The notes: generated by a model not told the origin, from the letters alone. Shown: positions 1-64,000, counted from the stretch's first letter. The stretch: 64,000 nucleotides of DNA from Pecten maximus (GCF_902652985.1 NC_047027.1:17112001-17176000), one strand, 5' to 3'. A program made the numbers and translations.

Positions 1-1018
1 CTATTGCGTTCAAAAGTAGGTAAAATTATGGAAAGTACATGGACAATTTTCAACTGGGAATGGGGCAGACATCACTACATATACATATGTAACAGTCAGG
101 GTCACATTTGAAAACTTAAAAATAACGACCCCTAGTTTGACAAATGTTTCCCAAAGAGTGACAGAATAGACCTGTTGTAGCTGTAGTAGATATTTGTGTG
201 TAGGTGTCACGCTCTGATTGATAGACAAGGTACTTTTGTTTACAATTGTAGCTGTCTCTGGTGGTAGGCATGATGTAGTGTATGGTACGTATAGCACAAT
301 CTGTTTATAAAACATTCTCCCTGAACCCCAAATAACTTTATCCAGTATCAAATTCATAACATCATATTCCCATGCTGCAGTTTATATACTCGAAGTTATC
401 TGAATTTTGTTAGCACTAGAATTTATATACATGTACAGTATACATATTTATTAGTTTTAAATTGTTGAAAAATATCTTCAAAGAGACCAGTCCCTTGTGA
501 GCTAACATATTACATAATTAAACTAAATTTCTTAACTGAAATTCTCCAAAGTAAAGAGCATTATAGATTTTCTGAGAATTTGTTAGATTTTTTTCCTTCA
601 TATAATCATTTCCTAGGTAGAGGCTGCAAGGTGACTTTCAAATATTTCCTGATTTTAATATCTTTGTTTAATTATGAGCAATTGGTCAGAGGAGGAAGGG
701 GCTAAGATTTTTATTCATAATTATTTGAAACATAAATAGTTAACCGTATTAAGAATCATATTATCATAAGTTATACAATAAAGGTCGCTGGTTAATGTTT
801 TTGTACCGTAATGTTTTGCAATATTTAGGTCAAGCTACGAAAGTTAAGCAGGATATTCAAATTACCTTTAATATAATAGAGACCATTTACAGTATTTATT
901 CATTTCAGGCTGTTTCATTGGATTTACAAAGAATATACATGAATTTTCTTGATAATTTGGTAGAAATTTGTTCAGTTCATGCTGTATTAAAGTCTGAACC
1001 ATGTAAGGGCAATAAGAT

Positions 1019-1225
1019 TTGCTTGTTTGTTTCCTGGGTTTATCACCCCGTGAATAGTCCGGGTCATTTTATGGCAGTCGCCTTGTAGCAGTTGGTGACT
1101 ACCTCACTGAACGATATACAATTCTCTACTTCCCAGCACAACAAATACGCTTAGGGAACCACACACCTCAGATCTTCACCTGAGGTTGCGTGGCTGGCAC
1201 TTTAACCGACTAAGCTTTTGCGGCA
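1019..1225 (-). mobile_element. Degenerate tRNA-derived SINE
   Basis: A-box-like AGCTTAGTCGGTTAAAG, (AAAC)n tail; body TCAGTGAGGTAGTCACCAACT.CTACAAGG shared with 51975-52073. Confidence 0.65.
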
Positions 1226-2402
1226 CACTTGCGATAAGAAGCCAAGTCTGAAAAACTTGTAATGGAAATGTTGCAACAAATCTACTAGGCAACATCCAAT
1301 GAATTTTGAAGGATGTTTACAAATAAAATCCTTGATCATTTTCAAAACACAATATCATGATCAGGAGTTCCATTTCTAAAAGACAGGGTGGGTTATAACC
1401 TTGTTCTTAAAATGAAGATATATCTGATAAGAAAAGCTCTTTATCTCTAAATTCACTGTGATTTTGTTCCATAGTTAGGGACATTCACCTAATTTCCCTG
1501 TATAGACTCAATATAGCATGACAAATAAACCTATCGACCAAGTTGTGTATCTAAATCGGCTAATTAGGGCAATATGTCACAATCCATTCACTTAGTCAAC
1601 TAGATTGACATTCCACATATATACTCGTGTCAGTGTGTATCTATTATACATAGCAATGAAAGCTTGTCGTGTAGCGATTCTTTCTGCAGAAAACAAAAAT
1701 ATGATGATATATGAATAACTTTGTCAAAAGACGACAATCTTATTATCATTTTATCAGTAAATAACTCTGAGATTATACAAAGAACTTGCATTTTCTAATC
1801 ATAGCTTTAAACAGTCACTAGAACTAAGAAGTGGGCCCAGCCTCCAGTATAAACTTGTAGTACTCTACTTATATTATTGAACCGTTATGTTTGAATATGG
1901 GTATTGACGTCAAATTATTATGTAATTAAAACTGGACAATAAGCATTTAAAATTAATACACTTTTCACCGGGAATTAAATTTTGTGGTATCATCTTTTTG
2001 AAAATATCTTTTTTTTAATAATTTGAGAATATATTTATAAATCTAAATCGATAAAATAAATTCATGTGTGACTGTGGGTAAAAATAAGCTTTAAAGTGAT
2101 ATCTAGTTGCTGTGGTTCGACAAAAATAAATCAGTGTCCCACATGCACATCATAAATTTTTGTTTTGTCTACATATGTGAATTACATATAGCCAAAGTGA
2201 GTTTGCTCACCCTATAGTTAGATTCGGGGGCCTAGCTAGTCACAATAAATACTGATTACAATACAGCTGTAAATGTACCACAATTAAAATGCATAAAAGC
2301 AGGAAAATAATATGGATATATTGACGATCGAAAAATATAAGGAAGGTAAACAAAACAAAACAAAATTTGTATGGAGACACTTGAAAAGGTCCTTGGATAT
2401 CA

Positions 2403-2586
2403 ATGCTTAGACTGGCCACCTGTCTATAGAATATTTGAATTATTAATCAAATTGAGGACGTTAAATGATTTTGGTCTCAAGGATATGTCTGATCCTTAGT
2501 TTCAAACTAGGGGGAGATAATCTAGTATTAGATTTTAGAGGAGTAATTCTAACAAAAACTTTGGGTCTTTTGGCCAGTCTAATCAA
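2403..2586. mobile_element. MITE; second more degenerate copy at about 28795-28988
   Basis: TIR TGCTTAGACTGGCCA / TGGCCAGTCTAATCA; internal CCTTAGTTTCAAACT and CAAAAACTT segments are shared with the intron 8 copy. Confidence 0.65.
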
Positions 2587-3834
2587 TACTATGTAAATTG
2601 AGGTTTAGTTTTAAATTTGTCACAGACATAAAACTTCAGTATCAGTAATTGTGTAATCAGTAATTGTATAATCACATATCTCATCATATCAATAAAACAC
2701 TTGATTGACACTGACATGTATAAAAAGTGATGTATAAGTGTACAAGGTGAGTAGGTCCTACCTGTAGATTGAATTACAGGTGATTATTACCTGTCCATCT
2801 CTGACAGTGATGGAACAGGTATGTACAGGTAATATGTGGGAGGCAGAATGTGGGAGGAGGTCAGCTTGGGTCACAATATACAATATATAGGTATTGGACA
2901 GTGTATACCTTCTGTTACCATCTGACACAGAACACAAGCATTCATCAATGACTCAGGATATATCAAACAACAAACATGTCTATTGAAATTCTGTCAAAAT
3001 ACTTAATAGTTACCTCATTGCTTACCCCTAAAATCAATTCATTGCGAGTCCTGACCCCCTTGGTCACCAATATGGGATATATATATATGGTACAGCTCAG
3101 GAGAGTGAAATCAGAATCTACCTCATAACTACAAATTGTTGTTGTATTATAATGGTGACAATGGTACCAGCCCCAGTGAGATTATATAATCCAAACATAC
3201 AACAAAGATGAGGAAAATGGGGTGAAGGGTTACTATAAACATCAATTTTTGTAGAGTTTTATCATACATTAGTCCACCATTTGAGTCCTATTTCAAACAA
3301 AGACTGCATCTTCAAATTATGTGGGCAAATTCCCTAGAAAAGTGAAAAAAGTAAGATCACAAAATAGCAGAGATGAAGTGTGTGTGTGTGAGTGTGTGAG
3401 TGTGTGTGTGGGGGGGAGGGGATGTTGCAACATTAAGGATTGCACTTCAGGAACGAGACTCATCCTACAAGATGTGCGTTGTAACCACGGAAACACAATC
3501 AACAGGTGGAAAAGTCCTGACTCACTGGGTGGAGTTTGTGTTGTAGGAGTGGCCATGGCCACGCAACAAAATCAATGTCATTGGTTTGTATGCTGAGGGT
3601 TTATCATCCAATGTCCTGTGTTTAGTACACAATACACTGGTAGGTTTAACTGTTTACCAAACGTAATTGATTGTACAATATAACTGACGGTAACAAAAAA
3701 GGAACGGAAATATAACTAATATACACAGGAAGTTTGAATAATACTCTATGATATTTCAATACAGCCAGCCTTGAGCTCTTTTATAGCAAAAAAAAAAAAG
3801 CAAGCAGCCTATGAATTGAGTTTTCTCCCACTTC

Positions 3835-4095
3835 TAGGACTCTCAACTCAATCGTTGGTATTCTAAATCCTGACTTTTATGTTTCTCCGAGTTCTGGGAC
3901 TCTTAATCCCAACTTTGGTGACTCTCAATCTCGATTTTTGTGACTCTCAATATATACATGTGATTCTGAAATCTCTATCCCGACATTTGTTAATATCAAT
4001 TTCAACTTCTGTGACACTAAAGTTCTGGGACCTCTCGGTCTTAACTTGAGGGAGCTTCTATCCGGACTTTTGGGACTTTAATTATATAACTCTCA
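3835..4095. repeat. Degenerate ~22-bp tandem repeat (GACTCTCAATCCCGACTTTT-like)
   Basis: Recurrent GACTCTCAA / GGGACT motifs. Confidence 0.55.
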
Positions 4096-4716
4096 ATTTT
4101 TTTTTCTTTAGTAATTGTTCCCAAGACCTCACCTGACTAGTTATAGCTATGAAAAGTGTGTACATATTGTATTTGTCTTTCTACCATAATACCAAAACAG
4201 TTCAAAAGAAAAAAACTTGAGATGTTGTTCTAGTACTCCATGTCAGAATATGTTTTTTTCTTAACATTCTTTAGCTTGGTAGTAAATTATTTCTAGAGTT
4301 GTATGACAGGATGTCACAAGTATAAGTGGCCTATATATATATATCGGTCATAAAAATTATCTTGTGAGAGCTAGAGCCGGATTCACACAATCAGAACGTA
4401 ACTATGACTGTCAATATACCAGGTCACATTGAATCAAGATTTTATAAAGTAATTTGTCCAGTACATAAATTAAAATATGACATGTTATATCAAACATGAC
4501 AATTTGACAATCAGCATGTGTATCACATTACAATTAGATTCAAGCTGGTATCGGGCAGAATGAAGTATCTTGTGTATTGATGTTACAGTATATGATAACT
4601 GACTGTGTCTCCACTAAATTAACTACCAATGTTGATATAGCTGATATACATTATCATGTTGAACTGATATGGATATTTATATGTGTACATTATTAAACAT
4701 CGGTTTGTAACATGAT

Positions 4717-4800
4717 CAATCCACATAAATATTGACTATTCTTACAATCCACATAAATATTGACTATTCTTACAATCCACATAAATATTGACTATTCTTA
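4717..4800. repeat. 28-bp tandem repeat x3
   Basis: CAATCCACATAAATATTGACTATTCTTA. Confidence 0.9.
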
Positions 4801-4801
4801 C

Positions 4802-4982
4802 CAACGTATTTACACTTATATGGTAGAATGTAAATAATATCGCTGAAAAACTTAACTAAAATCAATGAGGTTTTAAGTTTAATATTCAACCTCGAGTTTA
4901 CGTGTAAACTGTTCATCATGATCTTCATCTCCAGTGACATTTCACCAAACAAGTTACTTGTTTGAAATACTGTCTTCACCAA
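4802..4982 (-). other. Possible alternative first exon of the - strand gene
   Basis: Open frame ending at a phase-1 donor TTG|GTAAGA; TATA-like and TCAGT Inr-like motifs upstream (about 5000-5040); peptide not recognisable. Confidence 0.25.
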
Positions 4983-6190
4983 TTTGGTCTTCTTTCATTA
5001 CTGATTTTTTCCCTCTACTTTATACACTGTCTATATATACAGTGTTGTATATATATATTTTATCTGTACAGTACATTGGCAGGTGAAGATAAGCTGTCTA
5101 CCTGTTGGGATTACCTGTAAGTTTGAATACCTGTGATTTGTCCCCGGGGGTATACACAGTAGCTGATAAATGATGATAAACTAGAAACCCAAACATTTCC
5201 ATGTCACCTACCCTATAACTACACACCGTACATCCTGCTGTGTCAGAACTTACCGGTAATTTGTTTAAAAACAGTAATGCAATTGACCTGCAGTAAAAAA
5301 ACTTGAACTTTTAAATTCAAAATGTGTTCTTGATACAGTTATACTAATTTTGTTTATCTTGTTTATATCATGTCCGTGCATAATGAACTCAATGAAATGC
5401 AAGTTGTTTTCCTTCCTGTTTTTAAATTAAGTATGATATCAATGATTGAAACAACTGTATATACAATTTTTAAAACAAGACCCTGACTAATTATTAATTG
5501 ATTCTCATACAGGTTTTAAAAGACAACATTACTTCTCATAAGTTGTCAAATAGAATTGTTCAAAAGTGTTGACTTAATTTCAATGCAATTAACAATGAAA
5601 GACTTAATTTCTTGGCCTACTATAAGATGCATTTTTTTCTGGCAGGTCAGTGTATATGTATACGTATCTATCCATATTTCTTATATTCAATTAAAGCTAA
5701 CAATGCTTTCTAGATTTACGTTTGACCTACTTTGGATTTGTCTTCACTAGGACTATATAGTAGATCATACCTTATATAGATATGTAGCTTGCCAGATGTT
5801 GGACAGCCGAACTAATGGTCTACTATAGCTACAGGGGGAGAGGGATGGACGTCACAGGTTGGTCTCATAACTGTGATGTAATCAGTCCGTCTGACACACA
5901 TAAAGGCCTCTAGATATAGCTAGGTTTATCATTTCATCACTAAATGTTCAATATTAGTTTTATAATTGAAAGTGACATTTAACTTTAGTTTCAAATTGAA
6001 CTGACATGTATTCTGGTAGAATAACTTCATTCAGCAAACACAGGATCATAATAATTCTTGGTCATTTATCTCCTTATAAGTATTTCGTATGCTGTTACAA
6101 TTTCTGACATCTTTAAGCTTAAATTACTAATAAATAAAATATTATAATACGCGAATAATTGCAATAAATGATTTCTCCAATCATCAAGTA

Positions 6191-6286
6191 CAGACTCGGG
6201 TCAGGATCATAATGTGTAATATATACTCATAACATCAATATGTTATGTTATGATTATATAACATTATGTATCCTGACCCAAGTCTG
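6191..6286. mobile_element. Small foldback MITE with TA flanks
   Basis: CAGACTCGGGTCAGGAT-CATAATGT ... ACATTATGTATCCTGACCCAAGTCTG. Confidence 0.7.
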
Positions 6287-9200
6287 TACTTCATGTTCAT
6301 TATAAACTCTCTTAGTGAACTCATCATGTCATTTTAAAGTGTATGATGTCATAAGTACAATCAATCTTGCACATAAAATGTATTTCCTGGTATCAGTATA
6401 CAGATAAGTTATACAACATATTTTTCTACGATTTACTTCAGTACTTCCAAGTAAATACACATTTCAATGTAAAGATACTTAGTCTAACCTAAATAGAGGT
6501 GGATATGAATCATGCCTTAGTTATGCAGTTTATATATGTCTAATACTATCAACATTTGCATATATTTAAGATGTTTTGTATAGAAAATCTTAGGAAAACA
6601 ACTTGACATGTAATAGTCATGTTGTCAAATTTTATTTTTTAAATTATTTCTTTTCAAATTTTACAAATTACACATCCAACAAAAGAGTAGTTTTGATTGA
6701 TTGAAAGTAAGTAATTATAAAATGCTGTTGTATATTTTTACATAAAACCTTAAGTTACAGTATTAGGGAACTTATTATCTAATAAACGAAATAAATTCAC
6801 TGCTTTAAACTTTTCCACAGATTTTTCCTCAGATTGTATCTACATGTAATTTTAACTTAAAATGGATAATGAATAAAACAATGTCAAGGAAGTAACTATA
6901 GCCTCGTTGTTCATTAAATGCATCATTTCTATGCTACACAGTTATCAATATCATTTACATCTTGTGAATCATTTTTCCTGTTGTTGCTGCAATATTTCAT
7001 ACAAAACAGGAAACATTTATGGATTATATGCAAAATGTATGTAAGTGTTCAAATATGATCCCTGCGGATGAAGTCACATAAAGAAAAGAAACACTTAACA
7101 ACACAAGACTGTCTTAAGCTCTTTTGTCAGATAGCATGTTGGCTTTGTTTTAAAACAGGATATGTACAAAATATGTACAAAATAAATATATTCTCTCGAA
7201 CATCTTTATTATCATGCACATTAGTTTTTTTTCCTTGAAAAAAGGCTGTGCTATCTTGTTATGTGATAACAATATTTATATTTTGTTCGAAGTATAACTG
7301 AGTCATGTGACAATTATGACTAACTTTTACACTTTACAAGCCACTTGGACCCTGGCAGTAACATGTAGTGTGTATCATTTAAAGGGTTTAAGAGTTTAAT
7401 CACCTCACATTTATGACCCCTCCATGTCCCAGACATAAAACTAAATTGATATAGTTGGGGCAAGTGGTGGGTAGAATATGGACATTTTATCTCATCCCTT
7501 CATTATAAAGGGTTCTACAAATCTGGTGCCAGCGGTGGGATGATTTCACACATACCAGTGGTTAATTTTATCTCTGCTTGGACATATATAATGACCATTT
7601 GGAACAACTCTATCAAATACATAACAAAGAATTCTAGGGAACAGGGTGAAGGGTGTATATCTGTCAACATGCTTTGGTTTATAACTGATTGCTATATGTG
7701 GCATGCTGTCGTTTTAATCAACTTGACAATGGAACTTTCAAACATTAATTTAAGGAAGGGGACATTGGTTGCTTTTTGAACAATGATGCACCCTGCGTAT
7801 AGTGTTTGAAAGCTCCAACTGATGTCCATGAAGAAATCCATATCAATATTATTGCTTTATTTTTCTTATATATTTTACAAACAAAATAATGTGTTCAATG
7901 TTTTAACAAGTTATCTAAGCTCATAATGTTTTAACATGATCAATTTATTACAAAGAATGCTGGAATAAACTAAAAAAATGCTGGAATAAACTATCAACAC
8001 AATCAGTGTCTAACTATAGTTTTATTGAATATCATGATGTCAAACACAATGAATCGAAAGATGTTTTTAGTGGAGCAGCATAACAACTCAAGGTCAATGT
8101 ATAATTACAGGTAGGTTCCAACAGCACCCCGACCTGATAGTCGATATGTGTTCAAAGCTTTTTTGTGTTCAAAATTTCAAAACATACTTCTCTTTATGCC
8201 AGATCTAATACACTTTTGGTCTGTGGACCCTGCATACAAAACTCTCCACCTAAGCTTAGTTTGAAAACAGTAAATCTGTCAAGTATTCCTTCTTGAAGGT
8301 TGAAGTTTTACAAAGTTTTATCTAGATTGACAAACATACTCCAACTGTCACTTCATTCCAAATCCCTGTGTGATATCTGGGGCATAGAATTTGCTGCTTC
8401 ACAACTGCTACTGATTCAAAAGATTTGCCAGTCGTCTCTCAACATTATTTAATCACCAAGACATGAACAGCATTATTAACATAACATTTTCTTTCTTTTC
8501 TTTTCATACCTTTCATACACTTTTATACACACTGTTCTATGATTTTTTTTGTGAGTTAAATGCTTAGTGACAACATTATGTTATGAACATATAATTTTTT
8601 TTCTTTTCAACAGACTCAAATCATACTTTATATACTAACTTCTTGTTGTTGTTTAATGTATTTGTATTAAATAAAGTCCACTGTTTATCGAGACCAATAT
8701 ATAATAGTTAGAATATTTACTGACGAATATCTTACACCTAAGTTATTGACAACATTCCCAGGTAAGGGTCTTACTCCGGAGATAAATCCTCCTAAGAACC
8801 AGTACTATCGTTTATCTTCACAGCTAAGACAGATTACAAACCTAAGTATGAGATAGCTATGGGTATACTATTTAAATACACATTGATAACTTTTCTTCTA
8901 GACAGTTTGACTTCTTGAGTGACAAGACGAAATTTGTAAAATTTAACATGTTTTTGTCTCTAATTATATGACCATGAAATTGTCAAAACCGCAATCAGGA
9001 ATAATTCAAATCTTGTGACAGACAGTCACATGCTTTATATCAACACAGAAATAATGTGTCCTTTGTGGCTAAAAGGAAATTCTGTAATGCTAGAGTCATT
9101 TGTTCAACTAAACTTGGCTATATATATATGTCATAAATTGTGTATTTTTATTACAAGTTTAAAATGTTTAGACAAGCCTCTGGTACTTAACACTGGGGGA

Positions 9201-9707
9201 ACTGCTTTGTTGTAGTTTTTTTCTGACGATATATACCTAAGTGTATTATAAAATATAACTTGTAAATCGGTCTCTCCATAAGGATGTGTATTCAGGAAAG
9301 CTTCAAATGGTAATATGAATTGCTTTATACAGAGACAGCTTCAGACATCCATATAACTTCGTGCATTATCTCATACAGTTGAGCAGTTCCATTCAGCCCG
9401 GCTTGGTACGCTAAGGTGTGTATCACTCACAGTCAAACAGGTGCCCGTTCCTTAGGAAGCGCTAGTGATATATTTTTACGGGTCGTATCAAGTTCTCGCT
9501 ATTTAGATAAAGTTCTTTTACAAACATACAGTATAAGGTGACATTAACACGTTCTGGTTTAATCTCTAGAAAGAATAACAGTTAGTGAAGTGAAGGTTTA
9601 GCCAAGCGAGACACTCCCAAACAGACGCTATTTTTATCTCGAGTAGACGACACAGCCGGTTGTTCCCGAGACACGAGTGTTTTATATATATATTCAGCGT
9701 TACCTAC

Positions 9708-9789
9708 CTTTGACAAACACCAAAACTGCGACAGTCGTGTAAAGAAAATACTGCAATAAATCCATGATTCTGGTTTGTTTAAGATCCAT
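9708..9789 (-). CDS. Probable first coding exon of an unidentified secreted/membrane protein gene (MDLKQTRIMDLLQYFLYTTVAVLVFVK-G), continuing off the left edge
   Basis: Signal-peptide-like hydrophobic stretch ending at a strong phase-1 donor AAG|GTAGGT; promoter-like motifs immediately upstream. Confidence 0.55.
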
Positions 9790-9840
9790 GTCGAAATTCT
9801 TGTTTTAAAGTTCTTTTGCTGCTCAATTCAAATTCAACAC

Positions 9841-9883
9841 ATCCGCCATCGTTTGAGTCACTTCCCAAAATGCCCATAATGCA
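9841..9883 (-). promoter_or_regulatory. Promoter-like motif cluster: YY1-like CCGCCATC, AP-1 TGAGTCA, overlapping ZNF143/Staf-like TTCCCAAAATGC / CCCATAATGCA
   Basis: Motif matches by eye in a CpG-richer patch just upstream of the putative exon. Confidence 0.45.
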
Positions 9884-12800
9884 GTTCGGCCCAGGTAAAA
9901 CTATCCACCTGAGATTGTTTGAGGCGCCTTTGGGGAAATCGTTGTAGACTTTTTATACTAATCATAATATTAAAATATTTGCTTTAAAACCAGATTCTAA
10001 GTTTCAAGACAAAAATAAAGATAAAAAAACGGCTGCCTTGATATAGATTTTTGTCGCGGGATGTTGACAGCAAGCTAGGGAACGATTTTTTAAAAGATTA
10101 CAATGTGTCAATTTGAACTAATAATAACAATACCCCGTTCTGGCCTCCGGAAGGTACAACCCAGGAAGCTATAATGAGTAACACACGACGAAATTGAGTG
10201 ATGACTGTCACTTTACTATTTAAATCGATATACAGTCACTCATGTATTTGATTATAAATTTACTCTGAAATAGATACATTGGGTAATACATTGATGGCAT
10301 GTGTAACTCTCGAGTTTTATTTCAAATATGTCAGTTCTATCTTGACCGTGGATGAAAATCATGAGGGCAAATTTGTGTCAGAATCCTTTGTTGCGACTAT
10401 ATTTTTTTTTTTTTTTTTCATTTATAACTAAATGTCGTTTTTTAGTCAACATATCATTTCATTCAAATGCAGAACAAAATAATAAGCAACAAAATTGCAA
10501 TAGTCGAGTTGCGATATATGTGTTGGCAGTTTGAACTTTTGTAATGATAATGGTGAGGATGCGAATGTGTGCTTAAAGTCTACGTCATTTTATTTTGTTT
10601 GAACATATCAAAGAATTTGTCATTTTTGAATAGATATATACTTGCTTCTGCCTTTCTGTTTCCACAGTAGTTTGTCAATATTAAGTCATAGCAGAGTAGG
10701 AGCGTAAATCATTAAGTTTAGCTTAAACAGAATCCATTACCATCAAGCAATAAGATTGCTATATGGTATGGTATGTGCTACATATATATGTGATGTACAG
10801 TTTTATTTCAGTAAAATGCATAGCCAACAAATTATGTAGGATTTAGAATGAAGCTATTCTATCGATAAAAAATATATATTATACTTTTGGAATTCAAGGT
10901 TTTCATTTTCGGTATTATGCGTACAATGCTTGGATATCCACAGAAGGGGCCTGTTCATTCCGGAATTGAGACGAATGCGGAAATACTGGTCAATTTTACA
11001 TAAGTCTATTTTGCTACGAATTGATTTTGATTTAAACTAATTTTATGGTCCTTATTAAATGACAAATTGATGAAAGACAACTTACGATTTCTTCTCTTTA
11101 AATACATCATATACAATCAGGTTTACATCAAGTGACGCACATTATTCTTGTGATTCACTTTGTTATGATTCACTACTTAAAACATGCTGGCAATATTAAT
11201 TAGATTACGAGAAACTAAAAACCGTATTTCTGCGCTCATAAAATTGCCACATAAGTCGCCTCTTCCTGTCTGACATACTGTATTTCTGACTTTACTTGTC
11301 AACCCTCCATATCTATAGGGGAGGATAACAGTTTTTATCCAACAAGTTATAAAATGCCATTCACTCTCAATTATTTATCATGATATGTCGTTTCAAGGAG
11401 TAAGTTTGTCGTAACGAGGTTTGTACTTTCCCAAGACTTGAACGTTTCACCTCGATCCCCAAGGAAATTCCCCCGAAAAATGGTATCTATATTGATACCG
11501 TTGAGTGCTACTAGTAATTCACTTTCAATCGACCTCCATCGGTTACACATTTTATGTCTTTATTACCGTTTAAAATATCCAAACATACCATGGACAAAAA
11601 CAGTTTTAGAGCGAGAACAAAGCTCCATATCATAAACAGCCTATGTATTTTTTATCCGGCTTTACAAGCATTGAAGAGTTACGGTCCGTTCATACAGGTT
11701 TATATGTTTAGAGGTTCAATTTTAATGTTCAATGTTTATTCAACTTCAGCCTTACGACTTATAAGCGTATTAAAGATTACATAATACAATTTATAATCCC
11801 GGTAATATGTAATACAAATTAACGGAAGATGGACAGCATTAATATAATTACTTTATTGGAAATAAGTATTACAGTTAGGTTACAGATGTTATGACATTTC
11901 TGAGCGGGAAGATCGAATGGATAAGTGAGTGGAGTATACAATAGTGTAGTCAGGGGATGGACGGCTATAATGTTGGTAAACCTAGAAACTGATATGGGTG
12001 AAAGGTAAATAAGCTAAGGCTGATATCTACAACATTCTGTGAAATATAATTTCATGTACTCCCCTACAAAGCTCTTTCCTGTTACGTACAGACAACAGCC
12101 GGACAAGGTTATATGAAGATGGACGGTTCCAGTAATACATTTAAATAAATTCTTTCGATTATCTTTTTCGAACGGACATATCAGAAACTCATCCTCTACC
12201 TAGTTTCGGTCACATTGTGTTTAGAGGTATATGTTTGGCATATATTATTTAATATAAAATTGGTATGTTAACGATAAAGGCATACTATATGATTACAAAT
12301 ATATGTGCATGAAAATAGACATACAGTGTACAGACTAGAATTACGTACACATCTATTGAATAATAATCCTTGATGTAATTTAAATTCTTCCAGCCATCAA
12401 GAAAGAAAGTACTCTACATATGACACACAATCGGGCAGCAATGACATTAATTTCTCAGCATACAATAATAGCCCTTTGATAAGGTCGATAAATGATGAAA
12501 ATATCGATCGAGGAAACAATTTGTCACATAATCGGTCTGTTATCCATAAAATTAATTCGTGATTGGAATTTTTTGTATACGTCACTATTTAGGCGTCTTT
12601 CATTGGCTGTACCGGTCAGAAATCAATTGTGACGTCATAATATGGACAATGACGTGACGTCGTGAATTGTGAATGGCAAAAAATGTCTGTCTCCGTTTAA
12701 TTCTGCCCTCCACATTATGACTATCAAACTTTTTTTGTCAAAACGGAAGGGGTTTTTTTGCGTCATATGAGAAAAAGTACCTTCTATCTGTTTCATTTCA

Positions 12801-13075
12801 GATTTTATGATTTTAAGATAGTGGTCAAATTTTTGCTACCTCAGGTTCGCAAAAATAAACACTTTAAGACTCGTTTAATCCAATCCCATATGAAGCATCA
12901 GCGAATTTGTTCCTCTAATAAGATTTTCCAAAGGAAATCTGTAAAGAACTGTAAAAACGTTCCTAACATGACAAAGCATTACCAAAGACTAAACGTTCCT
13001 TGACTATGATTCTCCACATGAAAGCATTACTGATTTAGATGAAAACTCCAACTAAGATTTCACATAAGAAAACAT

Positions 13076-13370
13076 AAACAGTGTTTCCTCTGGCCCTGGC
13101 ACCATGTCTGGTGTAGGCTAAGGAAAGCATAGTCAGAGTTTCATTTGGCCCCAATACCCATGTCTGGTACATGTAGACGAAGGAAACATAGCCTGGGTTT
13201 CCTGTGGTCCTAATACCATGTCTGGTACAGTACACTGTATATGTAAGCTGTGGAAAACATAATCCCAGATTCCTTTGGCCCTAATAGTATTATACCATGT
13301 CTGATACACGTAGGTTAAGGATAACACTACATAATTACAGAGAAAAAACTCATAAACTAAGATTCCCATA
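13076..13370. repeat. Degenerate tandem copies of TTCCTCTGGCCCT..TACCATGTCTGGT
   Basis: Four copies of ACCATGTCTG(G/A)T at about 50-75-bp spacing. Confidence 0.65.
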
Positions 13371-15332
13371 TGAAGTAAGTCCTGATATCAAAGAAAGTCT
13401 CGTTAGGAAGAACGTTTGTTTCTGTAATGTTTTCTAATGAAATTTACGTTGAGTGTTTTCCTTCAATTAAGAGACGTTGATGAAAACGGGGCCCGGAGGT
13501 TTGTTATCTAGTGATTTACGACATATAGTTTAACAAACATGAAAGGCACCGCCACAATGTTAGTGGTGATAATCTATAGAGTATCACTTCCTTATATGGT
13601 GTTCTACGTCACAGGGGATCAATACCTGTCCGATCTACATCTGCCCCTGAAGGCCAAACACAGCCCGGTCAAAGGTTACCGATATCTATACAGGTAACAG
13701 CGGTTTGTATCAACAATATATTGTCATAACTTCCGGGGTGGTATTTTTGTCACAAACACTTTGTGTAAAACGGAAAAAAGACCGCTGTCCGTTTTCAGTT
13801 GTAGTCGCCCCGTTGTCAATACGCAGGCTAGTTAAAATGGAGTATCTCATTCCTTTAAGGAGCAATGCTTATCCAGAGACTTGTATATCTTGTGATATTC
13901 AAGTCTCTGGCTTATCTAGTACTCAACCAGATGATATAAAACATTGTTAACCCTATAAGATATCTTATGTATGTACTTTTTTATACGATCTAACAGAAAT
14001 ATATATATATATATACTAACCTAGTTATATACGTTTCTGATATAAAGAAAAGTTTGTGGGATATCATATATTTTATGAGATAACTTAAATATAAAAGATA
14101 CAAGATACCTAATTAAACTCTAATTAAGCTATCTAATAAAGAAATTATATATATGATAAACATTATGTTATCTTGTATACTTTGTCGTTTATTACACGAA
14201 CCGTTAAAAACATATATAGTTCTATGTCATAAAGATGTCTCGTCTTAATAACGATCTGTGTGAACAGAGGTCTCTTAGCCATAGGTGTTTAGCACCCTCA
14301 TTAGTCAAAGATCGATTATGACTTAATACATATGTACCCATGGGCAGTTCAGTTGTATTGCATCTGTGTCAGTAAATATTACATAGTTGCGACATGTTCG
14401 ATGTTTGACCAATGGATGCACAAGGTCTACAGGTATTGTATTATAGACTTGTAAATTAACTTCTCGTGTCTCCCCTTTAGTTGGTGACTATCAAATTGGA
14501 CCTAATTCTGACTGTTCATTAAAACTTCGTAGATTAACAACCCACTTATCTACACACCTGTGTAGGTCGGTCTGAACAGTTCGGACACTGGTCACTACCG
14601 TGTTATCTGCCTAGCTCCCTATCATATTTACAGGTATGGCGTTGATGGCAGTCGCGTTGATTACCAACGACAGGTATGACCCCCCGAGGCCACGATTTTA
14701 ATCAATTCTCTAACGAGATATTGTAGGGAACAGTAGGCAGATCTATGGCACCAGGCTGACCAGTTATACTAGTCAGATATTGACCCCTGGCTACTTTTTA
14801 CGCTACACGTACAGGATGGGCCGATCTTTCTGTCGTCGTTCGATGTAAAGGGGATGATTGACATGGTACAAGGTCCACTTGTACAGGTGTGAGTGGTACA
14901 ATATCATGGCTACATGTTACCAATGTATAATAAAAGCCCTGATGGCAATTATACGAGCGGTTTTGTCCTAATTGCAACTTGGTACCCCTGTCTGGCGAGT
15001 CGGAGACGCAAATTAAGTACGGAATATTGTTGGAATGACACAACATTTAAACTGTTCTGCAATCTTGTTTCCTCGTAGTATAATACAAACTCCAGCGTTC
15101 TTAGCTGATTTTTTTTACTACAATACGGAAAACCCTGTAACATGAAACATATACAAAATGTTGAAGATTTTTTACACTGAAATTCAATATATAGCATGCA
15201 ATACTAATATGCAAACATAAACAATTATCATTATATTAAATCCGCAAACTGACTTAAAAACGAAAGGAGTGGCTTTCATGAAAATCTATTGAGAAGAACA
15301 GGAAAGGGGATAGACCATGTTAGGGTGTATCA

Positions 15333-15501
15333 TATGGCGCGGGAAGGATGTCATAACTAATTATTTCTGCCTAATTATTTTGTTTCGATTATTGCCTAGA
15401 CAATAATAATTTTGCCTAAGCAGAAATCGAATTTTGACTAGGCAGAAATCGACTTTTGCCTAGGCAAAATTATCTAATTATGACATCCTTCCCGCGCCAT
15501 A
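15333..15501. mobile_element. MITE with 6-bp TSD, IS3EU-like termini
   Basis: 24-bp perfect TIR TATGGCGCGGGAAGGATGTCATAA; GTATCA on both flanks; internal TGCCTAGGCA-type subrepeats. Confidence 0.85.
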
Positions 15502-16166
15502 GTATCATGACTGGGTAAAAATCGACTGAAACATACAATTTAAATCTATGCAGGACCATGTTCTCAAAAGGAGAACCACGAGGGTGGCAATAATCACGAA
15601 GAGACTATTAAGGTTTGGTTTGATATTCCCAATGTTAAAAAAACTACCAGAACTCTCAACTAAAACGAAAAGATAAATAGAGCACACTGGAGTATCAATA
15701 ACAACCGAAAGCTACCAAATCACATTTAAAGGGAAACAACTCTTACTTATTTTACAGCTAAATGGGTGTAATTTCCAAACCATTGAAACAGAGACCAATT
15801 GAACCGGAGAGCTATATATTAAGCATATACATGTATGTATCTGATAATATAATGAAGAAATAATAAGTATGAAAACCCGAATATATACAATACTTCTTCG
15901 AGTACTTCTTCGATTGTACCGATTTGTAGCAACTTACTTGAATAAAATTACCTTCAATACATTTATCAACAAGACTATTCTCAACAGTATCACAATAAGA
16001 TGAGATTTAAATGAAAATATAGATACAAAAAAATATATATTGTCACGGTAATTGATCGCCAATCAGTAGAATCTAGCGTGAAAACAAGTGCAAATAACAT
16101 CTGCATCAAGCCGTGCTGACAGAGTTACGTGCCTTGAAATAGCTCTTTTTGATACGCATATGTTAT

Positions 16167-16192
16167 ACGCATGCGCGATATACCATAGCAAC
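16167..16192 (+). promoter_or_regulatory. CFAP44 proximal promoter: NRF1-like ACGCATGCGCG (16167-16177) and RFX X-box-like TATACCATAGCAAC (16179-16192)
   Basis: 12/14 match to GTTNCCATRGNAAC ending 15 nt before the ATG, in a locally CpG-rich stretch; RFX factors regulate ciliary genes. Confidence 0.6.
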
Positions 16193-16206
16193 AAAGTAAA
16201 TCCAAG

Positions 16207-16255
16207 ATGGAGGGCGACGGTGAAAAACCACCTTCTCCGAAGCCGGAAAATCCAG
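16207..16255 (+). CDS. CFAP44: CFAP44 exon 1 ([16 protein letters not shown])
   Basis: ATG in aagATGg context just after X-box/NRF1-like motifs; donor CAG|GTACA, phase 1, in frame with exons 2, 3 and 4. Confidence 0.75.
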
Positions 16256-19200
16256 GTACACTTTTAGAAATGAACCCTCGAGAAATTGCAAGCGTTAAGA
16301 AATATATAGCTGAGGATGTCGTTATATTGTACGCAGTGTATGATGTTGTTATGAGATAGTCTGATCTGTAAAAGTAAACGGTAACTGCTACGTGCCCGCG
16401 GAATTTTATGACACTGTCGTTGTAAACACACAATTTCACACTAAGCTTTTTGTTATGAAGTCCTCTTAACAAACCAACTGCGTCAATTCGTATTGACTGT
16501 TAGGTTCCGCCATATAATAAATTTATATTGTATGATGTTGTTGCAAAGCAGACCTCTGACGTTAGCATAATTTGTCGATATGCAATCTGGTAATTCGTGT
16601 ACGTGTTATGAGCCCATGACTCGTACGCTCATTTCAAATTCTGCAATGGAAAACACACGTAGCTCATTTAAATTGGGAATATGTCAGATAAACGAGTACT
16701 GATTATTCGCACTAATGCGATTTTACCAGTGATCAGGTGGTAGGGCTTTGTCCGTTGCCCGTGTTCAGTAATGTTCTCGTTGTAGCATGTCAAAGTTTTT
16801 AAACATCTGTTGTGAACATATAAAGATGTAACACCACCCCATGTATTGATAATCAGCTAGAATTAACCAAGATAGGAACAGTTCTTTAGGCTTTTTGAAA
16901 CAAAATCTAAAAATAAACTCACCAGACGTTTATATAACAAAGCAAAGATGGACCCAAGCTTGAATAAAGCTTGTACAAAACAACAACATTGAGATAAATA
17001 TACGGGTAATATAAATGCCATCATGCTAGCCCTGCTACAGACATGTTACAACATTTCTGATGGCCAAAACTCCAAAAAAGCCAACTGTGCACATTCTTTA
17101 TTCTCTCCTTGTCCTACATAATAGCAGTCAAACATATCTAGCGTTATATACGATCTTACTCAGCTGATTGATCATGATGCTTTGCCAGGGATTGTCACAT
17201 TTGAGATTTAATTCCTGTAAGGACACTTGACAGGAAAATGTTTTTTCCCAGTTCTTTCGCATTGATGCCCAACTAAAATCCCACAGTGCAGGTGGTATTG
17301 AGAGTCTTGGGTTGAGATATAAAATCTCAAGAAATTAAGGAGTGTAAAAGGAGTCAGTCTGACAGTGTAGCCTTGTACATAGTGTTAAATATGGTCTCTG
17401 TGATTCAGCTGACAGAGCATGCTACTTTTGCTGAGGAGGTAGTGCCCGGGATTATCACGTCGCAGACCCGGATTTGATTTCTTTGTCCGGACACTCGGGA
17501 CACATTTTAAAATGCAACAGTCTGGTACATCAGTGTCAAAAAGTTTGATAGTCTTTTTAGAAGAATCATTGAGGGGCACCAATCCTTTAGAAAATAAAGA
17601 GAAATAAATCTTCAGATTAGAAAATCCTCCAAAACTAACATTGTTCATCTCCAAGGATCTAAGAAAATCCTTAGTGGGATACTGAACCTTCTTGAAATGA
17701 ATAAATGAAACAGAAAGGAAGAGACGCATCTTAAATTGAAACCAGGTTTCTGATCATTTTATTCTTCAACTTTTATTGCTGGTGGTCTGTTGATGACAGC
17801 CTGATTAGGCTGAAATAGCACAACGCGTTAGGCCAATTAGGAAGATATATACTGATCAGGAATCTAGTTTCAAGATTGCTTCTCTTCTTTTATGTTTCAT
17901 TCATTGTATTATGATAAGTTATATAGCAATCACTGTAAAAACAAGTGCCATGAATAATCTTCTGTATCTTATAGTATTATTACTATAAAATCACATAACC
18001 CTGTCCATGCTACCCGGTATTTCACTATACACAGTCACTATTATATAGTGTACTAGTGAAATAGAACCAAGGACTGAATTGATTATCAGACAGAAAGCTT
18101 CGTTGATATTTGGTAATTCAGTCAGATACATTACCTTCCTTATCCTAAACTTGTATTTAATCATTTGTTTTGAGATTTCAGTTGGATGCAGATTAAGAAT
18201 TACCAGTAGCATAGATCTTAGTTTTTGCTCCTGAATTTGTTTGGCTTTTAAATGGTAGATGAATGCTGACTTTTGTCATGGATAAGACATATTATTTCCT
18301 TTTTAAAATAGTGTAAAGTTATTGAAATTGCTTTTATAGGTTATTTGCTAGTTAAAATGTGGACATAGTTATTTCATTTCATATCAGTTTTGTTTTACAA
18401 TAACAACAGGAAAATGTCCACATGATAGATGTATACAAACACATATGATACTTTTAACAAACTCAGTGTTGAGGTTGTGATATTACAAACAGCATTAGTT
18501 AAATGTATGACACATTTTCTAAAGATGATATGTTAATGATATATTGCTTTTATTAATTTGTCACTCGAGGATCCCGTGACTCTCCGGCATCTGGCTCAGG
18601 AAATGAGGGCACTGGTCGTAAGTCACGCAATTTAAAAGAGGCCACCTCACATTTAAAGGAGGAGGCAATGCGTAGATACAGGTTACGTCAAGAGGCAATG
18701 GCATCAGACTCGGGTGGTGAGGGGACTCCCATACCACCAGAAACTCGAATACCAAAACCGCCAGAAGGGGAAAAACCGACCAGCAGAAGAAACAGTCCTC
18801 GACAGAGAACAGTTCAATCAAGTGAGGAAGCAGGAAAGCAGAATGAGATTTCACAACCAGAATTAATTCACGAAAAGAGTGATGCATCTCTCCCTGTATC
18901 TGTTGATGAGAAGATGGAAGAGAATACGGAGCGCCTTGTATCAAATTCTGTAGATCTTCAGGAATGGGGGAGTTTGTCCAATACTCCTGTACTTGAGATG
19001 GAACAGAGCAACCTGAGTCAGGGGAAGGTTTCCCATACACAAGTGATCACGTCTACCTCGGTTGACCTTGACAATATCAGCAGCCAAATCATCACCACCA
19101 GAACAGATGTGGAGCAGATCGAAAGTCAAATCATTACTAGCAGTGAGATTTCAGGTCTGGCCGAGTCGGAGATTCATCATATGGTGGAAATGATGGAGAA

Positions 19201-22200
19201 GAACCAGGGAGAAGGGTTGGAAAAGATAACCATCACTACAAAAGAATTTGTTCAAGATGATCAAACTGTTCAAGATAGTGAAATCCAAGAAGAAAAGGAC
19301 AGCAGGATTCAGCAGAGCTTGGGAGTAGTCCAAATGACTGCCCGCGAAATGTCTCGAGAACCATCTATGGAGGAAGACATGTTCAAGGAAAATTTTGAGG
19401 TTGTCCACCAGTCAGAAAACAATGCTGTATTATCACAATTATCTCGTGAAGGAACTTTGGTTGAGGAGCAGATCGTACCCACACAAACAGGAATACAAGA
19501 CGCTGCTGTACAGGCAGGAGAATCGGGAGGTATTGCGACTGTGCACCGCCTAGCCTTCTGTTCTTTCCAGGCCCTTAGACATCTTCTATACATTTTCAAT
19601 GCTTTTATCTCAGTCCACTCTTTGACATTTCAGACTATTTTGCATGTCCACATCAAATTTCACATTTTATAAACCATTAGTTTTAAGCTATTTTAAATGT
19701 GTACATGTTCATAGATCATTATGAAGGACTCTAATCATTTATGTTTTATGGTTATATAGATTGTGGTGAATTTTGGCTGAAAAAAACCCAACCATAATCT
19801 AATACAGGCAATTGCAGATCGCAGTTAAAAATAAAGATAATATTTTCATTTATGAAATTAAAAGTAAATAAATTCAGAAATCGGAAAGATATTATTATAG
19901 TCCGATTAAAATCGAATCTTGATCTACGCTCATCTGGAAACTACACTCACCTAATGGGAACATAGATTAAGACACAATTTTAATCTGATTGGATAATGTT
20001 ATTTTGGATATTTTTATCTTTTGTTCTTATTTTGAACCAATTGAATTGAAGGAATTTCTGGTGTAGTGAAATTACATGTGAGAAAACGTTATTGTGATTT
20101 GGTTTGAAAGTTAACAAAAATGACCTTTTAGTATTTTATTGGTTAGAATATTACAAAGATTGAATTTGTTTGTAATTTTTGACCATAATTATCACTGAAC
20201 ATGGACATTGGTTATTATTAGTACTTGCCAATTTATCTCTACATTGTATTGAGCCTGAGATCTGTCAGTTTTACACCCGTCAATTTTGACCTCTTGGTCC
20301 TAATATGTTTCCTCTGTTAAAATTCATTCAATTTTGTAGAACAGTTTAGTCAATTGCAAACAAACAATTTGATCAATTATTGTCTCTAGCAGGATTTGTT
20401 GTAAGACATTCGAAGACAATTTAAGAATTTATCCCTGAAAAAGTTGAAAAGTTGGCAAGTACACTGATAAAGAACACAATTTTGAAGATATCTTCCTTTT
20501 CTGTGGAATGTTATATATATTTTGCTAGCTGCAGGAACTGTAGATCATTGTCCAATCGATTGATATTATGTACTACTGAAGGTAATACCTAATACATATG
20601 TATATCTGTAGGAACTTGTGATTCAGTAACTCGATTGCTAAAGCCTAAAAACAAAACATTTGAAATTTGTATGCATGAGATGGTGTTATTTTTTGCCATT
20701 TTGAGGAAAGATTAAAGATTAATCTTAAAATTGGGAAAAGTATCTAAATACCCTTTGAAAGTAAATATTATAGACAAATTTGTAGTCTGTTTCAGAATTT
20801 TATGCGAAAAATTAATTCTGTGAAACCTTTTGTAAAACTCAATCTGCACCATCGATAGAAATACATGTACCTCACAGGGCATTTATAATCTTTGTCAGTA
20901 ATTCCAAATAAATGTAACCAAGGTTACTGAAGGTCACTTTCTAAAATATTGAATGCTTTATAACTCTTTGGTTGGTAAACTAAAATTTTAAAAAGGGACA
21001 TAGATTGGACGAAGGACTATACATCCTGTAGCTAACGTGAGTGCTAGTTTAGAATTGATTACGACCCCACTACTAGTTCATTGACTGTAAGGTTTGTACC
21101 AGTAGATGGTAGATTTGTGTGACAAATGTAGACCCTTGTGTGAGTACTTGTAGATTATGTTGATAAAGCTGACCTATAAACCACAGTTCTAAAGTTTATT
21201 GTGAAAAACATATCCCGGAGTACCTCTAACATTTGGTTTTATGTGAATAAATTTTCCCACAAAAGGTTAATAAAATCTTGTTAAACCCACTCGAGGATAG
21301 CATTTGGGTGTCTGCAGCCAAGGTCAATATTCCATCACAAAAATGGAATTATTTTGATGTAAAAAGTTGAAGATTTTTCTATTTAAGTGTATTGTATTAA
21401 TTCCAATATATTTACTTTTGCCCTAAAAATTATTACTTGCAAAATATATTGGTACACAAAATTAAGATTTAGAGTGGGGAAACACATGAATTTTGACATA
21501 AGATTGTATATTTTGTCATAACTTTACTTACTTGCAGTTGAAAATTATGCAAGTATTGTTTACAAAAGAGAACTAGAGAATTTATATATAAGTTAATTAC
21601 CTACGGAATGGCTTTAGAACACTGTGGTTTAACGGTAGCTACCTATTTGAAGTTTTTGACTACCTACCCCAATCTTGTACTAAATTTACTGAAGTCTTCT
21701 CTAAACAACCATTTGCCTTTGAATCATCCTCATTAAAAAAATACATTAGAATAGATAAATTCCTCCACACACAATCCAATATAAAAATATTTTTGATCTG
21801 TTGTGTTTTCAAAAATTTGTTTTATTTATATGTTAAAGTTTTAAACTTAATTATAAAAAATGTTTGGGCCCATTTTTATTTCTATTTTATCTTCTTTTTT
21901 TTAACTTGATTGAAGTAAGATTATTCTGAAATACTGGATGCTATTTATATCCTTACAGTCATTGATCTGGTACAGCAGAGGTGGGGTCCAGTTTGGAGGG
22001 TGGGGGGCATGTTGTCACAATTCTTGTTCTTCTCACAGCTGGGTAACCCAGCATAGCTATGAATGCATGGAATGTTTGCTTTATTTATTGTAAAATGCAT
22101 GTTATTTTCACTTTTCACAATCTTGATAAATGATAAAGATTTGTCAACAAATATATTTCATCAAATCTGTATTTTGTGGATTTTTTCATCATGTACATTA

Positions 22201-25200
22201 AGAATGTATTGTTGGTTTTAATTCACAGATTTTGAAATTAAAATAAATATTTTATGACAGAACTTGTATTTTATTAGATTTGCTAGTAATATATACCCAA
22301 AGCTATACTTAAATATAAAATTGCTGAAACTTCAACTTATATAATCTTCATCATATCATAAAATATTGACCAAGTATTGGAGAAAATTTCTAGGTGATAT
22401 ACACTGCTTCTCTTTCTACACATCTCTTCAGCATTCAGTTATCAAACGATTGTGCATGTATATAATCTATCTCACATATTATTTGAGAATTTTTTTTTAG
22501 TTTTATTTACAGAGGTAAAAAATGTTTAAAATAGCATAACACCCATACTGAAATTATACTGGCCTAATTTGATATAATAAATTTACAAATTTAATTAACA
22601 TGTGAAAATATCCACTGGTCAAATTAAACAAGCGTGTTAAAATTTTGTACTCGTCCAAACCTGAAAATTATTTTGTACAGTATTTTAGGAAATATCTTGA
22701 TAAATATTTGATATTTATAGCCTGCAAAATTATATACTGGCCAAGTCTGAGCTGGTTTCCCCATCATGTAGCAAGGGAATCTTTAAACCTTGTACTTTAG
22801 TGTACCATGGTAAGTTATAAGTAAGTCAGCATTGGCTTCGACCTGCTGCCAGCAAATTGACATTACTCTGGAGAATATTTTTTGTAATCTGAAGCTAAAA
22901 TATTCTATATTAAAAGAAAAATGATAAAATTTCATTGATGTGAAAAAAATGTTGTTTGATTTAAAAAGCTTATCAAAAATATGAGGAGTATGGGTTTATT
23001 ACTGGACAACAGCATACCGTTACTCTGGATTTCTCCTGAACTACAAGTCATAGGGGTGGGCTTATTACCAGGCATGGGGTTACTGCATGTCACACACAGT
23101 GAAATAAAATGCCTTATGATACAAAATGTTTCATCAATTGATGCTTGTTGCATGTACACTCTTTACACGCCGCTGGCGTAGCTACCGTGTATGCTAACCT
23201 TGTATGCCAAGGCATCCCCATTTTTTTTCTGAAAAAAAATTGAATTAAGAAAGAAAAAATGAAGCTACGCCACTGCATATATACTCCTCACCATGTAGTG
23301 CTACATCAGTAAGCATCACTTCAACCTGTAATGTACAAATTACATTTTCTAAATTTTTTAATCTATTTGTTGTCTAAATGTTTCCTCCTTAATTTAGTCT
23401 TTATAATCGTAAATTATTCTCTTTTTATAGTTGTGTGTTGTGTAAAATTAGTAAAATGACTGAACTAGATTCTGATCTGTTTAGAATTTAATTGTTGTAT
23501 ATGTTCTGTGGATGTGATAAGTATATATGTAGATTTCACCAAGAATTGTCTCTTTGTGTAAATTGTTTATTCCCTTATAAAATGAAAGAAAGATCAAATA
23601 ACATGTTCTAGTTTTGGGGTTACATGCATTTATAAAGTCTAAAGCTAATTTGTTGCTCCTAATGTTTAAAAAAAAAAGATAAGTTATATGAATTGATGAT
23701 GTATGGTGAATAATTAGAAATTTGACAACATTTTATATCTCTTGTTTTTGTTTGTTAGAAGGGACCGATGGAGAACAAATACCTGAACCACCTCTAGTAG
23801 AGGCCCAGGGGCAGGAGGCAGAAAAGGCCCCAGAACAGGAGGCAGAAAAAGCCCCAGAACAGGAGGCAGAAAAAGCCCCAGAACAGGAGGCAGAAAAGGC
23901 CCCAGAACAGGAGGCAGAAAAAGCCCCAGAACAGGAGGCAGAAAAAGCCCCAGAACAGGAGGCAGAAAAAGCCCCAGAACAGGAGGCAGAAAAGGCCCCA
24001 GAACAAGAGGCAGAAAAGGCCCCAGAACAGGAGGCAGAAAAGACCCCTGAGCAGGAGACAGAAAAGGCCCCTGAGCAAGAGGCAGAAAAGGTCCCAGAAC
24101 AGGAGGCAGAAAAAGCCCCCGAACAGGAATCAGAAAAGGCCCCTGAGCAAGAGGCAGAAAAGGCCCCTGAGCAAGAGGCAGAAAAGGCCCCAGAACAAGC
24201 AGAAGAGGCACCAAAACAAACAACAGACGGAGAAAAGCTTGAAGAAAATGTTAAAGTAGGTGAAAAGACAGAAGGAGAGGAAGGAAAAGAACAGACTCCT
24301 GGTGAGTCAGAGCAAGCACCTGAAGGTGAAAAGGCCCCAGAACAAGTGCAGGAAGGAGAAAAAGCCCCTGAACAGACACAGGAAGGAGAAAAGGCCCCTG
24401 AACAGGCACAGGAAGCTGAAAAGGCACCTGAACAGGCACAGGAAGCTGAAAAGGCCCCAGAACAAGCACAGGAAGGAGAAAAGGCCCCAGAGCAGGTACA
24501 GGAAGGAGAAAAGGCCCCAGAACAAGCACAGGAAGGAGAAAAGGCCCCAGAGCAGGTACAGGAAGGAGAAAAGGCCCCAGAACAGGCACAGGAAGGAGAA
24601 AAAGCCCCTGAACAGGCACAGGAAGGAGAAAAAGCCCCTGAACAGGCACAGGAAGGAGAGAAGGCCCCTGAACAAGCACAAGAAGCTGAAAAACCACAAG
24701 AAGATGGCAGTGGTGATAAACCTGTTGAGGGTGAAAAAGTTCAGGAACAGGAAGAATCTGTTGCAATGGACAAGCCAGGAGATGAAACTGCCAATGCTTC
24801 AAACAGTGATGGGAAAGGTAAGTCCTAGATATGTACATGTATTCAGTTCTTTTGTTGATCTTACAAAAAGAAAAATGGAATAGTAAAAAGTTAATCTTAC
24901 AAAAGGAAATACGGAATAGCAAAAAGTTTTTAATCTTCCTTTGAAAATCAAAAGAACAGTTAGTTTTTATTGTTTGTAACTGATACAATTATACTATTGT
25001 TAATTTGTCATGTAGTTATAGAAGATGAAGAAAACATTCATTTGAATAAAAACGATAATTATTCAAAATTAATACTGAATACTCAGGATAATACTACTAG
25101 TATTGGTATCCTGCAAGCAGACATTTTTCATTTATTAAAATTCATCTATCTGTAACAGAAGAAACACAAGTGGAGGTGAAGGAGGAAGCAGAGGGTGAGA

Positions 25201-28200
25201 AAACACAAGAAGAAGAGGAAGAAAAAGGCATTCCTTCCAACTTCTTCTATGAACTGGACAAAATGACATCCAAGCCAATGATAACAGAAGACTCTGGTCT
25301 ACCTGAGGACATGCTGTCACTCCAGTATCCTTTGTTACTGTCGTCCTGTGACATGCTCACGTACAGGTCCAATCCTGTGACATGCTCATGTACAGGTCCA
25401 AACTGCTGGGTAGAAATATCAGTCATCATTTTGCCATATATATGAATTGTGTCACTCCATGCAATTTATTTTGATGTTTACTTTTTTTGTACCTTTCCAA
25501 AAGTGTGATGTAAAAAGGATGTTTTTTTTTGGTGGAAATTATCAAACAGACCATAGTTTTCTCAACTGAGTACTTTGTTTTCAAGATATGGTGACTTTTT
25601 TCAAGATTTGTATTTTTTTTCTTCCAAAATAGAAAAATTAGACCCTTTGAAAATGACCAATTTTACATTATTTTAAAGTTTGTCATGGTATAGTTTTCGT
25701 ATAATATACATAACTATTCAGTGTTGAGTTTCCTTGACCGTTTCCCTAGATATTCTTTTGGTTACGACTGTACAAAAAGAGCTAACCTTCATTTACTTGA
25801 TGAGAAAACTGTGATATTTGCTGCGGGAAACCTGGTTCAACTGGTGGACCTTCAGACTCGTGAACATACGTATCTACGTAGTACAAGTGGAGGTGGAGTT
25901 GGAGCCCTCGCGGTCAGTAGCAATGATATCTCATTGAGATGCATATTGTATAATTGGTAATATTTGCAGGAGATTGAATTTTTGAATATACATAAATGTG
26001 TGGATCGAAACTTCAGAATATTTACAAGTCGGTGTTGTGTGAAATTTAATACCTGCAAACTAGTTCCGAGTGAGACCTCAAAATGTTTTCCCTCCTGAAT
26101 TTAACAACTATACAATACTTCTATTTACCTTAAAGAATAGTTTCTTGCTAAATAAACATATTGCTTTGATTATGGCGGAATACAAATATTTTTCATGATT
26201 ATAAGATTTTTGTTAATAGACTACAGGTTATTAGAATTTATATACTGATATCTTAAAGCATTTCACAGAATACTTAAAATTGCTTTTTGTATATTTATCA
26301 AAATGTAAATTTAATTCCATTGAAAGAATGTTATCTATATACCTTCCCTAATTTAACAATTAAACGCTTGGTAGATTGTATTTATTGGCAAGATCAATGC
26401 AATCTGGGTGACAGATAAATAGAATGACGCCCGTTAGGGCGTCATGAATATTTATCTGTCACCCAGATTGCATTGATATTGACAATAAATATAATCTAAC
26501 AAGCGTTTAATTGTTATATTTACATTAGATACGTTAAACTTCACTTTCTCTTTGCTAAATCTGGGATTTAAGTTAAGATATTCCCCTGTTTGTTCAATTG
26601 AAAGAACGGCACATGTGAAATCGATTTCATTGTAGTGCTTGGTTTGCATTCAAATTGATGTGTAATACAAAGCCTTGGCATGACTATGATCAACATAGCA
26701 CCAAAATGACGTCATAATTACGCGATTGTTCTAAGTCGAAATCCTTGCTAGGTTTGATTCACCCGCAACGCATTGCCAAACATTTTTTTGACGCTGACGG
26801 AAGTGACGTCATGTGATCTGGGCTGCATTTATACGGTGATCAATACCATCTGGTTTAACACAGGAGTAATGGGAGACCGTCACACAGAATGTAAATATAA
26901 GATCTTAACAGACAAATGATGTAAGATGGTTTGAAAGGGAGACAGACAAATCAATGTTTAGTGTCTCTGCTGTTGTAGGTTCATCCAAGCAGGAAGTACT
27001 TTGCTGTTGCTGAGAAAGGAAATTCTCCTAACATTAATATATTTGAGTACCCCTCCCTGAAGTTGTACCGGATCATGAGGGGAGGAACAGAGAGGTCCTA
27101 TTCCTACGTCGACTTTAGGTCAGTCAGAGAAAAGATACTACTACATTTTGATAAAATTTGTACTTAGTTTGAAAATTATGATAAATATTTTCGGATGACA
27201 AAATGAATATACATGTATATGTGAAGCATTTCCCTAGCAACAGGCCAAAAAATTACTTAAGATTTCTTATTCAATACCTTTTAAATACCCATTAATTTAG
27301 ATATCAGCAAAGAAAATCTGACCAAGAATCAATAAGTGCCTGGTGTTAATGGGTGTTCATTCTCAATCAGACCTGATAGATTAGTTGAAATAACAAATTG
27401 TATCCAGAATTAAATCACGGATATCAAAATCTCCCTAGATCTCACAGAATTTCATCTTCAATACAATAATAACTTGTGTTGTTTGATTTCAGCTCGGATG
27501 GAGAACTGCTGGCTTCTCAGGGAGGTAACCCAGATTTCATGTTGACCGTGTGGCGATGGCGAGAGGAAATGACTGTCCTTAGGTCCAAGGCTTTCTCCCA
27601 AGATGTTTTCCGTGCAACCTTTTCCACTGAGCTGGAAGGTCAACTGACCACTGCCGGAACAACCCATATAAGGTAAATAGGTCAGCTGACCACTGCCAGA
27701 ACAGCCCATATAATGTAAATAGGTCAACTGACCACTGCCAGAACAACCCATATAAGGTAAATAGGTCAGCTGACCACTGCCAGAACAGCCAATATAATGT
27801 AAATAGGTCAACTGACCACTGCCAGAACAACCCATATAAGGTAAATAGGTCAGCTGACCACTGCCGGAACAACCCATATAAGGTAAATAGGTCAGCTGAC
27901 CACTGTCAGAACAGCCCATATAATGTAAATAGGTCAACTGACCACTGTCGGACAAAGACAATATAAGGTCAACTATATGTTGGCTAATACACCTGCATCA
28001 ATGGATTGCTCAATTCACCAGTCTCCAGAAAAATCAAGAATGGCATCATATTTACCCCGGTACCCTCAAATAAGCCCACTCCCCCAGTTTTATCCCCTTC
28101 TAGTACCATATTTACCTCAAATAACCCCTCCCCCAGTGTAAAAGTTTAGTACCATATTTACCTCAAATAACCCCTCCCCTGGTGTAAAAGTTTAGTACCA

Positions 28201-31200
28201 TATTTACCTCAAATAACCCCTCCCCTGGTGTAAAAGTTTGAGGCGGGCTTACTTTTACATCACTTTTAGCTTACTATTTCCAGATTGATGGATCTGCAAA
28301 AATGAAGAAATGGACTTATTTGTTGCCTGGGATTTAAAATACATTATGTTTTCATAACTGTCCTGATCCTGTGAGCTAAAAATATTACTATTCAAGTTTT
28401 TGTTCTCAAAGTGAAAAAGTTCTTAAATTGGCATGCTCTTATTTTTAAGGTTCTGGAAAATGGCTGACACTTTCACAGGTTTGAAACTTCAAGGAGCTCT
28501 TGGTAAGTTTGGCAAGACAGAGATTTCTGACATTGAAGGATATGTGGAGCTTCCAGATGGGAAAGTGTTGTCCGGATGTGAGTGGGGAAACATGCTGTTA
28601 TGGGAAGGAGGCCTCATCAAAGTGGAGATTTGCTGCAAGGGGAGAAAACCCTGTCACATTGGTAACATCATGCAGATCCTATTGGACGAAGGAGAGTTGA
28701 TGACTGTCGGAGAGGATGGGTTCATCAAGGTAATAGCTGACAGACATGGCTATGATGGGACTGTGGGGTTAATAAAAACAGGAGACATTATATCATGCTT
28801 AGACTGGCCCCTTGTCTGTAGAATTTATGAAAAATTATGGACAAAAATTGAGCTTTATATCATTTTGATTTTTAAGAAATGTCTTCACTCCTAAGTTTCA
28901 AACTTGAGGAAGATGAGCTTGTGTATGAATTTATTTTGACAAATCTGGACAGAAACTTAGGGCTGATAGGCCTTAAGTCTTTAATATGCTATGGTTTCAT
29001 ACAGATAATTAAAACTGATCTGAAATAGGTCATGCAGGGTTTTAAAAGAAAAAAAAAAAAAAAAAACCTGAAGTATGTCTTTCAGTGGAGAAATATGTCA
29101 TTCAATAAACATCAGCTATTCCTTATTTCTCAGATAAACCCATGCCTGGTTATAACATTTGGACTCTCTTATAATTTTATTTCTGGAAATAGCTACTCAT
29201 CACAAAAATTGAATTCTAACTCATGAATAAAACAAAACCATGTGACTTTCAAAGTATTTTCAAATAGTTCAATGCATATGTGATGTATTTGTCTGTAGGT
29301 TTGGGACTTTGAGAGTGTTGACACAGCTGATACCACAGATGACACTGGAATGTTTGAAATGGAACCAATGAACGAACTCCGAGTGGGTGATGGTGTCAAA
29401 TTACAATCCATTAGTAAATCTTTTGATGCCGAGACTGAGATGACGTTCTGGTACGCCCAGGTGGGTACATTGCATACAGCTACAAAACATGAGCAAAATT
29501 AGAAAATAAAATGTTCCATTTTTTTAATGATTCATAATTTCTTTGTTTTACCAAACGTTTGGAGCTAAAAAGATGTTTTGTGACAGCAAGCGTGAATTGG
29601 GCTCAAATTCTTTCTAGAATTTGAAAGGCACAATATATATTTTTTTTATTACTGTGTCCTAGAAAATAGCAAAAAGAAAAACCTTTGAAATTAAAAGAAA
29701 ATTTTACACAATACTTTATATCTATAGAGGTACCCTTACATAACTCCCAGGTGTGAATTGCTGTTGTTTTATCCCCTTCTAGGATGCTAATGGAGGTATC
29801 TGGAAGCTCGATTTATCATTCTCCCATACCTCCCTGGCCCCAGAGAAGATGTTTACCTACCACGCCGGTGCCATTCTCGGCTGTGATACATCGCCTGTCA
29901 GTCACATAGTTGCTACTACAGGCCAGGATCGTAAGTATCTTCACAAACTTAAAATAGTCTGAAGATAAGCTTTCCTAACATTGATTAAAAAATATCCTGA
30001 AAATGTTTATTTTTGGCTAGTGATACCACTTAATCTATAATAAGTGTATAGAGCTATAAGTCAAGATTCAATGCGTGTATACTGTAAAGAAGAAGAAGTA
30101 AATGAAAAAATCTTTGTCAGTATAAGTTATTTGAATAGATTTTAGATATTAATGTTTTGCCATTTTCGTTGTCCCAATATGAAGATTTCCTCCAAAACTT
30201 AAACATTTTGGTATTAACTTTGGTTAACAGACACTGTCAGAGTATTTGACTACCTGCAGCAGAAACAACTTTGTGAGATGAAATTTGCATCAGGAGGTTC
30301 TGCCCTTCTCTGGGCCCCACAAGTTGTGAGTATTTTGTTTCTATTTGTTGTCAGTTGACTAAATTTTCAGACAGGCAGTCAGTTAAAAAGTTATGAGAGA
30401 CTGACCATAAGCCTATTTGTTTTTGAATTTTAGGGTATAACCAAGTTATAACAGATTAGCGCTATGAGGAATTGTAATTTGATTTCTTTACACAAAGTAA
30501 TTCCAGAAACTTTGTCATTGTAGGTGGATCCTAAGGGAGCTACAATTCTGGCTGGATTTATGGATGGCGTAGTGAGAGTTTTCAACATCAGCCAACTGAC
30601 TGACGATTCCACTCGGAAACATAAGAATGACTGTGATCTGGTTTTACAACAAGCCTTCAAACCTCATTCATCTGTTGTCAACAGTATGGCCATAAACAAA
30701 GCCGGGGACATCCTCGCCACAGGGGTAAACAAATTTACTTTATTAAACGATGATTGTTTGAACCAAAAACACTTTTCCATTCAGTTTTTAACCAGATACT
30801 TTGACAACTATGAAAATTTCAACAATAATTTGTTTTGGTAATATTTGTTATCAAATACCCAACAGCCATGCTGATAACAAATACAAATGTATTTCATTTA
30901 GGGGCCATAGGTATTGCAATGCATTCATCTATGAAATTCTTCAATGAAAGCGATCACCCTTATTACACTAATAACAACAATTAAAAGTAGTAATAATGCA
31001 AATTATGCATGTTTGGCTGAATGGAATTATTAATTGACGTACTGAAAAGTTGTCAGTTGGCTGTTTAACAATGCAAAAAAATTGATAAATAAATAAAAGG
31101 TATAAAATCAAAAAATAAAAATCCATGTAAAGATGTAATTATAAAAAGAATATTTTGTTATTGTGTAACTCGTTTTTTTGTATGGACATTGTGTTAATGT

Positions 31201-34200
31201 ATAACATATTTCCAGGGTGAAGATGGAACAGTTTTCTTCCTCACCGTCGGAACAACATACAACCCTATTGGTTTTATTAATATGCCATCAGCCATCAAAA
31301 AAGTCCAGTGGTCTCCGGAAAGTAAGGTACGCACAATCATAGACTGGAAATGAAGTATTACAGATTGGAGAGTGAACATTGACATGAAATGAATGGGAAA
31401 ATGCTAGTGCCGAACTTAATATGAAAAATTATTTATGCCACCACCATGAAATAAGGGAAGGGGGCATATAGTATTACCCATGGCCGTCCCATTGCATCCC
31501 GCCACAATGCAACGTAACTAGCTAATCTCAGGAACTGCTGATGTGATCCTCACCAAACTGTGTTTCAGGGTGTCGAGTGGTAGTGGGAGCATTTATGTCT
31601 GACAGACATTTTCTAGTTGTTAATTTATCACATGAATCTACTTTAAAACTGGTTATTTTAAGATCAAATTTTCCTGGTTCTGTTTTGACTATAAAATCTT
31701 TTTCATCACAACCAGTATAGGATTTTATTTGTGATGTTTCTGTTTATTTTTATAATGTTCTTATACAGTCAAACTTGTCAATTCAAACTTGGATAACTAG
31801 ATCAAATCTTATATAAGATATCATTCGTACCAAACCCTGAAACTTGAATCCTCAGATAAGTCAATTTTTTTTTGCAATACTGATGACTTCAAGTTGTTGA
31901 AAGAATTGAAAAATATGTTTACTTTTGATATCTTTCTGCTTTTTTGTCAATTTTGTGACCTGAGTTGTTTTGCTAAATCTTCTTTTAACTTTGCTTTCTC
32001 TAAAAACAGGATATCAGGAGGGAGACACTTCTAGTGTTTTGTGACAAGGGCAAAGTTATAGAGGTCGAGAGTCCAGATGGCGCCACGTTTGATACATCAC
32101 ACACTTTCAAAATAACAGGGCTTAAAACCCGAGAATATAACTTCAAGAGTGTCAAGTCCACTCTCAGGGTGAGTTTAAGTGAAGTTAAAGCTCTCTGTAG
32201 TGTTAACAGAAGAATGACATATAATTTTTTGAGAAAAGTTTTTAATTCTTACTTTGACATACAACTTCAAGGTTTAAAATTACTTTATATCATACATAAT
32301 TCTTTGACATCAGAATTCTAGTTTGTGATTTTAATCTCACTACTACACACTAATTTTCATACCAGACAAACAAATATGTATCGCTAGCTTCAAAACATAA
32401 GAAGGGCTTTTGCTCTCATTTCGGATGTGGCTTTTGTCTCATTTTGGGATGAAAATTGGTGAATTGGAAAGACCTTTACAAGAGTAAACTGCTGATTTTG
32501 GTTTTGATATCATGTGCAAATATTTCAATGGAAAACCCTGTACATAAAGTCACAATGATATTGGGTTTCTTAAATCTTTCAATATTGTAAATTACCCTTT
32601 TAATGAATCATCAATTAATGACAAATTAATTAGCATATTGATCAAATGGTGTAACCATAAAATAAAAGGAAATAACTTAAATAGCTTCAACTTCAATTTG
32701 TGTGATCAAATTTTCCACAATATTTGCTAATGCCAAAATAAGATCAATGATAAAACTTGTTTGCTTATAGTCAAATTTGTGATTTTTTTTCATCAATCCC
32801 TGAACAATTTTAACTTTGATTTTTTGAAATTTCCTTTTGTAATATGGTAAAAAGAAACCTGTTTGTTCAATATCAAAATTTTGAAGGAGATTTTTTTTTA
32901 AATTTCTTATCTTCTATAGGCATTCGAATTATTGATATAATTTCTTCACTTAAATAGTGTTCACTACAATAATAATGTTTGTTCAAAATTTTGAAAATAA
33001 CTAAAAATTTTAAAATTTGTTGTGCTTTAGAGTACAAACATCCATGATAAAAACCTTGAAATATTTCGGTTTTAATTTGTCATCATTCATTACATCTCAG
33101 CATGAGGAGGAGCTGGAGAGGAAGAAAATAGAAGAAGAAGCGAGAAAGAAGAAAGAAGCTGAGGAAAGGAGAAAGCGGATAGAGAGAGGATTGGAAACAG
33201 AGTCAGAACAAGGAGATGAAGGAGGTCTGTACGGAATAAACTATAAGTACAGTGTATGGGATAGAGATTTTGATGTTTGTTGTGAATCCCAAAGAAATCC
33301 CAATTGTATACATTGTGATAAGTGAAGTTTTATGATATCAAATTGATATAGAAATCAATCTAAATGTTATCTAAATGTTTCTCTGTCATCCGCAAATCTT
33401 ATCGGGAAAACTTCTGATCTTGATAAAAAGTGTTTTGGGTATAGAGTAGGAATCAGCGTGGAGGTATTAGTCGGCCATCCTGGTGACAGTTCTAGTTGTT
33501 AAATGATGTAAACACTAAACTGATTTTTGTTTCAGAAGAGGAAAAGCAGCCGGAGGAGGAATGGACGCCATATATACCATCTGATCCTAGTCCAATCCTT
33601 GAAGGTTTCTACACTGAGGACGGCAGCTTCTGGCTCTCCATGGTACAACTACTTTATTTCTTTCATACTTTAGATAAAGAGTGGGGTGTACTTCCATATT
33701 TACCCCTGAATTAGTCCAATCAATGTCATTATTTAAGACCTAAAAAGTTTACTAATACTCATCTGAAAGTGAAATATAATCACTAGGTTCATCTTTGTTT
33801 CATAATTTTGAGCTATCAGAGATCTGTCGGTCTGTACCATAAGATATGATTAACCCTAACAGCATTTGTAAATTTAAACTATATACATGAGGGTACCAAA
33901 CAATTTTTTGACACATTTTGTTTTCTTAATGCTGTTTTCTTTAATACCCATTTTTTTACTTTAAACCTTTTTTTGTTGGAACAAATGACCTTTTTTAGTG
34001 TTGATGGGCTGTTAAGAATATGTTAATAAAAATAATTTTGTAAGTCAACAACTCTGGTCCTATCTTACGAACTGTTTAGCTGGTGATAGTGGTGTTTCTG
34101 ATTGTCCTGTGTATTATTTGGCTGGTGATAGTGGTGTTTCTGATTGTCCTGTGTATTATTTGGCTGGTGATAGTGGTGTTTCTGATTGTCCTGTGTATTA

Positions 34201-37200
34201 TTTACAGGGTGATTTCGATGCTGGTTACCTGTACAAGTGTAACTGATTGTCCTGTGTATTATTTACAGGGTGATTTCGATGCTGGTTACCTGTACAAGTG
34301 TAAGTTTATGAGTCCTGAAGAGAAGTCTGGCCTGCCTGAGGAGTTGATTGACCAGCCCATTCAGTCTATACCAGTGGTGGACAGTGAGGATGTACCAATT
34401 AACATTATCAAGTTCAGGTAGGTCGCTGCTGCCAAAACATACACTTAACTATTGATAGAATGGTGACCATTTTGAAATCCAATCAAGTGTTAGTACGTCA
34501 TATTAAAAACAGTGATTTAACCTTGCTGAAAAAAATCTGAAGCATAAAGTACTAACATTGGCAAACTACGTCATTACTTTTGATATGTTGATGGAACATA
34601 TCTTCAAGTCAATATGTCTTTATTAGGTCATCTGACCCAAAGGGTCAGGATGACCTATAGTCATCGTGCTTCGTCCGTCGTCGTCCGCCGTGCGCCGTGC
34701 GTTGTGCGCCGTGCGCCGTCCGTAAACTTTTTCTTTCAAAACGCTACTCCTCCTTAACCCTTGGGTGGATTACTTCCAAATTTGGTTTGAAGCATCATTG
34801 GGGGAGGGCAATCATATTTTATATAAATGAGGCTGGTCTGACCCCTGGGGCCAGAAGGGCGGGGCCCCAAAAAGGGAACTTAGGTGAATATTGCTATAAA
34901 ATCCTACTCCTCCTTTACCCTTGGGTGGATTACAACTAAATTTGGTGTGAAACATCATTGGGGGAGGGCGGTCATATTTTATATAAATGAAGTTGGTGTG
35001 ACCCCTGGGGCCTGAGGGGCGGGGCCCCAAAAGGGGAAATTTGATGAAATTTTGCTATAAAATCCTACTCCTCCTTAACCCTTTAGTGGATTTCAACCAG
35101 ATATGTTGTGAAACATCATTTGGGGAGGGCGGTCATATTTTATATAAATGAAGTTGGTGTGACCCCTGGGGCCTGAGGGGCGGGGCCCCAAAAGGGGAAC
35201 TTTGATGAAATTTTGCTATAAAATCCTACTCCTCCTTAACCCTTTAGTGGATTTCAACCAGATATGTTGTGAAACATCATTTGGGGAGGGCGGTCATATT
35301 TTATATAAATGAGGCTAGTGTGACCCCTGGGGCCTGAGGGGTGGGGCCCCAAATGGGTAACTTTGATGAAATTTTGCTATAAAATCCTACTCCTCCTTAA
35401 CCCTTTAGTAGATTTCAACCAGATATGTTGTGAAACATCATTGGGGGAGGGTGGTCATATTTTATATAAATGAGGCTGGTGTGAGCCCTGGGGCCAGAGT
35501 GACGGGCCCAAAAAAGGGAACTTTGATGAAATTTTGCTATAAAATCCTACTCGTCCTTAACCCTTTGGTGGATTTCAACCAGATATTGTGTGAAACATCA
35601 TTGGTGGAGGGTGGTCATATTTTATATAAATGAGGCTGGTGTGGCCCCTGGGGCCAGAGGGGCGGGGCCCCAAAAGGGGAACTTTGATGAAATTTTGCTA
35701 TAAAATCCTATTCCTCCTAACACCCATAGTGAATTATTACCAAATTTGGTGTGAAACATCATTGGAGGAGAACAATCATATTTTATATAAATGAGGCTGG
35801 TTTGACCCCTAGGGCCTGAGGGGCGGGGCCCCAAAAGGGGAACTTTGGTGAATTTTTGCTATAAATCTACTTCTCTCTAACCCTTGGGTGGATTAATACG
35901 AAATATGGTGTGAAACATCCTTTGGGAAGGGTGGTCATATTTTATATAAACGAGGCTAGTGTGACCCCTGGGGCCTGAGGGGCAGGGCCCCAAAATGGGA
36001 ACTTTGGTGAGTATTTGCTGTTAAATCCTAATCCTCCCTAACCTTTTGGTGCATTACAACCAAATTTGATGTGAAACATATTAGGTGACGGCAATCATGT
36101 TTTTTAATGAGACAGGTTTGACCCCTGGGGAAAAAAAGATGGGGCAAAAGGAGTGCTTAGGTTAAACATTTCTTAAAAATGCAATTCCTCCTTAATGCCT
36201 TAATTGATTACAACCATATTTAGTATGAAACATCATTGGGGAAAGGCAATCCTAATTGATATAAATGAGTCTTGTCTGACCCATTGGGACAGAGGGGCAT
36301 GCCCCAAAAATGGGAACTTGGCTAAAATTTTGCTTTATGATGCTGCTCTTCCTAGACAAGCTAAATGGATAAAAACCAAATTTGATCTAAAACATAACTG
36401 GCTGCGATAAATAATTTATGGTAATAATGCTGGATTGGGGTGTGTGTCCCTGCTGTAAGTGTAAGTGTTTGTCAGATGACCGTTAAGGCCCATGGGCCTC
36501 TTGTTTATTTATTTTTATTTAGAAATGACAAAGTTTCTTTCCATCAGTAGAGCTGATTCCATGTATGGTTGAGTATTTGAAGAGTTTTAAGAAATGATGA
36601 TTATCCAGAATTTTTGTTCTGCCATTTTGGATTACAAGTTACTACATTTTTTATGTTAGAAAAATGTGGATTTGGGAAAACAAGAAAAGCACTTAGAGAA
36701 ACAGAAAAAAAAATAATTTTGGTATGACTTTTGGATAATTATGATAAACTGTTTCTGTTTCAGTTCTAATGGGCGACAGGTGTTGATGGGTATGAGTGAC
36801 GGTGCGGTGAGGATCTATAACCTAGAGACACCTTACGACATAACAACCATGGGGCCGTACTGGACGCTGACCATGCATGACAACAACTACGGACATATTA
36901 CGGGACTCAAATGTAGCTACGATAACACCATGATAATGACCGTGGGAGGGGACAGTAACTTCTTCCTCTACCAGTACATGGGGCAGGAGGAGATTGACAA
37001 GAAAACGGAGGAAAATAAAGCCAAGATTCCTTCTGCTAGGGTGAGTGTTATTTTACGTCAATAATCCCATGTCAGCCGAGGTATTATTGTTTATGTCCCT
37101 CAGCCCTGTGTTGGTCTGAAGTATGATTACTAGATATCCTTGAATAAACCCTCTTTTCTAGTGAATACGCTTACTATTAAATTTTGGAGATAATTTTATT

Positions 37201-40200
37201 TGCTTACTATTTCAAGTTTGATGATTCTGCAAAAATAAAGGAAGGGGATAGTTCGGGGAGCAGGTTATTTGTGGGGTGGGCTTATTTGTAGACAAGGGAT
37301 TATTTGTGAATAAATATGGTGAGTGATATAACACTAAATCAGTAGGAATAAGTTGATATCAAAACAAGAGGAAAAGCAATATAACCACCAAGTGATTTAA
37401 AACAAATATGAACATTTATTTTCCATTGTCTTTGAATTTTGTTTTAATATGCTTACAGAAACGTGGAGACGAGATCATAGATGATATTGATGACCCCAAT
37501 GCCTACAGGTAGAGCTTAAGTTTGAGTACTTAATACAGCAACAATAACTCAGAGACTCCTTTATTTGATGTGAAAGTGATTTTCCAGTTCTTACCATTAT
37601 GTGATTTTCAAGAACATTTACAATTAAATATATGTTGGTAAAATTGATAATGAACTGAAGAAAAAATATTTAGAATTTTTTCTGTTATCATACGTTTACC
37701 ATTTATGGTCTGAGTTTCATCAATATTCCTTAACTTAAGATTTTCCATTGGAAAGCATTACAGAATTTAGGGAAGGTTCCTTAACTTAGATTTCCGTCTA
37801 AATCCTTAGCTAAGACTTGTGTCATTAGATTATGTAATGCTTTTCTATGGACATTTTTAAGTTAAGGAATTTCCTTAAGTTAAGTAATGTTGATGAACTC
37901 AGGTCAAGATGTTATGCAAGATATATTAATAAAACAAACAACACTGTCACTTATCATAGTAAATCTCTTACTTTAGTATTGAGGATGCCAAACAGAAGGC
38001 AGAACATGATAAGATGATGAAACAGGCCGAGGAGAAGAAGAGGGACGTGAAACAAAGGATTGCTCACCTCCGCCGACAGTTCAAGACTTTACTGGAACAG
38101 AATGAGAACCTGCCTAATCATCTACAGCTTAGGAAAGATGTAAGTATCTAGTGTTCATAACTGGGGTCTGATGTATGGACAAGGGTCTGAGCTTATGTGT
38201 CGAGAAACAGATTCATCAGTTTTAACGCCCCCCCCCCCCCCTCCCCCTTTCCCCCAGTAAAGTCTCTATAGTAAAGAGGGTATATACCGTATAGTAAATC
38301 ACTTTGTGTATCGATCAGTGCAAAGCTTGTATACAAGATGTCTCTTGAACTCCTGGATAGATTTAGTTCATATTCATACCATAACATTACACAATTAAGT
38401 TCTGCACTTGATTAGATTTCCCTCGTCATCTGTCAAGGTTAAAAGTAAGAGTCACATTTAATCACTTTCAATGTATTATTTCGTTACTTTAGTAGATGTA
38501 AATCTACTGTAATTATAAGAATTGTTCAATACTTTTCAAATATTTCCAGGAATTTGAGATGGATAGAGAAATTAAATTGGAGCTTCAGAGACAGAAGGCA
38601 GAGAGGATAGCGATCGTGAGGAAGGAGAATGCGTGGGAGTCCGAGAAACACCGGATAGCTTTGGAAAAAATTCGCAAGAGGTGAGAAATGGAATAATCAG
38701 TTTTTCTATATTAATATAAACAAACTGGGATTTCTGAGTAAATTTAGTCTGCAATACACGCTGTATTGCAAATCAGTGATGATTATTTTTACTCACTGTA
38801 AGTACCCAGAAAAAATCTTCAAATCTTCAATAAAAAATTCTTTGATAGTAATAGAAATTTAAAGCTAATCATGGTCTTGGGTGGCCTTTAGAACTAGAGA
38901 TTATCCTAGTAAAGCTAGTTAAAGCTAGTAGGACACCAGTGTATCACATGTTTACTTCCCATTAGAATGGTACACAATCCTGTAACTGGGTGTATTTGAG
39001 TAACAGAGTTTAGAGAGACAACCAGCACTTCACAAAGAAGTTAAACTTGAGTTGTCCATCCATTCATGTTCAGAACGAAAAAAAAAAAAAATGAAAATAC
39101 ATGTAAAATAGAACATTGGAACTGAAATTAAAATGAACTTGAAATTCTTGAAATTGGCAATTCATACTTTCACCAAGGGGGCCGGGGTTTGATTCCCCGA
39201 TCGGACGTGAAAAAGTATAGGGTCACTTACCCGACCACGTGGGTTTTCTCTGTGGATTCTGGTTTCCTCTCACAGTAAGACCCCTCCCACACTTTCATCC
39301 GGGCCATCAAGAGAGATTAATATAAGTTGATGTAACTTGTTTCGCAATTGTTGTAAAATAGATAAAGTTTTCATTTACAAAGATTATCTTGAATAAAACT
39401 GTTGATGGCAATTCATATTCTTAAGTAGATATTTTGTAATAAATTTGGTATAAGGTCTGTATCGTTAAATTGTGTTCTACTGTCACGATTATATTTGTAA
39501 TATAAGATAACCTCATTTGCAGGTTTAAGGATGTGGTCGAGTGTGAACGTATCGTGGTGAGGGCATTCAACACTTCTCACGAAATAGCAAGTTTCCGAGC
39601 AGCCAAACTGTCTGACGACTTCTACACACTAAAGGCCGAGTTTGAACGCCGCAGAACACAGACCATGATGAGGGATGACCTCACTCGGGATCCCACCCGT
39701 GACCTCATGACAGGTAGGAACCAATCAGGACAAGGACAGATTAGCCAATCACAATGTAGACTTGTTTACTTGTTTATTTTCAATAATTCAGCAATTTGAA
39801 GTAAGATTGTACAAAAGATACACAAGATTCAATACACATTGACCTAGATAAAGTTGTAGGTTAGTGATTCATATTAAGGATTTCATTCTGTAACTATTTA
39901 AAAAAAGCATGTTAGTTTTTGTGAGTTATTGGATTGGTTCATCTTTCAGTGGAATTTGACTTGGATGTGTATAATAATCTGACATTTATATTATTGTACC
40001 TGTAACATGTTAAGTAATCCATGTTTTTGTAGCGAATGTAATGACCTGTCTCAAATTGATAATGATATGTATAATGTATCTTGTAATAGAAACATGTCAA
40101 CAATTTAGGAATTTATGCCAAACTTATTTTCCTATAATAGTTTTATTATTTTTTTTGTAAGGGCTTTTTGGGACAGATAATGGGCACCTTCTGGATTGTA

Positions 40201-43200
40201 ATGTTTCATACTTTAGCTATGTTCCTAAAAAAATAGTTTACTGCTGAGAATTTCTATCCCAATTCAACAGGTTTTTTTTAATGACAAAAAGGCCTCATCC
40301 CAACCCTGTGAAAAAAATCCCTGTTGTTAAGTTGATCTTTACAAAGTACAAAATGATATAGATTTTTCCATGGAACATCAGTAAATGTGCTATTTGTTTA
40401 CAGGTCAGACTCGTCACACAGACGTGGGCGGTGATGGAGAAAAGAAGGATGACCAATCAGGGCTCAAGGTCACCACAACCTTGAAAGGCAGTATGGGTGA
40501 ACGTATCTCCAAGGCTCTACAGAAAGTGGAGGAGAAGAAAAAGAAGCGTGCTGCCAGAAAGGCTCAGGTAGGTCACAGTAAGATTAAATGATAGTGTACA
40601 ATAAGTTAAGATCAGTTCTAAATATAACATTGCACAAGAGGTCAAGGTCAGTTCTAAATGTAAAATTGTACAATAAGTCAAGGTCAGTTCTAAATGTAAT
40701 ATTGTACCATAGGTCAAGGTCAGATCTAGATATAACATGGTACAATAGGTCAAGGTCAGTTCTAAATGTAACATTGCCCAGTAGGTCAAGGTTTTTCTAA
40801 ATATAACTCCATGAATCGGTCAAGGTCATCTGCAAGCAAGTTTATCCTCACTACAACGCCTGATTTTGATATTTTGACACCATTATCCGGTGGAGGAAAT
40901 TGATGTCTGGTTTATCTATTCCAACAAAGATTGACAAAATTTTGCAGATAATGTTGATTAGTTACATCTCCATTACAAACACTTGTGTTGGTTAGTGTTC
41001 CAATAAGAAATCAGCCGGGTGTGATATAAATTGTGGTTGTAGTGGTCAGACCTGTTCAACACCAAGCCTGACGATGACTACGAGGACCCCGCGGACGTGT
41101 CAGCCATTAAGGAAGCCAAAGATAACATGGGTGACTACAAGCTGAAGACGGCTCAGGACTACGTCGTCCCCGACCACCTCAGGATGAATGTGGAGAAGGC
41201 TAGAGGTCGCCTGCTTATCCTAAAGGACATTGTGAGTCAATTATGTTTTATATAGTCAAAGACTTATTCAGGAAGAATTTTCTTTAGGAAATACATGTAA
41301 TTCTAGAATGAATGTTTCGTTTGTTTGTTTTCTAATACTTACCTTTGGATGGCATTACCGAGATGTTAACCAACTTATAGTCTTAAAAGAGGTGTGATTT
41401 AAAAGGACTGGAAATGTCATGCCCCTTATGACATCCTAACTGAGGAAAGTGACAGTTCACTGTCAATCTCAAAGTCAGAAATGGATATTAACTTATCTTA
41501 GTGTAAACCAACTTATTTTATTCTTCTCATACGTTTCCAAGCAAACTATGTTTTTTTCTTATTTTTCTTGTTTTGTTAATTATGAGTTAGAATGATGTCA
41601 TTTACCGTTTAGTTAGAATCAAGATGGTCTCTGTTGTTTTAAATTATAGAATCAACTTACCTTTGTTTTTGGAAATTAAATGACCAGGATTTGTCTACGT
41701 ATATTGCACACATACAATGTATCTTACCTTGGGTCGCAGTGGCCGAGTGGTTAAGGTCTCCCAACACTTTAACACTAGCCCTCCACCTCTGGGTTGCGAG
41801 TTCGAAACCCACATGGTGCAGTTGTCTGGTACTGACCGTAGGCCGGTGGTTTTTCTCCGGATACTCCGGCTTTCCTTCTGGCATGTCCTGAAATGACCCT
41901 GGCTGTTAATAGGACGTTAAATAAAATAACCTACTGTAAATCACTTATATTTCGCGTGGGATTTATTTTCGCGTTAATTCGCGAGGAGAGTCAAACGTGA
42001 ATTAAAATCCCTCGCGAATATTTATATAAGAATGACAAGAATAAGTGGCATCCATTTTGAATATACCGTAATCTTTAGATTTTGAACAGACATCGCCATT
42101 AAAGTAATATTAGAATGATAATTCGCGAAATTATGTATTCGCGAATAAGTCGAATGAGGTGAGTTTGCGAAATTAAGTACTTGCGAAATATAAGTGATTT
42201 ACAGTAACCTAACCTAACCTGTATATAGAAAATTTGAATATGTGGTGGTATTCCAGATTCACGAGCAAAAGTACCACTTTAACCTGCGGCTACTGAAACT
42301 TCGTGACAAGAAATTACACGTGATTGAGGTGATCAAGGAGCTGATCCAACAGCTAGAGAATATCCAGACACACCTGGCACCAGAAAAGTGCAAGTCTATT
42401 CCCCCGATCCCTCGCATGTACCCCGTGGAAACACCGGAAAAGTAAGTCAGCTGTAATTCTACCCAACAATCCATCATTACTGAATGTATTTGAATTTAGC
42501 ACACACCTCCATTGTGAGAATTAACATTTCCAGATTTTATTGTCTTCTTTGGTTCACGGTCAGGTATTAAGCATTTCTTGTTATCACTATTTCTCAAGAA
42601 ATGCAAAATGAATCTTTCTCAAATTTCATGTGAAGGTTCCCCGTGATCCATAGTTAGGCATGCTTATGACTAATGAAAATAAAAATAATGGCTGACAGGC
42701 AGCCATTTTATATTTGGCTTTGTCAGGTTGCTATTACTGTTTCTAAAGATGAATTTCATATATATACGCATGTAAGATATACCCTCAGTCCCTAGATGTA
42801 ACTTTGAGACTGCTTAGAACAACAGGATGACTTACAAGCAGCCATCTTAGATTTTGACAATGGAAGATTGTTCTCACTCTTTCTCAGAAAGTTTACTTTT
42901 GATATGTAGGTATCACTTGGACCTTAGATGTGCTTGTATAACATTTAGAGTGACAGAGTAATCAGTTGAAAAATACTGCCAACAGAAATCTGAAATCTCT
43001 AGTTAATTAGATAAATGAAAACTTTCCATTTCAATCAATCCATTATCAATTTCTAAGTAATAAATAAATCATTTTAATGTCTTGAAATTCAAGGCAACAA
43101 ATAACAAATAATAATAAAAGAAAATATCAAACCTGCGTAGGTCTTATGAAGGACTAAAAACATTTCTGTGTGTATACAGGAAGCTTGAGTACACAAGGGA

Positions 43201-46200
43201 GACCCTGATAGCCTTTAAGAGGGAGAAAGAAGAAGCTGCAGCTGCTGCAAAGGGAGGAGGATCAGGAGGGTTTGGTGGTTTTGGAGGAGGCTCTGATGAT
43301 AAAAAGGTCAGCATGCAGTCTCGTGATTGGTCAATATCATTCAATAGTCAGTCATAATCATCTTGATGTTTGTTTTACTGATTTTAAGAAATTTAATACA
43401 GCTGTATATTCTAATCCATCAAATAATGAGGGCATGCCCAGATACAAATTTGTGGTATACTGGAACCAAAGTAATACAATTGCTCTCTCAACCAGTTTCT
43501 TAAATTTGGTACATATGAGCATCTCATTTTTTGTTTAATTTAGAGCACCAGCTCTGAGATCAACAAAAATAAAATCTTCACTAAGATATATTATTATACA
43601 GTATGTAACCTTGTAACCAGTTCATCCTGACCTATACATATGATGTATTTTTACAGGGTGGAAGACCGTCCCCAACCCCCGGGCAGAAGCATGGCACTGT
43701 GTCCAGTGTTGTCAGCAAAGTCAGTGTAGAGGCCACTGAGGATGGAGTCGAGTTATCTCCCCTTGAAGAGCAAATGAAGGTTGCAGAGGAAATCATGTAA
43801 GTAAAGACTCCTGAATTACACATATAGACACTGTATACATATTTCTTCAGTATTTTTTTTATGTTTTACATTCCGTCATCAGGTAAAATGTTAAAGATGG
43901 AGCAAGTGTCCAGTTTCCATGTGATTTAATCTAATACCAGTATATGATTTGTATTTAACAACATTCTGACTTGATACATCTCAAACCTCCTGTCTGTGTT
44001 ACTGTTTCTCACCTTTGTATTATTTATACAGGATGCTTTACAATCAGGATCATCTGTTGAAGAAAATTGAAGAGCTTCTGAGGGACTTTGATGCTGAGCT
44101 CCGACTTCTCCGACACGACAAGTTCAAGCTGGACATTGTCATGAAGAATGCTGATCTGAGGTATTTTAACATTTTCCTGAAAAACGTTTCTAAACTGAGA
44201 TCAATTCAGATTTTTATACAAAATTTCTTGGTTGATATCTATTAAAATTTTATTTCGATATCTTCAGATTTTGATTCAATTTTTTATAAACGTCTTTGAG
44301 AAGTAGTAATACAGTAGAGAAGCAGAATTACACATCATTTATACATTTAACAGATGGATAATCAGACCAAATCTAGTGTAAAATCATTTGGTAATTATTC
44401 AATATCTCCCATGTTAAGGTTTTATTGTACATTGAAGATATAAATATAATTTTTTCATTACTGACTTTGATGGACAGGTTAGTTTAACTGTTGTTTACAT
44501 TACTGACATTAGTTTGTATTTTGACTAACCTCTTGTTTACATTAATGACATTGGTTGGTACTTTGACTAACCTGTTGTTTACATTTATGACATTTGTGAG
44601 TATTTTGACTTACTGACATTGGTAAGTATTTTGACTAACCAGTTGTTTACATTACTGATATTGGTTGGTATTTCGACTTACCTATTATTTACACTACTGA
44701 CATTGGTTAGTACTTTGACCAACTGGTTGTTTACATTACCGACATTAGTTAGTATTTTGACTAACCTGTTGTTTACATTAATGATATTAGTTAGTATTTT
44801 GACTAACCTGTTGTTTACATTACTGACATTAGTTTGTATTTTGACTAACCTGTTGTTTACATTACTGATATTTGTTAGTATTTTGACTAACATGTTGTTT
44901 ACATTACTGATATTTGTTAGTATTTTGACTAACCTGTTGTTTACATTACTGATATTGGTTAGTATTTTGACTAACCTGTTGTTTACATTAATGACTGACA
45001 TTGGTTGGTATTTTGACTAACCTGTTGTTTACATTTATGACATTTGTGAGTATTTTGACTTACTGACATTGGTAAGTATTTTGACTAACCAGTTGTTTAC
45101 ATTACTGATATTGGTTGGTATTTCGACTTACCTATTATTTACACTACTGACATTGGTTAGTACTTTGACCAACTGGTTGTTTACATTACTGACATTAGTT
45201 AGTATTTTGACTAACCTGTTGTTTACATTAATGATATTAGTTAGTATTTTGACTAACCTGTTGTTTACATTACTGATATTTGTTAGTATTTTGACCAACC
45301 TGTTGTTTATATTCCTGTCATTGTTTGTATTTTGACTAACCTGTTGTTTACATTACTGATATTTGTTAGTATTTTGACTTACCCGTTGTTTACATTACTG
45401 ACATTGGTTAGTATTTTGACTAACCTGTTGTTTACATTAATGATATTTTTTAGTATTTCGACTTACCTATTATTTACATTACTGACATTAGTTAGTATTT
45501 TGACTAACCCGTTGTTTACATTACTGATATTTGTTAATATTTTGACTAACCTGTTGTTTACATTACTGACATTAGTTGCTATTTTGACTAACCTATTATT
45601 TACATTACTGACATTTGTTTGTATTTTGACTAACCAGTTGTTTACATTACTGACATTAGTTTGTATTTTGACTAACCAGTTGTTTACATTACTGATAATT
45701 GTTAGTATTTTGACTAACCTATTATTTACATTACTGATGTAGGTTACTATTATGACTAACCCGTTGTTTACATTACACCTCTTCTGACATTGGTGTTTTG
45801 ACTTTAACCTGTTGTTTATCTTTCAGACAAGTGACCTTGTTTGAGGAGTTTGTTTTGCTGAAGGAGTTTGAGAAGAGAGAGGATGTTCTGGCAGCAAAGG
45901 TTACATCTAAACAACAGGAGAAACTAGATATGCAGCATAAGGTATGTATCTGAAGTAGTAGTCTGTGTTTGTATGCCATTAGATTTCCTAGATATTTGTG
46001 TTTCAGGTGTAACCAGCGTAAAGTATGTGTGGTAAAATTACAAATTTTAATACCGTTAAAGTTACTTTTTTCAAAGGGAATTTATTGTTCACTGATTTTG
46101 ATGAAAGATTATTTTTTAAATGAACCAGAAAAAAATTATAGTCCATTTCATAATTATATAAGATATTTAATCCTTGCTGCCTAATTTTTTTTAATAAACT

Positions 46201-49200
46201 TTTAAAAATTTGACCCATAGAAAATATCTTTATAGTATTAAAATGCTATCAAAAAGGGTAACTGACTAGCCAAGGGTACATGATAGCAAATAAGGGCAAA
46301 TATACACATCCGTCATAAGTTGACATAACTTGTTTTCACAATTGTTGCAAAATAAAGTTTAAATTACATCAGAGTCTTATTTGACCTGTTCCAGATCATC
46401 GACGTCCAGGCCAAGCTGGAAGCGAAGAAGAAGGAGATTGAGAAATTGCTGGAGAGAGAGCGCTCACTTAATACCACCTTCCAGGGATCCCTTGGTGACA
46501 ACAACAAGTTTTCCGACTACCTCTCCAAAGTCTTCAAGAAAAAGATTAAGCGTGCCAAGAAGAAGACAACAGATGAAGGTTTGTAAATCTATAGGTCCTG
46601 GTATCTACAATAAGATTGATCAGTTTGGAAATAGGTGATATCAAATGTCACCTTCTACACAAACACAAATGTGTCCCAATGTTTCAAGACCGATTGGTCA
46701 CATTTGTCAATCTCTAACTCATAGAAGAGGTTGACAAATTTAAAGTGAATGACTTATATCTTGACAAATGGACCAGTTGCTCATGAAATGTCAGTCATAG
46801 GTTGACAAATGGACCAGTCGGTCTTGAAAAGTTGTGACACATACATTGTTTATGTAGAAGGTAACATTTGATAGCATTATCATATACATTGTTTGTGTAG
46901 AAGGTAACATTTGATAGCATTATACGTCCTTGATAGGAATTTTACACATTTGTTAGTAGTCCTGAACATGATTACTTTAAATGTTTCATTTTCGACTTTG
47001 CGGTTTTTAATTTAAAATAAAATCCTGAAAATTTGATACCATGATTATATTATTTGAAGAGAATGTTATGGTCCACTTCCTGATTTCTATGAAAAACATT
47101 CATATTAGTATAGATTTTCAAACTTGGTTCTTTGGACTTAAATAACATCATCTTGTTATTGGATAAAATTGACAATTACAATTTACTGAAAAGGAAGATT
47201 TCATACTTCATATAATTGAAAACTTTATCTACTAAAACTGTCATTTTACAGTTAATCTCTTACCCTGCTTGCACCCAACTTTACATTAAATTTTGAAAAG
47301 AACCACCAGAAAAAAAAACCCACTGTTTGCAGTATTTTGTTCTGAAAAACCTTTCATGGAATACAGTAAGTTTATTTAAAATATGTTTTGTAGGATCTGA
47401 TGATGACAGCGATGAAGACTCAAGTGATGATGATGATTGGGATGAGGATGAGGATGAAGATGATGAGGAGGCAATGGGATATGACCTTGACATCTGTCCA
47501 TCCGGCTGTGACCAGAACCTCTACGACAACACATGTCAGCTGCGTGAGAAACGTCTAGACATTGAGGAAGCGTTGACAGAGGAAAAGAAAAATAATGAGG
47601 CCCTTAAGAAGGAGCTTGACAGTTTTAACAAGAAGGCCAAGGTCATTGATGCAGGACTGAAAACTGCTGCCAACGACCTTGAGGCATTCCAGGTATGAAT
47701 TTTCTGTCATCTAGAAACGCACAGCATAATCCCTATAGACTCTTGACATTACACAAGATATTTATTTTCATAGATTCGATATCATAAAATCTTGTAGCTG
47801 TCAAGCTAAGACCTTAATTCTATGTTAAGCTTCGTGTCTGAATTTGTGATTTTACACATTTGAGTTTGAATTTATATTCATTGTTTCATAATTAAACAGA
47901 AAACAGATTTTGTTGAGGGGTGAAATGGCCTCCAAACTTTGAACATCAAGTGATGAAAATATAGCTCCCTTACGCTACACTTGGCATGCAGTTCACATAC
48001 TTTGGAAATAACACTCTTTGAAACAAGCTGGTTTTGAAAATAAGACACCAACTTTGTCACCAAACAGCCCGGTAAACTTTGGTATATGAGAGACAAGGCA
48101 GGAGTTGGAATAATAGAAAGTTTAGATATGTGATGTTAAGATTTTTGTTGAAATAAGCCCCTGCTCACCAATAAGCTTCTACCCATCAATAAGCACTGCA
48201 CAACAATAATCCACTGCTCACCAATAAGCCTCTACCTGCCAATAAGCCTCTACCCACCAATAACCCCATGTCTTCATTTGTGCAGAATCATCAATTTGTT
48301 CACATATGGTAATGTTAAAAGCCACAGCTTATTTTCAAGAATTTTGAATGTTAAATATTACAAATTCAGCTAGGAATTGTATTGATGTTGTAGCTGGAGA
48401 AACAACAGAAGCTGAACGAACTGGATGTGATTGTGACGCTGAAGCTTCATCAGATCCAATACATGATGAACGGACAGCTCCCTCAGGACTTGTCTCAGAC
48501 TCTTGTGTTCGAGTCCAATGGTGTTGTACGGCTTCAACAACGGATCAAGGAGCTGGAGCATGAGAAACATGCACAGAAGAAACACATGAGGTAAGTCAGA
48601 ATACGATAAAACAGGAGCTGAGGAAAGCTCCAGTACAGTGAAACCTGACTTTACTGACCACTGACTTTAATGACCACTGACTTTACTGACTTTACTGACC
48701 ACTGACTTTACTGACCACTGACTTTACTGATCACTGACTTTAATGACATTGTATAACATCTGACAATATCCACCTGAATAGCAACATATTTCACTGTCAT
48801 TGCCGTCACTGGCTTTACCAACACACTGTCATATCCGACACATTGACTCAGTCTTAACAGTGCCTTCATCTGTTTTTTCACCAATAAAATAAGGTAAAAA
48901 AAACTCCCACCCTCATCTCTTTTTTTAAAAAATTTGCCCCGAGAAAAAAACAACAACTTCTATTTAGTTTTAAGGGGGTCTTATCAATATATTTGTATTT
49001 CTGAGATGATCCTACGGACATTTACAGAACGAGTATGGAAACCAAGGCTTTGTATTTTGCTTACAAATATTTGTTCAGAAAAAATATGACACAGGACATT
49101 TTCTAATTTTTTTCATCCTGTGTGTTTTCCAACAGAGAGTCAAAGCGTAAGCACGTACAACTGATCAAGGACAGGAAAGTGTTTGACAGTAAGATTGGTG

Positions 49201-51101
49201 AGTTGGAGGGCGAGTGTGATAAGTTGATGATTGACAAGTTTGGTTGTATCGTGGACCTGGAGAAACTAGAGACCATCACTGTTAACCGACAGATCGAGGA
49301 ACTGAAGGAGAAGCTACGAATTACAGAGATACAGTGTTCTGAGGAGCTCGAGGAATGGAACGTAAGTATATCTCACTATTCTTAAAATAAGAGGTGGTTT
49401 AAATGTAGGATAAAAAAACAGCATTTGAAAGAACTTTGATTGAACTGCAATAGGCATGGCTGGGTGTAATATCAAACATGGGGTTCTTGCTGAATGAATG
49501 TTGCATTCAAAAAATGTGTACTTGCTACTTTGTTGTAAAATGCATTTAAAAAGAATGATGAAATCGAGTTTCCTTTATATTATGAATTGAAAGAAATACA
49601 TGTTTTAGGTTTTAGACAAAACAGTTATTAAATTCTTTGAAAGACATGTAATGCTTTAGTAATTACATATTCTTCAAAAATACAGACAAATGCTTCATTT
49701 TGTTTTTGAGGTTATGACCCTAACCTTAAAAACTTAATGCTTTTAGCAAACATTTGTTAAATAATTCCCAATAAGTTTATTTTGTTTTTAACAGTAATTA
49801 TCAAATCTTCCAAAAACTAAGGGGAGGTAATTGTTACAGAATCCCAAAGTGTAAAATACATTGAGTATGTTATATGTATCATTAAACAGAGAAAATATTT
49901 AATGATTTTCATGAAAAATGTTTTTATCATCCTATTTGATTAAATTCAATTAAATTCAATGGGTTTAATGTCCGCTATTACGGCCTTGCGTCTCTTCAGC
50001 TGAGGAGTGTCTGCTATCATTGTATGATTGTTGTATGTTATTATAGGAGAAGATTGCAGAAAGGAAGGATAGAATCACCTACCTGATCAGGGACAACACC
50101 AGAAGATTAGACCAGCTGTGTGTTTTACTTAATGATAAAAAGGATTACGAGTCATCGCTGGATACCAGACAGGAGAGTTCTGTAAGTTTACCTACCAACT
50201 GGTAGTTCACATGTGGGCTTACTTCACACTACTCCACATTTTGTGTAGTTTGGATCATATAAGCGCCTTGGTTTTTACCAGGGTTTGGTTTGGATTTGTA
50301 TTAGTTAATGTTCTATCACAGCTATGGTCATTTAAAGATGGCCTCCCCTGTGTGCGAGATGCATGTGCGAATATGTAATAGTCATTTCTTACCAAAAAAG
50401 GCATATGGTGCGGATTACCTTCACCTTAAATATAATTATTGCCAAGAAGTCTTCAGAAAAGCATGAAGCATGATCTTGTGAACTTTTATAGTCTGCAAAA
50501 TATTAAAATAAAATTGAAAAAAAATTAAAGTCAGGAAATGAAATTCTCTGATATATATTGGGTTACTGTAAATATTTTCCTGTGACTGACATATTCTCTG
50601 ATATATATTGGGTTACTGTAAATATTTTCCTGTGACTGACATATTTTGACAATTGCATGGACCTTCTGGATTTGTTTTTAATGAATTTGCAAGATCCAGA
50701 TGTTGCAATTTGTGAAGGAATATTACTGTGTAGGGAGTATATTGGTAAATTTTAATTTTTGGCATTTTGTTTCCCGAATCTCCTTTATTGTGACATTAGG
50801 CCAATAATTAGTACAGTTGATGCAGGATTTCGAACTTTAACTCCATGTTTAAAACAAAATTAAAAAAAGAAGTTATCCAATTTTTCTTGTATTTTCTCAG
50901 GGTGAGGAGTATAGTGGTGCTCGGAAGGCAGACATTCGTGAGAAACAACGTCTGATTCAACTTGTCCAGCTGCAGGCCCAGGAAATTGATGCTCTAAAGG
51001 AAGAGATTATGTTATTGTCAAGGAAAGGTGGACACATTCTGCCTCCTGCTCAACCCCCGCTACCGCAAAGTCCGCAGAACGTTCGAGCAATCAGTAACTA
51101 G
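16207..51101 (+). CDS. CFAP44: Cilia- and flagella-associated protein 44 (WDR52), spliced gene with 35 coding exons, ~2450 aa (about 2130 aa without exon 2)
   Basis: Exon peptides match remembered CFAP44 motifs ([82 protein letters not shown], coiled-coil C-terminus ending [11 protein letters not shown]). All introns are GT-AG with matching phases; summed exon length is 7356 nt, divisible by 3, ending at TAG 51099-51101. Confidence 0.95.
18570..19529 (+). CDS. CFAP44: CFAP44 exon 2, 960-nt acidic low-complexity exon (possibly cassette or alternative first exon)
   Basis: Open frame from 18557 to beyond 19529; acceptor tttgtcactcgAG|, donor GAG|GTATTG; phase 1-1; purine-rich coding-like composition ends at the donor. 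Confidence 0.6.
23171..23275. mobile_element. Short degenerate MITE (hAT-like termini)
   Basis: TGGCGTAGCT ... AGCTACGCCACTG; no clear TSD. Confidence 0.4.
23759..24817 (+). CDS. CFAP44: CFAP44 exon 3, Glu/Lys/Ala/Pro/Gln tandem-repeat exon
   Basis: Acceptor tttgtttgttAG|, donor AAG|GTAAGT, phase 1-1, 1059 nt open. Confidence 0.85.
23812..24702 (+). repeat. Coding tandem repeats: 16 x 24 bp (QEAEKAPE) and 13 x 30 bp ([10 protein letters not shown])
   Basis: Read directly from the exon 3 translation; blocks 23812-24195 and 24313-24702. Confidence 0.95.
25159..25324 (+). CDS. CFAP44: CFAP44 exon 4 (EETQVEV...FFYELD...DMLSL)
   Basis: Acceptor taacAG|, U12-type donor |GTATCCTTT, phase 1-2. Confidence 0.9.
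25325..25749 (+). other. U12-type (minor spliceosome) GT-AG intron 4 of CFAP44
   Basis: 5' site GTATCCTTT; branch site TTTCCTTGAC at 25729-25738, ending 9 nt before the AG; splicing restores the frame (CA|A TAT TCT). Confidence 0.9.
25750..25912 (+). CDS. CFAP44: CFAP44 exon 5 ([13 protein letters not shown]...GVGALA)
   Basis: U12 branch site then ccctAG|; donor GCG|GTCAGT. Confidence 0.92.
26354..26900. mobile_element. Non-autonomous element with 163-bp terminal palindrome and offset inverted repeat
   Basis: Palindrome 26354-26516 centred on CCCGTTAGGG; TTATATTTACATT overlapping its end and AATGTAAATATAA at 26888-26900. Confidence 0.7.
26979..27118 (+). CDS. CFAP44: CFAP44 exon 6 ([14 protein letters not shown]...SYVDF)
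   Basis: tgttgtAG| ... AG|GTCAGT, phase 0-2; not in the ORF track. Confidence 0.92.
27493..27672 (+). CDS. CFAP44: CFAP44 exon 7 ([11 protein letters not shown]...TTHIR)
   Basis: tttcAG| ... AG|GTAAAT, phase 2-2. Confidence 0.92.
27637..27975 (+). repeat. 42-bp minisatellite (8 copies) made of the exon 7 end plus donor site
   Basis: Unit AGGTCAACTGACCACTGCCGGAACAACCCATATAAGGTAAAT at 27637, 27679, 27721 ... 27931. Confidence 0.95.
28101..28239. repeat. 46-bp tandem repeat x3, probably from a MITE terminus
   Basis: TAGTACCATATTTACCTCAAATAACCCCTCCCC.GTGTAAAAGTT; related reverse sequence near 37262-37320. Confidence 0.8.
28450..28729 (+). CDS. CFAP44: CFAP44 exon 8 ([15 protein letters not shown]...DGFIK)
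   Basis: tttttaAG| ... AAG|GTAATA. Confidence 0.93.
29299..29460 (+). CDS. CFAP44: CFAP44 exon 9 (VWDFESVD...FWYAQ)
   Basis: ctgtAG| ... CAG|GTGGGT, phase 0-0. Confidence 0.92.
29783..29930 (+). CDS. CFAP44: CFAP44 exon 10 ([13 protein letters not shown]...TTGQD)
   Basis: ccttctAG| ... C|GTAAGT. Confidence 0.92.
30231..30325 (+). CDS. CFAP44: CFAP44 exon 11 (TVRVFDY...WAPQV)
   Basis: taacAG| ... GTT|GTGAGT. Confidence 0.9.
30524..30724 (+). CDS. CFAP44: CFAP44 exon 12 ([12 protein letters not shown]...ILATG)
   Basis: ttgtAG| ... GGG|GTAAAC. Confidence 0.9.
31216..31326 (+). CDS. CFAP44: CFAP44 exon 13 (GEDGTVFF...WSPESK)
   Basis: tttccAG| ... AAG|GTACGC. Confidence 0.88.
31432..31618 (+). 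mobile_element. Short degenerate HINE
   Basis: TTTATGCC...GGGGGCATATAG 5' module, 3' GGGAGCAT plus hairpin ATGTCTGACAGACAT and CTAGTT end. Confidence 0.65.
32010..32168 (+). CDS. CFAP44: CFAP44 exon 14 ([11 protein letters not shown]...FKSVKSTLR)
   Basis: aaacAG| ... AGG|GTGAGT. Confidence 0.88.
33101..33224 (+). CDS. CFAP44: CFAP44 exon 15 (HEEELERKK...GDEG)
   Basis: tctcAG| ... GAG|GTCTGT. Confidence 0.88.
33536..33642 (+). CDS. CFAP44: CFAP44 exon 16 (EEKQPEEEW...FWLSM)
   Basis: tttcAG| ... ATG|GTACAA. Confidence 0.88.
34080..34303 (+). repeat. 42-bp minisatellite (3 copies) plus 61-bp duplication of the exon 17 acceptor
   Basis: CTGATTGTCCTGTGTATTATTT occurs four times; ACAG|GGTGATTTCGATGCTGGTTACCTGTACAAGTGTAA occurs twice. 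Confidence 0.95.
34269..34417 (+). CDS. CFAP44: CFAP44 exon 17 ([11 protein letters not shown]...IIKF)
   Basis: Second of two identical acceptors (tttacAG|) keeps the frame; donor CAG|GTAGGT. Confidence 0.88.
34620..36503 (+). mobile_element. HINE/non-autonomous Helentron-type element with internal ~161-bp satellite array (~10 copies)
   Basis: T-rich start, subterminal IR GGTCATCTGAC / GTCAGATGACC, 5' hairpin, (CCGT/GTGC)-type microsatellite, 160-161-bp tandem units 34741-36400, 3' hairpin AGGCCCATGGGCCT followed by T-rich flank. Confidence 0.88.
36764..37040 (+). CDS. CFAP44: CFAP44 exon 18 (SNGRQVLMG...KIPSAR)
   Basis: tttcAG| ... AGG|GTGAGT. Confidence 0.92.
37459..37508 (+). CDS. CFAP44: CFAP44 exon 19 ([16 protein letters not shown])
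   Basis: ttacAG| ... CAG|GTAGAG; DIDDPNAYS motif. Confidence 0.88.
37710..37902. mobile_element. MITE / foldback element
   Basis: Imperfect TIR CTGAGTTTCATCAATATTCCTTAACTTAAG / CTTAAGTTAAGTAATGTTGATGAACTCAG. Confidence 0.7.
37977..38139 (+). CDS. CFAP44: CFAP44 exon 20 ([11 protein letters not shown]...QLRKD)
   Basis: ctttAG| ... GAT|GTAAGT. Confidence 0.9.
38550..38680 (+). CDS. CFAP44: CFAP44 exon 21 (EFEMDREI...AWESEKH...KIRK)
   Basis: tttccAG| ... GAG|GTGAGA. Confidence 0.9.
39167..39405 (+). mobile_element. 5'-truncated tRNA-derived V-domain SINE
   Basis: B box GGTTTGATTCCC, core GGGTTTTCTCTGTGGATTCTGGTTTCCTCTCACA; flanking 12-bp direct repeat TGGCAATTCATA; its 3' part recurs at about 46307-46362. 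Confidence 0.75.
39523..39713 (+). CDS. CFAP44: CFAP44 exon 22 (FKDVVECE...RDLMT)
   Basis: tttgcAG| ... CAG|GTAGGA. Confidence 0.88.
40404..40567 (+). CDS. CFAP44: CFAP44 exon 23 (QTRHTDV...RAARKAQ)
   Basis: tttacAG| ... CAG|GTAGGT. Confidence 0.88.
40568..40829 (+). repeat. 36-bp minisatellite (about 7 copies) starting at the exon 23 donor
   Basis: GTCAAGGTCAGTTCTAAATGTAA at 40641, 40677, 40713 ... Confidence 0.9.
41043..41231 (+). CDS. CFAP44: CFAP44 exon 24 ([16 protein letters not shown]...[11 protein letters not shown]...KDI)
   Basis: ttgtAG| ... ATT|GTGAGT. Confidence 0.92.
41730..41931 (+). mobile_element. tRNA-derived SINE with V-domain-like core
   Basis: A box TGGCCGAGTGG, B box GAGTTCGAAACC, core GGTTTTTCTCCGGATACTCCGGCTTTCC, (TAACC)n tail continuing at 42205-42220. 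Confidence 0.85.
41934..42204. mobile_element. Tc1/mariner-type MITE
   Basis: Perfect 22-bp TIR CTGTAAATCACTTATATTTCGC, TA on both sides. Confidence 0.9.
42257..42441 (+). CDS. CFAP44: CFAP44 exon 25 (IHEQKYHFN...VETPE)
   Basis: ttccAG| ... AA|GTAAGT. Confidence 0.9.
42575..42990 (+). repeat. Degenerate tandem satellite remnant (about three ~130-145-bp units), probably an old HINE array
   Basis: Recurring CACTATTTCTCA, CCTAGATGT and GCAGCCAT motifs. Confidence 0.4.
43180..43306 (+). CDS. CFAP44: CFAP44 exon 26 (KLEYTRE...GGFGGFGG...DDKK)
   Basis: atacAG| ... AAG|GTCAGC. Confidence 0.88.
43657..43796 (+). CDS. CFAP44: CFAP44 exon 27 (GGRPSPTP...ELSPLE...EEI)
   Basis: tttacAG| ... AT|GTAAGT. 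Confidence 0.88.
44032..44160 (+). CDS. CFAP44: CFAP44 exon 28 (MLYNQD...[10 protein letters not shown]...ADL)
   Basis: atacAG| ... GAG|GTATTT. Confidence 0.9.
44458..45820 (+). repeat. 42-bp minisatellite (about 32 copies) ending at the exon 29 acceptor
   Basis: Unit TTGACTAACCTGTTGTTTACATTACTGACATTAGTTAGTATT; internal duplication with 450-bp offset. Confidence 0.95.
45827..45941 (+). CDS. CFAP44: CFAP44 exon 29 ([18 protein letters not shown]...MQHK)
   Basis: ctttcAG| ... AAG|GTATGT. Confidence 0.9.
46395..46578 (+). CDS. CFAP44: CFAP44 exon 30 (IIDVQAK...KVFKKKIKR...TTDE)
   Basis: ttccAG| ... AAG|GTTTGT. Confidence 0.9.
46639..46873. mobile_element. Foldback MITE with ~75-bp imperfect TIRs; right end tandemly duplicated at 46881-46923
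   Basis: TATCAAATGTCACCTTCTACACAAACA...TTCAAGACCGATTGGTC versus GACCAGTCGGTCTTGAA...TGTTTATGTAGAAGGTAACATTTGATA. Confidence 0.7.
47394..47692 (+). CDS. CFAP44: CFAP44 exon 31 (acidic tract, DICPSGCD...LEAFQ)
   Basis: tttgtAG| ... CAG|GTATGA. Confidence 0.92.
48394..48590 (+). CDS. CFAP44: CFAP44 exon 32 ([12 protein letters not shown]...KKHM)
   Basis: ttgtAG| ... GAG|GTAAGT. Confidence 0.92.
48634..48748. repeat. Short tandem repeat (CTGACTTTACTGACCA)n after a TA-CAGTGAAACCTG MITE-like end
   Basis: About six copies seen directly. Confidence 0.7.
49136..49361 (+). CDS. CFAP44: CFAP44 exon 33 (ESKRKH...[12 protein letters not shown]...EEWN)
   Basis: caacAG| ... AAC|GTAAGT. Confidence 0.92.
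50047..50181 (+). CDS. CFAP44: CFAP44 exon 34 (EKIAERK...LDTRQESS)
   Basis: ttatAG| ... TCT|GTAAGT. Confidence 0.9.
50281..50365 (-). mobile_element. SINE 3' end fragment
   Basis: Reverse complement AAATGACCATAGCTGTGATAGAACATTAA...(AAACC)n resembles the 3' end of the SINE at 41730. Confidence 0.5.
50543..50645. repeat. Perfect 50-bp tandem duplication
   Basis: ATTCTCTGATATATATTGGGTTACTGTAAATATTTTCCTGTGACTGACAT x2. Confidence 0.9.
50901..51101 (+). CDS. CFAP44: CFAP44 exon 35, last coding exon (GEEYSG...[11 protein letters not shown]...ISN*)
   Basis: tttctcAG|, stop TAG 51099-51101. Confidence 0.92.
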   Translation, partial: GEEYSGARKADIREKQRLIQLVQLQAQEIDALKEEIMLLSRKGGHILPPAQPPLPQSPQNVRAISN

Positions 51102-51243
51102 GCCTGGTTCTGATAATTGTGCTGTGTTACCTTGTTGGGGAAAAAAAACCAATTTAAGAAGAAGAATTATCACCTAAAATACTGAAATCAATGAATATTT
51201 TATGCACTTTGTTATGGATTTAGTAGCTAAACATAGGCAAGAA

Positions 51244-51780
51244 AATAAAAATTTTCTCTAGAAAATGGAATTTTTAATTAGAAAATAACCTGAAACAGTC
51301 AAAAGGACACAAATTCATTGTGATAATTAAATTACAGAAGTTTTATATTTGAGTAATATCTATTCAAGATTTTACTCTGGATGGAGCTTATTGACTGATT
51401 TTTCTTGTATCAAATCCGTCCCATTCTATGTTTTGGATTTATTTCTGAATCATACACACACATTCTGTTAATTAAATATATACTTACATTAAAGTAAACT
51501 CCAGTTAAGATTTAATAAATAATAGTCTTCACTGATTACACATATCACTGGCTTGGAAAGTTTCATTGAACTCATCTCATGTATGAAAGTCATTACCTTT
51601 GTGATAATACATATTATATGGAAAACGAAAGTTGAATTATTTTTAGCATTCCAATTTGACTGTGATATCTAGATTATGTACTGTTGGTACCATACATATA
51701 TGTTTCTTTTATGTATATGTCTATCACCTGCAGTTTATTTATGATATATTTTATGATTGTGCTTAAATATGTAAAATAAA
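51244..51780 (+). terminator. Candidate polyadenylation signals of CFAP44 (AATAAA at 51244, 51514, 51775)
   Basis: AATAAA hexamers in the AT-rich region after the stop; which is used cannot be determined. Confidence 0.35.
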
Positions 51781-51974
51781 GATGAAATATACTAGATTCA
51801 CTTTGCTGAGTATTGTTTGTTTCAATCCCAGGCAAAAATTTTGAAATATGTGGTTTGTTTCCTGCCTGGGCAGTTTTCACTTCTGAGGATGCTGGAGATT
51901 GTGTACTGTCTAGTTGCGTCTTTGTCCATGACACTTTACTTCAATTACTCTGGATAGAATATCACAAGCTAACT

Positions 51975-52073
51975 GTATAAATTTCAGTGAGGTAGTCACC
52001 AACTACTACAAGGAGACCACACTTCATAATAACTCTGGATGTCCATGGGGCGATTAACCCAGCAAACAAACAA
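51975..52073 (+). mobile_element. 3' fragment of the SINE family at 1019-1225
   Basis: Shared body motif and (AAAC)n tail. Confidence 0.6.
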
Positions 52074-52670
52074 TACAAATACATTTACACCTTGCTTTAA
52101 ATATTTTACGATGTGCAATTCCCAAAGATGTGTTTGGGTGAATTTGCAGAAATAGAGGACCATGTCGATAGGCAGATGTAAACACTTTCATGTAGCTCTC
52201 CAAAACTTTAATATCATACTCTCTGTGTGCAATCAGCAGGTTTCTGTTTTGTTTGGTCAGATATTTTGAAATTGGCATTTCATTAGTTAACCGTAAGGTG
52301 ATTAACTGAAAGAATGGACTCGGAAATGACAGACTGCAGTTATCTCCCTTTAGATGTACACAATTATTTTGAGGTCTAAAGTGTTTTCCTCTTAATGACC
52401 TTCGTGAGATACTAATAAGGTAGGAACCCCAGCAGAATTAACGAATTGTGGGACACAATTAAAGTGACCAAATTACATGTAAATGTTGACGGTAATGGAT
52501 GGTTGTCCTTCTGACAGATCAATGTGGCCGGTATGACCCCAACTAGACATTCAGTTTCATTGTTGATTTATCACATACGATACGACGCCAACATAACAAT
52601 AAAATGGATTTATTAAATACTAATATCACAAAGTATCTGCACAGCAAACAATAGGATATATTTTGTAAAT

Positions 52671-52922
52671 AATTCAATTCAATTCAATTCTTTTATTACT
52701 TTCGGCCGTATGGCCTATCAGTCACAAAAACATTGTACATGAAATACATAAATTACAGCATGGCGTATACAACAGAACATAACATATAGAGAATGAGACA
52801 TCATAACATCAATGATTGGTTTAGTGATTATTTCTTAATTTAGTAGCTTCATGTATATATATTCCTAGAGAACACAGTTCCTTTACATTTTGTACTCTGA
52901 ATAGCTGAATTAATTTAAAATT
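52671..52922 (-). mobile_element. 3' remnant of a non-LTR retrotransposon (LINE)
   Basis: - strand peptide FKLIQLFRVQNVKELCSLGIYIHEATKLRN resembles an ORF2 C-terminus (from memory; clade uncertain), then 3' UTR with hairpin GGCCATACGGCC, AATAAA and (GAATT)4 tail. Confidence 0.6.
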
Positions 52923-53109
52923 AATTGACACCACACCAAATCCACACTTACAATCTAAATTGACACTTGCATACGCGCTCATGCTGATACCCAACACTGG
53001 ACTCGGTGTACAAAGGAACAAAATGATTCCATTTGGGAAAGAGGAAACAGACAATCATGCAGATTAATGACGTCACAGACAAAAACTGAACATCAATAAC
53101 ACAATATGC

Positions 53110-53330
53110 TTCCTTAGACACAAAAGACAGAACAGATAAATGGACAAACAAACCGATAGAAATACATCGGACGCAACAGATGAGAAAGAGCTTTAGTCAA
53201 ATGGCAAACGTTCTGACAGTCAAAACGATACGGGTACCGCTCTGAGTGTCAACAACCACCAAGAGGCTTTCACAAGCTTCTTCCTTAGACATGCAACATG
53301 CAGACAGACGAATGGACAGACATGCAACGG
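53110..53330 (-). repeat. Isolated inverted monomer of the 58.7-62.9 kb satellite
   Basis: Near-identical reverse complement of the 176-bp monomer. Confidence 0.9.
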
Positions 53331-53510
53331 CGAAGAACGAACAAGCATTCAGACGAACAAATCAGACATCCGGGCCGAAAGGAAGTCTCAATGATATGCG
53401 TAGTATTTGAACGAAACATGTGTCGGGTATCATATATTTACATTATCACACGTTAATCAGGTTGTCCACGTCTACTTTCACACCGCCATATTGAGTAATT
53501 GTATCCAAGA

Positions 53511-53634
53511 ATCATCATCATCATCGTCATCGTCGTCGTCGTCGTCGTCATTGCCATCGTCGTCATTGCCATCGTCGTCATCATCGTCGTCATCGCCATC
53601 CTCGTCGTCGTCGTCATCATCATCATCATCATCA
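53511..53634. repeat. Compound (TCA/TCG)n trinucleotide microsatellite
   Basis: Seen directly. Confidence 0.95.
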
Positions 53635-54489
53635 AAAGCAATCTTCAAGAGGCCAGTCGATATAACACTGACAACATGTGTGACAGTTGTTTTACCAAAT
53701 CATCTGCTAGCCAAGTCATCGACCCTTACCAAAGAGGTTTGATGTTTACCAAGGTAAGTTCCGTGTAGTCCGTTCGTTGGAATTTGGTGGCGTGATTCTT
53801 CCAGTTACTTGTTGAGTTAAATAAGGAAACACTGTCGACTTATATGGACTACAAGAAATTAAGGCTTTGATCTATTTCCTCACTATCGTTTCATCAGTAA
53901 GACATGTCCACACAGCTTTTTCGCAGTCAAATAGAATCAGTAATTTCAAGGTCCCCTAGGTCGACAACATATATAGGGATACAGAGGAAACTGTGAATAG
54001 ATAGAATTCTGAGGGATAAGTTCCGGGATACAACACGGATCTGTCCTTGGTCCACTTCTTTTTTTCCGTTTTCATTAACAAGTTTCCATGCGTAGATTTT
54101 ATGTATCTCATTACAGGCGGAAATAAATTAAGTTTTCATAGTAATTTCATACTAATTACAATGGATGGAGGTGTATAACTACGGATCTATTACAATAACA
54201 CTTTGATAACATGTCCAAGTGGGGTAAGGATTGGCGGATATAAATACATGTCAGAAAGTCTAGATACTTGTCATGTAACTATTCCCGGTAATAGGTAAGA
54301 ACTGCTTACTGTGTAGATAAGTGAACAGATATTTGAGCTATGATAGCGACGTGTTTGTCATGCTGGGAAGAACCTTTGGATGTACGTGTGCACAGGGAAT
54401 GGACACTTTGTTACTGCCTAGGTGTATTTGGACATATCTTATTCACGGTGATTGACATTCGGCAAAATTGACACCTCTTGTTGTTCATT

Positions 54490-54858
54490 TAAGCAATAAA
54501 CAGTGGTTTCAATGTTGCTATCGTCAATATGGCAGCAAGATGGATGGTGGGCAAATGGCATGGGAACCCGTTAGGGTTTCCATGCTACATTTGCCCACCA
54601 TACATTTTGCTGCCATATCGACTATAAAAACAGTAAAACCACTGTTCAATACTTATATTTACATTGTCTTACCATTTTCGTCAACTTAAAAAAAATCTTT
54701 GAAAAAAAACATAATCCAACACAAACAATCCCGCCTTTTTTAATGTCACATGACCCACTGGGTGTTATAGCCTGAGGTACTGGGTGTTATAGGTGTATGG
54801 TGGCAACTGCCTCTTAGCATTGTGTCAATGGGGACATGCGGAGCAAATGTAAATATTA
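54490..54858. mobile_element. Second element with the same palindrome architecture
   Basis: Palindrome 54490-54655 centred on CCCGTTAGGG; TTATATTTACATT at 54653-54665 and AATGTAAATAT at 54846-54856. Confidence 0.65.
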
Positions 54859-54894
54859 CAGAATGATATTCTAAAGCCATAAGACATGAACATC

Positions 54895-55352
54895 TGTCTG
54901 TACACACTAAGATAGGTCCAAATACACCTTGACCGCAAGAAATTCCCAGTTCCCTGTGTTGGACACACTAGGTTAGATCCAAATACACAAGGACTGTCAC
55001 CAATTCTCGGGTCCCTGTGTAAGGCACAATATGAAAGGTCCAAATACATCTAGACCGTAACGAATTCTCAAGTCCCTGTATCGGACACACTATAGGCCCG
55101 TATACCCCGAGTTTCCTCCATGGCCCTGCCACCATGTACCATGTCTGGTGTAGGGGCCCTACACGGTATCAGGGCCAGAGGAAACTCGGGCTAAGGCCCC
55201 TTATATGATTGAACGAAATATACCTAGACCGTCACGAACTCTAAGTTCACACTAGGATATATCTTATACGCACAGATCGTCACGAATTCTCAGGTCCCTG
55301 TGTTAGACACATCAGGATTGATACCCAGACCATAAGGAATTCTTAGGTCCCC
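54895..55352. repeat. Degenerate ~55-60-bp tandem repeat, interrupted by the MITE at 55103
   Basis: Recurrent GGTCCAAATACA..AGACCG..ACGAATTCTC..GTCCCTGTG..ACACACTA. Confidence 0.7.
55103..55193. mobile_element. Tiny MITE (right end ...CTA, possibly Academ-like); related termini are tandemly repeated at 13076-13370
   Basis: CCCGAGTTTCCTC..GGCCCTG / CAGGGCCAGAGGAAACTCGGG inverted repeats. Confidence 0.55.
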
Positions 55353-56208
55353 GAGTATAAAGTAACAAGGAATGCTGTACTGTAAAGTGATCAACAAATA
55401 CAATGAAAGAGGTTATGCAGCACGGCTATTGAACATCCTTAGTGGGAGAGATATCCACCGCCAACCTAAATTGTTTAAAAGATAGGTGACTTTTTGGAAA
55501 CCCAAAACCAGGGTACGTTTGACAAAGCTTTGTATATATTGGATTATCTGCCGTGATTTTCTACTCTCCACTTGGGGTCGCTAAGTAAGGCGGATAAACC
55601 GGAAATACATCATTGTGATTATGACGTCATCTGTTGACATCACGTGTCATCTCTTATCAACGAGATTCACGACTTCGGTAACGATATGGCCTATTTCGCT
55701 CTCACATTTTCTTTACTTTCTCAAAGTTTTCCTTTGAAGAACTATTGTCACAGATACAGTCAACACGGTGAGTGACACGTGCAAGTGATATTCTGACAAA
55801 TTCGCTTTAAAACATTTTCAGAAATACTGTTTTTAAACGTTCTCTGAAAGTCCACGGGACAAGGAAGGAGGGGCTAGCGGTACATTACGGTGTAATCTTG
55901 TTACAAATATAACATCTGTGCGTATTTATCTGTTTAAAGAAAAACAACAGGACAATGTGTTGGTATTTATGATTAATTAAATCAAGAAATTAACGTTGGT
56001 TTATAATGAATCACAATCTTATGCAGCCTGTTTATTTTTTCTTAAGATTCACGAAGATTCAGCCTCAGTTACGCGCCAAGAAAAGACATTGGTGGCCACA
56101 TCGTCCAGTTGATCAAAACTTGGTTCGGTAATAATATGTGCTTTATTATTTTTTGTTCCATCCGACACAGGCGCCTTGACAAGTGTAACAGGAGAGGAGA
56201 AAATGTAG

Positions 56209-56280
56209 TGGCCAGACCGGGGTTCGAACCCGGGACCTCCGAACACTAGCCGGATGCTCTACCAATTGAGCTACATGGTC
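56209..56280 (-). ncRNA. tRNA-like cloverleaf (second copy) in the 3' LTR
   Basis: Same 72-nt sequence with three substitutions, one adding an acceptor-stem mismatch. Confidence 0.65.
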
Positions 56281-56426
56281 ACCGATGATCGACCCAGTCG
56301 TCCCGACTACACAACTCCCTCCTTTTTTCCAAGTCTTCGCCCTCGAAGACACACGAGACCCTTATACCACCACCGTGGGTATTTTAGTTGGGCGCCAATT
56401 TTGTAACAGGAGAGGAGAAAATGTAG

Positions 56427-56498
56427 CGGCCAGACCGGGGTTCGAACCCGGGACCTCCGAACACTAGCCGGATGCTCTACCATTTGAGCTACCTGGTC
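56427..56498 (-). ncRNA. tRNA-like cloverleaf (anticodon AGT, Thr-like) in the 5' LTR
   Basis: D arm GCTC/GAGC, anticodon stem TCCGG/TCGGA, T arm CCGGG-TTCGAAC-CCCGG, acceptor GACCAGG/TCTGGCC with one mismatch; intact A and B boxes. Confidence 0.7.
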
Positions 56499-57846
56499 AC
56501 CGATGATCGACCCAGTCCAGTCCCGCTACACAAGTAAGTTTTATAGTTGGTAAGAATGAATACGACACATAATGTGTCCATATAAAATGATAATTTATTG
56601 ATTTATAATTTACAGAAAATACGCATGATATGCAATGATATGTGATCTGTTAGATTTAAAGTGATTGTTATAAGTTAGTGACATCGCCAGTGATTGTCGA
56701 TTAATATTTCAAATAGTTTTACATCAATTGCACCAATTACATGCTGAGGCAAATCGTTTCAGTTGTATTTTACTCGGACGATGAAAAGGGGTTTTCTTAT
56801 CTGTAATCAACAACACTTCTTGAATAATTTCTGTTTTTGATATCTTTTATTGTTAACATCCATTTTAAACATATTACACTTGACAAGATTGTCATAGATG
56901 TTATTTAGAATTTTAAATACGATGGTCAAATACCTTCCGATACGACAGTATTCCTATGATTACAGGTTTAATCGTTGTAGCCTCTCAGAAAACGTGAAGT
57001 TTTTGAGACTCGGTACAAGCTTTGTGGCTCTTTGCTGGAAATTTTTAATGTCTTTCACTTTGAATGGACTCCATACTCTGGAAGCATATTTCAAACGAGG
57101 CTTTACAGATGCCTTAAATAGTAGTTTAAACATTTTTCATCTAGATCTAACTATGTAAATATTTTACCAGCTCTATAGATTATGAAGAATTTTCTATTTT
57201 TCCTTGAATTTGATCAAAAGTACCCCTGTTTTTGTTTGGGTAGAATTTTAACAATATTTTTTTCTGATCAATGACCAAAGAAAAAGTCAGAATACTTTTA
57301 TGTGGGTATTTCTTTCTTGTTTTATCATTAAAATGATAAATGATAATAAAAAAAAAACACTCACAATTACAAACAATGTTACAAGGCCTTTCGCCAAATA
57401 GAGATTTTTATTGATTTGTAAATCAATTCTTTTACATTTTTTGCATCATTAGAATATAGTTTAGACAAGGAAGTAGTCCTATGGAAACATTAAATCACTC
57501 TATGTGGAAAAAGATCCGTTTTGGTTACTGGTCGGACTTCGGACCTCCGTCCTTCAACATTTTTCGCATTTGATGTGAGATATGCATTTCAGTTTTTCTA
57601 AGACTATATAGGTTTAAACATGGAATGTAGAAACAATTGTAGATTTAAAGTTCGCACAGATTCCCGGCTTTATTCGTCTTAATAATAGAGTCGTCGCCGG
57701 TGAGGTTATGTATTGGTGGACTCATGGGTTCCTGGGTCCCTAGGTTGGATACCGAAGGTATGCAGGGTGTTGAAGTAAAGAAACAATACAAACTAGGCGG
57801 GGTCAATCACAACAGACAAAGGGAACCTCATTGGTACATCTGTTTA

Positions 57847-57889
57847 TTGTCGACCGGTTTCGTCCGTTCCGTAGGCTTCTTCAGGACAA
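57847..57889 (-). ncRNA. Minimal type I hammerhead ribozyme, Penelope-like-element style
   Basis: - strand reads TTGTC-CTGAAGA-AGCC-TACGGAAC-GGAC-GAAA-CCG-GTC^GACAA: stem I TTGTC/GACAA, cores CUGANGA and GAAA, palindromic ACCGGT stem III, GUC cleavage triplet, AATAAA right after. Confidence 0.7.
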
Positions 57890-58749
57890 AGCAGATAATA
57901 TTTGTACCCCTAAAGTACTAAAAATGAGGATGCCACATGTATTGTTAATTGTGAGATATTATGAAATTTAACTGACATATTTAGGTTATCAACCATAACA
58001 TACATTAAAACGTTCTGTTTCCTAAACAGTGTGTCACCTGAAACATACCCGAATATACAACGTGAGACAAATAAAAAGAGTATAAACAATGCGAAAAAAA
58101 TCAGTTTCTAATAATAAATCTGTATTTCCCCTTCATTCCAGGGACATTGGGTCCACTAGAAAACCGCGGAAGTTAAGAAACAAACACAATTTGTGTACAA
58201 GGTGATCAACGGCAAGCTACCTGTCAAACAGTCACCTCCGGAAATGGCTAAAGCTGACCATTGTGGTCACGTCAGCGTTCCTGCGTACGCCGTCCAATCG
58301 GACCTGGGGTATTTTCTCCATACATCTTTGTTCTGACACCAGGGAACGATGGGGTTAACCTCCTCATAAACAGTTGGCGTGGCTATACGTACAGCAGTAG
58401 ACACAGGGACACCAAGAGGAAGTCTCGGTGGCATGTCAAAGGTCAGGGACGTGTTGATCCAAATCTATATATAGAACTTTTGTTTATGATGCTTTCTGGA
58501 TATATATAATATATCATATAACATTTTTTGATATAATATAATATATACTTAATGGTCGTTGCAAATTAAACAACATGGCGGAATGTAGACGTGATTGATT
58601 TGATTTTAGTGTGAAAATAATGATGATACCCAACAGGCGAAAAATGTGTACTCTGCATAACCCAGTGTCTTCCTGTTATTCGATCTGCATGCCTGTCCGT
58701 GCTTTTTGTTTGCTCCTCGTGTTTGTTTTTACCATTACTTGTACGTACA

Positions 58750-61700
58750 CTCCTCTGTCTGCACGTGGTATGTCTAAGGAAGAAGCTTGTGAAAGCCTTT
58801 TGGTGGTTGTTGGCACTCAGAGTGGTACCTGTACCGTTTTGACTGTCAGAACGTTTGCCATTTGACTAAAGCTCTTTCTCATCTGTTACGTCCGATTTAT
58901 TTCCATCGGACTGTCTGTCTGTCCATTTGTCTGTCTGCATGTTGCATGTCTAAGGAAGCAGTTTGTGAAAGTCTCTGCCTAGTTGTTAAGACTCATATTG
59001 TTTCTCGAAACCTTTGCGTCAAAACGTTTTGTACGATCTACTTCCATCGGATTGTTTGTCTGTCCATTCGTCTGTCTGCATGCTGCATATCTAAGGAAGA
59101 AATTCGTGAAAGTCTCTTCATGGTGGTTAACACGCAAATTGTTAATCGTTACCGTTTGAGTGTCAGAATGTTTTGTACGATCTACATTTTATTACATCGG
59201 ATTGTTTGTCTGTCTATTCGTCTGTCTGCATGTTGCATGTCTAAGGAAGAAGCTTCTGAAAGTTTTTTGGTGGTTGTTGACACTCAGAGCGGTACCTGTA
59301 TCGTTTTGACTGTCAGAACGTTTGTCATTTGACTAAAGCTCTTTCTCATTTGTTATGTCCGATTTATTTCCATCGGACTATTTGTCAGTCTATTCGTCTG
59401 TCTGCATGTTGCATGTCTAAGGAAGCAGTTTATGAAAGCCTCTGTCTAGTTGTTAAGACTCATATTGTTTCTCGTAACCTTTTGACTGTCAAAACGTTTT
59501 GTACGATCTACTACCATCAGAATGTTTGTCTGTCTATTCGTCTGTCTGCATGCTGCTGTCTGTCCATTCGTCTGTCTGCATGCTGCATATCTAAGGAAGA
59601 AATTCGTGAAAGTCTATTGATGGTGGTTAACACTCAGATTGATAATCGTTACCGTTTGAGTGTCAGAATGTTTTGTACGATCTACATTTTATTACATCGG
59701 ATTGTTTGTTTGTGTATTCGTCTGTCTGCATCTTGCTGTCTGTCCATTCGTCTGTCTGCATGTTGCATGTCTAAGGAAGAAGCATGTGAAAGCCTTTTGG
59801 TGGTTGTTGAAACTCAGAGCGGTACCTGTACCGTTTTGACTGTCAGAACGTTTGTCATTTGACTAAAGCTCTTTCTCATCTGTTACGTCCGATTTATTTC
59901 CATCGGACTGTCTGTCTGTCCATTTGTCTGTCTGCATGTTGCATGTCTAAGGAAGAAGCTTGTGAAAGTCTCTGCCTAGTTGTTAAGACTCGTATCGTTC
60001 TTGTAACCTTTTGACGTCAAAACGTTTTGTACGATCTACTTCCATCGGATTGTTTGTCTGTCCATTCGTCTGTCTGCATGCTGCATATCTAAGGAAGAAA
60101 TTCGTGAAAGTCTCTTGATGGTGGTTAACACTCAGATTGTTAATCGTTACCGTTTGAGTGTCAGAATATTTTGTACGATCTACTTTTTATTACATCGGAT
60201 TGTTTCTCTGTCTATTCGTCTGTCTGCATGCTGCATATCTAAGGAAGAAATTCGTGAAAGTCTCTTGATGGTGGTTAACACTCAGATTGTTAATCGTTAC
60301 CGTTTGAGTGTCAGAATGTTTTGTACGATCTACATTTTATTAAATTGGACTATTCGTCTGTCTGCATGTTGCTGTCTGTCCGTTCGTCTGTCTGCATGTT
60401 GCATGTATAAGGAAGAAGCTTGTGAAGGCCTCTTGGTGGTTATTGACACTCAGAGCGGTACCCGTATCGTTTTGACTGTCAGAACGTTTGTCATTTGACT
60501 AAAGCTCTTTCTCATCTGTTTCGTCCGATTTATTTCCATCGGACTTTCTGTCTGTCCATTCGTCTGTCTGCATGTTGCATGTCTAAGGAAGGAGTGTGTG
60601 AAAGTCTCTGGCTAGTTGTTAAGACTCATATCGTTCTCGTAACCTTTTGACTGTCAAAACGTTTTGTACGATCTACTTCCAATCGGATTGTTTGTCTGTC
60701 CATTCGTCTGTCTGCATGCTGCATATATAAGGAAGAAATTCGTGAAAGTCTATTGATGGTGGTTAACACTCAGATTGTTAATCGTTACCGTTTGAGTGTC
60801 AGAATGTTTTGTACGATCTACCATTTATTACATCGGATTGTTTGTTTGTGTATTCGTCTGTCTGCATCTTGCTGTCTGTCCATTCGTCTGTCTGCATGTT
60901 GCATGTCTAAGGAAGAAGCTTGTGAAAGCCTTTTGGTGGTTGTTGACACTCAGAGCGGTACCCGTATCGTTTTGACTGTCAGAACGTTTGCCATTTGACT
61001 AAAGCTCTTTCTCATCTGTTACGTCCGATTTATTTCTTTCGGACATTCTGTCTGTCCATTCGTCTGTCTGCATGTTGCATGTCTAAGGAAGAAGCTTGTG
61101 AAAGCCTTTTGGTGGTTGTTGACACTCAGAGCGGTACCCGTATCGTTTTGACTGTCAGAACGTTTGCCATTTGACTAAAGCTCTTTCTCATCTGTTACGT
61201 CCGATTTATTTCCATCGGACTGTCTGTCTGTCCATTTGTCTGTCTGCATGTTGCATGTCTAAGGAAGGAGTGTGTGAAAGTCTCTGCCTAGTTGTTAAGA
61301 CTCATATCGTTCTCGTAACCTTTTGACGTCAAAACGTTTTGTACGATCTACTTCCAATCGGATTGTTTGTCTGTCAATTCGTCTGTCTGCATGCTGCATA
61401 ATTATCTAAGGAAAAAATTCGTGAAAGTCTATTGGATGGTGGTTAACACCCATATTGTTAATCGTTACCGTTTGAGTGTCAGAATGTTTTGTACGATCTA
61501 CATTTTATTACATTGGACTATTCGTCTGTCTGCATGTTACTGTCTGTCCGTTCGTCTGTCTGCATGTTGCATGTATAAGGAAGAAGCTTGTGAAGGCCTC
61601 TTGGTGGTTATTGACACTCAGAGCGGTACCTGTATCGTTTTGACTGTCAGAACGTTTGCCATTTGACTAAAGCTCTTTCTCATCTGTTACGTCCGATTTA

Positions 61701-62900
61701 TTTCCATCGGACTGTCTGTCTGTCCATTTGTCTGTCTGCATGTTGCATGTCTAAGGAAGGAGTGTGTGAAAGTCTCTGCCTAGTTGTTAAGACTCATATC
61801 GTTCTTGTAACCTTTTGACGTCAAAACGTTTTGTACGATCTACTTCCAATCGGATTGTTTGTCTGTCCATTCGTCTGTCTGCATGCTGCATATATAAGGA
61901 AGAAATTCGTGAAAGTCTTTTGATGGTGGTTTACACTCAGATTGTTAATCGTTACTGTTTGAGTGTCAGAATGTTTTGTACGATCTACATTTTATTACAT
62001 TGGACTATTCGTCTGTCTGCATGTTGCTGTCTGTCCGTTCGTCTGTCTGCATGTTGCATGTCTAAGGAAGAAGCTTGTGAAGGCCTCTTGGTGGTTATTG
62101 ACACTCAGAGCGGTACCCGTATCGTTTTGACTGTCAGAACGTTTGCCATTTGACTAAAGCTCTTTCTCATCTGTTTCGCCCGATTTATTTCCATCGGACT
62201 TTCTGTCTGTCCATTTGTCTGTCTGCATGTTGCATGTCTAAGGAAGAAGCTTGTGAAAGCCTTTTGGTGGTTGTTGACACTCAGAGCGGTACCCGTATCG
62301 TTTTGACTGTCAGAACGTTTGCCATTTGACTAAAGCTCTTTCTCATCTGTTACGTCCGATTTATTTCCATCGGACTTTCTGTCTGTCCATTTGTCTGTCT
62401 GCATGTTGCATGTCTAAGGAAGAAGCTTGTGAAAGCCTTTTGGTGGTTGTTGACACTCAGAGCGGTCCCCGTATCGTTTTGACTGTCAGAACGTTTGCCA
62501 TTTGACTAAAGCTCTTTCTCATCTGTTACGTCCGATTTATTTCCATCGGATTGTCTGTCTGTCCATTCGTCTGTCTGCATGTTGCATATCTAAGTAGAAG
62601 CTTGTGAAAGTCTCTGCCTAGTTGTTAAGACTCATATCGTTCTCGTAACCTTTTGACGTCAAAACGTTTTGTACGATCTACTTCCATCGGATTGTCTGTC
62701 TGTCCATTCGTCTGTTTGCATGTTGCATATCTAAGGAAGAAGCTTGTGTAAATATCTTGGTGGTTGTTGACTTAGAGCGGTACTCGTACCGTTTTGACTG
62801 TTAAAACGTTTGTCATCTGATTAAAGGTCTTCCTCGTCAGATATGTCCGAGACATTTCTATCGGATTGTTTGTCTATCCATTCGTCTTTCTGTTCTGTTG
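58750..62900 (+). repeat. Higher-order satellite array of three related monomers (about 176, 141 and 150 bp; basic HOR 467 bp)
   Basis: Recurrent TCTGTCTGCATGTTGCATGTCTAAGGAAG; measured TAAGGAAG positions 58951, 59092, 59242, 59418. Confidence 0.95.
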
Positions 62901-64000
62901 TCTTCGTTGTCTCTCTTTGATATGACTGATCCCATCTTTCTGTTTGTAACCACTGTTCTTCCCGAATATCTTTGTCTCTATTTTGTTCACCTTGTAACGT
63001 GTATTGGGTATCATCAAGAGTGTGTGTATGTGTTGATTTGGTGTGCGAGTCAATGACTAATTATAAATATTGTATTTTCTTCAATGCAGATATATTGTTT
63101 TATTACCTTGCAATACAACCATTTTGTTGTTATACTGGCGTCCCGTGTTATTTTTAAGATTAAAGTGAAACGTAATCCGTCTGACCATTCGTCTGTTGAC
63201 CTATTTTTACGATATCGATAAAACACGAAAAATATTGATGTTATCGTAGATTGTTTCACTTGTCCATAGATGACTAATTTTCGGGCTGATGGAGTTCAGA
63301 AAAGCCACTAGGATTAATATTTGTTTTACTATGCATAAGGTAAACAAACATATCAGGCATCCTGGGAAAGAAATAAAATATGCATTCTCACTGTTTGTTT
63401 CAGTTTCTTCAGGCTAGTATTCAATATCAATAATTATCAAATGTGATTGAGATGATAAACTTACCGGCTAGGTGCTACAAAATGACCGCCATCGAACCAA
63501 AAGTAACTATACATACCCGGGTACCGTTGAACAAAGGCAATGATATTTACAAAAGTAGAGAGACTTTAAGATTGTAATACATGTCCTTAAACCAGACATC
63601 AGCCGTAACCTTAGTAACACACATTTATCTGTTTTTCGTATCAAGAACAATAATCTGGCATGTATGATCAACCTGAATGCCTCTCCGCAAACCTAATTGA
63701 AACATATCTGGTAGAAATGGGATAGGCTGACAGAGATTTCCTGGCAAAGAGCTATGTATCTATGATGGTGAAGAATCTGCAAGATCACCCGCTGGTTCAG
63801 ATAAAATCGTCAACCAAACATAGCCATGTTTTCGTGTTTACATAGCCTGGTTACTGTTCACTTACGAAATCTCAACACAAGACGTGTTTACGAAATTCAC
63901 TGCTATCCGACGATGATCTGGCGGTACATTAGATGCGTATAATGATGTCATTGAAAAGGTGCATGCATATCACGACCAGGCGTTCTGAAAGGGTAAGCGT

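What the first reader, a model, noticed from the sequence alone, without database searches (positions are those of the whole stretch)
56184..56530. Complete 347-bp LTR mini-retrotransposon whose LTRs each contain a tRNA gene-like cloverleaf
Seen: on the - strand, 5' LTR (129 bp, TGTAGC...TTACA), then AAAT, PBS TGGCGCCCAAC, a 90-bp non-coding interior, PPT GGAAAAAAGGAGGGAG, and the 3' LTR (128 bp), with CAAG duplicated on both flanks. Each LTR holds a 72-nt cloverleaf with intact A/B boxes and an AGT anticodon, followed by TTTT. Known: the PBS matches the last 11 nt of tRNA-Lys(CTT); plant Cassandra TRIMs carry 5S in their LTRs; I recall a recently described tRNA-in-LTR group called Helenus with 4-bp TSDs in animals. 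The class may therefore not be new, though this family may be. Inference: a SINE/LTR hybrid transcribed from an internal Pol III promoter and mobilised in trans by a Gypsy-type partner. It would have to read through the T4 signal, and annotation tools would miscall it as two tRNA-Thr genes.
Basis: partly seen in the sequence, partly recalled or inferred. Interest (0 to 1): 0.85.

Follow-up and report, generated by a model that had tools for sequence, protein, structure and literature searches.

The report
Known scallop Helenus tRNA-LTR mini-retrotransposon
This 347-bp stretch is one ordinary copy of Helenus-2_PeMa, a miniature LTR retrotransposon with a tRNA-like promoter in each LTR that was already described in 2024 from this same king-scallop genome assembly, so it is real but not new.

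Summary
On the minus strand, window 56184-56530 reads 129-bp LTR, AAAT, an 11-nt tRNA-Lys PBS, a short interior, a PPT and a 128-bp LTR, flanked by a CTTG duplication. ARAGORN and Rfam call a tRNA-Thr(AGT) in each LTR.

The element is mobile. The genome holds about 358 LTR-PBS junctions and about 1,107 LTR ends. Of 30 sampled loci, 24 have perfect 4-bp duplications that differ from copy to copy, and LTR-interior-LTR-interior-LTR arrays occur.

It is not new. The genome's size and scaffold count equal Pecten maximus xPecMax1.1. Kojima 2024 (PMC10886601) published Helenus-2_PeMa from that assembly (LTR 129, interior 90, total 348, TSD 4). The window copy differs from it by about 1 nt in the 5' LTR and 2 nt in the interior.

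Pol III transcription and the Gypsy helper remain inferences. The scan flagged the same kind of element on two other pieces of this genome.

Small additions:
- The genome's own tRNA-Lys(CTT) matches the PBS.
- One locus preserves an LTR joined to a 37-nt copy of mature tRNA-Lys+CCA, which looks like a fossil of priming.
- Several Ty3/Gypsy families share the Lys PBS, TGTA...TACA ends and, in three of four read, 4-bp duplications. None is tied specifically to this family.

The parts
56531..56534 (-). Target-site duplication, upstream copy (CTTG on the minus strand)
   Evidence: The same 4 bases flank both ends. 24 of 30 loci have perfect 4-bp TSDs, with different sequences from copy to copy.
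56402..56530 (-). 5' LTR, 129 bp, TGTAGC...GTTACA. Inferred division: U3 is LTR positions 1-32, R about 33-113, U5 about 114-129.
   Evidence: It differs at one position (LTR position 48, A for T) from the published Helenus-2_PeMa LTR. The U3/R/U5 split is inference only.
56426..56498 (-). tRNA-Thr(AGT)-like cloverleaf in the 5' LTR, carrying the box A (TAGCTCAAATGG) and box B (GGTTCGAACCC) motifs
   Evidence: ARAGORN. Rfam tRNA, 50.2 bits. One acceptor-stem mismatch.
56418..56421 (-). TTTT run, the candidate Pol III terminator, in the 5' LTR. A full-length template RNA would have to read through it.
   Evidence: All 29 aligned copies have one T4 run in each LTR, at the corresponding position, and no other.
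56387..56397 (-). Primer-binding site TGGCGCCCAAC, preceded by the spacer AAAT (56398-56401)
   Evidence: It is complementary to the last 8 nt plus CCA of this genome's own tRNA-Lys(CTT) genes. The paper lists it under tRNA-Lys-CTT in Fig. S2C.
56312..56401 (-). Whole inter-LTR region, 90 bp, non-coding. The core between PBS and PPT is 56 bp.
   Evidence: It differs at 2 of 90 positions from the published Helenus-2_PeMa-I.
56315..56330 (-). Polypurine tract GGAAAAAAGGAGGGAG, followed by a 3-nt spacer before the 3' LTR
56184..56311 (-). 3' LTR, 128 bp. It has small indels near its 5' end and 3 substitutions relative to the 5' LTR.
56208..56280 (-). tRNA-Thr(AGT)-like cloverleaf in the 3' LTR
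   Evidence: ARAGORN. Rfam tRNA, 47.7 bits, with two mismatched acceptor pairs.
56200..56203 (-). TTTT run in the 3' LTR, the inferred 3' end of the template RNA
   Evidence: The role is inferred.
56180..56183 (-). Target-site duplication, downstream copy (CTTG on the minus strand)

Best explanation
The stretch is one moderately aged insertion of Helenus-2_PeMa. This is a published non-autonomous miniature LTR retrotransposon (TRIM, 'TRIMp3' type) of the king scallop Pecten maximus.

Shown:
- It has two LTRs, a tRNA-Lys(CTT) primer-binding site, a polypurine tract and a 4-bp target duplication.
- It is present in hundreds of dispersed copies with different duplications, so it spreads by reverse transcription and integrase-type insertion.
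- It encodes no protein, so the enzymes must come from elsewhere.

Inferred:
- RNA polymerase III starts at the tRNA-like box A/box B promoter, about position 33 of the 5' LTR.
- Part of the time it reads through the weak TTTT in that LTR, crosses the 90-bp interior and stops at the TTTT of the 3' LTR. The tRNA-like segment would then serve as the repeated 'R' region needed for strand transfer.
- Mature tRNA-Lys(CTT) primes minus-strand synthesis.
- Gag, reverse transcriptase and integrase are borrowed from one of the Ty3/Gypsy families in the genome that share the Lys PBS, TGTA...TACA ends and 4-bp duplications.
- The tRNA-like part is a promoter, not a working tRNA-Thr gene.
For: Identity:
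- The genome has 918,306,378 bp in 3,983 contigs. That equals the xPecMax1.1 assembly (PMC7191990).
- Kojima 2024 Table S1 and Data S1 give Helenus-2_PeMa as LTR 129, interior 90, total 348, TSD 4. The printed consensus differs from the window copy by 1 nt in the 5' LTR and 2 nt in the interior.

Mobility:
- At least 43 full-length copies at 97-98% identity.
- 358 LTR-PBS junctions and 1,107 LTR ends, with reversed controls at 0.
- 24 of 30 loci have perfect, different 4-bp TSDs, and most of the rest match at 3 of 4 positions.
- Many copies have 129/129 identical LTRs.
- Tandem arrays with a 219-bp period occur.

Primer:
- 27 genomic matches to the tRNA-Lys 3' end. The ones checked are called tRNA-Lys(CTT) by ARAGORN.
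- That 3' end plus CCA is complementary to the PBS.
- Locus L036 carries a Helenus-2-type LTR, then AAAT, then 37 nt exactly complementary to mature tRNA-Lys(CTT)+CCA.

Promoter:
- tRNA models score 48-50 bits.
- Exactly one T4 run per LTR, at the corresponding position, in all 29 aligned copies.
- By eye, the U3, T4 and U5 segments are almost unchanged in the sister family Helenus-1_ArIr of Argopecten.

Helpers:
- Elements at L064, L065 and L067 have identical or nearly identical LTRs, a Lys PBS, TGTA...TACA ends and 4-bp TSDs.
- Their reading frames match PNMA-like gag, RVT_1, RNase H and integrase, in the Ty3/Gypsy order.
Against: - No direct evidence for Pol III. The only runs served were assembled contigs, which cannot show RNA starts, ends or strand. 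Element sequence in those runs could come from host read-through transcripts or from DNA carry-over.
- The absence of other T4 runs is not statistically notable. Shuffles of the element give about 1 run, against 2 observed.
- No Gypsy family shares anything with Helenus-2 beyond the PBS and a few terminal bases, so the helper is unassigned.
- A T4 signal 5 nt after the tRNA-like part should end many transcripts before the interior. The productive RNA would then be a minority product.
Confidence: 0.88

Rival explanations
1. The element is the same Helenus TRIM, but its template RNA is made by RNA polymerase II or by read-through from host genes. On this view the tRNA-like segment is a passenger or serves another purpose, such as chromatin or insulator effects or packaging.
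For: - Many contigs in RNA-labelled runs carry the LTR joined to unrelated flanks, as expected for copies embedded in host transcripts (tables 7 and 8).
- The T4 directly after the tRNA-like part argues against efficient Pol III passage.
- The paper states that Pol III function is unvalidated for Helenus.
Against: - A transcript that starts outside the element cannot define an R region or regenerate both LTRs.
- U3 is only 32 bp and has no evident Pol II promoter.
- Box A and box B are kept across Helenus families in several phyla, and in all copies here.
- According to the paper, Cassandra, the 5S analogue, produces transcripts from its Pol III promoter.
Confidence: 0.25
2. The LTRs are working tRNA-Thr(AGT) genes. 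The element would then be a vehicle that has amplified a functional tRNA about 1,100-fold.
For: - ARAGORN and Rfam accept both copies as tRNA.
- The paper notes that seven bivalve Helenus families could encode a tRNA-Thr by tRNAscan-SE criteria. I could not see whether Helenus-2_PeMa is one of them, because Fig. S1 is held without text.
Against: - The family's common form has an A2/C71 mismatch in the acceptor stem.
- Position 37 is G. From general knowledge, tRNAs reading ANN codons carry t6A at A37.
- The anticodon stem is not kept by compensatory changes in the Argopecten sister family (by eye).
- The paper concludes that Helenus is unlikely to encode functional tRNA.
Confidence: 0.05
3. 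The unit is a conserved tandem pair of tRNA genes, or a tRNA-derived SINE, and not an LTR element.
For: Two tRNA calls lie 218 bp apart in the same orientation.
Against: - Hundreds of dispersed copies have precise TGTAGC...GTTACA ends and 4-bp TSDs that differ between copies.
- A PBS and a PPT are present.
- There is no A-rich or LINE-like tail.
- The repeat extends 32 bp upstream and 24 bp downstream of the tRNA-like part.
Confidence: 0.01

Closest known systems
Helenus-2_PeMa (Kojima 2024, Biology 13:119, PMC10886601; Pecten maximus xPecMax1.1)
   Same: Same genome assembly. Same architecture and sizes (LTR 129, interior 90, total 348, TSD 4). Same PBS, listed under tRNA-Lys-CTT. The sequence is nearly identical.
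   Different: Only copy-level changes: 1 nt in the 5' LTR (a subfamily marker in the D-loop), 2 nt in the interior, and small indels plus 3 substitutions in the 3' LTR.
Helenus-1_ArIr (Argopecten irradians; same paper)
   Same: Clearly the sister family. It aligns by eye along the whole LTR, with near-identical U3, T4 and U5 segments, the same PBS and a similar interior.
   Different: Different species. LTR 130 and interior 93. Several changes inside the tRNA-like part, including A rather than G at position 37. I compared by eye only, with no computed identity.
Cassandra TRIMs of plants (5S rRNA-derived promoter in the LTRs)
   Same: [quoted passage not shown]
   Different: The module is 5S-derived, not tRNA-derived. 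The hosts are plants. Size is 565-860 bp. Rfam finds only tRNA here.
tRNA-derived SINEs (SINE2)
   Same: A tRNA-like head with box A and box B, non-coding, short, high copy number. The paper proposes a SINE2 insertion into a TRIM LTR as the origin of Helenus.
   Different: SINEs have no LTRs, PBS or PPT and are copied by LINE enzymes. This element has all three plus fixed 4-bp TSDs.
LTR-11_DR (zebrafish Helenus)
   Same: An animal Helenus with 4-bp TSDs, thousands of LTRs and tandem arrays. Arrays are seen here too.
   Different: tRNA-His PBS and an unrelated sequence.

Membership tests
[quoted passage not shown] | Short non-autonomous element with two direct LTRs and no coding capacity | tested here: met
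   129-bp and 128-bp LTRs around a 90-bp interior, 347 bp in total.
[quoted passage not shown] | tRNA-derived sequence with box A and box B inside each LTR | tested here: met
   ARAGORN tRNA-Thr(AGT) twice. Rfam RF00005 at 50.2 and 47.7 bits. TAGCTCAAATGG and GGTTCGAACCC are read directly.
[quoted passage not shown] | PBS just downstream of the 5' LTR and PPT just upstream of the 3' LTR | tested here: met
   The PBS is complementary to the genome's own tRNA-Lys(CTT)+CCA. The PPT is at 56315-56330.
[quoted passage not shown] | 4-bp target-site duplications in animals | tested here: met
   CTTG at this copy. 24 of 30 loci have perfect, different 4-bp TSDs and none has 5 bp.
Helenus-2_PeMa (the specific family) | Sequence identity to the published consensus | tested here: met
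   Read side by side: the printed Data S1 entry against the window copy shows 1 difference in the 5' LTR and 2 in the interior.
TRIMp3 (TRIM transcribed by RNA polymerase III) | Template RNA actually made by Pol III from the LTR promoter | not testable with these tools
   Only assembled contigs were served, which show no RNA ends or strand. The paper states this is unvalidated for Helenus.
Cassandra | 5S rRNA-derived sequence in the LTR | tested here: not met
   Rfam finds tRNA only and no 5S, at E up to 1 around the element and at gathering score across the window.
Retrozyme | Hammerhead ribozyme motif in the repeats | tested here: not met
   No hammerhead match in or beside the element.
Functional tRNA-Thr(AGT) gene | Fully paired acceptor stem and A37 in the anticodon loop | tested here: not met
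   A2/C71 mismatch is flagged by cmscan. The anticodon loop is CUAGUGU, which puts G at position 37. The A37/t6A requirement comes from general knowledge.

The most novel reading that the evidence does not exclude
The least ordinary reading still open has two parts.
1. Helenus-2 is a Pol III-driven LTR element whose R region is the tRNA-like cloverleaf itself. Its replication would depend on leaky read-through of a T4 terminator in the 5' LTR.
2. The single locus L036 (an LTR starting exactly at TGTAGC, then AAAT, then a 37-nt copy of mature tRNA-Lys(CTT)+CCA) is a captured plus-strand strong-stop DNA.

If so, L036 would be the first direct, sequence-level evidence for the primer used by a TRIMp3 element. 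This extends a known family. It is not a new kind.
Probability: 0.5. Interest if true: 0.35.

Novelty: already known. Interest (0 to 1): 0.12.

Why it matters
For discovery it matters little, because the class and this exact family were published in 2024 from the same assembly.

It has practical value for annotation. About 1,100 LTRs in this genome will each be called tRNA-Thr(AGT) by standard tRNA finders, which inflates the tRNA gene count of the scallop genome and should be masked.

The family looks recently active: many copies have identical LTRs. That makes it a usable system for testing whether Helenus elements really use Pol III and how they pass their own terminator. The paper leaves that question open.

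The LTR-tRNA junction at L036 gives a concrete handle on the primer.

Tried and rejected
1. Autonomous partner.
- I scanned the genome for ...TACA, 0-6 nt, then TGGCGCCCAACG, which gave 73 hits.
- L050 first looked promising because its LTR end resembles the Helenus U5. It turned out to be a single, degraded Helenus-like LTR with no second LTR and no coding region, so I rejected it.
- Four complete Ty3/Gypsy-type elements have a Lys PBS and TGT...ACA-type ends, three of them TGTA...TACA. BLAST finds nothing shared with Helenus-2 beyond the PBS. No partner can be named.

2. Terminator depletion.
- The element has T4 only at the LTR site.
- Shuffles give about 1 run by chance, so the absence of other runs is not significant.

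3. Expression.
- Only Logan contigs were served.
- In one RNA-labelled run and three runs guessed to be RNA, the contigs cover both LTRs and the interior. Three short contigs match 56307-56431 with 0-1 differences. The flanks of this copy have no cover.
- Contig ends fall where 31-mers stop being unique. Carry-over of a 360-copy repeat as DNA cannot be excluded. This is therefore no evidence for or against Pol III.

4. Hammerhead or retrozyme link.
- Rfam finds none.

5. Neighbouring ORFs (53.4 kb and 58.9-60.5 kb).
- No Pfam match.

6. Method notes.
- One search printed a majority line of 29 copies of this non-coding TRIM, to count variable columns.
- One search printed the aligner's automatic consensus.
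- Neither was used further.
- I built no consensus for the Gypsy-type elements.

Full report
**What is there.**
- Read on the minus strand, window 56530-56184 is a 129-bp repeat (TGTAGC...GTTACA), then AAAT, TGGCGCCCAAC, a 56-bp core, GGAAAAAAGGAGGGAG, TTG, and the repeat again at 128 bp. CTTG lies immediately outside both ends.
- The repeat finder reports the two copies 218 bp apart at 97% identity over the 116 nt it aligns without gaps. A global alignment gives 124 of 129.
- ARAGORN calls a tRNA-Thr(AGT) in each repeat.
- The Rfam tRNA model scores them 50.2 and 47.7 bits, above its gathering score of 29. It marks one mismatched acceptor pair in the first and two in the second.
- A TTTT run begins six bases after the discriminator base in each repeat.
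The one amendment is that the '90-bp interior' is the whole inter-LTR stretch, including the spacer, PBS and PPT.

**It is a mobile family.**
- A search of the window's own genome found at least 43 full-length copies at 97-98% identity on many chromosomes, with 2,116 first-look candidates.
- The 24-nt LTR-PBS junction occurs 358 times at up to two mismatches. The last 25 nt of the LTR occur 1,107 times. The reversed control patterns occur 0 times.
- That gives roughly 360 interiors and 1,100 LTRs, which implies several hundred solo LTRs or relatives.
- In 30 fetched loci the ends are always TGTAGCGG...CTGTTACA, apart from single-base changes in two copies. 24 loci have a perfect 4-bp duplication, with 21 different sequences. 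Most of the others match at three of four positions, and none shows 5 bp.
- Many copies have 129/129 identical LTRs, so the family was active recently. The window copy, at 124/129, is among the older ones.
- LTR-interior-LTR-interior-LTR arrays with a 219-bp period are present.
They exclude a conserved tRNA gene pair and a SINE.

**It is already described.**
- The genome has 918,306,378 bases in 3,983 contigs. These are exactly the figures of the Pecten maximus assembly xPecMax1.1 (PMC7191990).
- Kojima (2024, PMC10886601) defined Helenus as TRIMs with a tRNA-derived sequence in the LTRs. He found them in five orders of pteriomorphian bivalves, with 4-bp TSDs in animals, and listed P. maximus among the hosts.
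- His Table S1 gives Helenus-2_PeMa from xPecMax1.1 as LTR 129, interior 90, total 348, TSD 4.
- The consensus printed in Data S1 differs from the window copy by one base in the 5' LTR and two in the interior.
- His Fig. S2C places its PBS under tRNA-Lys-CTT, beside Gypsy-125_CGi.
- A sister family, Helenus-1_ArIr of Argopecten irradians, is alignable by eye throughout. Its first 32 bases and its T4-to-end segment are nearly identical.
- The scan's own index shows two other first-reader notes of the same kind of element on other pieces of this genome.

**How it most likely works.**

*Shown:*
- The architecture of an LTR retroelement without genes.
- Integrase-type 4-bp duplications.
- A PBS complementary to this genome's own tRNA-Lys(CTT). 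27 loci match the tRNA 3' end, the ones checked are called tRNA-Lys(CTT) by ARAGORN, and the 3' end plus CCA pairs with the 11-nt PBS.

*The L036 locus:*
- A diverged Helenus-2-type LTR (88.9% over 144 nt) begins exactly at TGTAGC. It is followed by AAAT and then by 37 nt that are the exact reverse complement of the last 34 nt of tRNA-Lys(CTT) plus the non-encoded CCA. Unrelated DNA follows.
- It is the only exact genomic match to that junction.
- Ordinary copies carry only 11 of these 37 bases, so the extra 26 must have been copied from the tRNA itself.
- The simplest reading is a plus-strand strong-stop DNA that over-copied its primer and was captured in the chromosome. This directly supports tRNA-Lys priming.

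*Inferred:*
- Transcription by Pol III from the box A/box B promoter, starting near LTR position 33.
- Partial read-through of the T4 in the 5' LTR and termination at the T4 in the 3' LTR. This gives U3 = 1-32, R = about 33-113 and U5 = about 114-129.
- The logic is that a 129-bp LTR must carry a promoter that lies downstream of its own start site, so that R is defined inside the LTR. A tRNA-type internal promoter does exactly that.
- All 29 aligned copies keep one T4 run per LTR at the corresponding position and have none elsewhere. However, shuffles show that the lack of further T4 runs is not significant.

**RNA evidence is not decisive.**
- Only assembled contigs of public runs were available.
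- In one RNA-labelled run and three runs guessed to be RNA, contigs cover both LTRs and the interior. Three short contigs match 56307-56431 with at most one difference. Many LTR-bearing contigs continue into unrelated flanks. The flanks of this particular copy are uncovered.
- This fits copies embedded in host transcripts and possibly element RNA. Contigs cannot show starts, ends or strand, and carry-over of a high-copy repeat as DNA cannot be excluded.

**Helpers.**
- A pattern scan for ...TACA plus a Lys PBS gave 73 sites in several families.
- Four complete elements were read (L064 to L067). All four have LTRs that are 99.4-100% identical and a Lys PBS.
- L064, L065 and L067 end in TGTAAC...GTTACA or TGTAGC...GCTACA and have clear 4-bp duplications. 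L066 starts TGTGAC, and I could not resolve its duplication.
- I scanned the reading frames of L064, L065 and L067. They match PNMA-like gag, reverse transcriptase, RNase H and integrase, in the Ty3/Gypsy order.
- The L067 family shares the TGTAGC start and a GGAGGG-type PPT with a 3-nt spacer. BLAST finds no further similarity between Helenus-2 and any of these elements.
- A Gypsy-type helper is therefore plausible and agrees with the paper's view. No specific family is tied to Helenus-2.

**Is the tRNA-like part a tRNA?** Probably not.
- The family's common form has an A2/C71 mismatch and G at position 37. From general knowledge, tRNAs reading ANN codons need A37.
- The Argopecten sister family changes the anticodon stem without compensation (by eye).
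- The paper reaches the same general conclusion.

**Verdict.**
It is an ordinary copy of a published family in the assembly from which that family was defined.
- Novelty: already known. Interest: low.

Noticed in passing
L036:1476-1636 (minus strand), about G000:C3:19096357-19096517: A Helenus-2-type LTR starts exactly at TGTAGC. It is followed by AAAT and then a 37-nt exact reverse complement of mature tRNA-Lys(CTT) including CCA, then unrelated DNA. There is no second LTR and no 4-bp TSD. It is the only such junction in the genome. It reads as a captured plus-strand strong-stop DNA that over-copied its primer.
   Followed up: partly
L055 (G000:C8:~13625424-13625505) and L031 (G000:C1:~15060988): Head-to-head structures: LTR end, PBS, a short stretch, inverted PBS, inverted LTR end. 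One is in Helenus-2 and one is in another LTR family. They may be aberrant reverse-transcription or recombination products.
   Followed up: no
LTR position 48 (window 56483 in the 5' LTR, 56264 in the 3' LTR): There are two subfamilies, with T or A in the D-loop of the tRNA-like part. Both LTRs agree in 25 of 29 copies (14 T/T, 11 A/A). They disagree in 4, including the window copy (A in the 5' LTR, T in the 3' LTR). LTRs should be identical at insertion, so this hints at exchange between copies after insertion.
   Followed up: partly
L050 / L061-L062 (G000:C6:~18900457, minus strand): A single diverged Helenus-like LTR (79.5% over 88 nt to Helenus-2) with a decayed tRNA-like part and a 12-nt Lys PBS. 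A minisatellite of about 2.5 kb lies a few kb away.
   Followed up: partly
L063 and L058-L060 (G000:C9:30162446, 30170090, 30177734): Three identical LTR-end/Lys-PBS junctions are spaced exactly 7,644 bp apart. This is a tandem array of a full-length LTR retrotransposon, or a segmental triplication.
   Followed up: no
L027:1913-2027 (G000:C7:39949336-39949450): An inverted LTR-like sequence with 74% identity lies right next to a Helenus-2 copy. It is probably another Helenus family inserted beside it.
   Followed up: no
window 57500-58300: Another first-reader note places a minimal hammerhead ribozyme at 57847-57889. Rfam gives no match there at E up to 1, nor anywhere in the window at gathering score.
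   Followed up: partly
G000:C1:4790276-4790972 and other sites: LTR ends are spaced 224, 232, 239 or 241 bp apart instead of 219 bp. This suggests Helenus-2 variants with slightly longer interiors, some in arrays of four LTRs.
   Followed up: no
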